Shown here: one piece after another, positions 1-64,000 of the stretch
How the letters are laid out: each line of letters starts with the position of its first letter
Position numbering within the stretch: position 1 is the stretch's first letter
DNA from: Escherichia coli
GTDB taxonomy: Bacteria > Pseudomonadota > Gammaproteobacteria > Enterobacterales > Enterobacteriaceae
Strand: one strand, 5' to 3'
DNA: 64,000 bases
Assembly: GCF_003334815.1 (NCBI RefSeq)
Contig: NZ_QOWO01000011.1
Notes under the pieces: generated by a model
What the model saw: the letters and a program-made list of their open reading frames with translations, nothing else
Databases searched by the model: none
Told to the model about the DNA's origin: nothing
Program-made: the position numbers and the translations under genes

Positions 1-552
<552 letters not shown>

Positions 553-556
553 ATAA

Positions 557-590
557 ACGGGAGGCGAAGGTGCCTCCCGTTTTGCTTTCT
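557..590. terminator. Bidirectional intrinsic terminator between convergent envZ and pckA
   Basis: aaataaa-CGGGAGGCgaaggtGCCTCCCG-ttttgcttt. Confidence 0.8.
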
Positions 591-627
591 ATAAGATACT
601 GGATAGATATTCTCCAGCTTCAAATCA

Positions 628-2250
628 TTACAGTTTCGGACCAGCCGCTACCAGCGCGGCACCCGCAGGGGTGTCGGTGTATTTATCGAAGTTGTCGATA
701 AACAGTTTCGCCAGGGTTTCGGCTTTTTCCTGCCACTGTTCCGGAGAAGCGTAGGTGTTACGCGGATCGAGAATCTTCGTGTCTACGCCCGGCAGTTCGG
801 TTGGGATCGCCAGGTTAAACATCGGCAGAGTGAAGGTTTCTGCATTATCCAGCGAACCGTTGAGGATGGCGTCGATAATGGCGCGGGTATCTTTAATCGA
901 GATACGTTTGCCAGTGCCGTTCCAGCCAGTGTTAACCAGATAAGCCTGCGCGCCCGCCGCCTGCATACGTTTCACCAGCACTTCTGCGTACTGAGTCGGG
1001 TGCAGCGACAGGAATGCCGCGCCGAAGCAAGCGGAGAAGGTTGGCGTCGGTTCGGTGATGCCACGCTCAGTACCGGCCAGTTTGGCGGTGAAGCCAGAGA
1101 GGAAGTGATACTGGGTTTGATCGGCAGTCAGGCGAGAAACCGGCGGCAACACGCCGAAAGCATCAGCAGTCAGGAAGATAACCTTAGTCGCGTGGCCCGC
1201 TTTGGAAACCGGCTTAACAATGTTATCGATGTGATAGATCGGATAAGAAACGCGGGTGTTCTCGGTTTTTGAACCATCATCAAAGTCGATAGTGCCATCT
1301 TCACGCACGGTGACGTTTTCCAGCAACGCATCACGACGGATAGCGTTGTAGATTTCAGGTTCCGCTTCTTTCGACAGCTTGATAGTTTTTGCGTAGCAGC
1401 CGCCTTCGAAGTTAAACACGCCGTCATCGTCCCAGCCGTGTTCGTCATCGCCAATCAGGCGACGTTTCGGGTCGGTGGAAAGGGTGGTTTTACCGGTGCC
1501 GGAAAGGCCGAAGAACACCGCAACATCGCCTTTCTCACCAACGTTGGCGGAGCAGTGCATAGAAGCGATACCTTTCAGCGGCAGCAGGTAGTTCATCATC
1601 GAGAACATCCCTTTCTTCATTTCGCCGCCGTACCAGGTGCCGCCAATCAGCTGCATGCGCTCGGTCAGGTTAAACGCCACGAAGTTTTCGGAGTTGAGAC
1701 CCTGTTCTTTCCACTGCGGGTTAGTGCACTTCGCGCCGTTCATAACGATAAAGTCTGGTTTGAAACCTGCCAGTTCTTCATCGCTCGGGCGAATAAACAT
1801 GTTTTTGACAAAATGCGCCTGCCAGGCCACTTCGGTGATGAAACGGACGGAAAGACGAGTATCCGGGTTCGCACCACAGAAAGCGTCGACAACGAACAGA
1901 CGTTTGCCGGAAAGCTGCCTGGTCACCAGGCCTTTCAGATGCTGCCAGGTTTCCGGAGAGAGAGGTTTGTTGTCGTTCTTACCTTTGCCTTTGTCTGCCC
2001 ACCAGAAAGTATCGCGAGTGGTATCGTCACGGACGATATACTTATCTTTTGGTGAACGACCGGTGAAGATCCCGGTATCGACGGCAACGGCACCCAGATT
2101 AGTTAACACCCCGCGCTCATAACCTGTCAGGCTCGGATCGAGCTCTTCCTGATACAGCAGGTCGTAGCTTGGGTTGTAAACGATATCATGTACGTCACTG
2201 ATACCATAAGCCTCGAGTTCTTGCGGGGTCAAACCATTGTTAACGCGCAT
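628..2250 (-). CDS. pckA: Phosphoenolpyruvate carboxykinase (ATP), 540 aa
   Basis: ORF track 628..2319(-) trimmed to [10 protein letters not shown] start (ATG at 2248-2250); GLSGTGKTT kinase P-loop; recognised as E. coli PckA. Confidence 0.96.
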
Positions 2251-2365
2251 TTCACTGCTCCTTAGCCAATATGTATTGCCTGAATAGTAAAGTCTTTTTG
2301 GGGGTGTTAACCGCGACAAGGCTCATAGATTTACGTATCTGGAGAAATTCATATTTGACAAAAAA

Positions 2366-2387
2366 CTCCGTGATTCCTGTCACGAAA
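2366..2387. promoter_or_regulatory. Candidate CRP site upstream of pckA
   Basis: cGTGAttcctgTCACg resembles TGTGA-N6-TCACA; about 120 bp upstream of the pckA ATG; pckA is a known cAMP-CRP-activated gene. Confidence 0.3.
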
Positions 2388-2628
2388 CGGTTGCTATTAT
2401 CGCAGAAATAGCATTTTAGGTGTGGAAAATGTTCTCAAAAGGTTAAATCTTGGTTTATATGGCGGGAATATTGTGAGTGGAATCGCATTCCTGAATGAAA
2501 TTGATGCAAATTCAACCGGTAAAGTATCGATTCACCACGCTAACTTTTTTTGATTATTTTCTGAAAAAAGCAAAATACTACTGCCCGGATGCGATAATTA
2601 ACCCACCTTTTGATTCTGGATAACCAAC

Positions 2629-4353
2629 ATGGATAACGTTGAACTTTCACCCGCAACACGCTGGGGGATGATTGCTACCGGATTACTTCAGGGTCTGGTT
2701 TGCTACCTGCTGATCGCCTGGCTTTCCGGAAAAAATCACAGTTGGATTGTTTATGGCGTGCCTGCGACCGTCGCGTTTTCATCCGTTTTACTCTTCTCCG
2801 TGATCTCTTTTAAACAGAAGCGCCTTTGGGGATGGCTGGCGCTAGTGTTTATTGCCACGCTGGGGATGAGCGGCTGGCTGAAGTGGCAAACTGATGGCAT
2901 GAACCCCTGGAGAGCTGAAAAGGCGCTTTGGGATTTTGGTTGCTATCTGCTGTTGATGGCAATGTTGTTGCTACCGTGGATACAACAAAGCCTTCGCATC
3001 CGCAATGACAGTAGCCGCTATCGCTATTTTTACCAGTCAGTATGGCATAACGTACTTATATTACTGGTGATTTTTCTCGCCAATGGCTTGACGTGGCTGG
3101 TGCTTTTACTGTGGAGTGAGTTGTTTAAACTTGTTGGCATCACGTTTTTCAATACGCTCTTTTTTGCAACCGACTGGTTTATTTATCTCACGTTAGGTCT
3201 GGTTACCGCGCTGGCGGTGATCCTCGCGCGAACACAGTCACGTTTAATCGACTCTATTCAAAAGTTGTTCACGTTAATCGCCACGGGGTTGCTGCCGTTA
3301 GTATCATTGCTAACCCTGATGTTTATCATCACCCTGCCGTTTACGGGCCTGAGCGCGATTTCTCGCCACATCTCCGCCGCCGGGTTGCTGTTGACGCTGG
3401 CCTTTTTGCAATTGATCTTAATGGCTATTGTCCGCGATCCGCAAAAAGCGTCACTTCCCTGGACAGGGCCGTTGCGTTGCCTGATTAAAACCGCTTTGCT
3501 GGTTGCTCCGCTGTATGTGTTCGTCGCCGCCTGGGCGTTATGGCTGCGGGTCGCTCAGTACGGCTGGACTGTCGACCGCTTGCAGGGCGTGCTGGCGGTG
3601 CTGGTGTTACTGGTGTGGTCGCTGGGGTATTTTGTCAGCATCGTCTGGCGTAAAGGGCAAAATCCCGTTGTTCTTCAGGGCAAAGTGAACCTTGCGGTTT
3701 CGTTATTGGTGTTGGTGATACTGGTGCTTCTTAATTCGCCGGTGCTGGACAGTATGCGCATTAGCGTGAACAGCCATATGGCGCGTTATCAGAGCGGCAA
3801 AAACACGTCAGACCAGGTAACTATCTACATGCTCGAGCAGAGCGGTCGCTATGGACGTGCTGCGCTTGAGTCGCTGAAAAGCGATGCCGGGTTTATGAAA
3901 GACCCGAAACGCGCGCGGGATCTGCTGATGGCGTTAGATGGAGAGCAACATCTTCAGCAACAGGTATCGGAAAAAGTATTAGCCGATAATGTGTTAATTG
4001 CCCCTGGTTCTGTTAAACCTGATGCGACATTCTGGTCGGCCTTAATCCAGGATCGCTATAACGTGATGACCTGTATTGAAAAAGACGCCTGCGTCCTGGT
4101 CGAGCAAGATCTGAATAGTGATGGTCAGGCGGAGCGGATCCTGTTTGCTTTTAATGATGACAGAGTCATTGTCTATGGCTTTGACTCAGACAGAAAAGAA
4201 TGGGACGCGCTTGATATGAGTTTACTTCCGAACGAAATAACGAAAGAAAAATTACTCACAGCTGCGAAGGATGGAAAACTGGGGACGAAGCCTAAAGCGT
4301 GGCGCGATCTTGTAGTGGATGGTGAAAGGCTGAATGTGAATCTGAATGAGTGA
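2629..4353 (+). CDS. yhgE: Predicted polytopic inner membrane protein YhgE, 574 aa
   Basis: ORF track; highly hydrophobic N-terminal two thirds with many predicted TM segments, soluble C-terminal domain; recognised as YhgE. Confidence 0.9.
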
Positions 4354-4377
4354 CAAAGCGCATCAGGTGTATTAGTC

Positions 4378-4406
4378 GTAAAATCCGGCAGAGCCCTCTC
4401 TGCCGG
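4378..4406 (-). terminator. Candidate hslO terminator (between convergent yhgE and hslO)
   Basis: Stem ccggcagag (4385-4393) / ctctgccgg (4398-4406); on the minus strand followed by attttacg. Confidence 0.5.
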
Positions 4407-4415
4407 ACATACTCA

Positions 4416-5294
4416 TTAATGAACTTGCGGATCTGCCGGAGACGCGTTGTTGCGGATTTCAGCAATATCCATCGCATTGAACAGATAGTGGTTACCGCAG
4501 TAATCACAATGCATGTCAATTTCGCCATCTTCCGCCAGGATGCTATCAACTTCTTCATCAGGCAGCGTTTTCAGCGCATCGGCGCAACGTTCACGCGAGC
4601 AGGTGCATTTGAACTCCACATCCTGCGGATCGTAAACCGTCACCTCTTCTTCGTGATACAAACGCCACAACACTTCGTTTGCCGGTAAGGTCAGCAGTTC
4701 TTCGGTTTTGATGGTTTCGGTTAGCGTCGCCAGGTGGTCAAAGTCGTCCTGCTGGGCATTTTGCGCAGGCATTACCTGCAACAACATACCGCCTGCAGCC
4801 GGTTTGCCGTCTACGTCGCCGGTGCGAATAAACAGGCGCGTCGGCAGCTGTTCAGAACGCATAAAGTAATCTTCCAGGCAGGCCGCCAGGGTATCACCTT
4901 CCAGACCAACTACGCCCTGATAGCGTTCGCCTTCGCTCGGGGTAATGGTGATCACCACGTAACCATTGCCGACCAGCGTTTTCAGGTCGGCATTTTCTGG
5001 AATTTCGCCCTGCACGCGCGCCACACCGCGCATCTGCTGGTTATTGTTACCGTTAATAACCGCCAGATTCATCGGACCGTCGCCCTGCAGCTGTACGGTG
5101 ATATCACCATCAAACTTCAGCGTAGCGGTTAACAGGCTGGTCGCAACCAGCAGTTCTGCCAGCACGTTTTTAACGGGCTGCGGATAATCGTGGTTCTCAA
5201 GGATCTGTTGCAGGGTTTCCGAAACGGTTACCAGTTCGCCGCGCACGGCAAAGTTTTCAAACAGATAGCGATGTAATTGGTCATGTTGCGGCAT
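4416..5294 (-). CDS. hslO: Redox-regulated chaperone Hsp33, 292 aa
   Basis: ORF track 4416..5300(-); start [10 protein letters not shown] (ATG 5292-5294); C-terminal zinc centre CTCSRERC...CDYCGNHY (CxC...CxxC). Confidence 0.95.
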
Positions 5295-5318
5295 AATCAT
5301 CTCTCTTGCAGGTGACAG

Positions 5319-5720
5319 TTATTCACTGTCGCCGTGTTTAAATCGTAACAGGTCGCGGCGCTCTTTTTTGTCCGGGCGTCGGTCCGGGTGCGGCATGGTT
5401 AAGGCATTAAGTTTACGTGCCAGCGCCATTTTTTCGCGTTTCTCTACACTTTCCGCAGTCTCTTCATACAGCAAGGCTGCCTCGCTGGCGGGGCGACGCT
5501 GTTCAGTAATCGCCTTTACAATCACCGTGCGTTCGTCATTTCCCTGGCGCAGAGTGAGCGTGGCATTCAGCTCGACGATTTTGCTCGGCTTGCTGCGCTG
5601 CCCGTTGTAATGCACCTTACCGCCTTCAATCATTTCACGGGCCAGCGCGCGGGTTTTATAAAAACGGGCAGCCCATAGCCATTTATCCAGTCGAACCTCA
5701 ACAGCAGGTTTCTCTTTCAT
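5319..5720 (-). CDS. hslR: Heat shock protein Hsp15, ribosome-associated, S4-like RNA-binding, 133 aa
   Basis: ORF track; MKEKPAVEVRLDKWLWAARFYKTRALA recognised as Hsp15; immediately upstream of hslO on the same strand. Confidence 0.94.
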   Translation of the reverse strand: MKEKPAVEVRLDKWLWAARFYKTRALAREMIEGGKVHYNGQRSKPSKIVELNATLTLRQGNDERTVIVKAITEQRRPASEAALLYEETAESVEKREKMALARKLNALTMPHPDRRPDKKERRDLLRFKHGDSE

Positions 5721-5730
5721 GGCGTCTCCT

Positions 5731-6399
5731 TCACATTAGCGAGGGGATCAGGCGGCGGTAGTCATTCAGTGACGGATGGCGTTGATACTGTTTCTCGGCA
5801 ATCCCGGAATCAGGATTAGTCACGCCGAGGCAGTAACGAATACCAAATTGCGCGGCAGCATCGAGAATCGCTTCGCTGTCATCAATAAACAGCGTTCTTT
5901 CAGCTTTCAGACCCGTAGCTTCGGCCACCGCATGCCATAACCGCTGATCCTCTTTCGGATAACCAAATGTGTGGGTGGAAAGTAATAAATCAAGGTGTGC
6001 GTCCAGACCGGTATGCTCAAGTTTTACCGCCAGGTTGTGCGGATGCGCATTGGTGAGCAAAATTCGCTGCTTACCGCTGGCTTTCAGTGCCTCAAGAAAC
6101 GGAATGGTATCTTCACGCAGTACGGCACGCGGTCCCATCTCGGTGGTCATCGCACAGATATCCAGACCCAGTTGCTCACTCCAGTAATCAAGACAGTACC
6201 AGTTTAGCGTATGCTGTACGTCGTGATATTGCTGGCGCATATATTCCATCGCTTCCTGTGGCGTAACCCCGTTTTTCGCGCCCCATGTTTCAGGCACCAG
6301 CTTTTGCCAGAAATAGTTATCGAAGGCGAGGTCGAGCAACGTGCCGTCCATATCCAGCAGAACGGTATCTACGTCCTGCCAGGCAATGTTGATATGCAT
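5731..6399 (-). CDS. yrfG: HAD-family GMP/IMP nucleotidase, 222 aa
   Basis: ORF track 5731..6444(-) trimmed to MHINIAWQDV (ATG 6397-6399); HAD motif I DMDGTLLD. Confidence 0.92.
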   Translation of the reverse strand: MHINIAWQDVDTVLLDMDGTLLDLAFDNYFWQKLVPETWGAKNGVTPQEAMEYMRQQYHDVQHTLNWYCLDYWSEQLGLDICAMTTEMGPRAVLREDTIPFLEALKASGKQRILLTNAHPHNLAVKLEHTGLDAHLDLLLSTHTFGYPKEDQRLWHAVAEATGLKAERTLFIDDSEAILDAAAQFGIRYCLGVTNPDSGIAEKQYQRHPSLNDYRRLIPSLM

Positions 6400-6463
6400 G
6401 AGGGAAATCTCCAGAGTGAAGCAATTTGCGCGACAGGGTAGCATAACCTGCCGCGCAAACGTG

Positions 6464-8599
6464 TTATTCGATAAGGCTTTCTGAAGGGGTGATCAGTTGC
6501 GGGTTCAGGCAGCTTTCATAATAGGCCTGAATCTCCATCATGCGAGTGCGATGACGCTGGTAACGACGCCAGGCCTGTACGCCATTGTAAATGGCGCTAC
6601 CCAGCATCGTCAGTAGCAGCAATGTGGTGCTGAGATAGCGCCACAGGCCGGAACGATCCGGGATCGGATGAAGGCCAATATGCTGCGTACCATTGGCGTC
6701 AGTGAAGATTTTTGTGACGATACCCTCGGCGTTAAACGGCGTATGCATCAGCATTTGTGCCAGTTTCTGGAAAGCGTTCCACTGTTCTTGCGGCGGGTAG
6801 TCGTAAAGTGATGCCGAAGGCCAGGGCTGATCAACAAAATCGCTGCCTTCGTCGCTGACAATCAGGAATCCGCCGGGGGCCGGACTGTTTAGTGATTGTG
6901 CCGCTCGCGCCGTTTCATGCGTGATAAACGGCGCGGTGGAGGTTGCCACCAGGTTATCCAGCGATTCCGCACTCACCGGGCGTAATAACACATTCACGCC
7001 ATCGAGCTTCCCGGCGTTGGCGCGTTTTACCAGCGCGTCCCAGTCTTTACTGTTGCCGAGATTGACCAGCGCATTTTTCAGTCGCACACAGTCATCTTTG
7101 GCAGAACATAAATCCGCTGTCTTCAGTACAATGTCGCCAAAATCATCAAGCAATACCATGCCGGATTTTTGAATTGCTGAACGTAATGAGGCACTGACGC
7201 GAGATTCATCTTCCGGTTTAGGGTGCAGCTGGCGATTAACTGCTTCAGTCAATGCCGTCGCTTTGTTGACCAGTTCAGATTCTGGTAATGGCAATGAGCG
7301 GGCGTCGTTCCAGATGATCTGCGAGCAGTCAAACGGTAAAAAAGGTGAATTGGTTTTCGCGCTCCAGGTTCCGGAAGTTCGAATATTACACATTCCCGTA
7401 CCGCTAATACGCAATGTATCGCCTACCCGCACGCCAGCGTCAGCCAGTTGTTTTACGCTGGTGGCTTCAATGGTCTGCGCGCCTTTCATCCATGAGAGAG
7501 TGAATTTCAGCGGCATATCCAGCGGGATCCAGAATAACAGCATAAACAGCACCAGCAGCGAGCCCGCAGCGATAATCGTACTGCGCAGCCAGTGCTGTAA
7601 CGGAAAGTTTTTTACTTCATCATGCAGCGAAAGATATCGTCCCTGACGCACTACATGGCGGTCGAGATAGATATCGATATCGGTTTGTTGACCGAGATCC
7701 TGAGCAATGTATGGCTGCCAGTGTGCGGGATAGACCAGGTCGATAATACCGAGTGAAATATTGTTGATCTGTTCCTGATCGTTTTCGCCAAACAATCCCC
7801 AACGACGGGGTGTACCGCGCAGACAATGAATTTCCCGCAGGGAGGATTTTGCCGGGGGCGCGAATAGCCCCCACAGACCTGCGCCCAGCAGCAGTAACGC
7901 GCCGCCTGCCAGCCACGGAACAAATACATCCGGGGTAATCAGGCAGAAAAAGAACATCAGGAAGGAGGCGACGATCAGCAACGCTTCACGCAGCCCGCGC
8001 GGACGACTCAGCGCATATTCTTCATGCGTTTCTTTGCGAATATTGAGTAGCTCGATTTGCTCACTCTCTTCCCCGCGAATCGACGCCTGCGTTGACGGAA
8101 CAGGTTGCAAGGCATAGCTGCGAGTTTCCTGCATGTACTCCTGCAGCGTATGACCGTTGAGTGAAATAACCAGCGGCAGCGAATCGGTATGAATCAGTTC
8201 AACGGTATTCTCATCGTTGATGTACTGTTCCCAGAAAGGGGGCAGGTGGACTTCTACCGAATCGAGGTAGTAACGCCATTTATTCGGATCGTCGGTAGAG
8301 ATGCCGTAACGCGTGATAGCGTGTGTCAGCATCATGACGTTGTTGCTTTCGGCATTCAGCGCCAGAGAGATCGGTGCCGCGCTGGCTCCCGTTGGGCCAG
8401 GCACCTGTAATACCTGCGTCAGGCTCTCAAGATAATTTTCAACGGCGCTACGTTCTTCAGGTGTGAGTTTACGCGTTTGCGCATCCGCGAAGGCGTTGGT
8501 CCAGGGCAGCTGACGCCGTCTGGATCGCACTTTTATCAGCCATCCCGCAAGTAGTGAGCAGGCCAGCAAAGCAGCTAAAAAAATCACAATGGTGCTCAT
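6464..8599 (-). CDS. igaA: Inner membrane protein IgaA (YrfF), negative regulator of the Rcs phosphorelay, 711 aa
   Basis: ORF track; 711 aa with N-terminal and internal TM segments; recognised as IgaA/YrfF. Confidence 0.93.
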   Translation of the reverse strand: MSTIVIFLAALLACSLLAGWLIKVRSRRRQLPWTNAFADAQTRKLTPEERSAVENYLESLTQVLQVPGPTGASAAPISLALNAESNNVMMLTHAITRYGISTDDPNKWRYYLDSVEVHLPPFWEQYINDENTVELIHTDSLPLVISLNGHTLQEYMQETRSYALQPVPSTQASIRGEESEQIELLNIRKETHEEYALSRPRGLREALLIVASFLMFFFCLITPDVFVPWLAGGALLLLGAGLWGLFAPPAKSSLREIHCLRGTPRRWGLFGENDQEQINNISLGIIDLVYPAHWQPYIAQDLGQQTDIDIYLDRHVVRQGRYLSLHDEVKNFPLQHWLRSTIIAAGSLLVLFMLLFWIPLDMPLKFTLSWMKGAQTIEATSVKQLADAGVRVGDTLRISGTGMCNIRTSGTWSAKTNSPFLPFDCSQIIWNDARSLPLPESELVNKATALTEAVNRQLHPKPEDESRVSASLRSAIQKSGMVLLDDFGDIVLKTADLCSAKDDCVRLKNALVNLGNSKDWDALVKRANAGKLDGVNVLLRPVSAESLDNLVATSTAPFITHETARAAQSLNSPAPGGFLIVSDEGSDFVDQPWPSASLYDYPPQEQWNAFQKLAQMLMHTPFNAEGIVTKIFTDANGTQHIGLHPIPDRSGLWRYLSTTLLLLTMLGSAIYNGVQAWRRYQRHRTRMMEIQAYYESCLNPQLITPSESLIE

Positions 8600-8918
8600 G
8601 CTTTCCCCATCTTACTTAGTCTGTCAGGCGTGGTCAGTCGCACCGGACACAATACATGATTCTGCGGTTGGCTATCGGCAAGCGTGGAGTTTAACTTGAG
8701 CATCATTAAGCACATCACAGTAACCGCTGATCATAGCAAACCCTCTGAAGGCGGAATATCAGCAAATTCCTGGAGTTATTTCAACCTATTGACTTTTAAT
8801 TTGATTTGAGGACGATTATTTATTAAGTTACATAAATGTAAATAACATGCAATTCACATTGCCGAAAGCGTGTCCGATATCGCACAATAACCGCTGATTT
8901 CACAGCATAGATCCCACG

Positions 8919-9479
8919 ATGAGCAAATCATTACAAAAACCCACCATTCTGAATGTTGAAACTGTAGCCCGTTCCCGACTGTTTACCGTCGAGAGCGTGG
9001 ATCTGGAGTTCAGCAATGGCGTGCGGCGTGTTTATGAACGAATGCGTCCAACCAACCGGGAAGCAGTGATGATTGTGCCGATTGTGGACGATCACCTGAT
9101 CCTGATCCGCGAATACGCAGTGGGAACTGAATCCTACGAATTAGGTTTTTCGAAAGGATTAATTGATCCGGGTGAAAGCGTCTACGAAGCCGCTAACCGC
9201 GAGCTAAAAGAAGAGGTTGGATTTGGAGCGAACGATCTGACTTTTTTGAAGAAGCTCAGCATGGCACCGTCTTACTTTTCCAGCAAAATGAATATCGTGG
9301 TAGCGCAAGATCTCTACCCGGAATCACTGGAAGGCGATGAGCCAGAGCCGCTACCACAGGTGCGCTGGCCGCTGGCGCATATGATGGATTTGCTGGAAGA
9401 CCCTGACTTCAATGAAGCGCGCAATGTCAGTGCGCTGTTCCTCGTGCGCGAATGGTTGAAAGGGCAGGGGCGAGTGTAA
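8919..9479 (+). CDS. nudE: Nudix hydrolase NudE (ADP-sugar/Ap3A pyrophosphatase), 186 aa
   Basis: ORF track; Nudix box GLIDPGESVYEAANRELKEEVG present. Confidence 0.94.
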   Translation: MSKSLQKPTILNVETVARSRLFTVESVDLEFSNGVRRVYERMRPTNREAVMIVPIVDDHLILIREYAVGTESYELGFSKGLIDPGESVYEAANRELKEEVGFGANDLTFLKKLSMAPSYFSSKMNIVVAQDLYPESLEGDEPEPLPQVRWPLAHMMDLLEDPDFNEARNVSALFLVREWLKGQGRV

Positions 9480-9560
9480 ATGCGTGAAGTTTGCCTGATG
9501 CACAATGTTTATCAGGCTTATGGGGTTTCTGCAATTTATTGAGTTTTCACGATTTTGTTA

Positions 9561-9592
9561 GCCGGATAACGCGTTCACGCCGTATCCGGCAT
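9561..9592. repeat. REP (palindromic unit) element
   Basis: gccggataacgcgttcacgccgtatccggcat between nudE and mrcA. Confidence 0.75.
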
Positions 9593-9619
9593 AAACAAGT
9601 GCACTTTGTCAGCAAACTG

Positions 9620-9644
9620 AAAAGGCGCCGAAGCGCCTTTTTAA
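9620..9644. terminator. Bidirectional terminator between convergent nudE and mrcA
   Basis: aaaa-GGCGCCgaaGCGCC-tttttaat. Confidence 0.75.
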
Positions 9645-12197
9645 TCAGAACAATTCCTGTGCCTCGCCATTATCGATAATGGTCGTTCCCACCTCGTGCA
9701 CTGCCTGTTGTGTCGGCTGCGTACCTTCGATGAAATACTCTTCGCGGCTGTTGCCACCATTAGCTAACTGCCCGGTGCTGCGATCGATATTCACCGTCAC
9801 AATACCCGGTGGCGGCGTCAGCGGCTGCTCCGGCACACCTTCAAGAACGGCTTTCATATAAGCGTCCCATGCAGGCTGGGCACTCTTGGCACCGCCTTCG
9901 TAACCTGAGATCTGATCTTTAATCGCTCCGGAAGCCGTTGTATGACCGAGATTACGACGGTGATCATCAAAGCCAATCCAGACCGAGGTCACAACGCCCG
10001 GACCGTAACCCGAGAACCACGCATCTTTCGAACTGTTAGTGGTCCCGGTTTTCCCGCCGATATCGCGACGCTGCAAATCACGACCTGCACGCCAGCCAGT
10101 ACCCTGCCAGCCTGGCTCACCAAAGATATTGGTGTTCAAAGCACTCTTAATCAGGAATGCCAGCGGAGTGTTGATGACGTGCGGTGCGTACTCCTGCGCG
10201 CCAGTCTTCGCCACTAACGCCTGATTTGCCTGCTCCAGCTGCGGCATTGGTACAGAAACATTCTGCTGCTCGCGGGAGATAGCGACATCTTCAACATCGT
10301 TATTTTCCAGCACGTTCGATTTCTGCGTATCACCGTAAATCACCGGAATATCGCATTCCGGGCAGGCTACTTTCGGTTTCGCTTCGAAAATCACGCCGCC
10401 CTGATCGTTTTCAATTTTGCTGATAAACCACGGGTCCACCAGGAAGCCGCCGTTCGCCATGACCGCGTAGCCGCGCGCCACCTGCATTGGGGTGAAGGAC
10501 GCTGAACCCAGCGCCAGCGATTCGGTGTGGACAATGTTTTGTGCCGGGAAGCCGAAGCGTTGCAGATATTCTGCAGCGTAGTCGACGCCCATCGCCCGCA
10601 TTGCGCGTACCATCACCACGTTTTTCGACTGACCCAGCCCCTGACGTAAGCGAATTGGACCAGCATACTGCGGTGGTGAGTTCTTCGGCTGCCAGTCAGA
10701 ACCGGCACTTGCATCCCAGCGAGAAATTGGCACATCGTTCAACATACTTGCCAGCGTCAGACCTTTATCCATCGCCGCGGTGTAGAGGAACGGTTTGATG
10801 TTGGAACCCACCTGACGCAGTGCCTGGGTGGCGCGGTTAAACTTGCTCTGATTGAAATCAAAGCCACCGACCAGCGCCATAACGGCACCGTTTTGCGGAT
10901 TGATCGACACCAGCGCCGAGTTCACTTCCGGCACTTGTGCCAGCCACCATGCATCGCCAACCTGACGAACCCAGATTTGCTGACCCGTTTGCAGAACATC
11001 GGTCACTTTACGCGGCGTCGGTCCTTGCTGAGTATCCGAACGGTAAGGACGCGCCCAGCGAACGCCTTCCATACTCAATGCGACGGTCGACCCGTCCGCC
11101 AGCATCGCCGTCGCTTGCTGAGGATTGGCGCTGGTGACTGCGGCAGGCAGCAGCGGACCATAGGTTGGCAGCGCCTTCAGCGTATCGGTAATCTTGTTGT
11201 TATCCCACGCCGACTCGCCCACTTTCCACAGCACATTTGCCGGGCCGCGATAGCCGTGGCGCATGTCGTAGTCCAGCACGTTATTACGTACCGCCTGCTG
11301 CGCGGCCTGCTGCACTTTGCGGGTGATGGTGGTGTAAATGCGATAACCGTCTTCATAGGCACTTTCGCCATAACGGTTATACATCTCCTGGCGCACCATT
11401 TCGCTCAGGTACGGCGCAGAGAAAGCAATCTCCGGCGCGTGATAGTTAGCGTTAATCGCCTCAGTGCGTGTCTGATCGAACTGTTGTTGGGTGATATACC
11501 CTTCATCCAGCATCCGCGACAGCACGACGTTACGCCGCGCGACGGCACGATCCATCGAGTAGAGCGGGTTGAAGGTGGAAGGCGCTTTCGGCAGCCCGGC
11601 TATCACCGCCATTTCGTTCAGCGTCAGTTGGTCGACCGTTTTTCCGAAATAGACTTGTGCCGCAGCACCGACACCATAGGCGCGGTAACCAAGGTAAATC
11701 TTGTTCAGATAAAGCTCGAGGATCTCGTCTTTCGTCAGCAGCTGTTCAATGCGAATCGCGAGGAAGACTTCCTTAATCTTACGCATCAGCGTGCGTTCTG
11801 GACTGAGGAAGAAGTTTCTCGCCAGCTGCTGGGTAATGGTACTTGCCCCTTGTGACGCGTGACCGGAGAACAGCGCCACGCTTGCTGCACGGAAGATCCC
11901 CACCGGGTCAACGCCGTGATGCTCGTAGAAGCGGCTGTCTTCTGTCGCGATAAAGGCTTTCACCATCTCCGGTGGGATTTGATCCAACGTAACCGGAATA
12001 CGACGTTTCTCACCGTATTGAGCAATCAGCTCGCCATCGGCGCTGTAAATCTGCATCGGAATTTGCAGGCGAACATCTTTTAATGTCGCCACATCCGGCA
12101 GTTGTGGCTCGATGTAGCGGTATAGGCCATAAATCGAGCCTGCTCCCAGCAGAATGCAACAGACTGCAAGGATCAAAAAATACTTTACGAACTTCAC
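9645..12197 (-). CDS. mrcA: Penicillin-binding protein 1A (bifunctional glycosyltransferase/transpeptidase), 850 aa
   Basis: ORF track 9645..12221(-); likely GTG start at 12195-12197 giving (M)KFVKYFLIL; glycosyltransferase motifs (EDSRFYEHHG) and transpeptidase domain. Confidence 0.95.
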   Translation of the reverse strand: MKFVKYFLILAVCCILLGAGSIYGLYRYIEPQLPDVATLKDVRLQIPMQIYSADGELIAQYGEKRRIPVTLDQIPPEMVKAFIATEDSRFYEHHGVDPVGIFRAASVALFSGHASQGASTITQQLARNFFLSPERTLMRKIKEVFLAIRIEQLLTKDEILELYLNKIYLGYRAYGVGAAAQVYFGKTVDQLTLNEMAVIAGLPKAPSTFNPLYSMDRAVARRNVVLSRMLDEGYITQQQFDQTRTEAINANYHAPEIAFSAPYLSEMVRQEMYNRYGESAYEDGYRIYTTITRKVQQAAQQAVRNNVLDYDMRHGYRGPANVLWKVGESAWDNNKITDTLKALPTYGPLLPAAVTSANPQQATAMLADGSTVALSMEGVRWARPYRSDTQQGPTPRKVTDVLQTGQQIWVRQVGDAWWLAQVPEVNSALVSINPQNGAVMALVGGFDFNQSKFNRATQALRQVGSNIKPFLYTAAMDKGLTLASMLNDVPISRWDASAGSDWQPKNSPPQYAGPIRLRQGLGQSKNVVMVRAMRAMGVDYAAEYLQRFGFPAQNIVHTESLALGSASFTPMQVARGYAVMANGGFLVDPWFISKIENDQGGVIFEAKPKVACPECDIPVIYGDTQKSNVLENNDVEDVAISREQQNVSVPMPQLEQANQALVAKTGAQEYAPHVINTPLAFLIKSALNTNIFGEPGWQGTGWRAGRDLQRRDIGGKTGTTNSSKDAWFSGYGPGVVTSVWIGFDDHRRNLGHTTASGAIKDQISGYEGGAKSAQPAWDAYMKAVLEGVPEQPLTPPPGIVTVNIDRSTGQLANGGNSREEYFIEGTQPTQQAVHEVGTTIIDNGEAQELF

Positions 12198-12316
12198 TGG
12201 AAATTTCCCATTTAGTTTCATTTGGGCAGTTTATAAACAAACGCGCGGTAGTATAAAGGCAAGCCAGACGCATTGATATACCCGTCAGAGTGACGGGTGA
12301 TAAGGAGATCATCACA

Positions 12317-13096
12317 ATGGCATTTAAGATCTGGCAAATTGGTTTGCATTTACAACAGCAAGAAGCGGTAGCGGTTGCGATCGTGCGGGGCGCAAAAGAA
12401 TGCTTTTTGCAACGCTGGTGGCGGTTGCCGCTGGAGAACGACATTATCAAAGATGGGCGGATTGTTGATGCGCAGCAGCTGGCTAAAACGTTGTTACCGT
12501 GGAGTCGCGAACTGCCGCAGCGTCATCACATTATGTTGGCGTTTCCCGCCAGTCGCACATTACAGCGGTCATTTCCGCGCCCGTCGATGTCCCTTGGTGA
12601 GCGGGAGCAAACGGCCTGGCTGTCAGGGACGATGGCCCGCGAGCTGGATATGGATCCGGACTCCCTGCGCTTCGATTACAGCGAAGACTCACTCAGTCCC
12701 GCCTATAACGTGACTGCCGCGCAAAGCAAAGAGCTGGCAACGCTGCTTACTCTGGCAGAAAGGTTGCGTGTTCATGTGAGCGCGATCACCCCGGATGCCA
12801 GTGCATTACAGCGATTCCTGCCTTTTTTACCTTCTCATCAGCAATGTCTGGCCTGGCGTGATAACGAACAGTGGCTGTGGGCGACGCGCTATAGCTGGGG
12901 GCGCAAACTGGCGGTGGGGATGACTAGCGCGAAGGAGCTGGCGGCAGCGTTATCCGTTGATCCCGAAAGCGTCGCGATATGTGGCGAAGGCGGATTTGAT
13001 CCCTGGGAGGCCGTTTCTGTTCGTCAGCCGCCGCTACCGCCGCCAGGTGGAGACTTTGCCATCGCGCTGGGGCTGGCGCTTGGGAAGGCGTACTGA
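12317..13096 (+). CDS. hofM: PilM-like type IV pilus/DNA-uptake assembly protein HofM, 259 aa
   Basis: ORF track 12290..13096 trimmed to MAFKIWQIGL (ATG 12317); SD aaggag upstream; first gene of hofMNOPQ. Confidence 0.9.
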   Translation: MAFKIWQIGLHLQQQEAVAVAIVRGAKECFLQRWWRLPLENDIIKDGRIVDAQQLAKTLLPWSRELPQRHHIMLAFPASRTLQRSFPRPSMSLGEREQTAWLSGTMARELDMDPDSLRFDYSEDSLSPAYNVTAAQSKELATLLTLAERLRVHVSAITPDASALQRFLPFLPSHQQCLAWRDNEQWLWATRYSWGRKLAVGMTSAKELAAALSVDPESVAICGEGGFDPWEAVSVRQPPLPPPGGDFAIALGLALGKAY

Positions 13097-13635
13097 TGAA
13101 CCCGCCAATTAATTTTTTGCCCTGGCGACAGCAACGCCGGACCGCTTTTCTGCGTTTCTGGTTGCTGATGTTCGTTGCGCCTCTGCTGCTGGCCGTCGGG
13201 ATAACGCTAATACTGCGTCTGACAGGCAGCGCCGAAGCGCGCATAGACGCAGTTTTGCTTCAGGCGGAACAACAACTCGCCCGCAGCTTACAGATAACGA
13301 AGCCACGTTTGCTGGAGCAACAGCAGTTACGCGAACAGCGTTCGCAACGGCAGCGCCAGCGACAATTTACCCGCGACTGGCAATCTGCGCTGGAAGCACT
13401 GGCGGCGCTTTTACCCGAGCACGCCTGGCTGACAACGATAAGCTGGCAGCAGGGAACGCTGGAGATCAAGGGGCTGACAACAAGCATTACCGCGTTAAAC
13501 GCACTAGAAACGTCACTCCGCCAGGATGCATCTTTTCATCTCAATCAGCGGGGAGCCACGCAGCAGGATGCGCAGGGACGCTGGCAATTTGAGTATCAGT
13601 TAACAAGGAAGGTTAGCGATGAACATGTTCTTTGA
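13096..13635 (+). CDS. hofN: PilN-like assembly protein HofN, 179 aa
   Basis: ORF track; start overlaps hofM stop (ATGA); single N-terminal TM helix. Confidence 0.9.
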   Translation: MNPPINFLPWRQQRRTAFLRFWLLMFVAPLLLAVGITLILRLTGSAEARIDAVLLQAEQQLARSLQITKPRLLEQQQLREQRSQRQRQRQFTRDWQSALEALAALLPEHAWLTTISWQQGTLEIKGLTTSITALNALETSLRQDASFHLNQRGATQQDAQGRWQFEYQLTRKVSDEHVL

Positions 13636-14059
13636 CTGGTGGTTCGCCACATCACCCCGCCTCCGCCAGCTTTGCTGGGCATTCTGGTTGCTGATGTTAG
13701 TTACGCTCATTTTTCTGTCATCGACACACCATGAAGAGCGCGACGCATTAATTCGACTACGGGCAAGTCATCACCAGCAGTGGGCCGCACTGTATCGCCT
13801 GGTAGACACCACTCCCTTCAGCGAGGAAAAAACGCTGCCCTTTTCGCCACTGGATTTTCAGTTATCCGGCGCGCAACTGGTTTCCTGGCATCCATCCGCG
13901 CAGGGAGGCGAGTTGGCGTTGAAAACGCTGTGGGAAGCAGTGCCGTCGGCATTTACACGGCTGGCAGAGCGCAACGTCAGCGTGAGCCGTTTTTCGTTAA
14001 GCGTGGAAGGTGATGATCTTTTGTTCACGCTACAACTGGAGACGCCGCATGAGGGTTAA
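13619..14059 (+). CDS. hofO: PilO-like assembly protein HofO, 146 aa
   Basis: ORF track; overlaps hofN 3' end; N-terminal TM helix. Confidence 0.88.
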   Translation: MNMFFDWWFATSPRLRQLCWAFWLLMLVTLIFLSSTHHEERDALIRLRASHHQQWAALYRLVDTTPFSEEKTLPFSPLDFQLSGAQLVSWHPSAQGGELALKTLWEAVPSAFTRLAERNVSVSRFSLSVEGDDLLFTLQLETPHEG

Positions 14060-14453
14060 ACGCTGGTTGTTGGCAGGTATTGCATTGTGCCTTTTAACCG
14101 GTATGCGTGACCCTTTTAAACCGCCGGAAGATCTATGCCGGATTAGCGAACTTAGCCAGTGGCGCTATCAGGGGATGGTAGGGCGAGGCGAGCGCATCAT
14201 CGGTGTAATAAAAGACGGGCAAAAGAAATGGCGACGGGTGCAGCAAAACGATGTGCTGGAAAACGGCTGGACAATTTTACAGCTGACGCCAGACGTACTA
14301 ACGCTGGGTACCGGGACAAACTGCGAACCGCCACAATGGTTGTGGCAACGGCAAGGAGATACAAATGAAGCAATGGATAGCCGCACTACTGTTGATGCTG
14401 ATACCCGGCGTACAGGCGGCAAAGCCGCAAAAAGTGACGCTGATGGTGGATGA
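14049..14453 (+). CDS. hofP: PilP-like lipoprotein HofP, 134 aa
   Basis: ORF track 14010..14453 trimmed to MRVKRWLLAGIALCLLTGMRDPF (ATG 14049); signal peptide with lipobox-like LLTG. Confidence 0.85.
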   Translation: MRVKRWLLAGIALCLLTGMRDPFKPPEDLCRISELSQWRYQGMVGRGERIIGVIKDGQKKWRRVQQNDVLENGWTILQLTPDVLTLGTGTNCEPPQWLWQRQGDTNEAMDSRTTVDADTRRTGGKAAKSDADGG

Positions 14454-15603
14454 CGTTCCGGTAGCTCAGGTGTTGCAGGCGCTGGCTGAACAGGAGAAGT
14501 TGAACCTGGTCGTGTCGCCAGACGTCAGCGGTACGGTGTCGTTACATCTAACAGATGTTCCCTGGAAGCAGGCACTACAAACTGTAGTGAAAAGCGCCGG
14601 ACTGATAACGCGGCAGGAAGGCAACATTCTCTCAGTGCATTCCATTGCCTGGCAGAATAACAATATCGCCCGCCAGGAGGCGGAGCAGGCGCGGGCGCAG
14701 GCAAATCTGCCGCTGGAAAATCGCAGTATAACCCTGCAATACGCCGACGCGGGAGAACTGGCGAAAGCGGGGGAGAAGCTACTGAGTGCCAAAGGGAGTA
14801 TGACCGTCGATAAACGCACCAATCGCCTTTTGCTACGAGATAACAAAACGGCGTTAAGCGCGCTTGAACAGTGGGTAGCGCAAATGGATCTGCCGGTCGG
14901 GCAGGTTGAGCTGTCGGCGCATATTGTCACCATTAATGAAAAAAGTTTGCGTGAGTTAGGCGTGAAATGGACGCTGGCCGATGCGCAACACGCTGGTGGC
15001 GTTGGGCAAGTCACCACGCTTGGTAGCGACCTCTCCGTAGCGACGGCGACAACGCATGTCGGTTTTAACATTGGGCGCATCAACGGACGCTTGCTGGATC
15101 TTGAGCTTTCCGCGCTCGAACAAAAACAGCAGCTGGATATTATCGCCAGTCCGCGTCTGCTGGCCTCACATCTTCAGCCTGCCAGCATTAAACAGGGGAG
15201 CGAAATTCCATATCAGGTTTCCAGCGGGGAAAGTGGCGCGACGTCGGTGGAATTTAAAGAGGCCGTCCTGGGGATGGAGGTCACGCCCACGGTGTTACAA
15301 AAAGGTCGCATCCGGCTGAAATTACACATCAGCCAGAACGTTCCGGGGCAGGTGCTACAGCAGGCCGATGGCGAAGTGCTGGCGATTGATAAGCAGGAGA
15401 TCGAAACGCAGGTCGAGGTCAAAAGCGGAGAAACGTTGGCGCTGGGCGGCATTTTTACCCGTAAAAATAAATCGGGTCAGGATAGCGTACCGTTGCTTGG
15501 CGACATTCCCTGGTTCGGGCAATTATTTCGTCATGACGGAAAAGAAGATGAACGACGCGAGTTAGTGGTGTTTATCACGCCACGACTGGTTTCCAGTGAG
15601 TAA
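14365..15603 (+). CDS. hofQ: Secretin (PilQ/ComE-like outer membrane channel) HofQ, 412 aa
   Basis: ORF track; signal peptide MKQWIAALLLMLIPGVQA; conserved secretin C-terminal domain (PLLGDIPWFGQLFR). Confidence 0.93.
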   Translation: MKQWIAALLLMLIPGVQAAKPQKVTLMVDDVPVAQVLQALAEQEKLNLVVSPDVSGTVSLHLTDVPWKQALQTVVKSAGLITRQEGNILSVHSIAWQNNNIARQEAEQARAQANLPLENRSITLQYADAGELAKAGEKLLSAKGSMTVDKRTNRLLLRDNKTALSALEQWVAQMDLPVGQVELSAHIVTINEKSLRELGVKWTLADAQHAGGVGQVTTLGSDLSVATATTHVGFNIGRINGRLLDLELSALEQKQQLDIIASPRLLASHLQPASIKQGSEIPYQVSSGESGATSVEFKEAVLGMEVTPTVLQKGRIRLKLHISQNVPGQVLQQADGEVLAIDKQEIETQVEVKSGETLALGGIFTRKNKSGQDSVPLLGDIPWFGQLFRHDGKEDERRELVVFITPRLVSSE

Positions 15604-16003
15604 ACAGCCGTAAAAGCGGTAATGTTTTTACGCTGAACGTGTTTCATCTATTTGACGCGCGCAGGTATTTAGCATACAAGGAGTACCGATTTGAGAGTTG
15701 GTGCTCTTCGCTGCCTGCGTTCCATGATGATGATTTATCATTCAGGCGGCATTTTGCTGTCTTTTTTACGCTAATCTTACCCGGTGATTTATCGCCAGAG
15801 CGGTGGTAGCAAGGCAGCGCGCTTGCAGCGACCAGATATGCAGAGGGATGGGTGATTTATTCAGTTGCCAAACCCGCTGGAGTATTGAGATAATTTTCAG
15901 TCTGACTCTCGCAATATCTTATGAGGTTTCAGTTCATGTCCTGCGGCGCTCTCTGAGCGAAGCGGGTTTATCATTAACGAATAGTCTTAGTAGTACCGAA
16001 AAA

Positions 16004-16525
16004 ATGGCAGAGAAACGCAATATCTTTCTGGTTGGGCCTATGGGTGCCGGAAAAAGCACTATTGGGCGCCAGTTAGCTCAACAACTCAATATGGAATTTT
16101 ACGATTCCGATCAAGAGATTGAGAAGCGAACCGGAGCTGATGTGGGCTGGGTTTTCGATTTAGAAGGCGAAGAAGGCTTCCGCGATCGCGAAGAAAAGGT
16201 CATCAATGAGTTGACCGAGAAACAGGGTATTGTGCTGGCTACTGGCGGCGGCTCTGTGAAATCCCGTGAAACGCGTAACCGTCTTTCCGCTCGTGGCGTT
16301 GTCGTTTATCTTGAAACGACCATCGAAAAGCAACTTGCACGCACGCAGCGTGATAAAAAACGCCCGTTGCTGCACGTTGAAACACCGCCGCGTGAAGTTC
16401 TGGAAGCGTTGGCCAATGAACGCAATCCGCTGTATGAAGAGATTGCCGACGTGACCATTCGTACTGATGATCAAAGCGCTAAAGTGGTTGCAAACCAGAT
16501 TATTCACATGCTGGAAAGCAACTAA
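16004..16525 (+). CDS. aroK: Shikimate kinase I, 173 aa
   Basis: ORF track 15803..16525 trimmed to [19 protein letters not shown] (ATG 16004); Walker A P-loop. Confidence 0.96.
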
Positions 16526-16581
16526 TTCTGGCTTTATATACACTCGTCTGCGGGTACAGTAATTAAGGTGGATGTCGCGTT

Positions 16582-17670
16582 ATGGAGAGGATTGTCGTTA
16601 CTCTCGGGGAACGTAGTTACCCAATTACCATCGCATCTGGTTTGTTTAATGAACCAGCTTCATTCTTACCGCTGAAATCGGGCGAGCAGGTCATGTTGGT
16701 CACCAACGAAACCCTGGCTCCTCTGTATCTCGATAAGGTCCGCGGCGTACTTGAACAGGCGGGTGTTAACGTCGATAGCGTTATCCTCCCTGACGGCGAG
16801 CAGTATAAAAGCCTGGCTGTACTCGATACCGTCTTTACGGCGTTGTTACAAAAACCGCATGGTCGCGATACTACGCTGGTGGCGCTTGGCGGCGGCGTAG
16901 TGGGCGATCTGACCGGCTTCGCGGCGGCGAGTTATCAGCGCGGTGTCCGTTTCATTCAAGTCCCGACGACGTTACTGTCGCAGGTCGATTCCTCCGTTGG
17001 CGGCAAAACTGCGGTCAACCATCCCCTCGGTAAAAACATGATTGGCGCGTTCTACCAACCTGCTTCAGTGGTGGTGGATCTCGACTGTCTGAAAACGCTT
17101 CCCCCGCGTGAGTTAGCGTCGGGGCTGGCAGAAGTCATCAAATACGGCATTATTCTTGACGGTGCGTTTTTTAACTGGCTGGAAGAGAATCTGGATGCGT
17201 TGTTGCGTCTGGACGGTCCGGCAATGGCGTACTGTATTCGCCGTTGTTGTGAACTGAAGGCAGAAGTTGTCGCCGCCGACGAGCGCGAAACCGGGTTACG
17301 TGCTTTACTGAATCTGGGACACACCTTTGGTCATGCCATTGAAGCTGAAATGGGGTATGGCAATTGGTTACATGGTGAAGCGGTCGCTGCGGGTATGGTG
17401 ATGGCGGCGCGGACGTCGGAACGTCTCGGGCAGTTTAGTTCTGCCGAAACGCAGCGTATTATAACCCTGCTCAAGCGGGCTGGGTTACCGGTCAATGGGC
17501 CGCGCGAAATGTCCGCGCAGGCGTATTTACCGCATATGCTGCGTGACAAGAAAGTCCTTGCGGGAGAGATGCGCTTAATTCTTCCGTTGGCAATTGGTAA
17601 GAGTGAAGTTCGCAGCGGCGTTTCGCACGAGCTTGTTCTTAACGCCATTGCCGATTGTCAATCAGCGTAA
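16582..17670 (+). CDS. aroB: 3-dehydroquinate synthase, 362 aa
   Basis: ORF track; recognised as AroB; NAD-binding GGGVVGD motif. Confidence 0.96.
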
Positions 17671-17761
17671 CAACAAGAAAGGTCAGGCCGCTTATCAAGC
17701 CGTCTATTAGCTTCAGGTTAATTGCAACGTGGTAAGCATTAACCTTTTAGTGGGGTGTTAA

Positions 17762-19048
17762 ATGGATGAATTCAAACCAGAAGACGAGCTGAAACCCGAT
17801 CCCAGCGATCGTCGTACTGGTCGTTCTCGTCAATCTTCTGAACGTTCTGAGCGTACTGAACGTGGCGAACCGCAGATCAATTTTGATGATATTGAACTTG
17901 ATGACACTGACGATCGCCGTCCGACTCGTGCGCAAAAAGAGCGCAATGAGGAACCGGAAATCGAAGAAGAAATTGACGAATCCGAAGATGAAACCGTGGA
18001 TGAAGAGCGCGTAGAGCGTCGTCCGCGTAAGCGCAAAAAAGCAGCCAGTAAACCCGCTTCTCGTCAGTATATGATGATGGGCGTCGGCATTCTGGTTCTA
18101 CTGCTGTTGATCATCGGTATCGGTTCTGCGCTAAAAGCCCCCTCGACCACTTCCAGCGATCAAACCGCGTCTGGCGAGAAGAGTATTGATCTTGCTGGCA
18201 ATGCGACCGATCAGGCGAATGGCGTGCAGCCAGCGCCGGGAACCACGTCTGCGGAAAATACTCAGCAGGATGTTTCTCTGCCACCGATCTCTTCTACGCC
18301 GACTCAAGGGCAAACCCCGGTGGCAACGGATGGTCAACAACGTGTTGAAGTGCAGGGTGACCTGAACAATGCGCTGACCCAGCCACAAAATCAGCAACAG
18401 CTGAACAATGTGGCGGTCAATTCCACGTTGCCGACTGAACCCGCAACGGTTGCGCCTGTTCGCAATGGCAATGCATCGCGTGACACGGCGAAAACGCAAA
18501 CCGCTGAACGTCCGTCCACTACGCGCCCAGCTCGTCAGCAGGCGGTGATTGAACCGAAAAAACCGCAAGCAACCGTGAAAACGGAGCCGAAGCCGGTAGC
18601 ACAGACGCCGAAGCGTACTGAACCAGCTGCCCCTGTGGCGAGCACGAAGGCACCGGCTGCGACTTCTACGCCAGCACCAAAAGAGACGGCGACTACGGCT
18701 CCAGTACAGACGGCATCCCCGGCGCAAACCACGGCAACACCCGCTGCTGGGGCGAAGACCGCAGGTAATGTTGGTTCGTTGAAATCGGCACCGTCCAGCC
18801 ATTACACTCTGCAGCTGAGCAGTTCCTCTAACTACGACAACCTGAACGGTTGGGCGAAGAAAGAGAATCTGAAAAACTACGTTGTCTATGAAACGACGCG
18901 TAATGGTCAGCCGTGGTATGTCCTGGTTTCTGGCGTGTACGCTTCGAAAGAAGAGGCGAAAAAAGCGGTATCTACATTGCCAGCAGATGTCCAGGCCAAA
19001 AACCCGTGGGCGAAACCGCTGCGTCAGGTACAGGCCGATCTGAAGTAA
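17762..19048 (+). CDS. damX: Cell division protein DamX (SPOR domain), 428 aa
   Basis: ORF track; acidic N-terminus, single TM helix, long Q/P/T/A-rich low-complexity linker, C-terminal SPOR domain. Confidence 0.94.
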
Positions 19049-19154
19049 TCAAGGTTATCTCCCGCAATGGTTTATCGTTGCGGGAGTTGCCTGAAGCGCT
19101 GGATGCTGTCGGAGCTTTCTCCACAGCCGGAGAAGGTGTAATTAGTTAGTCAGC

Positions 19155-19991
19155 ATGAAGAAAAATCGCGCTTTTTTGAAGTGGGCAGGGGGCAAGTATC
19201 CCCTGCTTGATGATATTAAACGGCATTTGCCCAAGGGCGAATGTCTGGTTGAGCCTTTTGTAGGTGCCGGGTCGGTGTTTCTCAACACCGACTTTTCTCG
19301 TTATATCCTTGCCGATATCAATAGCGACCTGATCAGTCTCTATAACATTGTGAAGATGCGTACTGATGAGTACGTACAGGCCGCACGCGAGCTGTTTGTT
19401 CCCGAAACAAATTGCGCCGAGGTTTACTATCAGTTCCGCGAAGAGTTCAACAAAAGCCAGGATCCGTTCCGTCGGGCGGTACTGTTTTTATATTTGAACC
19501 GCTACGGTTACAACGGCCTGTGTCGTTACAATCTGCGCGGTGAGTTTAACGTGCCGTTCGGCCGCTACAAAAAACCCTATTTCCCGGAAGCAGAGTTGTA
19601 TCACTTCGCTGAAAAAGCGCAGAATGCCTTTTTCTATTGTGAGTCTTACGCCGATAGCATGGCGCGCGCAGATGATGCATCCGTCGTCTATTGCGATCCG
19701 CCTTATGCACCGCTGTCTGCGACCGCCAACTTTACGGCGTATCACACAAACAGTTTTACGCTTGAACAACAAGCGCATCTGGCGGAGATCGCCGAAGGTC
19801 TGGTTGAGCGCCATATTCCAGTGCTGATCTCCAATCACGATACGATGTTAACGCGTGAGTGGTATCAGCGCGCAAAATTGCATGTCGTCAAAGTTCGACG
19901 CAGTATAAGCAGCAACGGCGGCACACGTAAAAAGGTGGACGAACTGCTGGCTTTGTACAAACCAGGAGTCGTTTCACCCGCGAAAAAATAA
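19155..19991 (+). CDS. dam: DNA adenine methyltransferase (GATC N6-A), 278 aa
   Basis: ORF track; catalytic DPPY motif ([10 protein letters not shown]); recognised as Dam. Confidence 0.97.
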
Positions 19992-20008
19992 TTCTCAAGG
20001 AGAAGCGG

Positions 20009-20686
20009 ATGAAACAGTATTTGATTGCCCCCTCAATTCTGTCGGCTGATTTTGCCCGCCTGGGTGAAGATACCGCAAAAGCCCTGGCAGCTGGCGCTGA
20101 TGTCGTGCATTTTGACGTCATGGATAACCACTATGTTCCCAATCTGACGATTGGGCCAATGGTGCTGAAATCCTTGCGTAACTATGGCATTACCGCCCCT
20201 ATCGACGTACACCTGATGGTGAAACCCGTCGATCGCATTGTGCCTGATTTCGCTGCCGCTGGTGCCAGCATCATTACCTTTCATCCAGAAGCCTCCGAGC
20301 ATGTTGACCGCACGCTGCAACTGATTAAAGAAAATGGCTGTAAAGCGGGTCTGGTATTTAACCCGGCGACACCTCTGAGCTATCTGGATTACGTGATGGA
20401 TAAGCTGGATGTGATCCTGCTGATGTCCGTCAACCCTGGTTTCGGCGGTCAGTCTTTCATTCCTCAAACACTGGATAAACTGCGCGAAGTACGTCGCCGT
20501 ATCGACGAGTCTGGCTTTGACATTCGACTAGAAGTGGACGGTGGCGTGAAGGTGAACAACATTGGCGAAATCGCTGCGGCGGGCGCGGATATGTTCGTCG
20601 CCGGTTCGGCAATCTTCGACCAGCCAGACTACAAAAAAGTCATTGATGAAATGCGCAGTGAACTGGCAAAGGTAAGTCATGAATAA
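20009..20686 (+). CDS. rpe: Ribulose-phosphate 3-epimerase, 225 aa
   Basis: ORF track; recognised as Rpe. Confidence 0.96.
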
Positions 20687-21437
20687 GTTTGAAGATATTC
20701 GCGGCGTCGCTTTTGATCTTGATGGTACGCTGGTCGACAGTGCTCCTGGTCTTGCTGCTGCGGTAGATATGGCGCTGTATGCGCTGGAGTTGCCCGTCGC
20801 AGGTGAAGAACGCGTTATTACCTGGATTGGTAACGGCGCAGATGTTCTGATGGAGCGCGCATTGACCTGGGCGCGTCAGGAACGTGCGACTCAGCGTAAA
20901 ACAATGGGTAAACCGCCCGTTGATGACGACATTCCGGCAGAAGAACAGGTACGTATTCTGCGTAAACTGTTCGATCGCTACTATGGCGAGGTTGCCGAAG
21001 AGGGGACGTTTTTGTTCCCGCACGTTGCCGATACGTTGGGCGCGTTGCAGGCTAAAGGCCTGCCGCTAGGCCTGGTCACCAACAAACCGACGCCGTTCGT
21101 CGCGCCGCTGCTCGAAGCCTTAGATATCGCCAAATACTTCAGCGTGGTGATTGGTGGTGATGATGTGCAAAACAAAAAACCGCATCCGGACCCGCTGTTA
21201 CTGGTGGCTGAGCGGATGGGAATTGCCCCACAACAGATGCTGTTTGTCGGCGACTCACGCAATGATATTCAGGCGGCAAAAGCGGCAGGTTGCCCATCAG
21301 TTGGCTTAACCTACGGATATAACTACGGCGAGGCTATCGATCTCAGCCAGCCTGATGTAATTTATCAGTCTATAAATGACCTTCTGCCCGCATTAGGGCT
21401 TCCGCATAGCGAAAATCAGGAATCGAAAAATGACTAA
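20679..21437 (+). CDS. gph: Phosphoglycolate phosphatase (HAD family), 252 aa
   Basis: ORF track; HAD motif [10 protein letters not shown]; overlaps rpe 3' end and trpS 5' end. Confidence 0.95.
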
Positions 21438-22434
21438 GCCCATCGTTTTTAGTGGCGCACAGCCCTCAGGTGAATTGACCATTGGTAACTACATGGGTGC
21501 GCTGCGTCAGTGGGTAAACATGCAGGATGACTACCATTGCATTTACTGTATCGTTGACCAACACGCGATCACCGTGCGCCAGGATGCACAGAAGCTGCGT
21601 AAAGCGACGCTGGATACGCTGGCCTTGTATCTGGCTTGTGGTATCGATCCTGAGAAAAGCACCATTTTTGTTCAGTCCCACGTGCCGGAACATGCACAGT
21701 TAGGCTGGGCACTGAACTGCTATACCTACTTCGGCGAACTGAGTCGCATGACGCAGTTTAAAGATAAATCTGCGCGTTATGCCGAGAACATCAACGCTGG
21801 TCTGTTTGACTATCCGGTGCTGATGGCAGCGGACATCCTGCTGTATCAAACTAATCTGGTACCGGTGGGTGAAGACCAGAAACAGCACCTCGAACTGAGC
21901 CGCGATATTGCCCAGCGTTTCAACGCGCTGTATGGCGAGATCTTTAAGGTGCCGGAGCCGTTTATTCCGAAATCTGGCGCGCGCGTAATGTCGCTGCTGG
22001 AGCCGACCAAGAAGATGTCCAAGTCTGACGATAATCGCAATAACGTTATCGGCCTGCTGGAAGATCCGAAATCGGTAGTGAAGAAAATCAAACGTGCGGT
22101 CACTGACTCCGACGAGCCGCCGGTAGTTCGCTACGATGTGCAGAACAAAGCGGGCGTTTCCAACCTGTTGGATATCCTTTCAGCGGTAACGGGCCAGAGC
22201 ATCCCAGAACTGGAAAAACAGTTCGAAGGCAAGATGTATGGTCATCTGAAAGGTGAAGTGGCTGATGCCGTTTCCGGTATGCTGACTGAATTGCAGGAAC
22301 GCTATCACCGTTTCCGCAACGATGAAGCCTTCCTGCAACAGGTGATGAAAGATGGCGCGGAAAAAGCCAGCGCGCACGCTTCCCGTACGCTAAAAGCGGT
22401 GTACGAAGCGATTGGTTTTGTGGCGAAGCCGTAA
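21430..22434 (+). CDS. trpS: Tryptophanyl-tRNA synthetase, 334 aa
   Basis: ORF track; class I aaRS motifs ([12 protein letters not shown]-type, KMSKS). Confidence 0.97.
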
Positions 22435-22467
22435 TTCACTATTGCTGGCAAATTGCGCTTTGTTCAT

Positions 22468-22557
22468 GCCGGATGCGGCGTGAACGCCTTATCCGGCCTA
22501 CAAAGTAATGCACATATTGCAAGGAAATGTAGGCCTGATAAGCGTAGCGCATCAGGC
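22468..22557. repeat. BIME-type pair of REP elements in opposite orientation
   Basis: gccggatgcggcgtgaacgccttatccggcctac (22468-22501) and gtaggcctgataagcgtagcgcatcaggc (22529-22557), downstream of trpS. Confidence 0.8.
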
Positions 22558-22723
22558 AATTTTGCTTTTATCATCACTCTGAAACCGGGGAAACCCGGTT
22601 TTTTTATCCTCATTTGCAATAATCCGAAAAAATGTGAAGTGCCTCGCCGTTTCCACATCTCGCTGTTGCGCCTTATCTTCAAATTCCTGAAGATATAAAT
22701 ATTCAATTTACTGAAAATTTATT

Positions 22724-23629
22724 ATGCGTCGAACGTTTATCAAAAAAGAAGGCGTCGTCATCACGACGCTGGCCCGTTATTTGTTGGGTGAAAAGTGCGG
22801 TAATCGATTGAAAACCATAGATGAGCTGGCAAATGAATGCCGTTCATCCGTTGGCCTGACGCAGGCCGCGTTGAAAACGCTGGAATCAAGCGGAGCGATA
22901 CGGATTGAACGCCGTGGGCGCAATGGCAGTTATCTGGTCGAGATGGATAACAAAGCATTGCTGACTCATGTGGATATCAACAACGTGGTATGTGCAATGC
23001 CCTTGCCCTATACCCGTTTGTACGAAGGCCTGGCGAGCGGATTGAAAGCCCAGTTTGATGGCATTCCTTTTTACTATGCGCACATGCGTGGCGCGGATAT
23101 TCGCGTGGAGTGTCTGCTTAATGGCGTGTATGACATGGCGGTGGTTTCGCGACTAGCGGCGGAAAGTTATCTCACGCAAAAAGGCTTATGCCTCGCGCTG
23201 GAGTTGGGGCCGCACACCTACGTTGGCGAGCACCAGTTGATTTGCCGTAAAGGCGAGTCCGCAAACGTGAAGCGCGTGGGGCTGGATAACCGTTCGGCGG
23301 ATCAGAAAATCATGACCGATGTTTTTTTTGGCGGTAGTGATGTGGAACGAGTCGATCTCTCTTATCACGAGAGTTTACAACGCATTGTTAAAGGCGATGT
23401 CGATGCGGTGATCTGGAACGTGGTGGCGGAAAACGAACTGACCATGCTGGGATTAGAGGCGACGCCGCTCACAGACGATCCGCGATTTTTACAGGCCACC
23501 GAAGCCGTGGTCCTGACGCGAGTCGATGATTACCCAATGCAACAACTGCTGCGTGCCGTTGTAGATAAACACGCCCTGCTCGCCCATCAACAACGGGTAG
23601 TGAGTGGGGAACAGGAACCGAGTTATTAA
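22724..23629 (+). CDS. yhfZ: Putative transcriptional regulator YhfZ (N-terminal winged-HTH, C-terminal ligand-binding-like domain), 301 aa
   Basis: ORF track; recognised as YhfZ; first gene of yhfZYXW-php-yhfUTS cluster. Confidence 0.88.
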   Translation: MRRTFIKKEGVVITTLARYLLGEKCGNRLKTIDELANECRSSVGLTQAALKTLESSGAIRIERRGRNGSYLVEMDNKALLTHVDINNVVCAMPLPYTRLYEGLASGLKAQFDGIPFYYAHMRGADIRVECLLNGVYDMAVVSRLAAESYLTQKGLCLALELGPHTYVGEHQLICRKGESANVKRVGLDNRSADQKIMTDVFFGGSDVERVDLSYHESLQRIVKGDVDAVIWNVVAENELTMLGLEATPLTDDPRFLQATEAVVLTRVDDYPMQQLLRAVVDKHALLAHQQRVVSGEQEPSY

Positions 23630-23645
23630 ACGAAAGGCATCTGAT

Positions 23646-24008
23646 ATGGAAACCAGACTCAACCTGCTTTGCGAGGCAGGCGTTATTGATAAGGACATCT
23701 GCAAAGGCATGATGCAGGTCGTCAACGTACTGGAAACAGAGTGCCATCTGCCGGTGCGCAGTGAGCAAGGAACGATGGCGATGACACATATGGCGAGTGC
23801 ACTGATGCGCAGTCGCCGTGGTGAAGAAATAGAGCCGCTGGATAACGAGTTGCTGGCAGAACTGGCGCAATCCAGCCACTGGCAAGCCGTTGTGCAATTG
23901 CATCAGGTGTTGTTGAAGGAATTCGCACTGGAAGTTAACCCGTGTGAAGAAGGCTATTTGCTGGCCAACCTTTATGGATTATGGATGGCTGCTAACGAAG
24001 AGGTTTGA
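23646..24008 (+). CDS. yhfY: Small protein YhfY of unknown function, 120 aa
   Basis: ORF track 23604..24008 trimmed to METRLNLLCEAG (ATG 23646). Confidence 0.8.
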   Translation: METRLNLLCEAGVIDKDICKGMMQVVNVLETECHLPVRSEQGTMAMTHMASALMRSRRGEEIEPLDNELLAELAQSSHWQAVVQLHQVLLKEFALEVNPCEEGYLLANLYGLWMAANEEV

Positions 24009-24091
24009 AGCTCCCGACAAATCCACGTCGCACAACCTAAATATTCAAAAAAATGAATATTTAATTCAAGGAACAGAAACGAGGCAACAAG

Positions 24092-35916: not shown

Positions 35917-37290
35917 TTAATGGTTGGAGAACCAGTTCAGTTTATCGCGCAGGCCAACAACCCGACCAATAATAATTAGCGATGGACTGTTCATTTGCTG
36001 CGCCAGTTCTCCCAGCTGTGTGAGCGTACCGTCAATCACGCGCTGCGTGACTGCCGTACCGTTTTCGACAATTGCCACCGGCATTTCGCCTGGCATTCCG
36101 TGTTCAATCAGCTTTTGCTGAATAGTCGCGGCCTGATTCAACCCCATATAGAACACCAGCGTCTGTTTTTCTGCCGCCAGGTTTTCCCAGTCCAGCTCGC
36201 CACCGGTTTTTAAGTGTCCGGTAATTAAGCGTACGCTCTGGGCATAATCGCGATGCGTGAGTGGAATACCCGAATAGGCAGAGCAACCAGAAGCTGCGGT
36301 AATACCCGGAACCACCGAGAACGGAATACCCGCGTTGCACAGTGTTTCCAGCTCTTCGCCACCACGGCCAAAAATAAACGGATCGCCACCTTTCAGCCGC
36401 ACCACGCGTTTGCCTTTTTGCGCTTCCCGCAGCAGGATCTGGTTAATCTCTTCCTGGGGTACGCAGTGGTATCCCGCGCGTTTGCCGACGAAAACACGGT
36501 CCGCATCGCGGCGTACCAGATTCATAATATCGTCAGAAACCAGACGGTCGTAGACCACCACATCTGCCTGCTGAATTTGTTGCAGTCCTTTCAGTGTCAG
36601 CAGCCCGGCATCGCCCGGACCTGCACCAACCAGCACCACTTCACCGCGATGGTCGAGCGGTTCGTTGATTAACTGTTCGGTCGTTTCAGTAATGGCTTTC
36701 TGATCGTTGTTTGCCAGCGACTGCGCCAGGCGGTCGTTAACGAACAATTTCTCCCAGAAACGGCGACGCTCACCCATCGTGGCGAACTGTTGTTTCACTC
36801 GCCCGCGTAATTGCCCGGCGTATTTCGCTACCTGGCCCAGATGTAACGGCAGCAGTGATTCAAGTTTTTCGCGCAACAGGCGTGCCAGAACCGGAGAGGT
36901 GCCGCCAGAGGAGACCGCTACCATGAGCGGTGAGCGGTCAATAATCGACGGCATAATAAAGCTGGCGGCTTTCGGCGCATCGACCACGTTACAGAAGATG
37001 CGACGAGCTTCAGCGGCTTCGCTGACGCGCTGGTTAAGCGCGTCATCATCCGTCGCTGCAATCGCCAGCCAGCAGGTGTCGAGAAGGCTTTCATCAAATG
37101 GCCCTTCGACGAGGGTTAACATGCCTGCATCTGCCCATGCGGTGAACTGTGGAATAAACGCTAATGCATTCACCGTTAAGCGAGCGCCTGCGTCTAACAG
37201 CAACCTTGCTTTGCGTTCCGCGACATCACCACCGCCGACAATCAGACAGTCGCGATCGCGTAATTGGCAAAATATAGGCAAATGATCCAC
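35917..37290 (-). CDS. cysG: Siroheme synthase (uroporphyrinogen-III methyltransferase / precorrin-2 dehydrogenase / ferrochelatase), 457 aa
   Basis: ORF track; GTG start; SAM-methyltransferase motif [15 protein letters not shown]. Confidence 0.96.
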
Positions 37291-37308
37291 GTAAAAACCC
37301 CTTAGTAA

Positions 37309-38115
37309 TTAACCGGCAGCCGTTTCAGTTTGATTAAATTTGTCCGCAACCGGACGATTCGCTTTCGGCGTAGCATACCAATAACCCAATCCCATGAATA
37401 CGGCACCTGATAAAGTATTACCCAGCGTCACCCACAGCAGGTTATGACCAATACCCGCCAGCGTGTAGGCTTCGCTGTGGTTGCCGAACCAGGAGAGCGC
37501 GAACAGCGTCATGTTAGCGATAGAGTGCTCGTAGCCGGACGCGATAAATGCCAGCAGACACCACCAGATAGCGATAAATTTCGCCGCCCCTTCAGTGCGC
37601 AGCGCCATCCAGATTGCCAGGCAAACCAGCCAGTTACACAATGCACCTTTGAAGAAGAGTACCATTGCCGGTGCAGTGGTTTTAGCCAGCGCGACGGAGT
37701 GAACGATGCTGGTATCTACCGGCAGCAGGCTACCGCCGCCCCAGCTATAGAGCATGGCAACGAAGACGGAACCGACCAGGTTACCCAGCCAGGTTTGCGG
37801 CAGGATTGCCCACATTTGCCCGTGGCTGATGCTGCCCGCTTTTACCCCAAAGGTGAGGAACATGGTGTGTCCGGTGAACAGTTCAGAACCGGCGATAATC
37901 ACCAGCGTTAAGGCGATACCAAAGGTCGCGCCCATCACCAAAGGGCGTACGGATGGATCGAGCAAATTACCGAGCGTGAAAATCAGGATGATCCCAAGAC
38001 CCACATACGCGCCCGCCATGGCGGAGCTGACCCAAAAGCCGAGCGGGTTATTTGCCGACAGGCGTGCAATGCGCGCAGCGTTAGCCGCACACTTATTAAT
38101 AGTGTCTGTAAACAT
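37309..38115 (-). CDS. nirC: Nitrite transporter (formate/nitrite transporter family), 268 aa
   Basis: ORF track; FNT-family membrane protein. Confidence 0.95.
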   Translation of the reverse strand: MFTDTINKCAANAARIARLSANNPLGFWVSSAMAGAYVGLGIILIFTLGNLLDPSVRPLVMGATFGIALTLVIIAGSELFTGHTMFLTFGVKAGSISHGQMWAILPQTWLGNLVGSVFVAMLYSWGGGSLLPVDTSIVHSVALAKTTAPAMVLFFKGALCNWLVCLAIWMALRTEGAAKFIAIWWCLLAFIASGYEHSIANMTLFALSWFGNHSEAYTLAGIGHNLLWVTLGNTLSGAVFMGLGYWYATPKANRPVADKFNQTETAAG

Positions 38116-38202
38116 TTGATTATCCTTTAAAAAATAAAAACAAAAAATAAAACAAAAAGTTTAAAAAATGTCCTGCAATATACCGAAGATTATTACAGGA
38201 CC

Positions 38203-38231
38203 ATGCAAAAAGGGGAGGCATTGCGCCTCCC
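38203..38231 (-). terminator. Intrinsic terminator-like hairpin between nirD and nirC (possible intra-operon attenuator)
   Basis: Stem gggaggc (38213-38219) / gcctccc (38225-38231), loop attgc; on the minus strand it is followed by cTTTTTgcatgg. Confidence 0.5.
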
Positions 38232-38240
38232 GTTAAAACA

Positions 38241-38567
38241 TTAACCGCGCAGCTGCACCACGCCGTCTTTCACTCGCGCTTCGTAATGTTTGACGGAAAA
38301 CTGTTCGTCTTCCATGCACAAGCCGTCGCTTAAGCGAAAACGCTGTTTTTTCAGCGGGCTGGCGACCCACAGCTCGCCCTGGTGTTCCGCAATCAGTCCG
38401 CGTGACAGCACGCTGGACTCGAAGAACGGGTCGATGTTGCTGATCGCAAACACCTGATCGCTGTGATACGGGCGGAAAATCGCGACCTGCTCGTCACCTA
38501 ACAGCGCGCAGACGCCGGTTTCAGGCAGGATGTCATCGATTTTGCAGATGTCTTTCCACTGGCTCAT
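38241..38567 (-). CDS. nirD: Nitrite reductase [NAD(P)H] small subunit, 108 aa
   Basis: ORF track; start overlaps nirB stop (ATGA). Confidence 0.95.
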   Translation of the reverse strand: MSQWKDICKIDDILPETGVCALLGDEQVAIFRPYHSDQVFAISNIDPFFESSVLSRGLIAEHQGELWVASPLKKQRFRLSDGLCMEDEQFSVKHYEARVKDGVVQLRG

Positions 38568-41107
38568 GCGTTGTCCTCCACCAGAGTTACTGGGATACGT
38601 TCATACGGCGTTGCCGGACGGTGCTGTTCGCGCTCTGGCACCATCTGCACGTTCGGGTCACGCTTGTCGCTGTTGATGAAGTGTTTGAAGCGAGTCTGCG
38701 CAGACGGCGTATTGACCGTTTCAGTCCACTCACACAGTACCGCTTCACGCAGGCGCGCCATCTCTTCTTCCAGATGTGCGTTCAGCCCCAGTTTGTCGTC
38801 AATGATCACTGCTTTCAGGTAATCGATGCCGCCTTCGAGGTTTTCTAACCACGGTGCGGTACGCGTCAGTTTGTCGGCAGTACGGATGTAGAACATCATG
38901 AAGCGGTCGAGATATTTGATCAGCGTTTCGCGATCGATATCCGCCGCCAGCAGATCCGCATGACGCGGTTTCATGCCGCCGTTACCGCAAACATACAGGT
39001 TCCAGCCTTTTTCAGTGGCGATAATACCCACGTCTTTACCCTGAGCTTCTGAACATTCACGGGTACAGCCGGAGACACCGAACTTCATTTTGTGCGGCGT
39101 ACGGATGCCTTTGTAGCGGTTTTCCAGTTCCACGCCGAGGCCGACGCTGTCGCCAACGCCGTAGCGGCACCAGGTGCTACCCACGCAGGTTTTCGCCATA
39201 CGCAGTGCTTTCGCATAGGCATGACCGGTTTCGAAGCCGGCTTCAATCAGCTGACGCCAGATCTCCGGCAGATCGTCTTTCTGTGCGCCAAACATCGCCA
39301 GACGCTGGGAGCCAGTGATCTTGGTGTAGAGATTAAATTCACGCGCGATACGACCTACCGCCATCAGCCCTTCCGGGGTGATTTCACCGCCCGGAGAACG
39401 CGGGATCACCGAGTAGGTGCCGTCTTTCTGGATGTTAGCGAGGAAGTTGTCGTTAGAATCCTGCAGCGGAGTATGTTCCGGCTTCAGAATGTATTCGTTC
39501 CAGCAGGAGGCCAGCAGCGAACCGACGGTTGGTTTACAAACTTCACAACCGTAGCCTTTGCCGTGTTTCGCCAGCAGTTCTTCGAAGGTTTTAATGCCTT
39601 CAACGCGGATCAAATGGAACAGTTCCTGACGCGAATAAGCAAAGTGTTCGCACAGGTTGTTGTTAACTTCGATGCCCTGTTTCGCCAGTTCCGCGTTCAG
39701 TACCTGAGTGACCAGCGGGATACAGCCACCGCAGCCAGTACCCGCTTTGGTTTCAGCTTTCAGCGCCGCAACTGTGTGGCAGCCTTTGTTGATGGCAGCA
39801 ATCAGATCACCTTTGGTGACGTCGAAGCAGGAGCAGATTTGCGCGCTGTCCGGCAGTTTATCAACACCGATAGACGGCTTGCCGCTACCCGAGTGTGCTG
39901 GCAGGATCAGGGAATCCGGGTTTTCCGGCAGTTCGATAGCGTTCAGCACCAGTTGCAGCAGGTTACCGTAGTCGCTGGTATCGCCCACCAGTACCGCACC
40001 GAGCAGGGTTTTGTTGTCTTCGCTGACAATCAGGCGTTTGTAGATCTCTTTACTTTCGTCGAGGTAAACGTAGCTACGTGCGCCAGGCGTGCGACCGTGC
40101 GCATCACCAATACCGCCTACGTCTACGCCCAGCAGTTTCAGCTTGGCGCTAAGGTCAGCACCTTCAAAGGCGTTTTCGCTACCGAGAATATGGTCAACGG
40201 CGACCTGCGCCATTTTGTAGCCAGGTGCTACCAGACCAAATACACGGTTGTTCCAGCTTGCGCATTCACCGATGGCGTAGATATCCGGATCGGAAGTCTG
40301 GCAGGAATCATTAATGACAATACCCCCACGCGGAGCAACGTCCAGACCACACTGGGTTGCCAGCTTATCGCGCGGACGGATACCGGTAGAGAAGACGATA
40401 AAGTCGACTTCCAGTTCGCTGCCGTCGGCAAAACGCATGGTTTTACGCGCTTCAACACCTTCCTGCACAATCTCAAGGGTGTTTTTGCTGGTGTGAACGC
40501 GCACGCCCATACTTTCGATTTTGCGACGCAGCTGCTCGCCGCCCATCTGATCAAGCTGTTCTGCCATCAGCATAGGGGCAAATTCGATAACGTGGGTTTC
40601 AATACCTAAGTTTTTCAGCGCGCCTGCGGCTTCTAGACCTAACAGGCCGCCACCAACAACGGCACCGCGTTTGCTGCGACGGGCGCAGGATTCAATGGCG
40701 TTGAGGTCTTCAATAGTGCGATAGACAAAGCAGTCCTGAGTATCAGAACCTTTGATTGGCGGGATCCACGGGTAGGAACCGGTTGCCATGATCAGCTTGT
40801 CATAAAAAACGGTACGTCCGGCGCTGGAGTGAATCACCTTCTCCTGACGGTTGATGGTGATAGCGCGTTCGCCGACCAGAACTTTGATGCCGTGTTTCTC
40901 GTAGAAGCCTTCGCGCACCAGCGACAGCTCTTCGGCGGTGTGGTGAGAGAAGTAAGACGAGAGGTGTACGCGGTCATAAGCGATGCGCGGTTCTTCACAG
41001 AAAACGGTAATATCAAAGTTGGCCGCATCAGATTTATCAAGAAGATCTTCGATAAAGCGATGGCCGACCATACCGTTACCGATAATTGCGAGTCTGACTT
41101 TGCTCAT
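38564..41107 (-). CDS. nirB: Nitrite reductase [NAD(P)H] large subunit, 847 aa
   Basis: ORF track; N-terminal FAD/NAD Rossmann motif IIGNGMVG; sirohaem/Fe-S domain. Confidence 0.97.
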   Translation of the reverse strand: MSKVRLAIIGNGMVGHRFIEDLLDKSDAANFDITVFCEEPRIAYDRVHLSSYFSHHTAEELSLVREGFYEKHGIKVLVGERAITINRQEKVIHSSAGRTVFYDKLIMATGSYPWIPPIKGSDTQDCFVYRTIEDLNAIESCARRSKRGAVVGGGLLGLEAAGALKNLGIETHVIEFAPMLMAEQLDQMGGEQLRRKIESMGVRVHTSKNTLEIVQEGVEARKTMRFADGSELEVDFIVFSTGIRPRDKLATQCGLDVAPRGGIVINDSCQTSDPDIYAIGECASWNNRVFGLVAPGYKMAQVAVDHILGSENAFEGADLSAKLKLLGVDVGGIGDAHGRTPGARSYVYLDESKEIYKRLIVSEDNKTLLGAVLVGDTSDYGNLLQLVLNAIELPENPDSLILPAHSGSGKPSIGVDKLPDSAQICSCFDVTKGDLIAAINKGCHTVAALKAETKAGTGCGGCIPLVTQVLNAELAKQGIEVNNNLCEHFAYSRQELFHLIRVEGIKTFEELLAKHGKGYGCEVCKPTVGSLLASCWNEYILKPEHTPLQDSNDNFLANIQKDGTYSVIPRSPGGEITPEGLMAVGRIAREFNLYTKITGSQRLAMFGAQKDDLPEIWRQLIEAGFETGHAYAKALRMAKTCVGSTWCRYGVGDSVGLGVELENRYKGIRTPHKMKFGVSGCTRECSEAQGKDVGIIATEKGWNLYVCGNGGMKPRHADLLAADIDRETLIKYLDRFMMFYIRTADKLTRTAPWLENLEGGIDYLKAVIIDDKLGLNAHLEEEMARLREAVLCEWTETVNTPSAQTRFKHFINSDKRDPNVQMVPEREQHRPATPYERIPVTLVEDNA

Positions 41108-41165
41108 TTTTGCCTCGATTTCTTTTCTATTACCGCCTACCTTAACGATTCAGCAACCCCGCTTA

Positions 41166-41179
41166 TTGATGTAAATCAA
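41166..41179 (-). promoter_or_regulatory. FNR binding site of the nirB promoter (TTGATttacATCAA on the coding strand)
   Basis: Perfect TTGAT-N4-ATCAA inverted repeat centred about 65 bp upstream of the nirB ATG; matches the known pnir FNR site. Confidence 0.85.
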
Positions 41180-41192
41180 ATTCACCTTTATA

Positions 41193-41208
41193 TACTCCTT
41201 AATGGGTA
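41193..41208 (-). promoter_or_regulatory. NarL/NarP 7-2-7 site of the nirB promoter (TACCCATtaAGGAGTA)
   Basis: Two inverted heptamers matching TACYYMT, centred 28 bp upstream of the FNR site centre. Confidence 0.75.
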
Positions 41209-41368
41209 TATTGCTGATTTGTATAAATTTTCTTAAGTCACGGAATTGTCTGATATTTCATGTTTGTGCAAAAAATAGACAAAATGAGCGGGTTTATAGA
41301 AATAGATGCACGTAGCGGGGGAAGAGAGGAAAAGGCCGGACGACGATAGTGCCGTCCGGCATGAGCAA

Positions 41369-42550
41369 TTAATGAGAGGTCAGGGTGTTATGCTGACGGT
41401 GACGGCTGACGAAACCTAACAGGAAGCACATCACAAAGACGACAGCGTACAGACCGTTTGCTGTAAGCAGTGCCGCCTGCGGACCGCTATGTTCAACGAT
41501 CGGGCCGGTAACCACAAAGGTCAACATAGTACCGATGGTTCCGCAGGTCAGGACAAAGTTAACCAGTTTTGGCGACGGTACTTTGGTCTGCTGTGAACCC
41601 AGGGTGATGATGGTGGTATAGATCGCGCTGGAGAAGAAGCCCAGAGCGAGAATTGACCACGCCATATGTGCTGGTGTTCCGGTGTTAAAGACGTACATCA
41701 GAATCGCAGCCAGACCAGCCAGTACGGTCAGAATGCGTTGCAAATCAAAGAAGCGAAGAATAAAGCTGAACGCCCACATGCCGACCATGTATGACATCCA
41801 GAAGTTACTCACCAGCGTGCCCGCGTCGTTCAGGCTCATGCCCAGGCCTTTGGCATACTCAGGCACCCAGGAGATAAAACCTAACTGACCGAGGATGTAG
41901 CACAACGCCGCAACAGAGAGAAACAGTACGCCGATCCCCCACTTTTCTTTCTCTACCGGAGCATCCGTTTTTGGCGCATGTTTGCCCAGCGCCGGGAACT
42001 CACAGCCGAAGGTCAGAATAAAAATAGCGACATACACCAGCCCGATGCAGGCATAAACCCAGTACCACTCAATGCTGCGCGCCAGTAGAAACGCGGCGAT
42101 CATTGGGAAAATCATCCCAGCCATACTGAAGAAGGAGTCGGTAAATAACAGGCGGGAACCGCGCTGACGCCCTTCATACATTTGTGTTACCAGGAATGTA
42201 CCAATCGACATGGTGATGCCGCTGACCACCCCGAGAATGAACATCGCCGCCGAGAACAGCGCCAGGCTGTGGCTGAACATCAAACCGGCAACCGCCAGCA
42301 CCATCAGGAGAAAGCCAAAACGTAACTGCGTTTTCAACGGGACGATTTCCATCAGCCAGGCGTTGAGGAAGATAGAGATTAAAATGCCGGCGTTGAGGAA
42401 GGTGAAGGTATTACTCATACTGGAAACAGGCAGATTGAAATAATCGGCGATATTTCCCATCACCATCCCGGTGACAATAACCAACGCACCAGTCAGTGCG
42501 TAGGAGAGAAAGCTAATCCATGTGAGCTTGATGCGATTGCTGTTAGTCAT
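41369..42550 (-). CDS. tsgA: MFS-family membrane protein TsgA (YhfC), 393 aa
   Basis: ORF track; polytopic membrane protein. Confidence 0.92.
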
Positions 42551-42811
42551 GATTGGCCTGCGTTCAAAAATAAAATGGCATAGCGGGATATGCCGCGAGC
42601 GGGCGATTTTAGGTGATTTTGTGATCTGTTTAAATGTTTTATTGCAATCGGTTGCTAAATTGCATTTTAAGAGGTGATTTTGATCACGGAATAAAAAGTG
42701 ATCGTCAGGTTACATATATTTCAGATACGTAAAATTAGGTAAAGGGATGGCCTTGTTCTTGAAGGCTATTTAGAATCTCTTCACTTGCTTTTTTTCTGCT
42801 CTGTTTGTTAA

Positions 42812-43393
<582 letters not shown>

Positions 43394-43402
43394 TGATTTC
43401 TC

Positions 43403-43432
43403 GCGCGGGCAATCTTGCCCGCGCTTCTGCTC
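43403..43432 (+). terminator. Candidate ppiA terminator
   Basis: Stem gcgcgggc / gcccgcgc with loop aatctt, followed by ttctgctctc. Confidence 0.45.
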
Positions 43433-43497
43433 TCCCGGCGTAACCCGGATTTGCCGCTTATACTTGTGGCAAATGGACACGTTCAGGGAGGCATCAA

Positions 43498-43665
43498 GTG
43501 AAGAAACTCACCGATAAGCAAAAGTCCCGTCTCTGGGAGCTTCAGCGTAATCGTAATTTTCAGGCCAGTCGCCGTCTTGAAGGCGTCGAGATGCCTTTAG
43601 TCACTCTTACTGCCGCAGAGGCTTTAGCGCGCCTTGAAGAGCTGAGGAGTCACTATGAGCGATAA
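43498..43665 (+). CDS. yhfG: Small protein YhfG (Fic-associated, antitoxin-like), 55 aa
   Basis: Not in ORF track; read by eye from GTG 43498 with SD cagggagg: [55 protein letters not shown]; 3' end overlaps fic start. Confidence 0.8.
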
Positions 43666-44257
43666 ATTCGGCGAAGGGCGCGATCCGTATCTTTATCCAG
43701 GCCTTGATATCATGCGTAACCGGCTGAACATCCGCCAGCAGCAGCGGCTGGAACAGGCCGCTTACGAAATGACGGCGCTGCGTGCTGCGACCATTGAGCT
43801 TGGTCCGCTGGTGCGCGGTTTACCGCATTTGCGAACTATCCATCGCCAGCTGTATCAGGATATTTTCGACTGGGCAGGGCAACTGCGTGAAGTTGATATT
43901 TATCAGGGTGATACGCCGTTCTGCCACTTTGCTTATATCGAAAAAGAGGGCAATGCCCTGATGCAGGATCTGGAGGAAGAAGGTTATCTGGTTGGCCTGG
44001 AGAAAGCGAAGTTCGTCGAGCGGCTGGCGCATTACTATTGTGAAATCAACGTGCTGCATCCCTTCCGGGTGGGAAGTGGTCTGGCACAGCGGATCTTCTT
44101 CGAGCAACTGGCGATTCATGCCGGATATCAACTGAGCTGGCAGGGTATCGAAAAAGAGGCCTGGAATCAGGCAAATCAGAGTGGGGCAATGGGGGATCTC
44201 ACCGCACTGCAGATGATATTTAGCAAAGTGGTAAGCGAAGCCGGGGAATCTGAGTAA
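43655..44257 (+). CDS. fic: Fic-domain protein, 200 aa
   Basis: ORF track; Fic-motif region reads [12 protein letters not shown], i.e. degenerate relative to canonical HPFx(D/E)GNGRxxR. Confidence 0.93.
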
Positions 44258-44288
44258 AATAGCGCGGTTCTTTTGTACCGGAGCCGCC

Positions 44289-44852
44289 ATGATCCTGCTT
44301 ATAGATAACTACGATTCTTTTACCTGGAACCTCTACCAGTACTTTTGTGAACTGGGGGCGGATGTGCTGGTTAAGCGCAACGATGCGTTGACGCTGGCGG
44401 ATATCGACGCCCTTAAACCACAAAAAATTGTCATCTCACCTGGCCCCTGTACGCCAGATGAAGCCGGGATCTCCCTTGACGTTATTCGCCACTATGCCGG
44501 GCGCTTGCCGATTCTTGGCGTCTGCCTCGGTCATCAGGCAATGGCGCAGGCATTTGGCGGTAAAGTTGTGCGCGCCGCAAAGGTCATGCACGGCAAAACC
44601 TCGCCGATTACACATAACGGTGAGGGCGTATTTCGGGGGCTGGCAAATCCACTTACCGTGACACGCTACCATTCGCTGGTGGTGGAACCTGACTCATTAC
44701 CAGCGTGCTTTGACGTGACGGCCTGGAGCGAAACCCGCGAGATTATGGGGATTCGCCATCGCCAGTGGGATCTGGAAGGTGTGCAGTTCCATCCAGAAAG
44801 TATTCTTAGCGAACAAGGACATCAACTGCTGGCTAATTTCCTGCATCGCTGA
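44289..44852 (+). CDS. pabA: Aminodeoxychorismate synthase component II (glutamine amidotransferase), 187 aa
   Basis: ORF track; class I GATase catalytic Cys in GVCLGHQ. Confidence 0.96.
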
Positions 44853-44922
44853 TTTCTGATTGCCATTTAGTGATTTTTTATGCATATTTTGTGGTTATAA
44901 TTTCACATTTGTTTATGCGTAA

Positions 44923-46158
<1,236 letters not shown>

Positions 46159-46165
46159 ATACGAA

Positions 46166-46209
46166 GCATCAGGCAAAAGATGTCGGATGCGGCGTGAATG
46201 CCTTATCCG
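46166..46209. repeat. REP-like palindromic element
   Basis: gcatcaggc ... cggatgcggcgtgaatgccttatccg between argD and yhfK. Confidence 0.7.
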
Positions 46210-46224
46210 ATGGTTTAGCCTGCA

Positions 46225-48315
46225 TTACGCCTTCGAATCCCGCAACTTGCGACTCAGCCAAATCCCGTGATGCGGTCGCTGACGCCATGCCATCGACGAA
46301 ATGGTGTGCATGGTGTTCAGATGACCAATAACCCGCTGTAAATGCTGCTCCAGCGTACCTGCCGCGCCTTCGTGCGGCTGCATCTCCGGCGCATCCATGA
46401 TATTGGCATCGCCAGAACTACCCGGTTCGTCATACTCCAGTCGCTGCTGACAACGCTGAATGGCGATTTCACAAGACTGTAAATACTCTTGTGCCAGTTC
46501 AGGTGGCAATGCCCGGTGTTCCCGCGCCAGCGTGGTCATGGCATTAATATGCTCAACAATAAACTGGCTGTGCGTTACCCACAGTTTCATATCTGCCAGA
46601 TAATGGCTGTTAAACGCCGGTTCCTGCATCGCCTGATTCAATGAGTTATACAGAGTGTTATGTGCCTGATTTACCCGCATTCGCTGCCAGGCCAGTGGCG
46701 TAGGTTGCGGATCCTCGCTAAGAATCAAGCGAATCGCTTCCTGATAGGCTTCTAAAGCATCATGGGCGTTTTTACGCAATAACCCGCTCTGCCACTGCGG
46801 CCACAGCCAGACAGTACCGCCGAAAGCAATTAAACAACCAATAATGGTATCGATAAGACGCGGAAGGATGTATTGCTCGCCGTTCAACCACAATAGTTGC
46901 AGGGTATACACTGCGGTAATAGTAAAACCGACCGTCGCCCAGCCGTAGTTTTTGCGCAATATCAGGTAGCTGGCGAGGGTGGTAATCAGCATCAACGTCA
47001 GGGTGTAACCTTCGGGAATTTTAAAGTGCAGCGCCACGCCCGCAATGATTAACCCGACCACGGTTCCCACGGAGCGATTCACAATCCTCAGACGGGTTGC
47101 GCCATAGCCATTTTGTGTCACCAGCAATACCGTCATCAGGATCCAGTACGACTTCGGCAGATGCAGCGCGGTGCCCATCAGGCTGGCAACGCTTAACATC
47201 ACACTGAGTCGTCCGGCATTGCGTAGCGCCGGAGACTTTAGTGACAGATAACTTTTCAGCGCCGGAAGTAATGGCATTCGCCGCTGTTTATCGGCCAGTA
47301 AGTCACGGGCATAGAGCGGTTTTTGGGTGCGCAGCACGCGGGCGATGCGGCTGAAATGCCAGTAGCAGAATTGCCCAACCGGATTATCCGGATGCTGGCG
47401 GGCGATTTTTTCCAGTGCGCCAATTTGCTTTTCCATCGTAAAACGCGTTGGCAGGCGATGGTAAAGAATGTCATCAGCCAGCACGCGCAGGCGAGCGGCG
47501 ACGGTTTGCGCATTCCAGCGGATAACTTCTTCCGCATGGCTACGCTCGACCAGCTTTTGCACCTCTTCCGGCTGATGCAAACTGACCGAAATATGTTCCT
47601 GTAAATCCAGCGCCTCCTGGAAAATACGCAGCATCCGCTTGTAGTCAGTATTATTTTGCGCGGAAAGCATATGCATTTGCTGATAGCACTGGGTAATTAG
47701 ATCGACCGCTTTTTGCTGGCGCACCAGCAGCGGCGGCAGCGCTTTTTCAGGGTCGGTGTGCTGGGTAAGCAGGCTGTATTTGGCTTCACAATAATCTGCC
47801 AGTTCACGGTACAGCAGACTTAGTGACTCGCGCAGCGGTTGTTCGCGCCAGATCCAGAACCAAAACCAGTTAAACAATCCGTACCAGAGAGTGCCCAACG
47901 CATAGATGAGCAACGGTTCCCAGACCGGCATGTATCCCGCCAAACTGAGGGTAAAAATGGCGGCGAGCAGCGATGCAGGAAGCAATTTTGCGTGCAATGG
48001 CCCCAGCTCAGCAGTGACGCCAAGTACCAGCGTTAATCCGGTCAGCAAAAAGGGCAGGGGAACATCTTTTGCCAGTAGTAGCTGTGTCAGCAAGCTACAG
48101 GTGGCAAACAGCGACGCACCAATGATTAAGCGTTTGAAAAAACGTTTATGAGGCGTATCAAGGCCCGCAATATTGCAACAGGCAGGAACGAGGGAGAAGA
48201 GCAGACCGAATCGTAATTCGCCAAGCATTAACCCAACGGCCACGGGCAAACATAGCACCAGCGTTTGTCGAAGTGCATAGTTGATATCGGGGTGATAAAT
48301 CAGTCTGCGCCACAT
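46225..48315 (-). CDS. yhfK: Putative membrane efflux/transport protein YhfK (about 696 aa from the ATG at 48313-48315)
   Basis: ORF track 46225..48327(-) begins at a TTG; first ATG gives MWRRLIYHPDINYA; polytopic membrane protein; exact start uncertain. Confidence 0.88.
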   Translation of the reverse strand: MWRRLIYHPDINYALRQTLVLCLPVAVGLMLGELRFGLLFSLVPACCNIAGLDTPHKRFFKRLIIGASLFATCSLLTQLLLAKDVPLPFLLTGLTLVLGVTAELGPLHAKLLPASLLAAIFTLSLAGYMPVWEPLLIYALGTLWYGLFNWFWFWIWREQPLRESLSLLYRELADYCEAKYSLLTQHTDPEKALPPLLVRQQKAVDLITQCYQQMHMLSAQNNTDYKRMLRIFQEALDLQEHISVSLHQPEEVQKLVERSHAEEVIRWNAQTVAARLRVLADDILYHRLPTRFTMEKQIGALEKIARQHPDNPVGQFCYWHFSRIARVLRTQKPLYARDLLADKQRRMPLLPALKSYLSLKSPALRNAGRLSVMLSVASLMGTALHLPKSYWILMTVLLVTQNGYGATRLRIVNRSVGTVVGLIIAGVALHFKIPEGYTLTLMLITTLASYLILRKNYGWATVGFTITAVYTLQLLWLNGEQYILPRLIDTIIGCLIAFGGTVWLWPQWQSGLLRKNAHDALEAYQEAIRLILSEDPQPTPLAWQRMRVNQAHNTLYNSLNQAMQEPAFNSHYLADMKLWVTHSQFIVEHINAMTTLAREHRALPPELAQEYLQSCEIAIQRCQQRLEYDEPGSSGDANIMDAPEMQPHEGAAGTLEQHLQRVIGHLNTMHTISSMAWRQRPHHGIWLSRKLRDSKA

Positions 48316-48320
48316 CGGGG

Positions 48321-48353
48321 GAAACAAAATGGCGCGCTACCAGGTAACGCGCC
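48321..48353 (-). terminator. crp intrinsic terminator
   Basis: Stem ggcgcg / cgcgcc (48331-48353) immediately 3' of the crp stop, followed on the minus strand by attttgttt. Confidence 0.7.
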
Positions 48354-48365
48354 ACTCCGACGGGA

Positions 48366-48998
48366 TTAACGAGTGCCGTAAACGACGATGGTTTTACCGT
48401 GTGCGGAGATCAGGTTCTGATCTTCCAGCATCTTCAGAATGCGTCCCACGGTTTCACGAGAACAGCCGACAATCTGACCAATTTCCTGACGGGTAATTTT
48501 GATTTGCATACCGTCCGGGTGAGTCATAGCGTCTGGTTGTTTTGCCAGATTCAGCAGAGTCTGTGCAATGCGGCCCGTCACGTCGAGGAACGCCAGGTTG
48601 CCCACTTTCTCTGAAGTGACTTGCAGACGACGCGCCATCTGTGCAGACAAACGCATCAGAATGTCCGGGTTTACCTGAATCAATTGGCGAAATTTTTTGT
48701 ACGAAATTTCAGCCACTTCACAGGCGGTTTTCGCACGTACCCATGCGCTACGTTCCTGGCCCTCTTCAAACAGGCCCAGTTCGCCAATAAAATCACCCTG
48801 ATTCAGATAGGAGAGGATCATTTCTTTACCCTCTTCGTCTTTGATCAGCACTGCCACAGAGCCTTTAACGATGTAGTACAGCGTTTCCGCTTTTTCACCC
48901 TGGTGAATAAGCGTGCTCTTGGATGGGTACTTATGAATGTGGCAATGAGACAAGAACCATTCGAGAGTCGGGTCTGTTTGCGGTTTGCCAAGCACCAT
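48366..48998 (-). CDS. crp: cAMP receptor protein (catabolite activator), 210 aa
   Basis: ORF track; recognised as CRP; [14 protein letters not shown]. Confidence 0.98.
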
Positions 48999-49112
48999 GC
49001 GCGGTTATCCTCTGTTATAAGCTTTCTCCAGAGCCAGATAACGCCGCTGTCTCTGGATTGCCGAAATATGCTTCCCGCTACCTGGGAAGGGGCTATCAAC
49101 TGTACTGCACGG

Positions 49113-49134
49113 TAATGTGACGTCCTTTGCATAC
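49113..49134. promoter_or_regulatory. Candidate CRP site in the crp promoter/leader region
   Basis: aaTGTGAcgtcctttgCAtaca: good left half-site, weaker right half. Confidence 0.35.
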
Positions 49135-49299
49135 ATGCAGTACATCAATGTATTACTGTAGCATCCTGACTGTTTTAGCATAGCTTTCGCTTGGTGTCTC
49201 CTGGTGTCTCGCTTCAGCATGACCCAGGTCGCCTTCCGTTGCGCGATTTGGTTAGTACGCGTACTCTGTCAGGAAAATTGACGCAGTGGAGTAGCAAAA

Positions 49300-49704
49300 A
49301 TGCAAGCGCGAGTGAAGTGGGTCGAAGGGTTAACTTTTCTGGGCGAATCCGCCTCTGGTCATCAGATTTTAATGGACGGCAACTCAGGCGATAAAGCACC
49401 AAGTCCGATGGAAATGGTGTTGATGGCGGCGGGTGGTTGCAGTGCCATCGATGTGGTTTCGATCCTGCAAAAAGGGCGTCAGGATGTGGTCGATTGTGAA
49501 GTAAAATTGACCTCTGAACGCCGCGAAGAGGCACCACGCCTGTTTACGCACATTAATCTGCATTTTATCGTCACCGGTCGCGACCTGAAAGACGCAGCGG
49601 TTGCGCGTGCGGTTGATCTCTCTGCCGAGAAATATTGTTCAGTGGCGTTGATGCTGGAAAAAGCGGTGAATATTACTCACTCGTATGAAGTGGTTGCCGC
49701 GTGA
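49300..49704 (+). CDS. yhfA: OsmC-family protein YhfA, 134 aa
   Basis: ORF track; recognised as YhfA. Confidence 0.9.
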   Translation: MQARVKWVEGLTFLGESASGHQILMDGNSGDKAPSPMEMVLMAAGGCSAIDVVSILQKGRQDVVDCEVKLTSERREEAPRLFTHINLHFIVTGRDLKDAAVARAVDLSAEKYCSVALMLEKAVNITHSYEVVAA

Positions 49705-49758
49705 CTTAACTATCCCGTTGTGAAGCCGGATAGTATTTTATCCGGCGTAATAGCAGAG

Positions 49759-50628
49759 TTACTCGATTTTCTTTCCTTCCATCAATCGTTGCACCAGCGG
49801 CAGCATAATTAATTCCATTGCCAGACCCATTTTGCCGCCCGGTACCACTAACGTATTGATGTGGGAAATGAATGAGCCTTGCAACATCGCCAGCAGCCAG
49901 GGGAAATCGATCCCTTCCAGATTACGAAAATGGATCACCACAAAGCTTTCATCGAGCGACGGGATACCTTTTGCCGCGAACGGGTTTGAAGTGTCGACGG
50001 TGGGAACGCGCTGGAAGTTAAGATGGGTGCGGGAAAACTGCGGTGTGATGTAGTTGATATAGTCTTCCATTGAACGCACTACTGAGTCCATCACTGCTTC
50101 TCGTGAGTGCCCGCGCTCGCTGGTGTCGCGGATCAGTTTTTGAATCCACTCAAGGTTAACGATAGGCACCACGCCGACCAGTAAGTCCACATGCTGCGCA
50201 ACGTTATGCTGTGGCGTGACTACGCCGCCGTGTAAACCTTCATAAAACAGTACATCAGTGGGTTCCGGTAAAGGTTGCCAGGGGGTGAATGTCCCCGGTA
50301 CCTGATTCCACGGTACGGCTTCGTCGTAGGTATGCAGATATTTGCGAGATTTCCCTTTGCCGCTCTGACCGTATTCAATGAAGGTTTGTTCCAGCAGGCC
50401 GAAGTCGTTAGCCTCGGGGCCGAAGTAGCTGATATGCCGCCCGGCGTCGCGCGCTTTGCGGATCGCCATGTCCATTTCCGGGCGGGTGTAACGGTGAAAA
50501 CTGTCGCCTTCCACCTCAGCTGCATGCAGATTTAACTGCGCGAATATTTTACGAAACGCGAGGCTGGTGGTGGTGGTCCCCGCGCCGCTGGATCCTGTTA
50601 CCGCAATGACCGGATGTTTGGCAGACAT
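49759..50628 (-). CDS. prkB: Phosphoribulokinase homologue, 289 aa
   Basis: ORF track; P-loop VTGSSGAGTTT. Confidence 0.92.
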   Translation of the reverse strand: MSAKHPVIAVTGSSGAGTTTTSLAFRKIFAQLNLHAAEVEGDSFHRYTRPEMDMAIRKARDAGRHISYFGPEANDFGLLEQTFIEYGQSGKGKSRKYLHTYDEAVPWNQVPGTFTPWQPLPEPTDVLFYEGLHGGVVTPQHNVAQHVDLLVGVVPIVNLEWIQKLIRDTSERGHSREAVMDSVVRSMEDYINYITPQFSRTHLNFQRVPTVDTSNPFAAKGIPSLDESFVVIHFRNLEGIDFPWLLAMLQGSFISHINTLVVPGGKMGLAMELIMLPLVQRLMEGKKIE

Positions 50629-50681
50629 AGTAACTCCATGACTTAGCTATCATTATTATCTCGTCCGCCGACGGTTGCAGG

Positions 50682-50900
50682 TTATTCGCGAAACTGACTG
50701 CGCGGCATAATATTGACCGTTTCGTGCAGCTCCGACCATACCAGCACCGCTTCTCCGCACTGTAGCTGGCGTTTGACGTCGGCGACTTTCTGTTCAAGTG
50801 TACGCTCATGTTCACCATAATCGGTGCCTTCACGTAACACAAAGCTTTCAATTAAATTTTCCAGCGTTTCGGGGGAGAGGTCTTGCCACGGAATCAACAT
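50682..50900 (-). CDS. yheU: Small protein YheU (UPF0270), 72 aa
   Basis: ORF track; overlaps yheT 3' end. Confidence 0.88.
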
Positions 50901-51916
50901 GATTTCGCCTCCAGATACGTTGTTAACCAGTCAGGAATGCGTGACTCCAGCCACATTTGCGGATGAAGTAATGTACCGCCAATAAAGCCAACATGACCGC
51001 CATGTTCAGTCAGTTGATACTCCACCTGCGGGGGGAGACTTTCCGGTTTCGGGATCACCTGATGATCCATAAACGGATCGTCTTTGGCGTGAATAATCAG
51101 CGTCGGTTTGGCGATCCGGTTCAGCATCGGCATGGCGCTACACTGACGATAATAGTCGATAGCGTCGGCGTAGCCGTGAATTCTGGCGGTGATGAGATCG
51201 TCAAATTCACGGATGCGACGTACCGATTTTAACTGCGCGAGATTAATCGGCAGCGTTCCGGGGTAGGCTGCCAGCTTGCGCGCGGCATTGGCTTTTAACA
51301 GGTTCAGCAAGTAACGCTGATAAACGCGGGAAAAGCCCTTTTCCATATGATAGCTACAGGCTTCCAGCATAAACGGCGCAGAGACAATCACCGCCGCATC
51401 AACCGGGAGATCATTGCCTTCCTTTGCCAGCAAACAGGCCAGCATATTACCGCCGAGCGAATAGCCGACGGCAGCCGTTGGCGCATGACCAAATTCGCGT
51501 TGCAGCCAGCGTAAAAACCAACTGGCGTCTTCGGTTTCGCCCGAATGGTAAATGCGGTGCATACGGTTTGGTTCACCGCTGCATCCGCGAAAATGCATCA
51601 CCACGCCCAGCCAGCCGCGCTTTTGCGCCGCCTCAACCAGACCGTGGGCGTAAGGGCTGTTGAGACTGCCTTCCAGCCCGTGAAACACCACCAGACGAGG
51701 TTTATGTTGCGCCTGTGCAGGGTTTTCACTCCACGCAAGATCGACAAAATCGCCGTCGGGCAACTCCAGCCGCTGCCAGTACGGGGTGAATTTCACCTGA
51801 CGACGAAACAGACGCGGCAGCATGGTTTGCAGATGACAATTGCTAAAGCCGCGCATGGGGATGAATTCAGCACTGCTGCTGAATTCATTGGCATCGGTCG
51901 TCGTTATCTGCGCCAT
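50894..51916 (-). CDS. yheT: Alpha/beta-hydrolase YheT, 340 aa
   Basis: ORF track; nucleophile-elbow-type GYSLGG motif. Confidence 0.9.
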
Positions 51917-53829
51917 CAGTTGCTTTGGCCTTCCAGCAGCATCTGCTCAAGCTGCTCCTGGGCTTCCAGCCATGCCATTTCGCACTCTTCCAGGCCGGAT
52001 TTGGCGCTGGCTTGCTGTTGCAGGCAGGCGGTCAACTCCGCTTTACGGCTCTGGTCATACAGTTCGCTGTCGCCGAGTTTCTCTTCCGCCTGCGCCAGTT
52101 GCGCGTTCAGCTTCTCCATCTCTTTTTCCAGACGGGCAATCTCTTTACGCAGTGGCTGGGTTTGCGCACGCAGCTCAGCTTCCCGACGCTTCTGATCTTT
52201 ACGTGCCTGGGCGCTGTTCGCATTCTCTTTTGGCGCTTCGTCGGTCTGGTTTTCCTGCTTTTGTACGTCGCTCAACCACTGTTGATAATCTTCCAGATCG
52301 CCGTCGAACGGTTCGACTTTACGATCGTGAACCAGGTAGAGATCGTCAGTGGTGGAACGCAGCAAATGACGGTCGTGCGAAACGACAACCAGCGCGCCTT
52401 CAAACTCGATTAATGCTTCGGTGAGTGCCTGACGCATGTCGAGGTCAAGGTGGTTAGTCGGTTCGTCGAGCAGCAGCAGATTCGGCCGCTGCCAGACAAT
52501 TAATGCCAGCACCAGGCGGGCTTTTTCCCCACCGGAGAAGCGGCGCGTTTCTTCGGTTACTTTATCGCCCTGGAAACCAAAGCCGCCGAGGTAGTCACGC
52601 AGTTTTTGTTCCAGCTCCTGCGGCGCTAAACGTGCCAGATGTTGAATAGGTGATTCGTCGGCGCGCAGGTATTCAAGTTGATGCTGGGCGAAGTAGCCGA
52701 GTTTGATCCCTTTCGCCAGACCAATTTCACCGCTGACTGGCGCAAGTTCACCGGCTAACAGTTTGATTAATGTCGATTTACCCGCGCCATTGCGGCCTAA
52801 CAGACCAATACGCGAGCCGGGCACCAGGTTCAGTTTAATCGAGTCGAGAATAATGCGATCGCCATAGCCCGCGCTGACTTTTTCCATCTTCAGTAACGGA
52901 TTTGGCAGGCTTTCCGGCGCGCGGAAGCTAAAGCGGAACGGGTTGTCGACGTGCGCGGGGGCAATTAGCTCCATACGCTCGAGCATCTTAATGCGGCTCT
53001 GGGCCTGCTTCGCTTTGGTGGCTTTGGCACGGAAACGGTCGATATAACTTTGCAGATGCGCTACGCGTTCCTGCTGGCTTTCGTACATCGCTTGTTGCTG
53101 CGCCAGACGGGTGGCGCGCTGTACTTCAAACGAACTGTAGTTGCCGGTGTACTCGAACATGCTTTGTTGTTCGATATGAATAATTTTATCGACGATCGGA
53201 TCGAGGAAGTCGCGGTCGTGAGAGATCAGGATCAGCGTGCCCTGATAGCTCTTCAGCCATTTTTCCAGCCAGATAACGGCATCGAGATCGAGGTGGTTAG
53301 TCGGTTCGTCGAGCAGCAGCAAGTCTGAACGGCAAATCAGCGCCTGGGCAAGGTTAAGACGCATACGCCAGCCCCCGGAAAAATCACTTACCGGGCGCTC
53401 CAGTTGTTCATTGCTGAAACCGAGGCCGTGCAGCAGGCTGGCAGCACGGGAGCGAATACTCCATGCGTCAATAGCATCCAGCTTGCCATGAATGGTCGCA
53501 ATGGCGTGCCCGTCGTTACGTTCGTTGGCGTCGTGTAGCTGCGCTTCTAGTTGACGATATTCACGGTCGCCGTCAATGACATATTCCAGCGCCGCTTGCG
53601 GTAACGCCGGCGTTTCCTGATTCACCCACGCCAGTTGCCAGCTTCCCGGAAAGGTGTAGCTGCCGCCGTCGGCGCTGATTTCATTTTTCAGCAATGCCAG
53701 CAGGGTAGATTTACCACAGCCGTTTTTACCCACCAGGCCGACTTTCTGCCCAGGGTTGATGGTGGCGGTGGCATTATCCAGCAGGACGCGCACGCCGCGA
53801 CGAATTTGTAACGAGGAGAAAACAATCAT
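51916..53829 (-). CDS. yheS: ABC-F family ATPase YheS (two ABC cassettes, no TM domain), 637 aa
   Basis: ORF track; two Walker A motifs (GKNGCGKST, GRNGAGKST) and two LSGG-type signatures; charged C-terminal coiled-coil tail. Confidence 0.95.
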   Translation of the reverse strand: MIVFSSLQIRRGVRVLLDNATATINPGQKVGLVGKNGCGKSTLLALLKNEISADGGSYTFPGSWQLAWVNQETPALPQAALEYVIDGDREYRQLEAQLHDANERNDGHAIATIHGKLDAIDAWSIRSRAASLLHGLGFSNEQLERPVSDFSGGWRMRLNLAQALICRSDLLLLDEPTNHLDLDAVIWLEKWLKSYQGTLILISHDRDFLDPIVDKIIHIEQQSMFEYTGNYSSFEVQRATRLAQQQAMYESQQERVAHLQSYIDRFRAKATKAKQAQSRIKMLERMELIAPAHVDNPFRFSFRAPESLPNPLLKMEKVSAGYGDRIILDSIKLNLVPGSRIGLLGRNGAGKSTLIKLLAGELAPVSGEIGLAKGIKLGYFAQHQLEYLRADESPIQHLARLAPQELEQKLRDYLGGFGFQGDKVTEETRRFSGGEKARLVLALIVWQRPNLLLLDEPTNHLDLDMRQALTEALIEFEGALVVVSHDRHLLRSTTDDLYLVHDRKVEPFDGDLEDYQQWLSDVQKQENQTDEAPKENANSAQARKDQKRREAELRAQTQPLRKEIARLEKEMEKLNAQLAQAEEKLGDSELYDQSRKAELTACLQQQASAKSGLEECEMAWLEAQEQLEQMLLEGQSN

Positions 53830-53956
53830 AAGGTGCCGTATGTTCAGACTATGTTAACTTATCATTATGATAATGTAATGTATGGGCGAGCTGCCGCACC
53901 GGGCGCAATGGTAGCCCAAAACAGCGACTATACACAAAAACCATACCGGGAGGGGG

Positions 53957-54511
53957 ATGATGTCTCAGCCAGCGAAAGTTTTGCTGCTGTATGCCCATCC
54001 GGAATCTCAGGACTCGGTGGCAAACCGGGTACTGCTTAAACCGGCCACGCAGCTCAGCAATGTTACCGTGCACGACCTTTACGCGCACTATCCCGATTTT
54101 TTTATTGATATCCCCCGTGAGCAGGCATTACTGCGCGAGCACGAGGTGATTGTCTTTCAGCATCCTCTTTATACCTATAGCTGCCCGGCGCTACTGAAAG
54201 AGTGGCTGGACCGGGTATTAAGTCGTGGTTTTGCCAGCGGGCCGGGAGGAAACCAACTGGCGGGAAAGTACTGGCGTAGCGTGATTACCACCGGCGAGCC
54301 GGAAAGTGCTTACCGTTATGACGCGCTGAATCGCTACCCGATGAGCGATGTGCTGCGCCCCTTTGAACTGGCGGCGGGCATGTGCCGGATGCATTGGTTA
54401 AGTCCCATCATTATTTACTGGGCGAGACGGCAAAGCGCACAGGAGCTGGCGAGCCACGCCAGAGCCTACGGTGACTGGCTGGCAAATCCGCTGTCTCCAG
54501 GAGGCCGCTGA
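53957..54511 (+). CDS. kefG: KefB ancillary protein KefG (NAD(P)H quinone oxidoreductase-like), 184 aa
   Basis: ORF track; stop overlaps kefB start (TGATGG). Confidence 0.93.
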
Positions 54512-56316
54512 TGGAAGGTTCCGATTTTTTACTCGCAGGAGTGCTGTTTCTCTTCGCGGCGGTGGCTGCGGTGCCGCTGGCATCGCGGCTGGGTATTGGC
54601 GCTGTGTTGGGATATTTGCTGGCAGGGATTGCAATTGGCCCGTGGGGGCTGGGGTTTATTAGCGACGTCGATGAGATCCTCCACTTTTCGGAACTCGGCG
54701 TGGTATTCCTGATGTTTATCATCGGCCTTGAGTTGAATCCCTCCAAACTTTGGCAACTGCGGCGTTCGATTTTTGGCGTAGGCGCGGCACAGGTGCTGTT
54801 AAGCGCGGCGTTGCTGGCGGGATTATTGATGCTGACGGATTTCGCCTGGCAGGCGGCGGTGGTCGGTGGCATTGGCCTTGCGATGTCTTCAACTGCAATG
54901 GCGTTGCAATTGATGCGTGAGAAAGGGATGAATCGCAGCGAATCCGGCCAGCTCGGGTTTTCGGTTCTGCTGTTTCAGGATCTGGCAGTAATCCCAGCAC
55001 TGGCGTTAGTGCCGTTGTTGGCGGGGTCGGCAGACGAACATTTCGACTGGATGAAGGTCGGCATGAAGGTGCTGGCGTTTGTCGGCATGCTGATTGGTGG
55101 GCGCTATTTACTGCGTCCGGTATTCCGCTTTATTGCAGCTTCTGGCGTGCGGGAAGTGTTCACCGCCGCGACGCTGCTGCTGGTGTTGGGTTCCGCATTG
55201 TTTATGGATGCGCTGGGGCTGTCGATGGCGCTCGGTACATTTATTGCGGGCGTGCTGCTGGCGGAAAGTGAATATCGCCATGAACTGGAAACGGCTATCG
55301 ATCCCTTCAAAGGCTTGCTGCTCGGTTTGTTCTTTATCTCTGTCGGCATGTCACTCAACCTCGGGGTGCTTTATACCCATCTGTTGTGGGTAGTGATAAG
55401 CGTGGTTGTGCTGGTGGCGGTGAAAATTCTCGTGCTGTATCTGCTGGCGCGATTGTATGGCGTGCGTAGCTCAGAGCGGATGCAGTTTGCTGGCGTGTTG
55501 AGTCAGGGTGGTGAGTTTGCCTTTGTCCTCTTTTCTACCGCTTCTTCACAACGCTTATTCCAGGGCGACCAGATGGCGTTGTTGCTGGTGACGGTGACGC
55601 TTTCCATGATGACCACGCCGTTGCTGATGAAGCTGGTGGATAAATGGCTATCCCGCCAGTTTAACGGACCGGAAGAAGAAGACGAAAAACCGTGGGTCAA
55701 CGATGATAAACCCCAGGTCATTGTCGTGGGCTTCGGGCGTTTTGGTCAGGTGATTGGTCGTTTGCTGATGGCAAATAAAATGCGCATTACCGTGCTGGAG
55801 CGGGATATCAGCGCCGTTAACCTGATGCGTAAATACGGCTACAAAGTTTATTACGGCGACGCCACGCAGGTCGATCTTTTACGTTCTGCGGGTGCAGAGG
55901 CCGCTGAGTCTATCGTCATTACCTGTAACGAGCCGGAAGACACCATGAAGCTGGTGGAAATATGCCAACAGCACTTTCCGCATTTGCATATTCTTGCGCG
56001 AGCGCGCGGACGTGTGGAAGCGCATGAGTTATTACAGGCAGGGGTGACGCAGTTTTCCCGTGAAACATTCTCCAGTGCGTTAGAGCTGGGGCGCAAGACG
56101 CTGGTCACGCTTGGCATGCATCCGCATCAGGCACAGCGAGCGCAACTGCATTTTCGCCGCCTGGATATGCGGATGCTGCGAGAGCTCATCCCAATGCATG
56201 CCGATACCGTACAAATTTCTCGCGCCAGGGAAGCCCGACGCGAACTGGAAGAGATTTTCCAGCGTGAAATGCAACAAGAACGACGCCAGCTGGACGGCTG
56301 GGATGAATTTGAGTAG
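54511..56316 (+). CDS. kefB: Glutathione-gated K+ efflux system KefB, 601 aa
   Basis: ORF track; CPA2 membrane domain plus C-terminal KTN/RCK Rossmann ([11 protein letters not shown]). Confidence 0.96.
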
Positions 56317-56325
56317 AGGGTAAAG

Positions 56326-56526
56326 ATGGCAATCCGAAAACGTTTTATTGCGGGCGCAAAATGCCCGGCCTGTCAGGCGCAGGATTCAATGGCGATGTGG
56401 CGCGAAAATAATATTGATATTGTTGAATGTGTTAAGTGCGGACATCAGATGCGAGAAGCAGACAAAGAAGCCCGCGATCACGTTCGCAAAGATGAGCAAG
56501 TGATCGGGATTTTTCATCCGGACTAG
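56326..56526 (+). CDS. yheV: Small zinc-ribbon-like protein YheV, 66 aa
   Basis: ORF track; CPAC...CVKCGH Cys pairs. Confidence 0.85.
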   Translation: MAIRKRFIAGAKCPACQAQDSMAMWRENNIDIVECVKCGHQMREADKEARDHVRKDEQVIGIFHPD

Positions 56527-56620
56527 CGATATGCGCCGAGTTTTTTTAAGCTAGTGAGTACACGGCTGCAGAATTCCGCTACAATCTGCGCCACTATTCT
56601 TCCCATGCTCAGGAGATATC

Positions 56621-57211
56621 ATGAAAGTAGCAAAAGACCTGGTGGTCAGCCTGGCCTATCAGGTACGTACAGAAGACGGTGTGTTGGTTGATGAGTCTCC
56701 GGTGAGTGCGCCGCTGGACTACCTGCATGGTCACGGTTCCCTGATCTCTGGCCTGGAAACGGCGCTGGAAGGTCATGAAGTTGGCGACAAATTTGATGTC
56801 GCTGTTGGCGCGAACGACGCTTACGGTCAGTACGACGAAAACCTGGTGCAACGTGTTCCTAAAGACGTATTTATGGGCGTTGATGAACTGCAGGTAGGTA
56901 TGCGTTTCCTGGCTGAAACCGACCAGGGTCCGGTACCGGTTGAAATCACTGCGGTTGAAGACGATCACGTCGTGGTTGATGGTAACCACATGCTGGCCGG
57001 TCAGAACCTGAAATTCAACGTTGAAGTTGTGGCGATTCGCGAAGCGACTGAAGAAGAACTGGCTCATGGTCACGTTCACGGCGCGCACGATCACCACCAC
57101 GATCACGACCACGACGGTTGCTGCGGCGGTCATGGCCACGATCACGGTCATGAACACGGTGGCGAAGGCTGCTGTGGCGGTAAAGGCAACGGCGGTTGCG
57201 GTTGCCACTAA
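56621..57211 (+). CDS. slyD: FKBP-type peptidyl-prolyl isomerase / metallochaperone SlyD, 196 aa
   Basis: ORF track; FKBP domain plus His/Cys/Gly/Asp-rich C-terminal metal-binding tail. Confidence 0.96.
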   Translation: MKVAKDLVVSLAYQVRTEDGVLVDESPVSAPLDYLHGHGSLISGLETALEGHEVGDKFDVAVGANDAYGQYDENLVQRVPKDVFMGVDELQVGMRFLAETDQGPVPVEITAVEDDHVVVDGNHMLAGQNLKFNVEVVAIREATEEELAHGHVHGAHDHHHDHDHDGCCGGHGHDHGHEHGGEGCCGGKGNGGCGCH

Positions 57212-57228
57212 TACCGAAAAAGTGACAA

Positions 57229-57256
57229 AAAAGCGGGGAATCCCCGCTTTTTTTAC
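57229..57256. terminator. Bidirectional intrinsic terminator between convergent slyD and slyX
   Basis: aaaaaa-GCGGGGAatCCCCGC-ttttttt: perfect GC stem flanked by an A-run and a T-run. Confidence 0.8.
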
Positions 57257-57259
57257 GCC

Positions 57260-57478
57260 TCAATAATGTGGCGGTGGCGTTTCTTCAGCCTGCGACGCGA
57301 TGTTCGACGGCTGGCTGGCTTTTAACTTCTCGGTCAGCAGACGCAGATGATCGCGCAGTTTCGCCATCTCCATTTCATGAGCGGTCACCGTGACGTTCAG
57401 TTCTTCAATGGTGATTTCCTGAAAAGCCAGTCGGCTCTCCAGCTCTGCCAGGCGTGCTTCCAATGATAAATCCTGCAT
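57260..57478 (-). CDS. slyX: SlyX protein, 72 aa
   Basis: ORF track; coiled-coil-like small protein recognised as SlyX. Confidence 0.9.
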
Positions 57479-57558
57479 GATTCACCTCTTTTGTCGAATG
57501 GTCGCCGCGGATTCTACTTAACTTTGCTGCCCGAGACAGCACTCATTTCGCGGTCATC

Positions 57559-57586
57559 GAAACTAATTTAAACAAAAAGAGTCTGA
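57559..57586 (+). promoter_or_regulatory. Candidate sigma-E promoter upstream of fkpA
   Basis: GAAACT (57559-57564), 17-nt spacer, TCTGA (57582-57586), resembling sigma-E -35/-10 elements; fkpA is a known sigma-E regulon member. Confidence 0.35.
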
Positions 57587-57698
57587 AAATAGATGATAAT
57601 AGGGCGTGTCTGTATGTAGATTTGTTCGACAACGCTTTATAGTACCCTTCTGATAATAGTTAACCCTGGGGTGAGATGCCCCGATCCTGGAGATATGG

Positions 57699-58511
57699 AT
57701 GAAATCACTGTTTAAAGTAACGCTGCTGGCGACCACAATGGCCGTTGCCCTGCATGCACCAATCACTTTTGCTGCTGAAGCTGCAAAACCTGCTACAGCT
57801 GCTGACAGCAAAGCAGCGTTCAAAAATGACGATCAGAAATCAGCTTATGCACTGGGTGCCTCGCTGGGTCGTTACATGGAAAACTCTCTAAAAGAACAAG
57901 AAAAACTGGGCATCAAACTGGATAAAGATCAGCTGATCGCTGGTGTTCAGGATGCATTTGCTGATAAGAGCAAACTCTCCGACCAAGAGATCGAACAGAC
58001 TCTACAAGCATTCGAAGCTCGCGTGAAGTCTTCTGCTCAGGCGAAGATGGAAAAAGACGCGGCTGATAACGAAGCAAAAGGTAAAGAGTACCGCGAGAAA
58101 TTTGCCAAAGAGAAAGGTGTGAAAACCTCTTCAACTGGTCTGGTTTATCAGGTAGTAGAAGCCGGTAAAGGCGAAGCACCGAAAGACAGCGATACTGTTG
58201 TAGTGAACTACAAAGGTACGCTGATCGACGGTAAAGAGTTCGACAACTCTTACACCCGTGGTGAACCGCTTTCTTTCCGTCTGGACGGTGTTATCCCGGG
58301 TTGGACAGAAGGTCTGAAGAACATCAAGAAAGGCGGTAAGATCAAACTGGTTATTCCACCAGAACTGGCTTACGGCAAAGCGGGTGTTCCGGGGATCCCA
58401 CCGAATTCTACCCTGGTGTTTGACGTAGAGCTGCTGGATGTGAAACCAGCGCCGAAGGCTGATGCAAAGCCGGAAGCTGATGCGAAAGCCGCAGATTCTG
58501 CTAAAAAATAA
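57699..58511 (+). CDS. fkpA: Periplasmic FKBP-type peptidyl-prolyl isomerase FkpA, 270 aa
   Basis: ORF track; signal peptide, dimerisation helices, C-terminal FKBP domain. Confidence 0.96.
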   Translation: MKSLFKVTLLATTMAVALHAPITFAAEAAKPATAADSKAAFKNDDQKSAYALGASLGRYMENSLKEQEKLGIKLDKDQLIAGVQDAFADKSKLSDQEIEQTLQAFEARVKSSAQAKMEKDAADNEAKGKEYREKFAKEKGVKTSSTGLVYQVVEAGKGEAPKDSDTVVVNYKGTLIDGKEFDNSYTRGEPLSFRLDGVIPGWTEGLKNIKKGGKIKLVIPPELAYGKAGVPGIPPNSTLVFDVELLDVKPAPKADAKPEADAKAADSAKK

Positions 58512-58520
58512 GCATTAAGA

Positions 58521-58551
58521 ACCGCCGCCTGACCAGGCGGCGGTTTTTTTA
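58521..58551 (+). terminator. fkpA intrinsic terminator
   Basis: ACCGCCGCCtgaccaGGCGGCGGT followed by TTTTTTT. Confidence 0.85.
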
Positions 58552-58677
58552 TTACAGGCCGGATATAATTAGTGCTGGAAAGCGGAACCTCCGCTGTATT
58601 AATTTAGTTACCCGCATCATTAATGAGCCTGCCCTGAAAAGTTAACGACAGGCTCCTGAAAAGGAGTGTTTTTTTTC

Positions 58678-59785
<1,108 letters not shown>

Positions 59786-59786
<1 letters not shown>

Positions 59787-60145
59787 TGAAACGAATTGCG
59801 TTTGTTTTTTCTACTGCACCTCATGGTACAGCCGCAGGCCGGGAAGGTTTAGATGCTTTACTGGCAACTTCCGCATTAACTGACGATCTGGCTGTCTTCT
59901 TTATAGCTGATGGCGTTTTTCAGCTGCTGCCAGGACAAAAGCCCGATGCAGTGCTGGCGCGTGATTACATTGCCACTTTTAAATTGTTGGGTCTGTACGA
60001 CATTGAACAGTGCTGGGTTTGTGCGGCTTCACTGCGCGAACGCGGGTTAGATCCGCAGACACCCTTTGTTGTCGAAGCCACGCCGCTCGAAGCAGATGCC
60101 TTACGCCGCGAACTCGCCAACTACGATGTTATTTTGAGGTTTTGA
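59786..60145 (+). CDS. tusC: Sulfurtransferase complex subunit TusC (DsrF-like), 119 aa
   Basis: ORF track; start overlaps tusD stop. Confidence 0.94.
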
Positions 60146-60152
60146 GGCGTTT

Positions 60153-60440
60153 ATGCTGCACACATTACATCGCTCACCCTGGCTGACGGATTTTGCTGCG
60201 CTGCTGCGTCTGCTCAGTGAAGGAGACGAACTGCTATTATTGCAAGATGGCGTAACTGCCGCAGTTGACGGTAACCGCTACCTTGAAAGTCTGCGTAATG
60301 CCCCCATTAAGGTCTATGCCCTGAACGAAGACCTTATTGCCCGCGGTTTGACTGGTCAAATTTCGAACGACATCATTCTCATTGACTATACTGATTTCGT
60401 CAGACTTACGGTTAAGCACCCCAGCCAGATGGCCTGGTGA
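60153..60440 (+). CDS. tusB: Sulfurtransferase complex subunit TusB (DsrH-like), 95 aa
   Basis: ORF track. Confidence 0.93.
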
Positions 60441-60462
60441 TGGCGGGATCGTTGTATATTTC

Positions 60463-60940
<478 letters not shown>

Positions 60941-61021
60941 TGGTTCTCCGTTAAGTAAGGCCAAACGTTTTAACTTAAATGTCAAACTAAACTCGTAGAG
61001 TTTTGGACAATCCTGAATTAA

Positions 61022-61507
<486 letters not shown>

Positions 61508-61591
61508 TCCCTTCGGAGTTTTAGTCACCAGGCGGGCGCTTCCAGTAAGCAGCCCGCTTTGGGCTACTTAAATTGAACGCCTAAAAGATAA

Positions 61592-63718
<2,127 letters not shown>

Positions 63719-63731
63719 GCCTAAGGGTTAA

Positions 63732-64000
<269 letters not shown>

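Follow-up and report, generated by a model that had tools for sequence, protein, structure and literature searches.

The 64,000-nucleotide stretch analysed here (the window) is E. coli chromosome, in which hofMNOPQ is present intact and annotated. The five genes follow each other on the + strand: hofM (12317-13096, 259 aa), hofN (13096-13635, 179 aa, with a PilN domain), hofO (13619-14059, 146 aa), hofP (14049-14453, 134 aa, Pfam HofP) and hofQ (14365-15603, 412 aa, a full-length secretin of the PilQ subfamily). All five are complete RefSeq coding sequences and all junctions between them overlap in the RefSeq coordinates, which bears out the first-pass annotation of an intact operon with coupled starts. 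Divergent from hofM lies mrcA (PBP1a; 9645-12197, - strand), and this arrangement of five co-oriented, overlapping genes divergent from ponA/mrcA recurs in 80 Enterobacterales species. HofQ matched NF007851 over residues 1-412 of 412 with 855 bits (cutoff 598) and TIGR02515 PilQ with 449 bits (cutoff 284), and HofN matched PF05137 PilN with E = 3.1e-9. For HofM the matches to PilM_2 (E = 0.047) and T2SSL (E = 0.0024) were both weak and none was found among the NCBIfam profiles; the position of hofM and the synteny fit PilM. The first 50 kb of the window contain no annotated pilin or ATPase gene, in line with the earlier suggestion that the system is split and these genes lie elsewhere. The operon had also been called cryptic under laboratory conditions, and published work agrees, since hofMNOPQ is poorly expressed there unless Sxy is induced (PMC1635313, PMC3330819). 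Induction of yrfD (= hofM) was 16-fold and dependent on both Sxy and CRP, and CRP-S/Sxy control of such operons is a property of the Enterobacteriaceae-Pasteurellaceae-Vibrionaceae clade (PMC1635313).

Two transcription start sites have been reported for hofM. The proximal one at 12261 (+), 56 nt 5' of the ATG, comes from Cappable-seq of EDL933 (PMC10469882, Table S5), and its likely -10 element, TAGTAT at 12249-12254, was assigned by inspection. The distal one at 12140 (+), 177 nt 5' of the ATG, is the RegulonDB value for MG1655; it lies within the mrcA coding sequence and inside a fragment (12041-12166) that showed weak CRP binding by EMSA and contains two predicted CRP-S (Sxy-dependent) sites (PMC1635313). 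The sequence TGCAT-N6-TTGCA at 12052-12067 corresponds to the CRP-S site reported at -246 (PMC1635313); a CRP-S pattern scan of the whole window gave fewer matches than shuffled sequence and is useful only for placing this site. By published distances, mrcA starts at 12242 and 12221 (-), 45 and 24 nt 5' of its GTG at 12197. The ROSE and Shigella M90T start site supplements contain no hofM or mrcA entries.

The intergenic region contains a conserved 42-bp block (12224-12265) with 94.5% mean column identity over 80 species. Within it the -10 hexamer of hofM overlaps that of mrcA on the opposite strand (TATACT, the reverse complement of 12250-12255), and both hexamers lie between the divergent starts, 12242 (-) and 12261 (+), which are separated by 19 nt. 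Bidirectional sigma-70 promoters with a shared -10 region were reportedly described by Warman et al. in 2021. In this promoter class, defined by the shared -10 region, the commonest spacing is 18 bp (PMC12825309). The block is a bidirectional mrcA/hofM promoter; it is more striking than the neighbouring repeat and is the truly constrained sequence of the region.

The repeat had been described as a perfect 7-3-7 inverted repeat abutting the ribosome binding site of hofM. The segment 12281-12297 indeed reads cccgtca-gag-tgacggg, and each arm is in fact one base longer, giving a perfect 8-3-8 repeat at 12280-12298 (+), ACCCGTCA-gag-TGACGGGT, which corresponds to +20 to +38 of the short hofM leader. 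The gap to the Shine-Dalgarno (SD) sequence AAGGAG (12302-12307, + strand, 9 nt before the ATG at 12317) is about 3 nt, the 3' arm stopping 2-3 nt short of it, and the SD itself sits within the motif GATAAGGAG, which is conserved across most Enterobacterales. Both reported hofM starts lie upstream of the repeat and it is therefore transcribed. Of 5427 E. coli records, 5040 carry an identical 65-nt sequence around the repeat. Tandem repeats were not found, and Rfam gave nothing at the repeat, its only hit being a sub-threshold asponA match at 12043-12068 (E = 0.063, 14.7 bits, gathering score 113). An intrinsic terminator was rejected: there is no terminator-like site in 11900-12600 and no U tract after the stem, where the + strand continues with GAUAAGGAG and the - strand with UAUAUCAAUG.

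Folded as RNA, the repeat gives a 9-bp stem that includes a closing U12279.G12299 pair and carries a GAG triloop. The predicted energy of the hairpin is -12.8 kcal/mol, and the 25-nt segment has a z-score of -4.4 against its own shuffles; a 90-nt fold is not significant (z = -1.7). In the predicted ensembles the stem pairs have probabilities of 0.9-1.0 in both leaders, and for each transcript the MFE structure and the centroid structure both contain the stem. A repressor hairpin sequestering the SD was rejected, as the stem ends at 12298/12299 and leaves the SD outside, with predicted mean unpaired probabilities of 0.80 in the short and 0.65 in the long leader. The only pairing of the AUG is in another helix of the short leader, predicted between CAUUG (12271-12275) and CAAUG (12315-12319); among the orthologues, Escherichia and Citrobacter alone are predicted to form it. 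When the left arm was scrambled in silico, AUG accessibility in the short leader rose from about 0.2 to 0.44-0.96. Since the SD lies outside the stem and is predicted to be mostly unpaired, any effect of the hairpin on initiation would be indirect.

For the comparison across Enterobacterales, about 200 orthologous loci (196 leaders, no Salmonella locus among them) were used. Escherichia, Citrobacter, Enterobacter, Kluyvera and their relatives have a hairpin at this position, and some of the changes between them are compensatory; the hairpins are strong in Escherichia and Citrobacter (-9 to -13 kcal/mol) and moderate in Enterobacter, Kluyvera and Klebsiella-like orthologues (-7 to -11 kcal/mol), where the register sometimes differs. 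A significant hairpin is missing in about half of the lineages, namely Serratia, Rahnella, Erwinia, most Pantoea, Buttiauxella, Leclercia and Kosakonia. The 3' arm has been lost in one Citrobacter genome (GCA_005406305.1), and about 20 of the 196 leaders carry 7-315 nt inserted exactly at the repeat. Among the orthologues the arms change in sequence and are 3-9 nt apart. One and the same pair is found as C-G, U.G and U-A among Escherichia and Citrobacter species, and in an E. albertii variant as well as in one E. coli polymorphism a pair is converted to U.G and not broken. Local folds of 98 unique orthologous segments had a mean z of -1.24, with 40% below -1.64. In 85 unique arm pairs, 56.2% of the cells were paired (52.2 +/- 1.2 in shuffles, reached in 0 of 500) and 91 cells had changes on both sides (59 in shuffles, 0 of 500), against a shuffle control that is inflated by the relatedness of the sequences. 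The covariation score exceeded that of every slid register. Strand asymmetry was not seen, neither in G.U versus A.C pairs nor in folding energies of the + and - strands (Wilcoxon p = 0.48), in a test that cannot separate RNA-level from DNA-level constraint.

Our preferred explanation, held with a little more belief than doubt, is that the repeat is the DNA image of a weakly constrained stem-loop in the hofM 5' UTR, which may modestly damp or insulate translation initiation and is no operator. Of the two options proposed by the first-pass annotation, operator or RNA hairpin, it is thus the hairpin that is favoured, being transcribed from both reported starts and having a predicted formation probability near 1. 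The repeat lies within two leaders, the 56-nt leader from the bidirectional promoter and the 177-nt leader with its start close to the CRP-S sites, and in both the predicted stem fills the ribosome standby region directly 5' of an SD that is predicted to stay single-stranded. From this position it would most likely lower or buffer initiation modestly and not act as a switch. In the short leader the stem may in addition favour the flanking helix that pairs the start codon. It could thereby limit HofM synthesis from a transcript that is a constitutive by-product of the mrcA promoter, and it could insulate the ribosome binding site from two different upstream leaders. Selection on such a hairpin would be weak and restricted to some lineages. 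The repeat sits in the one part of the region that is poorly conserved, and it looks like an ordinary feature that fine-tunes expression at most.

An unlikely explanation, and still one to be taken seriously, is that the hairpin has no function and was left behind, or arose as a by-product, through the activity of an ERIC (IRU/RU-1) miniature transposon; it would be transcribed and folded and not be under selection. Such elements are said to have been described by Hulton (1991), Sharples and Lloyd (1990) and De Gregorio (2005). ERIC/IRU/RU-1 sequences are miniature inverted-repeat elements of enterobacteria (Delihas, PMC2759123, PMC2229807). According to this explanation TATACCC-GTCAgagTGAC-GGGTgATA would be a collapsed element consisting of little more than its two terminal inverted repeats, and the TA-rich junction between promoter and SD would be a hot spot for ERIC insertion. 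The left end, TATACCCGTCA (12277-12287, + strand), agrees with the start of the E. coli ERIC/RU-1 consensus at 11 of 11 nt, and on the right GGGTgATA is similar to the opposite 7-bp terminus, GGGTATA, but has one extra base. In the 1.55 Mb searched, the 11-mer of the left end was counted 23 times, in 22 cases at the hofM site. ERIC-type elements start at the exact coordinate in Pantoea spp. (L040, L042, L059, L063, L079), in L053, where three copies stand in tandem, and in L201, a metagenome contig resembling Pluralibacter; ERIC insertions split the site in at least three lineages, and shorter derivatives are found there too, such as the 6-bp stub hairpin TATACCCGAgatgagtTCGGGTTAA in L064. That no other part of the intergenic region is as poorly conserved as the repeat segment also suits a relic.

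However, in L201 the full ERIC adjoins a homologue of the hairpin segment and does not replace it, and the empty sites in L028 and L037 read TATAGCTCGAATGGG. The left arm of E. coli thus descends from a pre-existing TATAGCCGTCA-type sequence, which is common to Enterobacter, Kluyvera and others and is only one base off ERIC. The right arm TGAC matches the ancestral TGACGATAAGGAG and not ERIC. Furthermore, the leader from the conserved block to the ATG (about 52 nt) is as long as in lineages without ERIC-like sequence, which would not be expected after insertion and collapse. A full ERIC/IRU MITE, an imperfect palindrome of about 127 bp with a consensus body, was rejected, as the body is absent at the hofM site; BLAST with the ERIC consensus gave no match there and did match in L040, L042, L053, L059, L063 and L079. 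Other mini-palindromes of the ERIC-stub type were absent from the 1.55 Mb, a result that is uninformative because this sequence is mostly coding.

Even less probable, in our view, is that the palindrome arose by chance in the one spacer of the region that is free of constraint, with neither ERIC ancestry nor a role, and that the apparent structural conservation reflects shared descent and GC-rich composition. We counted perfect stems of at least 8 bp with loops of 3-8 nt over the whole window and found 37 entries (about 22 distinct places), compared with 6.7 +/- 3.2 in Markov shuffles; a single perfect 8-bp repeat is unremarkable window-wide, since about seven are expected by chance per 64 kb. 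The stem core is invariant within Escherichia and Citrobacter and therefore carries no covariation information, and the missing strand asymmetry and the many lineages without a hairpin also speak for chance. On the other hand, only about 0.013 such repeats are expected within the 120-bp intergenic region (arithmetic from the shuffle count), hairpins of differing sequence and register recur at one spot in several genera, and both the negative z-scores of the orthologous folds and the excess of double changes over all 500 shuffles speak against chance.

We give little credence to a more elaborate scheme, in which a domesticated ERIC stub would serve as an isoform-specific translational gate and only the induced transcript would yield the DNA-uptake machine: in the 56-nt constitutive leader the hairpin would nucleate the flanking helix that masks the hofM start codon, and in the long, Sxy/CRP-S-driven leader alternative pairing would free it. 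Very improbable, finally, is a palindromic operator of a dimeric DNA-binding protein that represses hofM as a roadblock at +29 or acts on the divergent mrcA promoter, for which the perfect dyad symmetry and the position (about -38 to -56 of the mrcA start 12242, fitting a roadblock or an upstream activator site) would speak. Against it argue the variable loop length and the differing arms among close relatives. Many lineages, moreover, lack the repeat or have it interrupted, with 20-300 nt inserted in whole lineages, at a distance of only 15 bp from a core promoter that is 94% conserved, and a search of the window that allowed up to 3 mismatches gave no further copy. Nor is the repeat a CRP or CRP-S site (3-nt spacing and a core other than the TGCGA-N6-TCGCA of the 22-bp site, with the published sites in 12041-12166).

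If the leader stem-loop does damp translation of the constitutive hofM transcript, it would help to explain why the competence gene homologues of E. coli look silent, a silence that is notable as RNA polymerase fires toward hofM from the mrcA promoter. Mutations in the arms would then be a simple handle to raise HofMNOPQ in studies of DNA uptake. The practical value of the analysis is mostly negative, the repeat being very probably no operator, and no new type of element. Besides, the hofM leader offers a clear case from nature in which ERIC has inserted repeatedly at one TA, with a conserved promoter on one side and a conserved ribosome binding site on the other.

The gene order and the divergent neighbour (mrcA = ponA) of hofMNOPQ are the same as for comABCDE of H. 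influenzae and pilMNOPQ of P. aeruginosa (PMC1635313). Compared with these systems, E. coli HofM is short (259 aa) and matches PilM_2 only marginally, HofO and HofP each have a family of their own, and a leader hairpin like that of hofM has not been reported for the other two. Structured standby sites and upstream leader hairpins tune translation initiation (de Smit and van Duin; Espah Borujeni, Channarasappa and Salis 2014). As in those systems, hofM has a stable stem-loop directly 5' of a free SD, in the region contacted by the 30S subunit, whereas how large an effect it has in hofM, and even in which direction, is inferred. Stabilisers of the ompA type are stable hairpins at the 5' end of an mRNA. 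A stable hairpin in the 5' leader is likewise present in hofM, but its stem begins at +19/+20 of the short leader and is thus preceded by 19 nt, or by 140 nt in the long leader, that are unpaired or otherwise folded; the hairpin is not 5'-terminal, and a stabiliser of this kind was rejected. With ERIC elements the repeat shares the 11-nt terminus, the TA flanks, a transcribed intergenic location and the fold into an RNA hairpin, but it measures 19-25 bp and not about 127 bp and has no element body. The mrcA/hofM promoter, a pair not named in PMC12825309, falls within the definition of bidirectional sigma-70 promoters given there, and with 94% over 80 species it is conserved to a degree that is unusual among promoters.

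The inverted repeat at 12280-12298, between the hofM promoter and the hofM Shine-Dalgarno sequence (SD), is best explained as a transcribed stem-loop of the 5' UTR that is weakly constrained and is not an operator. It reads ACCCGTCA gag TGACGGGT and has perfect 8-bp arms; the 7-3-7 repeat before the SD that the first-pass annotation had described is thus there as given, with each arm extending by one further base. It ends 3 nt before the SD (AAGGAG) and gains a closing U.G pair as RNA, and the 25-nt hairpin segment folds with -12.8 kcal/mol (z = -4.4 against shuffles). Taken alone, a perfect stem of 8 bp is nothing special: the window has 37 entries of this kind, mostly terminators, and Markov shuffles of the window have 6.7 +/- 3.2. 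Significance must rest on position and conservation. The window also contains longer perfect inverted repeats with stems of 11-13 bp (30286-30316, 31131-31160, 51861-51888 and 58520-58545), some of which fall inside or beside genes (the end of frlR, frlD and others). An in-frame GTG inside the hairpin (12290-12316) would extend hofM by 9 codons; located within the stem and lacking an SD, it is unlikely to serve as a start.

According to published start sites, the repeat is transcribed. Published hofM starts lie 177 nt before the start codon in MG1655 (the RegulonDB 10.5 value) and 56 nt before it in EDL933 (Cappable-seq), and mrcA starts lie at 45 nt in both strains and at 24 nt in EDL933 (PMC10469882 Table S5, with the column order inferred from the arithmetic of its difference column). 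Converted to window coordinates, these are 12140 and 12261 for hofM and 12242 and 12221 for mrcA. Both hofM starts are upstream of the repeat and 12258-12322 is identical in O157:H7 genomes, so the repeat occupies +20 to +38 of the short leader, and it lies well within the long one.

The long-leader start at 12140 falls within a 126-bp fragment, mapped via the published primers to 12041-12166, for which weak CRP binding was shown and two CRP-S sites (Sxy-dependent CRP sites) were predicted; yrfD, the former name of hofM, was induced 16-fold in dependence on Sxy and CRP (Cameron and Redfield, PMC1635313). The gene for CRP, the activator required to induce hofM, is located in the same 64-kb window (48316-48948). 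Any distal hofM transcript must be antisense to the 5' end of mrcA, and Rfam gave a sub-threshold match to asponA, an RNA antisense to ponA (12043-12068, E = 0.063), overlapping the CRP-S site predicted at -246. The first 15 mrcA codons (12153-12197) are near-invariant in 80 species including synonymous positions, with many columns at 100%. They lie just downstream of the hofM start at 12140 and overlap the end of the CRP-S fragment, which suggests a combined coding and regulatory constraint.

Hairpin conservation was compared in 98 unique orthologous segments out of 80 genomes and 120 metagenome contigs. Hairpins are strong (-9 to -13 kcal/mol) in Escherichia and most Citrobacter and moderate (-7 to -11), sometimes in a different register, in Enterobacter, Lelliottia, Kluyvera, Superficieibacter and Klebsiella-like sequences; some Pantoea have short 4-5 bp stems around a U-rich loop, and among these segments none was found in Serratia, Rahnella, Erwinia, Buttiauxella, Leclercia and Kosakonia. 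The mean z of local folds was -1.24, with 40% of the segments below -1.64, and stability showed no strand asymmetry (p = 0.48). Within Escherichia and Citrobacter, stem pair 7 is C-G, U.G or U-A by species, pair 8 is A-U, G-C or a mismatch, and pairs are turned into U.G in E. albertii and by one E. coli polymorphism. When only the arms were aligned, with the conserved flanks as anchors, paired cells (56.2% vs 52.2 +/- 1.2), double changes (91 vs 59) and the covariation score (0.236 vs 0.189) were reached by none of 500 shuffles, a control that is inflated by relatedness according to a warning of the tool; all three values were above those of almost all slid registers. One Citrobacter genome (GCA_005406305.1, CP040234.1) keeps the left arm (TACCCGTAA) but has CGACCATTG as right arm and has lost the hairpin, and its hofM is intact (259 aa). 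We read these comparisons as a structural constraint that is real but weak and restricted to certain lineages.

The hairpin might also be the remnant of a collapsed ERIC (IRU/RU-1), a miniature inverted-repeat transposable element of enterobacteria, which we regard as possible but unlikely. The stretch 12277-12287, TATACCCGTCA, is identical to the ERIC/RU-1 consensus of E. coli (Delihas) over its initial 11 nt, and GGGTgATA, on the right side, resembles the opposite ERIC terminus. Furthermore, elements with ERIC termini start exactly at 12277/12278 in several Pantoea, in locus L053, which has three ERIC-type copies in tandem, and in L201, a Pluralibacter-like contig, and shortened derivatives are present in L046, L052, L056, L062 and L064. 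However, L201 carries a full ERIC beside a retained homologue of the hairpin segment, the matching empty sites being TATAGCTCGAATGGG; the E. coli left arm is one base off TATAGCCGTCA, which is common to many ERIC-free genera; and the leader is as long as in lineages without ERIC-like sequence. ERIC-type elements, as one to three copies or shortened, recur at one TA in at least three lineages (insertions at 12277/12278 in orthologous loci L040, L042, L046, L052, L053, L056, L059, L062, L063, L064, L067, L079, L138, L166, L183 and L201), and a non-ERIC insertion of ~95 nt starting with TATACCCCCACGGGGCGGCTTGCTGGCGC is found at the equivalent of 12280 in three metagenome contigs of a Klebsiella/Raoultella-like lineage (L151, L190 and L196). 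These insertions mark the point where the conserved promoter meets the conserved ribosome-binding site as a hot spot for insertion, probably for the reason that no other TA of the region is tolerant.

Of the two mechanisms offered at first for the repeat, the RNA hairpin is favoured, since it is transcribed and its stem is predicted in both leaders, and the operator is not supported. Arm spacing (3-9 nt) and arm sequences vary among close relatives, many genera lack the repeat despite a nearly invariant promoter at a distance of 15 bp, and no related copy was found elsewhere in the window. The repeat lies at about -38 to -56 relative to the mrcA start at 12242, but in lineages with insertions at 12277/78 all sequence past about -36 is displaced from mrcA, which makes an important mrcA site at the repeat unlikely.

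The stem of the transcribed hairpin is present in the MFE and centroid structures of both leaders, with pair probabilities of 0.9-1.0. Action by sequestering the SD was rejected, as the SD is mostly unpaired in the predicted ensembles (mean unpaired probability 0.80 in the short and 0.65 in the long leader). In the predicted ensemble of the short leader the start codon is paired (unpaired probability about 0.2) by a helix of CAUUG (12271-75) with CAAUG (12315-19) that flanks the hairpin, and scrambling the left arm in silico raised AUG accessibility to 0.44-0.96. This start-codon pairing is a weak prediction: the 90-nt fold has a z of only -1.7 and, by inspection of the alignment, the helix is complementary in Escherichia and Citrobacter only. 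Most likely, the hairpin would modestly damp or insulate translation initiation at the standby region. The repeat is a fresh example of a familiar type of feature.

Several E. coli chromosomes share the surrounding 3.6 kb at 100% identity, and 5426 of 5426 complete E. coli genomes match it over at least 80% of its length. According to RefSeq, mrcA (GTG at 12197, minus strand) diverges from hofM (12317-13096), which is followed by hofN (13096-13635, with a PilN domain), hofO (13619-14059), hofP (14049-14453, matching its own Pfam family), hofQ (14365-15603, a full-length secretin of the PilQ subfamily) and then aroK, aroB, damX and dam. None of the five hof genes carries a pseudogene flag and every junction overlaps, in agreement with the intact operon with coupled starts described in the first-pass annotation. 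Its statement that the window has no pilin or ATPase genes likewise holds for the annotation of the first 50 kb. This operon description is correct and already textbook knowledge. HofM, though annotated as the PilM counterpart, matched no NCBIfam model and gave marginal Pfam matches (T2SSL, E = 0.0024; PilM_2, E = 0.047). It evolves very fast (12317-13093; 26-67% identity in Enterobacterales), and the adjoining MrcA is highly conserved.

Two by-products of the analysis are more noteworthy than the repeat: the ERIC hot spot and the bidirectional mrcA/hofM promoter, which is ultra-conserved. Aligned across 80 Enterobacterales species, the intergenic region of mrcA and hofM has a nearly constant length of ~120 bp, with HofM identity down to 26-30%. 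Its 42-bp non-coding block GGGCAGTTTATAAACAAACGCGCGGTAGTATAAAGGCAAGCC (12224-12265) has a mean column identity of 94.5%, equal to that of the initial 60 coding nt of mrcA. Promoter elements alone do not account for the invariant CGCGCGG that separates its two TATA-like hexamers. Between this block and the hairpin lies another conserved motif, GCATTGATA (12270-12278); on the minus strand it is located at -28 to -36 of mrcA P1 but makes a poor -35 hexamer. Read on the plus strand, its TTGATA is a good -35 without a matching -10, and in E. coli the CAUUG of the motif can pair with the region of the hofM start codon. The mapped starts make the 42-bp block a bidirectional promoter: the -10 hexamers of hofM (TAGTAT, 12249-54) and mrcA (TATACT, reverse complement of 12250-55) overlap and the divergent starts are 19 nt apart. 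Bidirectional promoters with this architecture were described by Warman and colleagues, with 18 bp as the commonest start spacing (PMC12825309). A housekeeping promoter thus yields the short hofM transcript as its mirror product.

Follow-up and report, generated by a model that had tools for sequence, protein, structure and literature searches.

The nirD-nirC spacer of Escherichia coli, a probable ortholog of the Salmonella operon-internal terminator and processing module with a second hairpin found in Escherichia

Genes and features of the nirD-nirC region

The 64-kb stretch of E. coli DNA analysed here (referred to throughout as the window) carries on its minus strand four ORFs of 847, 108, 268 and 457 aa, which a sequence-only reading of the window had assigned to nirB, nirD, nirC and cysG, an assignment borne out by both the ORFs and the RefSeq gene names (Table 1). 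A 551-nt query across the region matched all 5426 complete E. coli genomes, with the flanking genes named nirD and nirC in RefSeq, and the four gene names nirB, nirD, nirC and cysG are likewise given in 5426/5426 of these genomes. The spacer is identical to that of K-12, as a 128-nt spacer query gave 100% identity with K-12 MG1655 derivatives and BL21(DE3). Folding of the whole spacer gave a predicted free energy of -35.7 kcal/mol (z = -4.9), with none of 200 shuffled sequences being as good.

The GC stem (gggaggc/gcctccc) followed by CTTTTTG directly 3' of nirD is present exactly as the sequence-only reading had described it (38231-38213 and 38212-38206), and the A-rich string which it had placed at 38131-38160 is also real, albeit off by 1-2 nt, since the 31-nt string is located at 38129-38159 and the tract continues to 38168. 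The second hairpin, the target site of the small RNA NarS, the 33-codon ORF and a function for the A/T tract were all absent from that reading.

Table 1. Features of the nirBDC-cysG region in the window, with positions counted from the first letter of the window
Feature	Position	Strand	Basis or remark
nirB	41107-38564	-	ORF and RefSeq
nirD CDS	38241-38567	-	stop codon TAA at 38241..38243
nirD-nirC spacer	38116-38240	-	125 nt, 69% A+T
Hairpin 1, GGGAGGC-GCAAU-GCCUCCC	38213..38231	-	begins 9 nt past the nirD stop codon UAA
33-codon ORF	38120..38221	-	ORF list; AUG in the loop of hairpin 1
Short U-run after hairpin 1, C-UUUUU-G	38206..38212	-	read from the sequence
Hairpin 2, GUCCUGUAAUAAUCUUCGGUAUAUUGCAGGAC	38170..38201	-	folding
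U-rich mRNA tract (A-rich on the plus strand), U6-AAAC-U5-G-U4-A-U6-G-U5-A-U6	38129..38168	-	40 nt
Predicted NarS target AAAGGAUAAUCAAAU over the nirC Shine-Dalgarno sequence and start codon, nirC -13 to +2	38114..38128	-	complementarity
nirC CDS (nitrite transporter)	37309..38115	-	gene that the element would limit
cysG	37290-35917	-	ORF and RefSeq

The 33-codon ORF (MPPLFAWSCNNLRYIAGHFLNFLFYFLFLFFKG) ends 4 nt before nirC and is intact in K-12-type E. coli, with a Phe/Leu-rich predicted peptide. It is probably the historical "nirE", for which Harborne et al. reportedly did not find translation in 1992. The intact frame from ATG to stop in K-12-type strains would fit with a small hydrophobic protein, as would the title of the 1992 operon paper, which counts five ORFs as cited in PMC7038943. 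However, only 6-19 codons of the frame are left in E. albertii and other Escherichia, Salmonella and most Citrobacter have no ATG at this position, the start codon is placed in a stable hairpin loop without a Shine-Dalgarno sequence, and there is no RefSeq annotation at this ORF, which together make such a protein extremely improbable. As it is unconserved, the ORF was rejected as a gene, and we consider it to be a by-product of the AUG in the loop of hairpin 1 and the U-rich tract.

Elsewhere in the window, a strong terminator-like hairpin of 10 bp, eight of which are G-C (GCCGGACGGCACTATCGTCGTCCGGC followed by CTTTTCC), is located on the minus strand at 41335-41360, between a 393-aa ORF (41369-42550) and the nirB promoter region, and presumably terminates transcription of the upstream gene. 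Just downstream of cysG, at approximately 35650-35725, 41 of 45 nt are A or T, making this the second most A+T-rich stretch of the window. A search of positions 35000-42000 against Rfam with a permissive threshold gave sub-threshold matches only (sroE, RF00371, with 22 bits vs 51 and E = 0.14, and IsrM, mir-370 and others), which were rejected as chance.

Conservation and covariation of hairpin 1

Hairpin 1 has a stem of 7-8 bp (7 bp plus a possible closing G-U pair) containing six G-C pairs, with a predicted free energy of -13.6 kcal/mol, and shows two characteristics of intrinsic terminators, namely a GC-rich stem-loop on the transcribed strand and a short U-run immediately 3' of it. By itself such a terminator-like pattern is not unusual, with 11 sites in 6.1 kb vs 7.3 ± 2.8 in shuffled sequences, while the stability of the 41-nt segment comprising hairpin 1 and its flanks (-15.8 kcal/mol) is moderately above that of shuffles (z = -2.9, 3/200 shuffles as good).

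For the comparative analysis, NirD was used as query to obtain 80 loci, one per species, from across the Enterobacteriaceae, and the sequences from the nirD stop codon to the nirC start codon were compared. Hairpin 1 was found directly after nirD in Escherichia, Citrobacter, Salmonella, Klebsiella, Leclercia, Silvania, Kosakonia, Phytobacter, Siccibacter, Atlantibacter and others, and in nearly all cases a T-run comes after it. In an alignment of 36 sequences, 93% of the cells in the 8-pair helix were paired, compared to 50-69% with the 3' partner slid to other positions, and 18 cells contained double-sided changes vs 5.0 ± 1.7 in column shuffles, with none of the 500 shuffles reaching 18. The compensatory exchanges were seen at two pairs, with G-C/C-G at the basal pair and A-U/G-C at the fourth. 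Because of this conservation with covariation across genera, hairpin 1 appears to be more than a chance structure, with the comparative evidence rather than the folding statistics of the E. coli sequence being decisive.

The presence of the hairpin is linked to that of nirC. A GC-rich hairpin with a T-run directly after nirD was found in 45 of the 51 loci with nirC (a T-run in these being at least four T in the 8 nt after the hairpin), vs 4 of the 29 nirBD-cysG loci without nirC. The corresponding odds ratio of approximately 47 ignores phylogeny, and one ancestral deletion removing nirC and the hairpin together could also give this co-occurrence. In Enterobacter, Kluyvera, Pseudocitrobacter, Lelliottia and others, nirC is absent at this position and cysG is located 106-344 nt after nirD, and hairpin 1 is missing in most of the nirC-less loci (L029-L035, L040-L057, L060, L065, L069, L075 and L076).

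Orthology with the Salmonella intra-operonic terminator

The nirD-nirC spacer of Salmonella SL1344 has been described as containing an "intra-operonic terminator" by Wang, Chao, Matera, Gao and Vogel (Nucleic Acids Res 2020, PMC7038943). Northern blots detected a weak 5.4-kb nirBDC-cysG RNA next to nirBD (~2.8 kb) and nirC-cysG (~2.5 kb) RNAs, as well as a 1.4-kb cysG RNA coming from cysG's own promoter, and 5' RACE identified several processed 5' ends in a uridine-rich region which starts at the nirD stop codon (PMC7038943). Upon inactivation of RNase E the full-length RNA increased and the nirC-cysG RNA decreased, while deletion of the stem-loop and U-track lowered the levels of nirBD transcripts, raised those of nirC-cysG, and reduced the repression of a nirDC-sfGFP reporter by NarS from approximately 30-fold to approximately 5-fold (PMC7038943). 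The deletion phenotype was also seen with a plasmid reporter with a heterologous promoter, and the U-stretch was proposed as a possible Hfq site, with the authors being unable to separate true termination from protection of 3' ends after RNase E cleavage (PMC7038943).

Alignment with S. enterica subsp. arizonae and diarizonae showed that the E. coli hairpin 1 is identical to the Salmonella stem-loop in 18 of 19 nt and is equally far from the nirD stop codon, and for the Salmonella-type stem-loop (GGGAGGCGCAACGCCUCCC) we computed a free energy of -14.8 kcal/mol, with the published value being -14.9. The location in the same operon, at the same site after the nirD stop codon, of a near-identical stem-loop with the same predicted stability argues that the E. 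coli nirD-nirC spacer is in all likelihood the ortholog of the published, experimentally supported Salmonella element, and hence a real, functional and already known operon-internal terminator and processing module. By analogy with Salmonella the element would be more than a terminator, as together with the U-rich tract it would form a module for both processing and sRNA access. For E. coli, the literature searched did not contain experiments addressing this spacer.

The likeness between the two species extends to the U-rich region downstream of the stem-loop, which is split by hairpin 2 in E. coli, and to the same predicted NarS target over the nirC Shine-Dalgarno sequence (AAAGGAUAAUCAA-AUG). 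There are also differences: the U-run following the hairpin is longer in Salmonella (C-UUUUUU-G-UAUUUUUUU) than in E. coli (C-UUUUU-G), as in the latter the tract is interrupted by hairpin 2, an Escherichia-specific hairpin of 32 nt without counterpart in Salmonella. In addition, the Salmonella U-tract is located approximately 200 nt from the NarS site because of an intervening ERIC-like element, whereas the long U-tract of E. coli abuts the NarS site.

The Salmonella data also bear on the alternative that the spacer holds an internal nirC promoter, with nirC-cysG being a primary transcript. The sequence TGTAATAAT at 38196-38188, within hairpin 2, resembles an extended -10 element and would be the candidate, but this motif is confined to the insertion found only in Escherichia, and a promoter scan detected nothing σ70-like on the spacer's coding strand. 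Furthermore, the 5' ends upstream of Salmonella nirC were reported as RNase E-dependent and processed (monophosphate) rather than primary (PMC7038943), making an internal nirC promoter highly improbable.

The U-rich tract upstream of nirC

The tract preceding nirC, A-rich on the plus strand and U-rich in the mRNA, is the most A-rich stretch of the window at lengths of 30, 45 and 60 nt (26/30 A), and nowhere else in the window do five homopolymer runs of 5 nt or more fall inside 60 nt. T-richness of the coding strand before the nirC Shine-Dalgarno sequence recurs across genera (median 48% T vs 18.5% A), with the composition being kept and the sequence not. The exceptions are the ERIC-bearing spacers, in which the T-tract is located 5' of the insertion.

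The conservation of this strand bias argues for a role in RNA or in termination, and not for a role as duplex DNA. The presence of five A-runs of at least 5 nt in 40 bp, an arrangement unique in the window, is what would be expected if the tract acted at the DNA level, either as curved A-tract DNA or by binding H-NS, Fis or IHF. This is very unlikely, however, as the bias is strand-specific and retained in the other genera as coding-strand T, the runs are spaced 5-10 nt apart and lack helical phasing, and the Salmonella deletion phenotype was reproduced on the plasmid reporter, away from the native promoter (PMC7038943).

With regard to the RNA, the RN|WUU motif was present at 7.4% of the positions in the U-rich stretch vs 1.9% in the background, and in Salmonella the counterpart of this region is where the RNase E-dependent 5' ends map, and NarS control requires it (PMC7038943). 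By analogy, the E. coli U-tract probably combines the U-tail of hairpin 2, a region for RNase E entry and cleavage, and a candidate Hfq site. The tract is also polymorphic in length among E. coli strains (38129-38168 compared with L083 and L086), strain 214-4 having one additional T and strain B25FEP a deletion of 11 nt, which suggests that there is constraint on its composition and not on its exact sequence.

A second hairpin in the Escherichia spacer

The predicted free energy of hairpin 2 is -14.9 kcal/mol in K-12 and reaches -17.8 kcal/mol in other Escherichia, thus equalling or exceeding that of hairpin 1. It is also hairpin 2, and not hairpin 1, which is followed by the long U-run, as its 3' flank consists of A-UUUUUU and a further 34 nt of U-rich sequence. 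Two observations against a terminator role are that it is long and A-U-rich, and that it was missed by a simple terminator scan. Hairpin 2 is present in one copy in each of the 5426 E. coli genomes, and was also found in E. albertii and E. whittamii. When aligned with the short spacers of S. enterica diarizonae, Klebsiella grimontii, Huaxiibacter and others, hairpin 2 falls wholly within a gap of approximately 33 columns, which indicates that the U-tract was unbroken in the ancestral spacer. The alignment thus points to an ancestral layout of hairpin 1, long U-tract and Shine-Dalgarno sequence, into which hairpin 2 would have been inserted specifically in Escherichia.

Two alleles of hairpin 2 were found, a K-12 type and a type present in E. 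albertii and some divergent Escherichia, and these have unrelated loops and share the outer stem. This stem is kept between the alleles by G-C/A-U, G-C/U-A and U-G/C-G exchanges, which represent only one or two evolutionary events and hence constitute modest evidence. The commonest E. coli allele (AAUAACC) is more stable than that of K-12 (AAUAAUC), with -17.5 vs -14.9 kcal/mol.

Hairpin 2 and the spacer were also considered as a dispersed palindromic repeat (REP/BIME, ERIC or MITE-like), and this was rejected, as the median number of sites per genome was one across the 5426 genomes. Among the other species, the middle of the nirD-nirC spacer is an insertion hot-spot, with spacer lengths ranging from 67 to 402 nt (loci L006-L027, L037, L058, L066 and L070-L080). 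The Citrobacter spacers contain what we take to be REP/BIME-like elements, and those of S. enterica arizonae, C. youngae, Phytobacter and Leclercia what is presumably an ERIC-like element, with both names based on the known consensus sequences, while Buttiauxella and Cedecea have other palindromes in the spacer (CCCTCTCCC/GGGAGAGGG).

In E. coli, hairpin 2 most likely functions as a second, tandem attenuator or as a stem protecting the 3' end. A more far-reaching and tentative possibility is that it has remodelled the ancestral terminator, as a tandem attenuator or as a 5'-terminal protective stem on the processed nirC-cysG mRNA, and has shifted the long U-tract, the candidate Hfq/RNase E site, from a distance of approximately 200 nt, as in Salmonella, to a place next to the NarS site. 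If true, this would have changed how the control of nitrite import is shared among intrinsic termination, Rho termination and repression by NarS in E. coli. Conversely, hairpin 2 and the exact T-tract may be functionless, which we regard as doubtful but conceivable: the hairpin would then be the fixed remnant of an insertion in an insertion-tolerant spacer, and the T-runs would drift by slippage. Such a remnant would be in line with the palindromic insertions in the same spacer of other genera, with the absence of hairpin 2 outside Escherichia, and with the indels in the T-tract among E. coli strains, including the B25FEP deletion. It is less easily reconciled with the presence of the hairpin throughout the 5426 E. 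coli genomes as well as in E. albertii and E. whittamii, and with an outer stem kept between alleles with different loops, albeit in one or two evolutionary events.

The NarS target site in E. coli

NarS is cut from the narK 3' UTR and pairs with positions -12 to +1 of Salmonella nirC, and support for NarS-nirC pairing from E. coli RIL-seq has also been given (PMC7038943). In E. coli, narS (b4813) is annotated downstream of narK in NC_000913.3, and a search for exact complementarity showed its seed AUUUGAUUAUCCUUU to be a perfect 15-nt complement of 38128-38114 (nirC -13 to +2), with this being the single occurrence in the window. The nirC ribosome-binding site and start codon come right after the U-rich tract, and the predicted NarS site, which appears intact in E. 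coli, directly abuts that tract. An RNAduplex comparison of full-length NarS with the whole leader gave meaningless global A/U pairing. A weak helix between the U-tract and the nirC Shine-Dalgarno sequence was not distinguishable from shuffles (z = -1.9, 10/200). The narS gene of E. coli K-12 (L087 2338-2521) has an annotated length of 184 nt, with an ERIC-like palindrome (CCCCAGTCACTTACTTTAGTAAGCTCCTGGGATTCA) preceding the seed, which fits the 170-nt insertion mentioned in PMC7038943.

Polarity at the nirD-nirC junction

Published DirectRNA-seq data of E. coli MG1655 gave 586 reads upstream and 24 reads downstream of the nirD-nirC junction in untreated cells, and 920 and 149 reads, respectively, with bicyclomycin (PMC7815308, supplementary file 2). 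Transcript abundance on the two sides of the hairpin, a comparison proposed in the sequence-only reading, is clearly unequal in these aerobic cultures, and the suggestion made there of a plausible intrinsic terminator cutting read-through into nirC and cysG is supported by this drop in coverage as well as by the deletion phenotype of the Salmonella ortholog. The drop is approximately 24-fold in untreated cells, and since bicyclomycin raises read-through 4-fold, much of the aerobic polarity is Rho-dependent. The 149/920 ratio with bicyclomycin leaves an approximately 6-fold drop which is Rho-independent, and which is consistent with an intrinsic terminator and/or differential mRNA stability, while proving neither.

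The same study places the peak of a Rho termination region at MG1655 position 3497031, 29 nt into nirC and corresponding to approximately position 38087 of the window, with a Rho score of 3.95 (p = 6e-12) and a low-resolution position derived from 800-nt windows in aerobic cultures (PMC7815308). This region would be expected if polarity in E. coli were mainly Rho-dependent, with Rho loading on the long untranslated leader and the poorly translated start of nirC, and the hairpins being secondary. We consider this unlikely, as the downstream to upstream ratio is still only 0.16 with bicyclomycin, the spacer is U-rich with 14% C and 17% G and hence a poor Rho-loading site, and the position of the region is not only imprecise but also based on aerobic data alone.

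A further Rho termination region is found on the opposite (plus) strand at MG1655 position 3496855, approximately position 38263 of the window and antisense to the 3' end of nirD, with 262/12 reads in untreated cells and 405/66 with bicyclomycin (PMC7815308). This implies an antisense transcript which runs through nirC and the spacer before Rho stops it shortly after its entry into nirD. The only promoter-like site found by the scan on the antisense strand is at 37614-37642.

No 3' ends within the spacer are listed in the curated aerobic E. coli Term-seq tables of PMC7815308, nor do the TERMITe and SMRT-Cappable-seq supplements have nirD or nirC entries. Since the operon is weakly expressed under aerobic conditions, the missing Term-seq 3' end is weak negative evidence. 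It does fit with the hairpins being RNA-stability elements only, where RNase E would cut the U-rich leader, the stems would block 3'-exonucleases and the nirBD mRNA would outlive the nirC mRNA, as do the increase in full-length mRNA and decrease in nirC-cysG upon RNase E inactivation in Salmonella (PMC7038943) and the short and interrupted U-run of the E. coli hairpin 1 (5 U followed by GCAUGG), which is weaker than that of Salmonella. Nevertheless, a role restricted to stability is rather unlikely, as the conserved unit is hairpin 1 with its T-run (45/51 loci), which is the signature of an intrinsic terminator and more than a protective stem, and as coverage still drops approximately 6-fold with Rho inhibited. 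The termination and protection roles are also not mutually exclusive. The preferred reading is the combined terminator and processing module, in which termination and processing at these exact sites in E. coli would occur by analogy with Salmonella.

A model for the E. coli module and comparison with known systems

From the combined data we propose that transcripts starting at the FNR-dependent nirB promoter would meet the GC-rich hairpin 9 nt past the nirD stop codon, where part of the RNA polymerases may stop. The RNA resulting from read-through would have a long, ribosome-free, U-rich leader to be cut by RNase E, after which the hairpin or hairpins would shield the 3' end of the nirBD half, while the nirC-cysG half would be the substrate for NarS, pairing over the nirC ribosome-binding site. 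The net result would be an abundant NirBD enzyme and a scarce NirC nitrite importer, while cysG would be expressed independently from a promoter of its own within nirC. In Escherichia, insertion of the 32-nt hairpin in the U-tract would have placed the long U-run after hairpin 2, adjoining the NarS site. The anatomy of the spacer, its orthology, the covariation, the co-occurrence with nirC and the complementarity to NarS form the basis of this model, and the RNA isoforms, the deletion phenotype and the dependence on RNase E and NarS, which were shown in Salmonella by others (PMC7038943), would apply to E. coli by analogy.

Such a module would set the ratio between the cytoplasmic nitrite reductase NirBD and the nitrite importer NirC, and would be the cis element allowing the narK-derived sRNA NarS to repress only one internal cistron, thus limiting nitrite self-poisoning during nitrate respiration. 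The principle of repression of a single cistron has already been published for Salmonella, and the added value of the E. coli data is modest, consisting of a module which appears intact in the model organism and contains an extra, undescribed hairpin, together with a hint from published data of a Rho-dependent component in E. coli, which was not addressed in the Salmonella study. The Escherichia-specific hairpin 2 and this apparent Rho-dependent component are the undescribed details, with the rest already being known.

Next to its Salmonella ortholog, the module resembles several known systems. It shares the combination of a GC-rich stem and a U-run, placed between cistrons of very different required expression, with canonical intrinsic terminators which act as partial operon-internal attenuators. 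It differs from these in its short U-run of 5 U preceded by a C, and in being coupled to RNase E processing and sRNA control, and it is evidently leaky, as nirC and part of the cysG expression depend on read-through. A second likeness is that to REP-type protective stem-loops, as in malE-malF and in iscR-iscS with RyhB, where the upstream cistron can be shielded by a stable 3'-terminal stem during decay of the downstream RNA (a parallel drawn in PMC7038943); here the difference is that hairpins 1 and 2 are single-copy, and that REP/BIME-like elements are located in the Citrobacter spacer and not in that of E. coli. Finally, there is a parallel with glmUS, where RNase E cuts in the spacer of a polycistronic mRNA, followed by the action of an Hfq-dependent sRNA (GlmZ) on the downstream half (PMC7038943), although NarS represses rather than activates its target, and the terminator-like hairpin belongs to the nir module.

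Follow-up and report, generated by a model that had tools for sequence, protein, structure and literature searches.

The yhfG-fic locus of Escherichia coli: a conserved degenerate Fic motif, its graded relatives and natural fusions of the YhfG helix to the FIC core

The prototype of the class I FicTA pairs is VbhT/VbhA of Bartonella schoenbuchensis (3SHG, 3ZC7, 3ZCB), which shares with the yhfG-fic pair of E. coli both the FIC fold and a small antitoxin, encoded upstream, whose [S/T]xxxE[G/N] motif supplies a glutamate that is salt-bridged to the last arginine of the Fic motif. VbhT is about 33% identical to E. coli Fic but differs from it in carrying the canonical HPFREGNGRTLR, in AMPylating GyrB and ParE, in being plasmid-borne and in possessing a BID secretion domain; VbhA, moreover, has three helices where YhfG has two. 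The closest solved canonical relative, which matches over its full length (E = 2.2e-49), is Fic-1 of Pseudomonas bijieensis 2P24 in its complex with AntF (8WT0). Here even the numbering of the contact residues is that of the E. coli pair (R146 of Fic-1, S24 and E28 of AntF), whereas Fic-1 carries HPFREGNGRAQR and AMPylates GyrB and the E. coli pair has no known activity. A more distant parallel is Doc/Phd of phage P1, which also combines a non-canonical FIC-fold motif, an activity other than AMPylation (Doc is a kinase) and control by a small partner. However, its motif is a different one, Phd is unrelated to YhfG, and Doc/Phd is a mobile addiction module borne by plasmid or phage.

The E. coli pair was predicted to be a toxin-antitoxin pair in 2009 (Makarova; PMC2701414), and was renamed EcFicA/EcFicT (YhfG/Fic) by Stanger, Harms, Dehio and Schirmer (PLoS One 2016; PMC5033356). 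The crystal structures are those of Fic G55R with YhfG (5JFF) and of Fic with YhfG E28G (5JFZ). The two proteins form a 1:1 complex by SEC-MALLS, with an interface of 1641 A2 that is mostly hydrophobic and a Tm of 63 C that the E28G exchange lowers by 10 C; Glu28 of YhfG is salt-bridged to Arg146 (R2) of Fic, Ser24 also contacts Arg146, and R25 touches T40 (PMC5033356). Neither auto- nor target-AMPylation by EcFicT could be detected, even with the E28G antitoxin, the main reason given being the leucine at the position of the first arginine; the acidic position is also hydrophobic. A conserved hydrophobic pocket (A36, F71, V139, Y67, T40) led to the suggestion of a different substrate, and residues conserved specifically in the subfamily group near the active-site pocket and flap. 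The same study describes vertical inheritance of the pair between ppiA and pabA in Enterobacteriaceae, filamentation caused by the fic-1 (G55R) allele, and the viability of fic knock-outs (PMC5033356). More recently, a 2024 review lists ectopic EcFicT as growth-inhibitory (PMC10886550), and a paper of June 2026 states that the biochemical mechanism of the E. coli pair 'remains elusive' (PMC13327609).

The window analysed here is a 64-kb stretch of E. coli DNA. On its plus strand, yhfG (ecficA; 43498-43665) starts with GTG and encodes the 55-residue FicA-type partner of Fic, and fic (ecficT; 43655-44257) starts with ATG and encodes a FIC-domain protein of 200 residues, the founding member of the Fic family. 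The genes overlap by 11 bp, ATGAGCGATAA (43655-43665, plus strand), implying translational coupling; both this overlap and the 55-residue YhfG had been reported in the initial annotation, and the list of open reading frames agrees. Upstream lie tsgA, on the minus strand, and ppiA; downstream are pabA, argD, yhfK and crp. A spacer of 31 nt (44258-44288, plus strand) separates fic from pabA, and a terminator scan of 42600-45000 returned no terminator-like site within it; pabA probably shares transcripts with yhfG-fic. Indeed, a spacer of 30-33 nt and the same gene order are kept in every locus that we examined.

The 1.7 kb around yhfG-fic is 100% identical in DNA sequence to E. coli K-12 MG1655, and each of the 5426 complete E. 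coli genomes contains a match to this segment (over at least 80% of its length in 5424), where the annotation invariably reads ppiA, yhfG, fic, pabA. Both proteins of the window are chains of the same two PDB entries, YhfG being identical to chain B of 5JFF and Fic 99% identical to chain A of 5JFZ. Residue 2 of Fic is Ser in the window and Gly in the crystallised constructs, and residue 27 is Arg in the window, as in the MG1655 record NZ_CP032667, and His in the constructs; beyond these positions the constructs differ solely by the engineered G55R. Codon 55 of fic (43817-43819, plus strand), the site of the classical fic-1 (G55R) allele (PMC5033356), is GGT, so that the window carries the wild-type Gly55. 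It is therefore near-certain that the locus is the chromosomal yhfG-fic operon published as EcFicA/EcFicT (UniProt P0ADX5/P20605), from which it shows no substantive difference. The observation that drew attention to it is correct yet already known in detail, crystal structures of these very proteins included, and as first written it adds nothing beyond the 2016 structure paper.

Fic belongs to the FIC superfamily by its match to Pfam PF02661 (E = 1.5e-13, residues 58-152), by the HxFxxGxGxxxR loop at residues 135-146 and by its structure (5JFF), and it scores 430.3 bits against the NCBIfam equivalog NF007672 (putative AMP-protein transferase Fic), for which the cut-off is 181. In HMMER alignments the signature (codons at 44057-44092, plus strand) pairs position for position with HPFREGNGRAQR of Pseudomonas Fic-1 (8WT0) and with HPFREGNGRTLR of VbhT (3ZCB). 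This alignment bears out the earlier claim that the acidic residue, the asparagine and the first arginine are all replaced, by Val139, Ser141 and Leu143, respectively; His135, Phe137, Gly140, Gly142 and Arg146 are kept. Hence the canonical AMP-transferase signature, HxFx[D/E]GNGRxxR, is absent from E. coli Fic, which has Val, Ser and Leu instead. There is also a match to the profile of the PADLOC phage-defence candidate PDC-S04 (3.9e-75), a hint that we set aside given the core-genomic locus and its housekeeping neighbours tsgA, ppiA, pabA and argD, which offer no defence context.

YhfG matches Pfam PF10832 over the full length of the profile (E = 5.4e-24) and scores 126.9 bits against the NCBIfam equivalog NF007573, well above the curated cut-off of 77. 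Residues 24-29, SRRLEG (codons at 43567-43584, plus strand), fit the [S/T]xxxE[G/N] inhibitory-helix motif. On its own such a match is weak evidence: the pattern [ST]xxxE[GN] arises by chance in 3.9% of YhfG shuffles and in 11 of the 638 small stop-to-stop frames of the window. However, S24, R26, L27 and E28 do not vary among 28 diverse homologues, and Glu28 is retained in 119 of the 120 closest clusters. We count the motif as real because it is conserved and is seen in the solved complex, where Ser24 and Glu28 lie at Arg146 of Fic; the reading of SRRLEG as an inhibitory-type motif thus stands. A profile built from the 28 homologues recovered only YhfG itself as a real match in the PDB, the DarR matches (E about 1) being due to chance. 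Since it reached neither VbhA nor AntF, the kinship of YhfG with the FicA proteins rests on motif, position and the published structure. On these counts the pair has the marks of a class I FicTA module: a small upstream, overlapping gene encoding an [S/T]xxxE[G/N] helix, and a 1:1 complex in which the motif glutamate lies on the last arginine of Fic (5JFF/5JFZ; PMC5033356). Two observations might have overturned the initial annotation, namely a failure of YhfG to bind Fic or an SRRLEG glutamate lying outside the Fic active site; the published work reports the opposite in each case, a stable 1:1 complex and the Glu28-Arg146 contact in the crystal.

In the published crystal structures YhfG clamps Fic 1:1 through a large hydrophobic interface, and its first helix reaches the Fic active site with its C-terminal end, which carries SRRLEG. 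There, Ser24 and Glu28 hold on to the final arginine of the Fic motif, Arg146, where the gamma-phosphate of a nucleotide would sit. This binding mode is near-certain. The replacement of the Mg-binding acidic residue, the asparagine and the phosphate-binding first arginine explains why AMPylation is undetectable, and Fic may instead draw on some non-ATP donor that contains phosphate, or act on substrates of another kind. Taken as a whole, it is likely that the pair is a former class I FicTA module, vertically inherited, that now forms a YhfG-controlled enzyme of the FIC fold with a donor other than ATP or with a different substrate or reaction. That Fic is still an enzyme at all is a narrower claim, which we favour only slightly, and its conserved active site could serve binding instead of catalysis.

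The degenerate motif is a shared feature of the nearest relatives. Each of the 120 nearest Fic clusters (identity of 79% or more) follows the pattern H-P-F-[R, once C]-[LIVF]-G-[SN, once C]-G-[LMI]-[AV]-Q-R. Among 150 Fic representatives, clustered at 50%, the canonical motif is present in 112, and the degenerate form is limited to the nearest enterobacterial relatives. The order tsgA-ppiA-yhfG-fic-pabA-argD-yhfK and the 11-bp overlap are common to the Salmonella, Klebsiella, Leclercia and Citrobacter loci; ppiA-yhfG-fic-pabA synteny is fixed in the two-gene and fused loci that we checked, and all 76 related loci come from Enterobacterales-type genomes. Against the same four genera, pairwise dN/dS is 0.03-0.08 for fic, and against three of them it is 0.07-0.09 for yhfG (its dS against Salmonella is saturated); the corresponding values are 0.04-0.08 for pabA and 0.02-0.04 for ppiA. 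Since dS between genera is saturated (>1) these ratios are rough, but the synonymous excess is nonetheless plain. Both genes are under strong purifying selection, and the degenerate motif is a conserved state under selection rather than the product of random decay.

These results bear on the proposal that the pair is a toxin-antitoxin-like module whose catalytic motif has diverged and whose activity may be non-canonical or lost. The description of the module itself agrees with the published EcFicT/EcFicA. Loss of activity by simple decay, however, is unlikely given the conservation of both the degenerate motif and the inhibitory glutamate and a dN/dS below 0.1 for both genes. Nor does the locus have the patchy, horizontally mobile distribution of type II toxin-antitoxin modules, being core-genomic with fixed synteny. 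We conclude that yhfG-fic is not a decaying or mobile toxin-antitoxin module. That label suits its ancestry better than its present biology: the locus belongs to the core genome, keeps its synteny and has been inherited vertically, and the two genes have become fused in two clades (see below).

Conservation of this kind might also be maintained in a protein without catalysis. Fic could be a dead pseudo-enzyme, kept for the binding of a partner or for DNA signals that serve pabA, with YhfG as a folding or stabilising partner; three residues of the catalytic motif are indeed replaced, attempts to find an activity have failed and knock-outs are viable (PMC5033356), and pabA follows fic by 31 nt without an intervening terminator. 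Yet essentially every relative whose motif is intact, fused forms included, retains His135, Gly140, Gly142 and Arg146, and the conservation specific to the subfamily is concentrated at the active-site pocket and flap (PMC5033356). Purifying selection, furthermore, acts at the amino-acid level over the whole of Fic, which is more than promoter signals need, and a glutamate directed into the active site is hard to explain beside a site that is dead. We therefore consider this reading rather unlikely.

A wider scan, in which each species was represented by one genome, placed the E. coli motif in a graded series at a single syntenic locus. The canonical HPFR[ED]GNGRxxR predominates in Pantoea, Mixta, Rahnella and Chimaeribacter, with His at the acidic position in some Pantoea and Thr in a few genomes; upstream, all of them have a YhfG homologue with SCRLEG or SxALDG. 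The motif of Dryocola, Cedecea and Franconibacter is HPFRIG[ST]GRAQR, in which the acidic residue and the asparagine are gone and the first arginine is retained. In the group of E. coli, Salmonella, Klebsiella and Kosakonia, the first arginine is gone too. As read from these sequences, the motif appears to pass from the canonical form of Pantoea and Rahnella, through the intermediate of Dryocola, Cedecea and Franconibacter, to the E. coli type.

In two groups of genomes, YhfG and Fic are encoded by one gene. A protein of 200 aa (P0242), with a near-identical cluster member in Buttiauxella izardii (WP_120065544.1), contains both the YhfG and the Fic Pfam domains. DNA alignment shows that its locus shares with the two-gene loci the promoter block, the ribosome-binding site and the opening ~30 codons of yhfG, after which about 157 nt are deleted in frame, and with them the remainder of yhfG and some 33-45 codons from the start of fic. 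Scanning of genomes revealed two fused groups, each with a single open reading frame between ppiA and pabA and no separate yhfG. The first comprises 10 Buttiauxella genomes and one relative, with the motif HPFFVGSGRAQR and a helix ending SxRLD. The second comprises 12 genomes of the Enterobacter cloacae complex, Lelliottia nimipressuralis and related species, and encodes proteins of 195 aa with the motif HPF[MSIA][SRN]GNG[VI][AS]QR and a helix ending SxxLEK; other Enterobacter genomes retain two separate genes. The junctions of the two groups are unlike. In a bootstrapped neighbour-joining tree of the FIC core, the Enterobacter fused group was recovered in 100 of 100 replicates and Buttiauxella grouped with the two-gene Dryocola and Cedecea in 98, and in none of the 100 were the fused groups united. 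Fusion thus occurred twice, independently.

The fused proteins are under purifying selection (dN/dS 0.04-0.26), in the YhfG-derived part and the core alike. We rejected the possibility that they are assembly artefacts, since they occur in 23 independent genomes from many species, with conserved junctions and under purifying selection. Two apparent E. coli fusions, P0001 (252 aa) and P0005 (233 aa), come from short Logan contigs, look like single-base frameshifts and were not trusted. Stanger et al described a 'subgroup 2' only by its unusual N-terminus, a deletion of five residues and the lack of a DPY motif (PMC5033356), to which the Enterobacter fused proteins appear to correspond; the word 'fusion' is absent from that paper, and we found no publication that calls these proteins fusions.

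What the fusions have lost together is the second YhfG helix and the N-terminal segment of Fic, with much or all of helix 1, elements that according to the literature pack on each other. An AlphaFold2 model of the Buttiauxella protein (pLDDT 92.8, pTM 0.90) has an N-terminal helix at residues 7-26 that ends at the SxxxD motif, and the best PDB match of this protein is EcFicT. It seems likely from the model that the helix would dock into the Fic active site as it does in the two-chain complex. [quoted passage not shown] Unlike established class II proteins, however, the fusions are recent derivatives of class I, their N-termini are not homologous to those proteins and the G/N after the acidic residue is absent. 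They speak for an inhibitory helix that stays with the FIC core permanently, which is a poor fit with a degradable antitoxin.

Extending this argument to the two-gene loci, YhfG may be a permanent subunit, such that the holo-enzyme either is active in the manner of the Fic-1-AntF deAMPylase or carries out a new reaction in the hydrophobic pocket. We offer this only tentatively, as a doubtful possibility. If it were true, the founding Fic would be a regulated stationary-phase housekeeping enzyme, possibly linked to pabA, and not a toxin, and the independent fusions of Buttiauxella and of part of Enterobacter/Lelliottia would be the plainest expression of such a permanent union.

A more specific alternative makes the YhfG-Fic holo-complex the active species, with YhfG not as an inhibitor but as a catalytic subunit, either of a Glu28-dependent hydrolase that takes off a modification (for example, by deAMPylation) or in some other Glu-assisted reaction. 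The precedent is Fic-1-AntF, the closest canonical homologue with a structure, which is a deAMPylase only as a complex and for which Glu28 of AntF is essential (PMC13327609). The high stability of EcFicTA, with its Tm of 63 C, would also fit, as would the confident AlphaFold2 model of the fused protein, N-terminal helix included; and since fusions arose twice with both parts under purifying selection, the helix cannot leave in those proteins. On the other hand, Leu143 and Val139, which weaken ATP binding, might likewise weaken the binding of an AMPylated substrate, the Buttiauxella fusions have Asp in place of the glutamate and the Enterobacter fusions have Lys after it, and no canonical FicT writer is known in E. 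coli whose mark would need erasing. We think it distinctly improbable that the holo-complex acts in this way.

That the locus is a classical type II toxin-antitoxin module, in which degradation of YhfG would free Fic to arrest growth by AMPylating gyrase and topoisomerase IV, was made attractive by the kinship with VbhT and Fic-1, which share its gene layout, by the filamentation caused by fic-1 (G55R; PMC5033356), by the growth inhibition listed for ectopic EcFicT (PMC10886550) and by the prediction of 2009 (PMC2701414), but is very unlikely given that AMPylation of self or target went undetected even with the E28G antitoxin (PMC5033356), that the first arginine and the acidic residue for ATP and Mg are absent, that the locus is core-genomic, strictly syntenic and vertically inherited, and that two clades have the antitoxin part joined covalently to the toxin, where selective degradation of a separate protein cannot remove it.

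We return, then, to the YhfG-controlled enzyme of the FIC fold. E. coli Fic gave its name to a family of thousands. The question of its own activity, now some forty years old, is sharpened by the finding that its altered motif is selected, by the stepwise series at the same locus and by the two natural fusions of helix and core. Together, these supply constructs and contrasts that already exist in nature, with which to look for the substrate and to decide if the helix is an inhibitor or a participant in catalysis.

The region upstream of yhfG offers some indication of how the pair may be expressed. In the ppiA-yhfG spacer, three conserved islands, comprising a hairpin, a palindrome and a ribosome-binding site, stand amid variable DNA. 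The first is a G+C-rich hairpin with a CGCGGG-N8-CCCGCG core just past the ppiA stop codon (43403-43424, plus strand), of which the stem is conserved in five genera and the loop is variable; RNA of 43390-43500 folds with -50.4 kcal/mol (z = -4.6). This hairpin is a probable ppiA terminator, dividing ppiA from the yhfG-fic unit, although, with its weak T-tract, it was missed by a simple scan for terminators. Searched against Rfam, the full 64 kb of the window gave no family reaching the gathering score.

The second island is a 22-nt imperfect palindrome, TTGCCGCTTATACTTGTGGCAA (43451-43472, plus strand), with a TATACT -10-like hexamer at its centre (43459-43464). It was found by alignment and not by consensus scan; a sigma-70 and terminator consensus scan of 42600-45000 gave nothing in the ppiA-yhfG spacer and promoter-like sites at about the frequency of shuffles. 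Apart from one C/T position, the palindrome is invariant in four of the five aligned genera, between flanks that vary; in Salmonella the 3' arm is also longer by one inserted nucleotide. It recurs with 0-2 mismatches in most Enterobacteriaceae loci, fused ones included, its core CTTATACTT is retained in Pantoea and Mixta, and it has one copy only in the window. The block is probably the yhfG-fic promoter, and its symmetric arms suggest an operator, as is typical of toxin-antitoxin autoregulation. yhfG-fic is in a list of the RpoS regulon (PMC2907692), pointing to expression of Fic chiefly in stationary phase. The third island is the Shine-Dalgarno sequence of yhfG, CAGGGAGG (43484-43491, plus strand), which lies 6 nt before the GTG start and is invariant in five genera.

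A scan of related ppiA-pabA loci, one genome per species, revealed that in-frame yhfG-fic fusions occur naturally and are of two types. One is found in Buttiauxella and one relative (loci L006-L018), and the other in the Enterobacter cloacae complex, Lelliottia nimipressuralis and Enterobacteriaceae bacterium 89 (L025-L029, L031, L035, L037, L040, L041, L043 and L049). In every one of these loci the sole gene between ppiA and pabA is the fused ORF, at positions of about 2498-3100. The resulting proteins consist of ~30 residues from the YhfG N-terminus, with the inhibitory-helix motif among them, followed by the FIC core; the C-terminal helix of YhfG and the N-terminal segment of Fic have been deleted together. 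The junctions differ between the Buttiauxella and Enterobacter types. In a neighbour-joining tree of the FIC core (100 replicates), the Enterobacter-type group had a bootstrap value of 100, the Buttiauxella fusions grouped with the two-gene Dryocola/Cedecea systems (bootstrap 98), and the two fused groups were united in 0 replicates. On these sequence comparisons, the two fusion types are of independent origin. Their dN/dS values (0.04-0.26) indicate purifying selection. 'Subgroup 2' of Stanger 2016 (PMC5033356), which that paper does not describe as a fusion, is probably the counterpart of these proteins.

The Fic motif itself changes stepwise at this one locus, as judged from L020-L024 and L045-L080, every one of which is syntenic and in the ppiA-pabA position. 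Pantoea, Mixta, Rahnella and Chimaeribacter have a mostly canonical HPFR[ED]GNGRxxR; Dryocola, Cedecea and Franconibacter have HPFRIG[ST]GRAQR; and the E. coli group has HPFR[LIV]G[SN]G[LMI]AQR. In Rahnella, Chimaeribacter and Biostraticola, a canonical Fic is accompanied by a YhfG homologue with Asp replacing the inhibitory Glu (SxALDG or SLRLDG).

Upstream of the gene pair, a 22-nt imperfect palindrome, TTGCCGCTTATACTTGTGGCAA (43451-43472, plus strand), surrounds a TATACT -10-like hexamer ~47 nt 5' of the yhfG start. It is almost unchanged across Enterobacteriaceae, with variable spacer on both sides. This element is probably the yhfG-fic promoter, conceivably RpoS dependent, and its arms may form an operator. 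Immediately 3' of the ppiA stop codon lies a strong G+C hairpin (43403-43424, plus strand), the stem of which is kept in five genera, with a weak U-tract. This hairpin is likely to act as the ppiA terminator. A simple terminator scan did not call it. An Rfam scan of the whole window (1-64000) returned zero families at the gathering score.

Among PADLOC profiles, the Fic protein (43655-44254) matched those of the phage-defence candidate PDC-S04, with 3.9e-75 as the best value. Since the genomic surroundings of fic are housekeeping in nature, this match probably reflects other members of the family.

At Fic codon 27 (43733-43735), both the window and MG1655 record NZ_CP032667 have Arg (CGC in the window), whereas the crystallised constructs (5JFF and 5JFZ) have His; a difference of strain or of legacy sequence is the probable explanation. 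Two proteins from short E. coli Logan contigs, P0001 (252 aa) and P0005 (233 aa), had the appearance of full-length YhfG-Fic read-throughs. In P0001 a one-base deletion within the 11-bp overlap region (EELR-VTMSDKF) accounts for the read-through. Neither protein is likely to represent a real allele, sequencing or assembly errors being the probable source. Separately, a single E. coli genome record has a deposited YhfG (P0125, ELH6301450.1) in which Glu28 is replaced by Gly (SRRLGG), a substitution identical to that of the engineered E28G antitoxin.

Follow-up and report, generated by a model that had tools for sequence, protein, structure and literature searches.

The crp-yhfA intergenic region holds two 10-bp units in direct tandem, TGGTGTCTCC followed immediately by TGGTGTCTCG (Table 1). 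The region lies within the window, which is the whole stretch of Escherichia coli DNA that was analysed (64,000 nucleotides). The first-pass annotation had reported a near-perfect 10-bp tandem repeat at 49192-49211, about 90 bp upstream of the yhfA ATG and about 195 bp upstream of that of crp. Its position is as claimed and the distances are right, at 89 bp from the yhfA ATG (49300) and 194 bp from the crp ATG (48998). Tandem Repeats Finder called the repeat at 49192-49210, with a period of 10, 1.9 copies and 100% identity. On the crp strand both units contain the hexamer GAGACA. As a repeat the segment is statistically not unusual and chance suffices to account for it: 10+10 repeats with at most one mismatch numbered four in the window (1.55 expected), those of 8/10 quality numbered 13 (16 expected), and a Markov-1 simulation gave a probability of 0.23 that 64 kb contain one or more exact 9-mers at period 10.

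Table 1. Features of the crp-yhfA region, and two further Cra boxes of the window
Feature	Position	Strand	Remarks
crp	48366-48998	minus	
crp-yhfA intergenic region	48999-49299		301 bp
CRP site I, TGTGACGTCCTTTGCA	49116..49131	plus	Centred at +41.5 of crp P1; autoregulatory, activates the divergent promoter
crp P1 transcription start	49165	minus	167-nt leader; from annotation and literature
5' leader of the divergent yhfA mRNA	49168..49299	plus	Repeat at about +24 to +43
Extended -10 of crp P1, TGcTAAAAC	49172..49180	minus	-15 to -7; from conservation
Repeat unit 1	49192..49201	minus	Crp strand GGAGACAC[C]A, -36 to -27 of crp P1; carries the putative -35 hexamer
Single-base difference	49193		G in the window, T elsewhere in E. 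coli searched; on the crp strand A to C at -28, a spacer position shortly after the -35 hexamer
Putative -35 hexamer, GAGACA	49200..49195	minus	-35..-30 of crp P1
Repeat unit 2	49202..49211	minus	Crp strand CGAGACACCA, -46 to -37 of crp P1; forms the half of the probable Cra operator nearer the promoter
Probable Cra (FruR) operator, GCTGAAGCGAGACA	49205..49218	minus	Centred near -46.5 of crp P1; presumptive exact-base placement
Likely CRP site II, GGCGACCTGGGTCATG	49218..49233	minus	Centred at -60.5; abuts the Cra box
yhfA	49300-49704	plus	
Cra box upstream of pck	2523-2536	minus	GGTGAATCGATACT; 0 mismatches to the consensus
Cra box in the nirB promoter	41141-41154	minus	GCTGAATCGTTAAG; 1 mismatch to the consensus

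The repeat coincides with the upstream part of crp P1. As a whole it occupies -27 to -46 on the crp strand, which reads GCTGAAGCGAGACACCAGGAGACAC[A>C]AAGCGAAAGCTATGCTAAAAC, the bracketed base being a private change in the spacer. The proximal GAGACA matches TTGACA at four of six positions, and a 17-bp spacer separates it from TAAAAC (49177..49172), with TG at -15/-14 in front of the latter. This -10 element ends at 49172, ahead of the start given by annotation and literature at 49165, where the RefSeq ncRNA 'ascrp' also ends (NC_000913.3 position 3485953). The crp leader is reportedly 167 nt long (Aiba 1982/1983), which likewise gives a start at 49165. By its geometry, the proximal GAGACA is the putative -35 of crp P1, down to a presumptive assignment of the exact bases.

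Crp P1 thereby departs from the canonical form: its -35 is weak, and its extended -10 has C as the last base. A promoter/terminator consensus scan returned nothing in 48900-49400, as the -10 of crp P1 lacks the final T (position 6 is C). Three other promoter arrangements were considered and rejected. The distal GAGACA, taken as the -35 of a second promoter, has no acceptable -10 at 16 to 18 bp downstream (AAAGCT, AAGCTA, GAAAGC); secondary crp starts presumably lie downstream of P1 and not upstream, which also argues against it. TATGCT (49182..49177) as a -10 is without a plausible -35 partner and lies 12 nt from the start, so that TAAAAC with its TG extension fits better. On the plus strand, the GC of a sigma54 -24/-12 motif (TGG..N..GC) is out of register by eye.

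In addition to its CRP sites, the crp P1 promoter system has Fis sites. CRP site II reportedly lies at -60.5 (Hanamura & Aiba 1992). In the window its likely counterpart is flanked by a conserved block, GCAACGGAAGGCGA...TCATG. Apart from the single base at -28, the locus is identical to the crp P1 described previously (Aiba 1983; Okamoto & Freundlich 1986; Hanamura & Aiba 1991/1992; Gonzalez-Gil 1998), and the known features can be recognised here: CRP site I (+41.5), the likely site II (-60.5) and, 3 bp from the crp start, the divergent one. Site I has been placed about 40 bp downstream of the crp start, which agrees with a start at 49165, and the existence of site II has been reported (PMC3050693). 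The divergent transcript, which expresses yhfA, begins on the other strand, 3 bp upstream of where crp transcription starts (bioRxiv 10.1101/2021.05.11.443715). In the RefSeq annotation of MG1655, the antisense ncRNA 'ascrp' (b4841) corresponds to 48887-49165 on the plus strand; it spans the leader and the first part of the crp CDS, stops at the start of P1 and leaves the repeat uncovered. The region is already known as the textbook crp promoter, and no new element is added to it here. The first-pass annotation was accordingly correct in placing the repeat where crp promoter and autoregulation signals lie, since the segment comprises the -35 region of crp P1 and a probable Cra operator, that is, protein-contacted DNA.

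Alignment to 5,426 complete E. coli genomes showed the intergenic region to be highly conserved. Its 301 bp had at least 99% identity to 5,382 of the 5,426, but never 100%. In alignments with one O157 and one K-12-like genome, the sole intergenic difference was G at 49193, where both have T. An 81-nt query had one mismatch in every full-length match, and the G allele was absent from all full-length matches in the 5,426 genomes. The lone match to this query at 99% or more was partial, and is probably an HB101 assembly with IS2 inserted at this point. An exact-match scan of 241 million metagenome records gave no instance of the G allele, while the T allele, as positive control, was present in 15 contigs. 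The window is collinear with K-12 MG1655, 49193 corresponding to NC_000913.3 position 3485925. The common natural polymorphism nearby, at 49150, is outside the repeat.

With T at 49193 the two units match at eight of ten positions and with G at nine, so the repeat is near-perfect here only because of the private base. The sequence reported by the first-pass annotation is therefore exactly right, whereas the near-perfection depends on a base that no full-length match among these genomes shares. The position affected is the least conserved in an alignment of 48 unique crp promoters, with T in 16, A in 12, C in 10 and G in 10 (0.03 bit). As -28 is unconstrained across species, the change from A to C is expected to be neutral and probably leaves crp P1 unaffected.

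The private base is one of several changes in the window. Relative to K-12 MG1655 there are 14 substitutions (13811, 16126, 17701, 18733, 25403, 26589, 28596, 28675, 31427, 35751, 40634, 44738, 49193 and 61506), of which at least seven (16126, 17701, 26589, 28596, 35751, 40634 and 49193) are also absent from the nearest genomes compared, 52F4 and NCM3722. Five of these seven private substitutions are transversions. In yhfS a perfect 50-bp tandem duplication (29335-29440; 2.1 copies, 100%), found neither in MG1655 nor in 52F4, the closest natural match, splits the gene into ORFs 29048-29437 and 29428-30183. Taken together, the private changes suggest a mutagenised or mutator source, or else a record containing errors.

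G at 49193 may not be biological at all. A sequencing or assembly error, or an altered source record, would mean that the near-perfect repeat exists in no cell. This is a possibility to be taken seriously, though we think it unlikely. It is favoured by the absence of G from the full-length matches in 5,426 genomes and from the 15 metagenome contigs, by the other substitutions absent from the closest relatives (mostly transversions) and by a duplication in yhfS that shifts the reading frame. However, a real private mutation, or a mutagenised or mutator laboratory lineage, would give an identical sequence picture. The question concerns one base only, and an error at this base is compatible with an explanation of the repeat by promoter elements.

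Conservation beyond E. coli was assessed with crp loci from 80 species of Enterobacterales and Vibrionaceae, each represented once. The motif GCTGAAnCGAGACA-N4-RAGACA-N17-TAMAAM was present upstream of crp in 54 of the 80 species, its fuller architecture being GCTGAA[G/A]CGAGACA-N4-[G/A]AGACA[C/G]-N~11-(A)GCT[A/G]TG[C/T]TA[A/C]AA. The 54 species belong to six families: Enterobacteriaceae, Erwiniaceae, Pectobacteriaceae, Yersiniaceae (Serratia, Rahnella, Rouxiella), Hafniaceae and some Morganellaceae. The spacing of the two hexamers is 10 bp in 50 of the 54; Arsenophonus and Moellerella have 9 bp, and Ca. Pantoea persica has 13 bp. The 48 unique promoter sequences that were aligned had been chosen by the motif, so part of their invariance is built in; this holds for AGACA at -34..-30 (48/48), which is part of the selection motif. 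Ten positions outside the selection were also invariant in all 48, namely G-53, A-44, C-18, T-17, T-15, G-14, T-12, A-11, A-9 and A-8. In contrast to this deep conservation of the hexamers and the -10, the rest of the repeat is not conserved: the four bases between the hexamers and about ten bases 3' of the proximal hexamer are variable. Across the 50 promoters with 10-bp spacing, the two 10-mers agree at anything from five to nine of ten positions, and the part common to both is the (G/A)AGACA hexamer only. These alignments show conservation of two elements in fixed register with the -10 and not of a tandem repeat.

An exact-motif scan did not find the architecture upstream of crp in Yersinia (two loci) or Vibrionaceae (four loci), nor in Providencia, Photorhabdus, Xenorhabdus or Proteus. 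In Yersinia this fits published differences in the regulation of Y. pestis crp, for which reports describe a lack of autoregulation, activation by PhoP and a 79-nt leader.

The element next to the -35 is probably an operator for Cra (FruR). The Cra consensus we take to be GCTGAAnCGnTTCA or RSTGAAWCSNTHHW (Ramseier 1995, Shimada 2011), with GCTGAA-CG as the strong half. Against RSTGAAWCSNTHHW, the crp sequence GCTGAAGCGAGACA agrees at 12 of 14 positions. The consensus is degenerate, and matches with two mismatches or fewer numbered 163 in the window against 140 ± 13 expected; as they are as frequent as by chance, the 12/14 match by itself lacks specificity. The GCTGAA half-site has been maintained: all 48 promoters have G at -53, a position outside the selection, and 54 of 80 species have GCTGAA-CG. 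Binding of Cra upstream of the sigma70-dependent crp promoter has been detected by ChIP-exo, in a study that also cites earlier reports of direct crp regulation (PMC5888115). Expression of crp did not change significantly in a cra deletion, as measured by RNA-seq (Kim et al. 2018; PMC5888115). A full-text literature search with the operator sequence returned nothing relevant. Most probably, GCTGAAGCGAGACA is the site at which Cra modulates crp transcription, and it is to 49205-49218 that we would assign the binding.

Two other Cra boxes in the window, those of pck and nirB, are of consensus quality and provide internal comparisons; they have G[CG]TGAAnCG in common with the crp site, and both genes we take to be Cra targets. 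The activating Cra site of ppsA is reportedly centred at -45.5 (Negre 1998), and the probable crp operator resembles it in its centre, about -46.5, and in adjoining the -35 on the upstream side. Like the Cra operators of activated promoters, it has a strong left half (GCTGAA-CG) and a degenerate right half. The right half differs from Cra operators in that GAGACA agrees poorly with TTTCA and yet occurs in all 54 motif-bearing species, although most of this hexamer belonged to the selection motif. It is kept much more strictly than a weak half-site calls for, which hints at an extra constraint that the proposed model does not explain.

We consider it very likely that the repeat is a juxtaposition of two separate elements of crp P1, the -35 and a probable Cra half-site, a reading in which the exact bases of both and the neutrality of the substitution are inferred. 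The proximal copy would supply the -35 hexamer GAGACA and the first bases of the spacer, would be contacted by region 4 of sigma70 and would work together with the conserved extended -10 TGcTAAAAC situated 17 bp downstream. The distal copy would form the weak half, on the promoter side, of an operator that is an imperfect palindrome (GCTGAAGC followed by GAGACA) centred near -46.5, through which Cra would modulate crp. Both elements happen to hold GAGACA(C) one helical turn apart, giving an 8/10 repeat in every other E. coli examined, and the private T-to-G change (A-to-C at -28) lifts this to 9/10 in the window. The core of crp P1, made up of the probable Cra box, the -35 and the extended -10, is kept in fixed register across much of Enterobacterales, which supports the physiological relevance of a poorly documented link from Cra to crp. 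The window itself carries a private base change in the promoter of a global regulator, at its least constrained position, -28.

The recurrence of GAGACA-N4-RAGACA, one helical turn apart in at least six families of Enterobacterales, might alternatively indicate a single functional unit and not a coincidence, for which we see a slim chance. One possible form of this is that the promoter-proximal Cra half doubles as a second contact for RNA polymerase, either as an alternative -35 or for alpha-CTD; if so, Cra and polymerase would compete or cooperate on a common motif. Another possible form is a regulator that binds direct repeats and uses both GAGACA copies. If the two copies do form one unit, the private T-to-G change could have been templated by the repeat, with the distal unit copied into the proximal one.

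The direct-repeat form can be made more specific, as a bipartite operator of an OmpR/PhoB-type or similar regulator serving crp P1 and/or yhfA. Operators of this family, such as the Pho box and the PhoP box, resemble the present segment in consisting of two direct repeats of 6 to 7 bp about one helical turn apart that overlap the -35. The 10-bp spacing in 50 of 54 motif-bearing species is in keeping with such an operator, as is the distal GAGACA, which is stricter than expected of a degenerate Cra half-site. In some lineages the seventh base is also alike in both copies (C/C in core Enterobacteriaceae, G/G in Edwardsiella and Morganella), but it disagrees in 30 of 50 promoters (A/C in 19, A/G in seven, C/G in four), and the agreement is confounded by phylogeny. 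Outside the hexamers, no co-variation between the 10-mers is seen. Moreover, the proximal copy sits exactly at the required -35 position and the distal one directly continues an invariant, Cra-like GCTGAA. By eye, the segment is unlike the Pho box (CTGTCAT-N4-CTGTCAT) and the PhoP box (TGTTTA-N5-TGTTTA), and we know of no OmpR/PhoB-family box that matches its sequence. The accessible literature names no such regulator for E. coli crp. In Yersinia PhoP does activate crp, but it is there that the GAGACA architecture was not found. A bipartite operator is thus distinctly improbable.

Cra is a LacI-family protein that binds an imperfect palindrome, and in the available literature it is the sole regulator placed here by experiment (ChIP-exo). 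This, together with the 5-9/10 agreement of the units across 50 Enterobacterales promoters, by which the repeat as such is not maintained, tells against the suggestion of the first-pass annotation that a regulator recognising tandem repeats binds at this point. As evidence against its own suggestion, that annotation had named strict conservation combined with a lack of protein occupancy; conservation is indeed strict, but the DNA is occupied by protein.

A role at the level of RNA is very improbable. The repeat is transcribed within the 5' leader of yhfA, where it reads UGGUGUCUCC UGGUGUCUCG at about +24 to +43 and could in principle form a structured or protein-binding motif. However, the leader folds no more stably than its shuffles (z = +0.24, with 120 of 200 shuffles as good), and the only Rfam matches in 48300-49800 at E ≤ 1 were two at chance level, both elsewhere. 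The two hexamers and the -10, in fixed register on the crp strand, form the pattern of a DNA promoter.

Copy number of the repeat was constant in E. coli. All 5,425 full-length matches aligned to the two-copy length, and test queries with one or three copies found no genome with at least 95% identity over their full length among the 5,426. The proposal that this is a slippage-prone or contingency sequence, whose copy number alters expression of crp or yhfA, draws on a direct tandem repeat inside a promoter with a 9-bp exact match in the window, but it has next to no chance of being right and is essentially refuted by this invariance, by a repeat of only 1.9 to 2 units that match at 8/10 in other E. 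coli examined, by a 10-bp spacing fixed across most Enterobacterales and by the fact that a changed copy number would break the register of the -35 and the Cra site with the -10.

The available literature contained no discussion of how the -35 region resembles, with a 10-bp period, the block upstream of it.

The structural variants of the region are IS insertions only. In an HB101 assembly (NZ_CP184671.1), IS2 lies within the proximal unit and its -35 hexamer, with a target duplication of GTGTC at the equivalent of 49194-49198; the CRP protein of this assembly is WP_001698625.1, in place of the usual WP_000242755.1. In E7476 (NZ_CP035817.1), an IS3-family element is inserted in the crp leader at the equivalent of about 49115, beside or within CRP site I.
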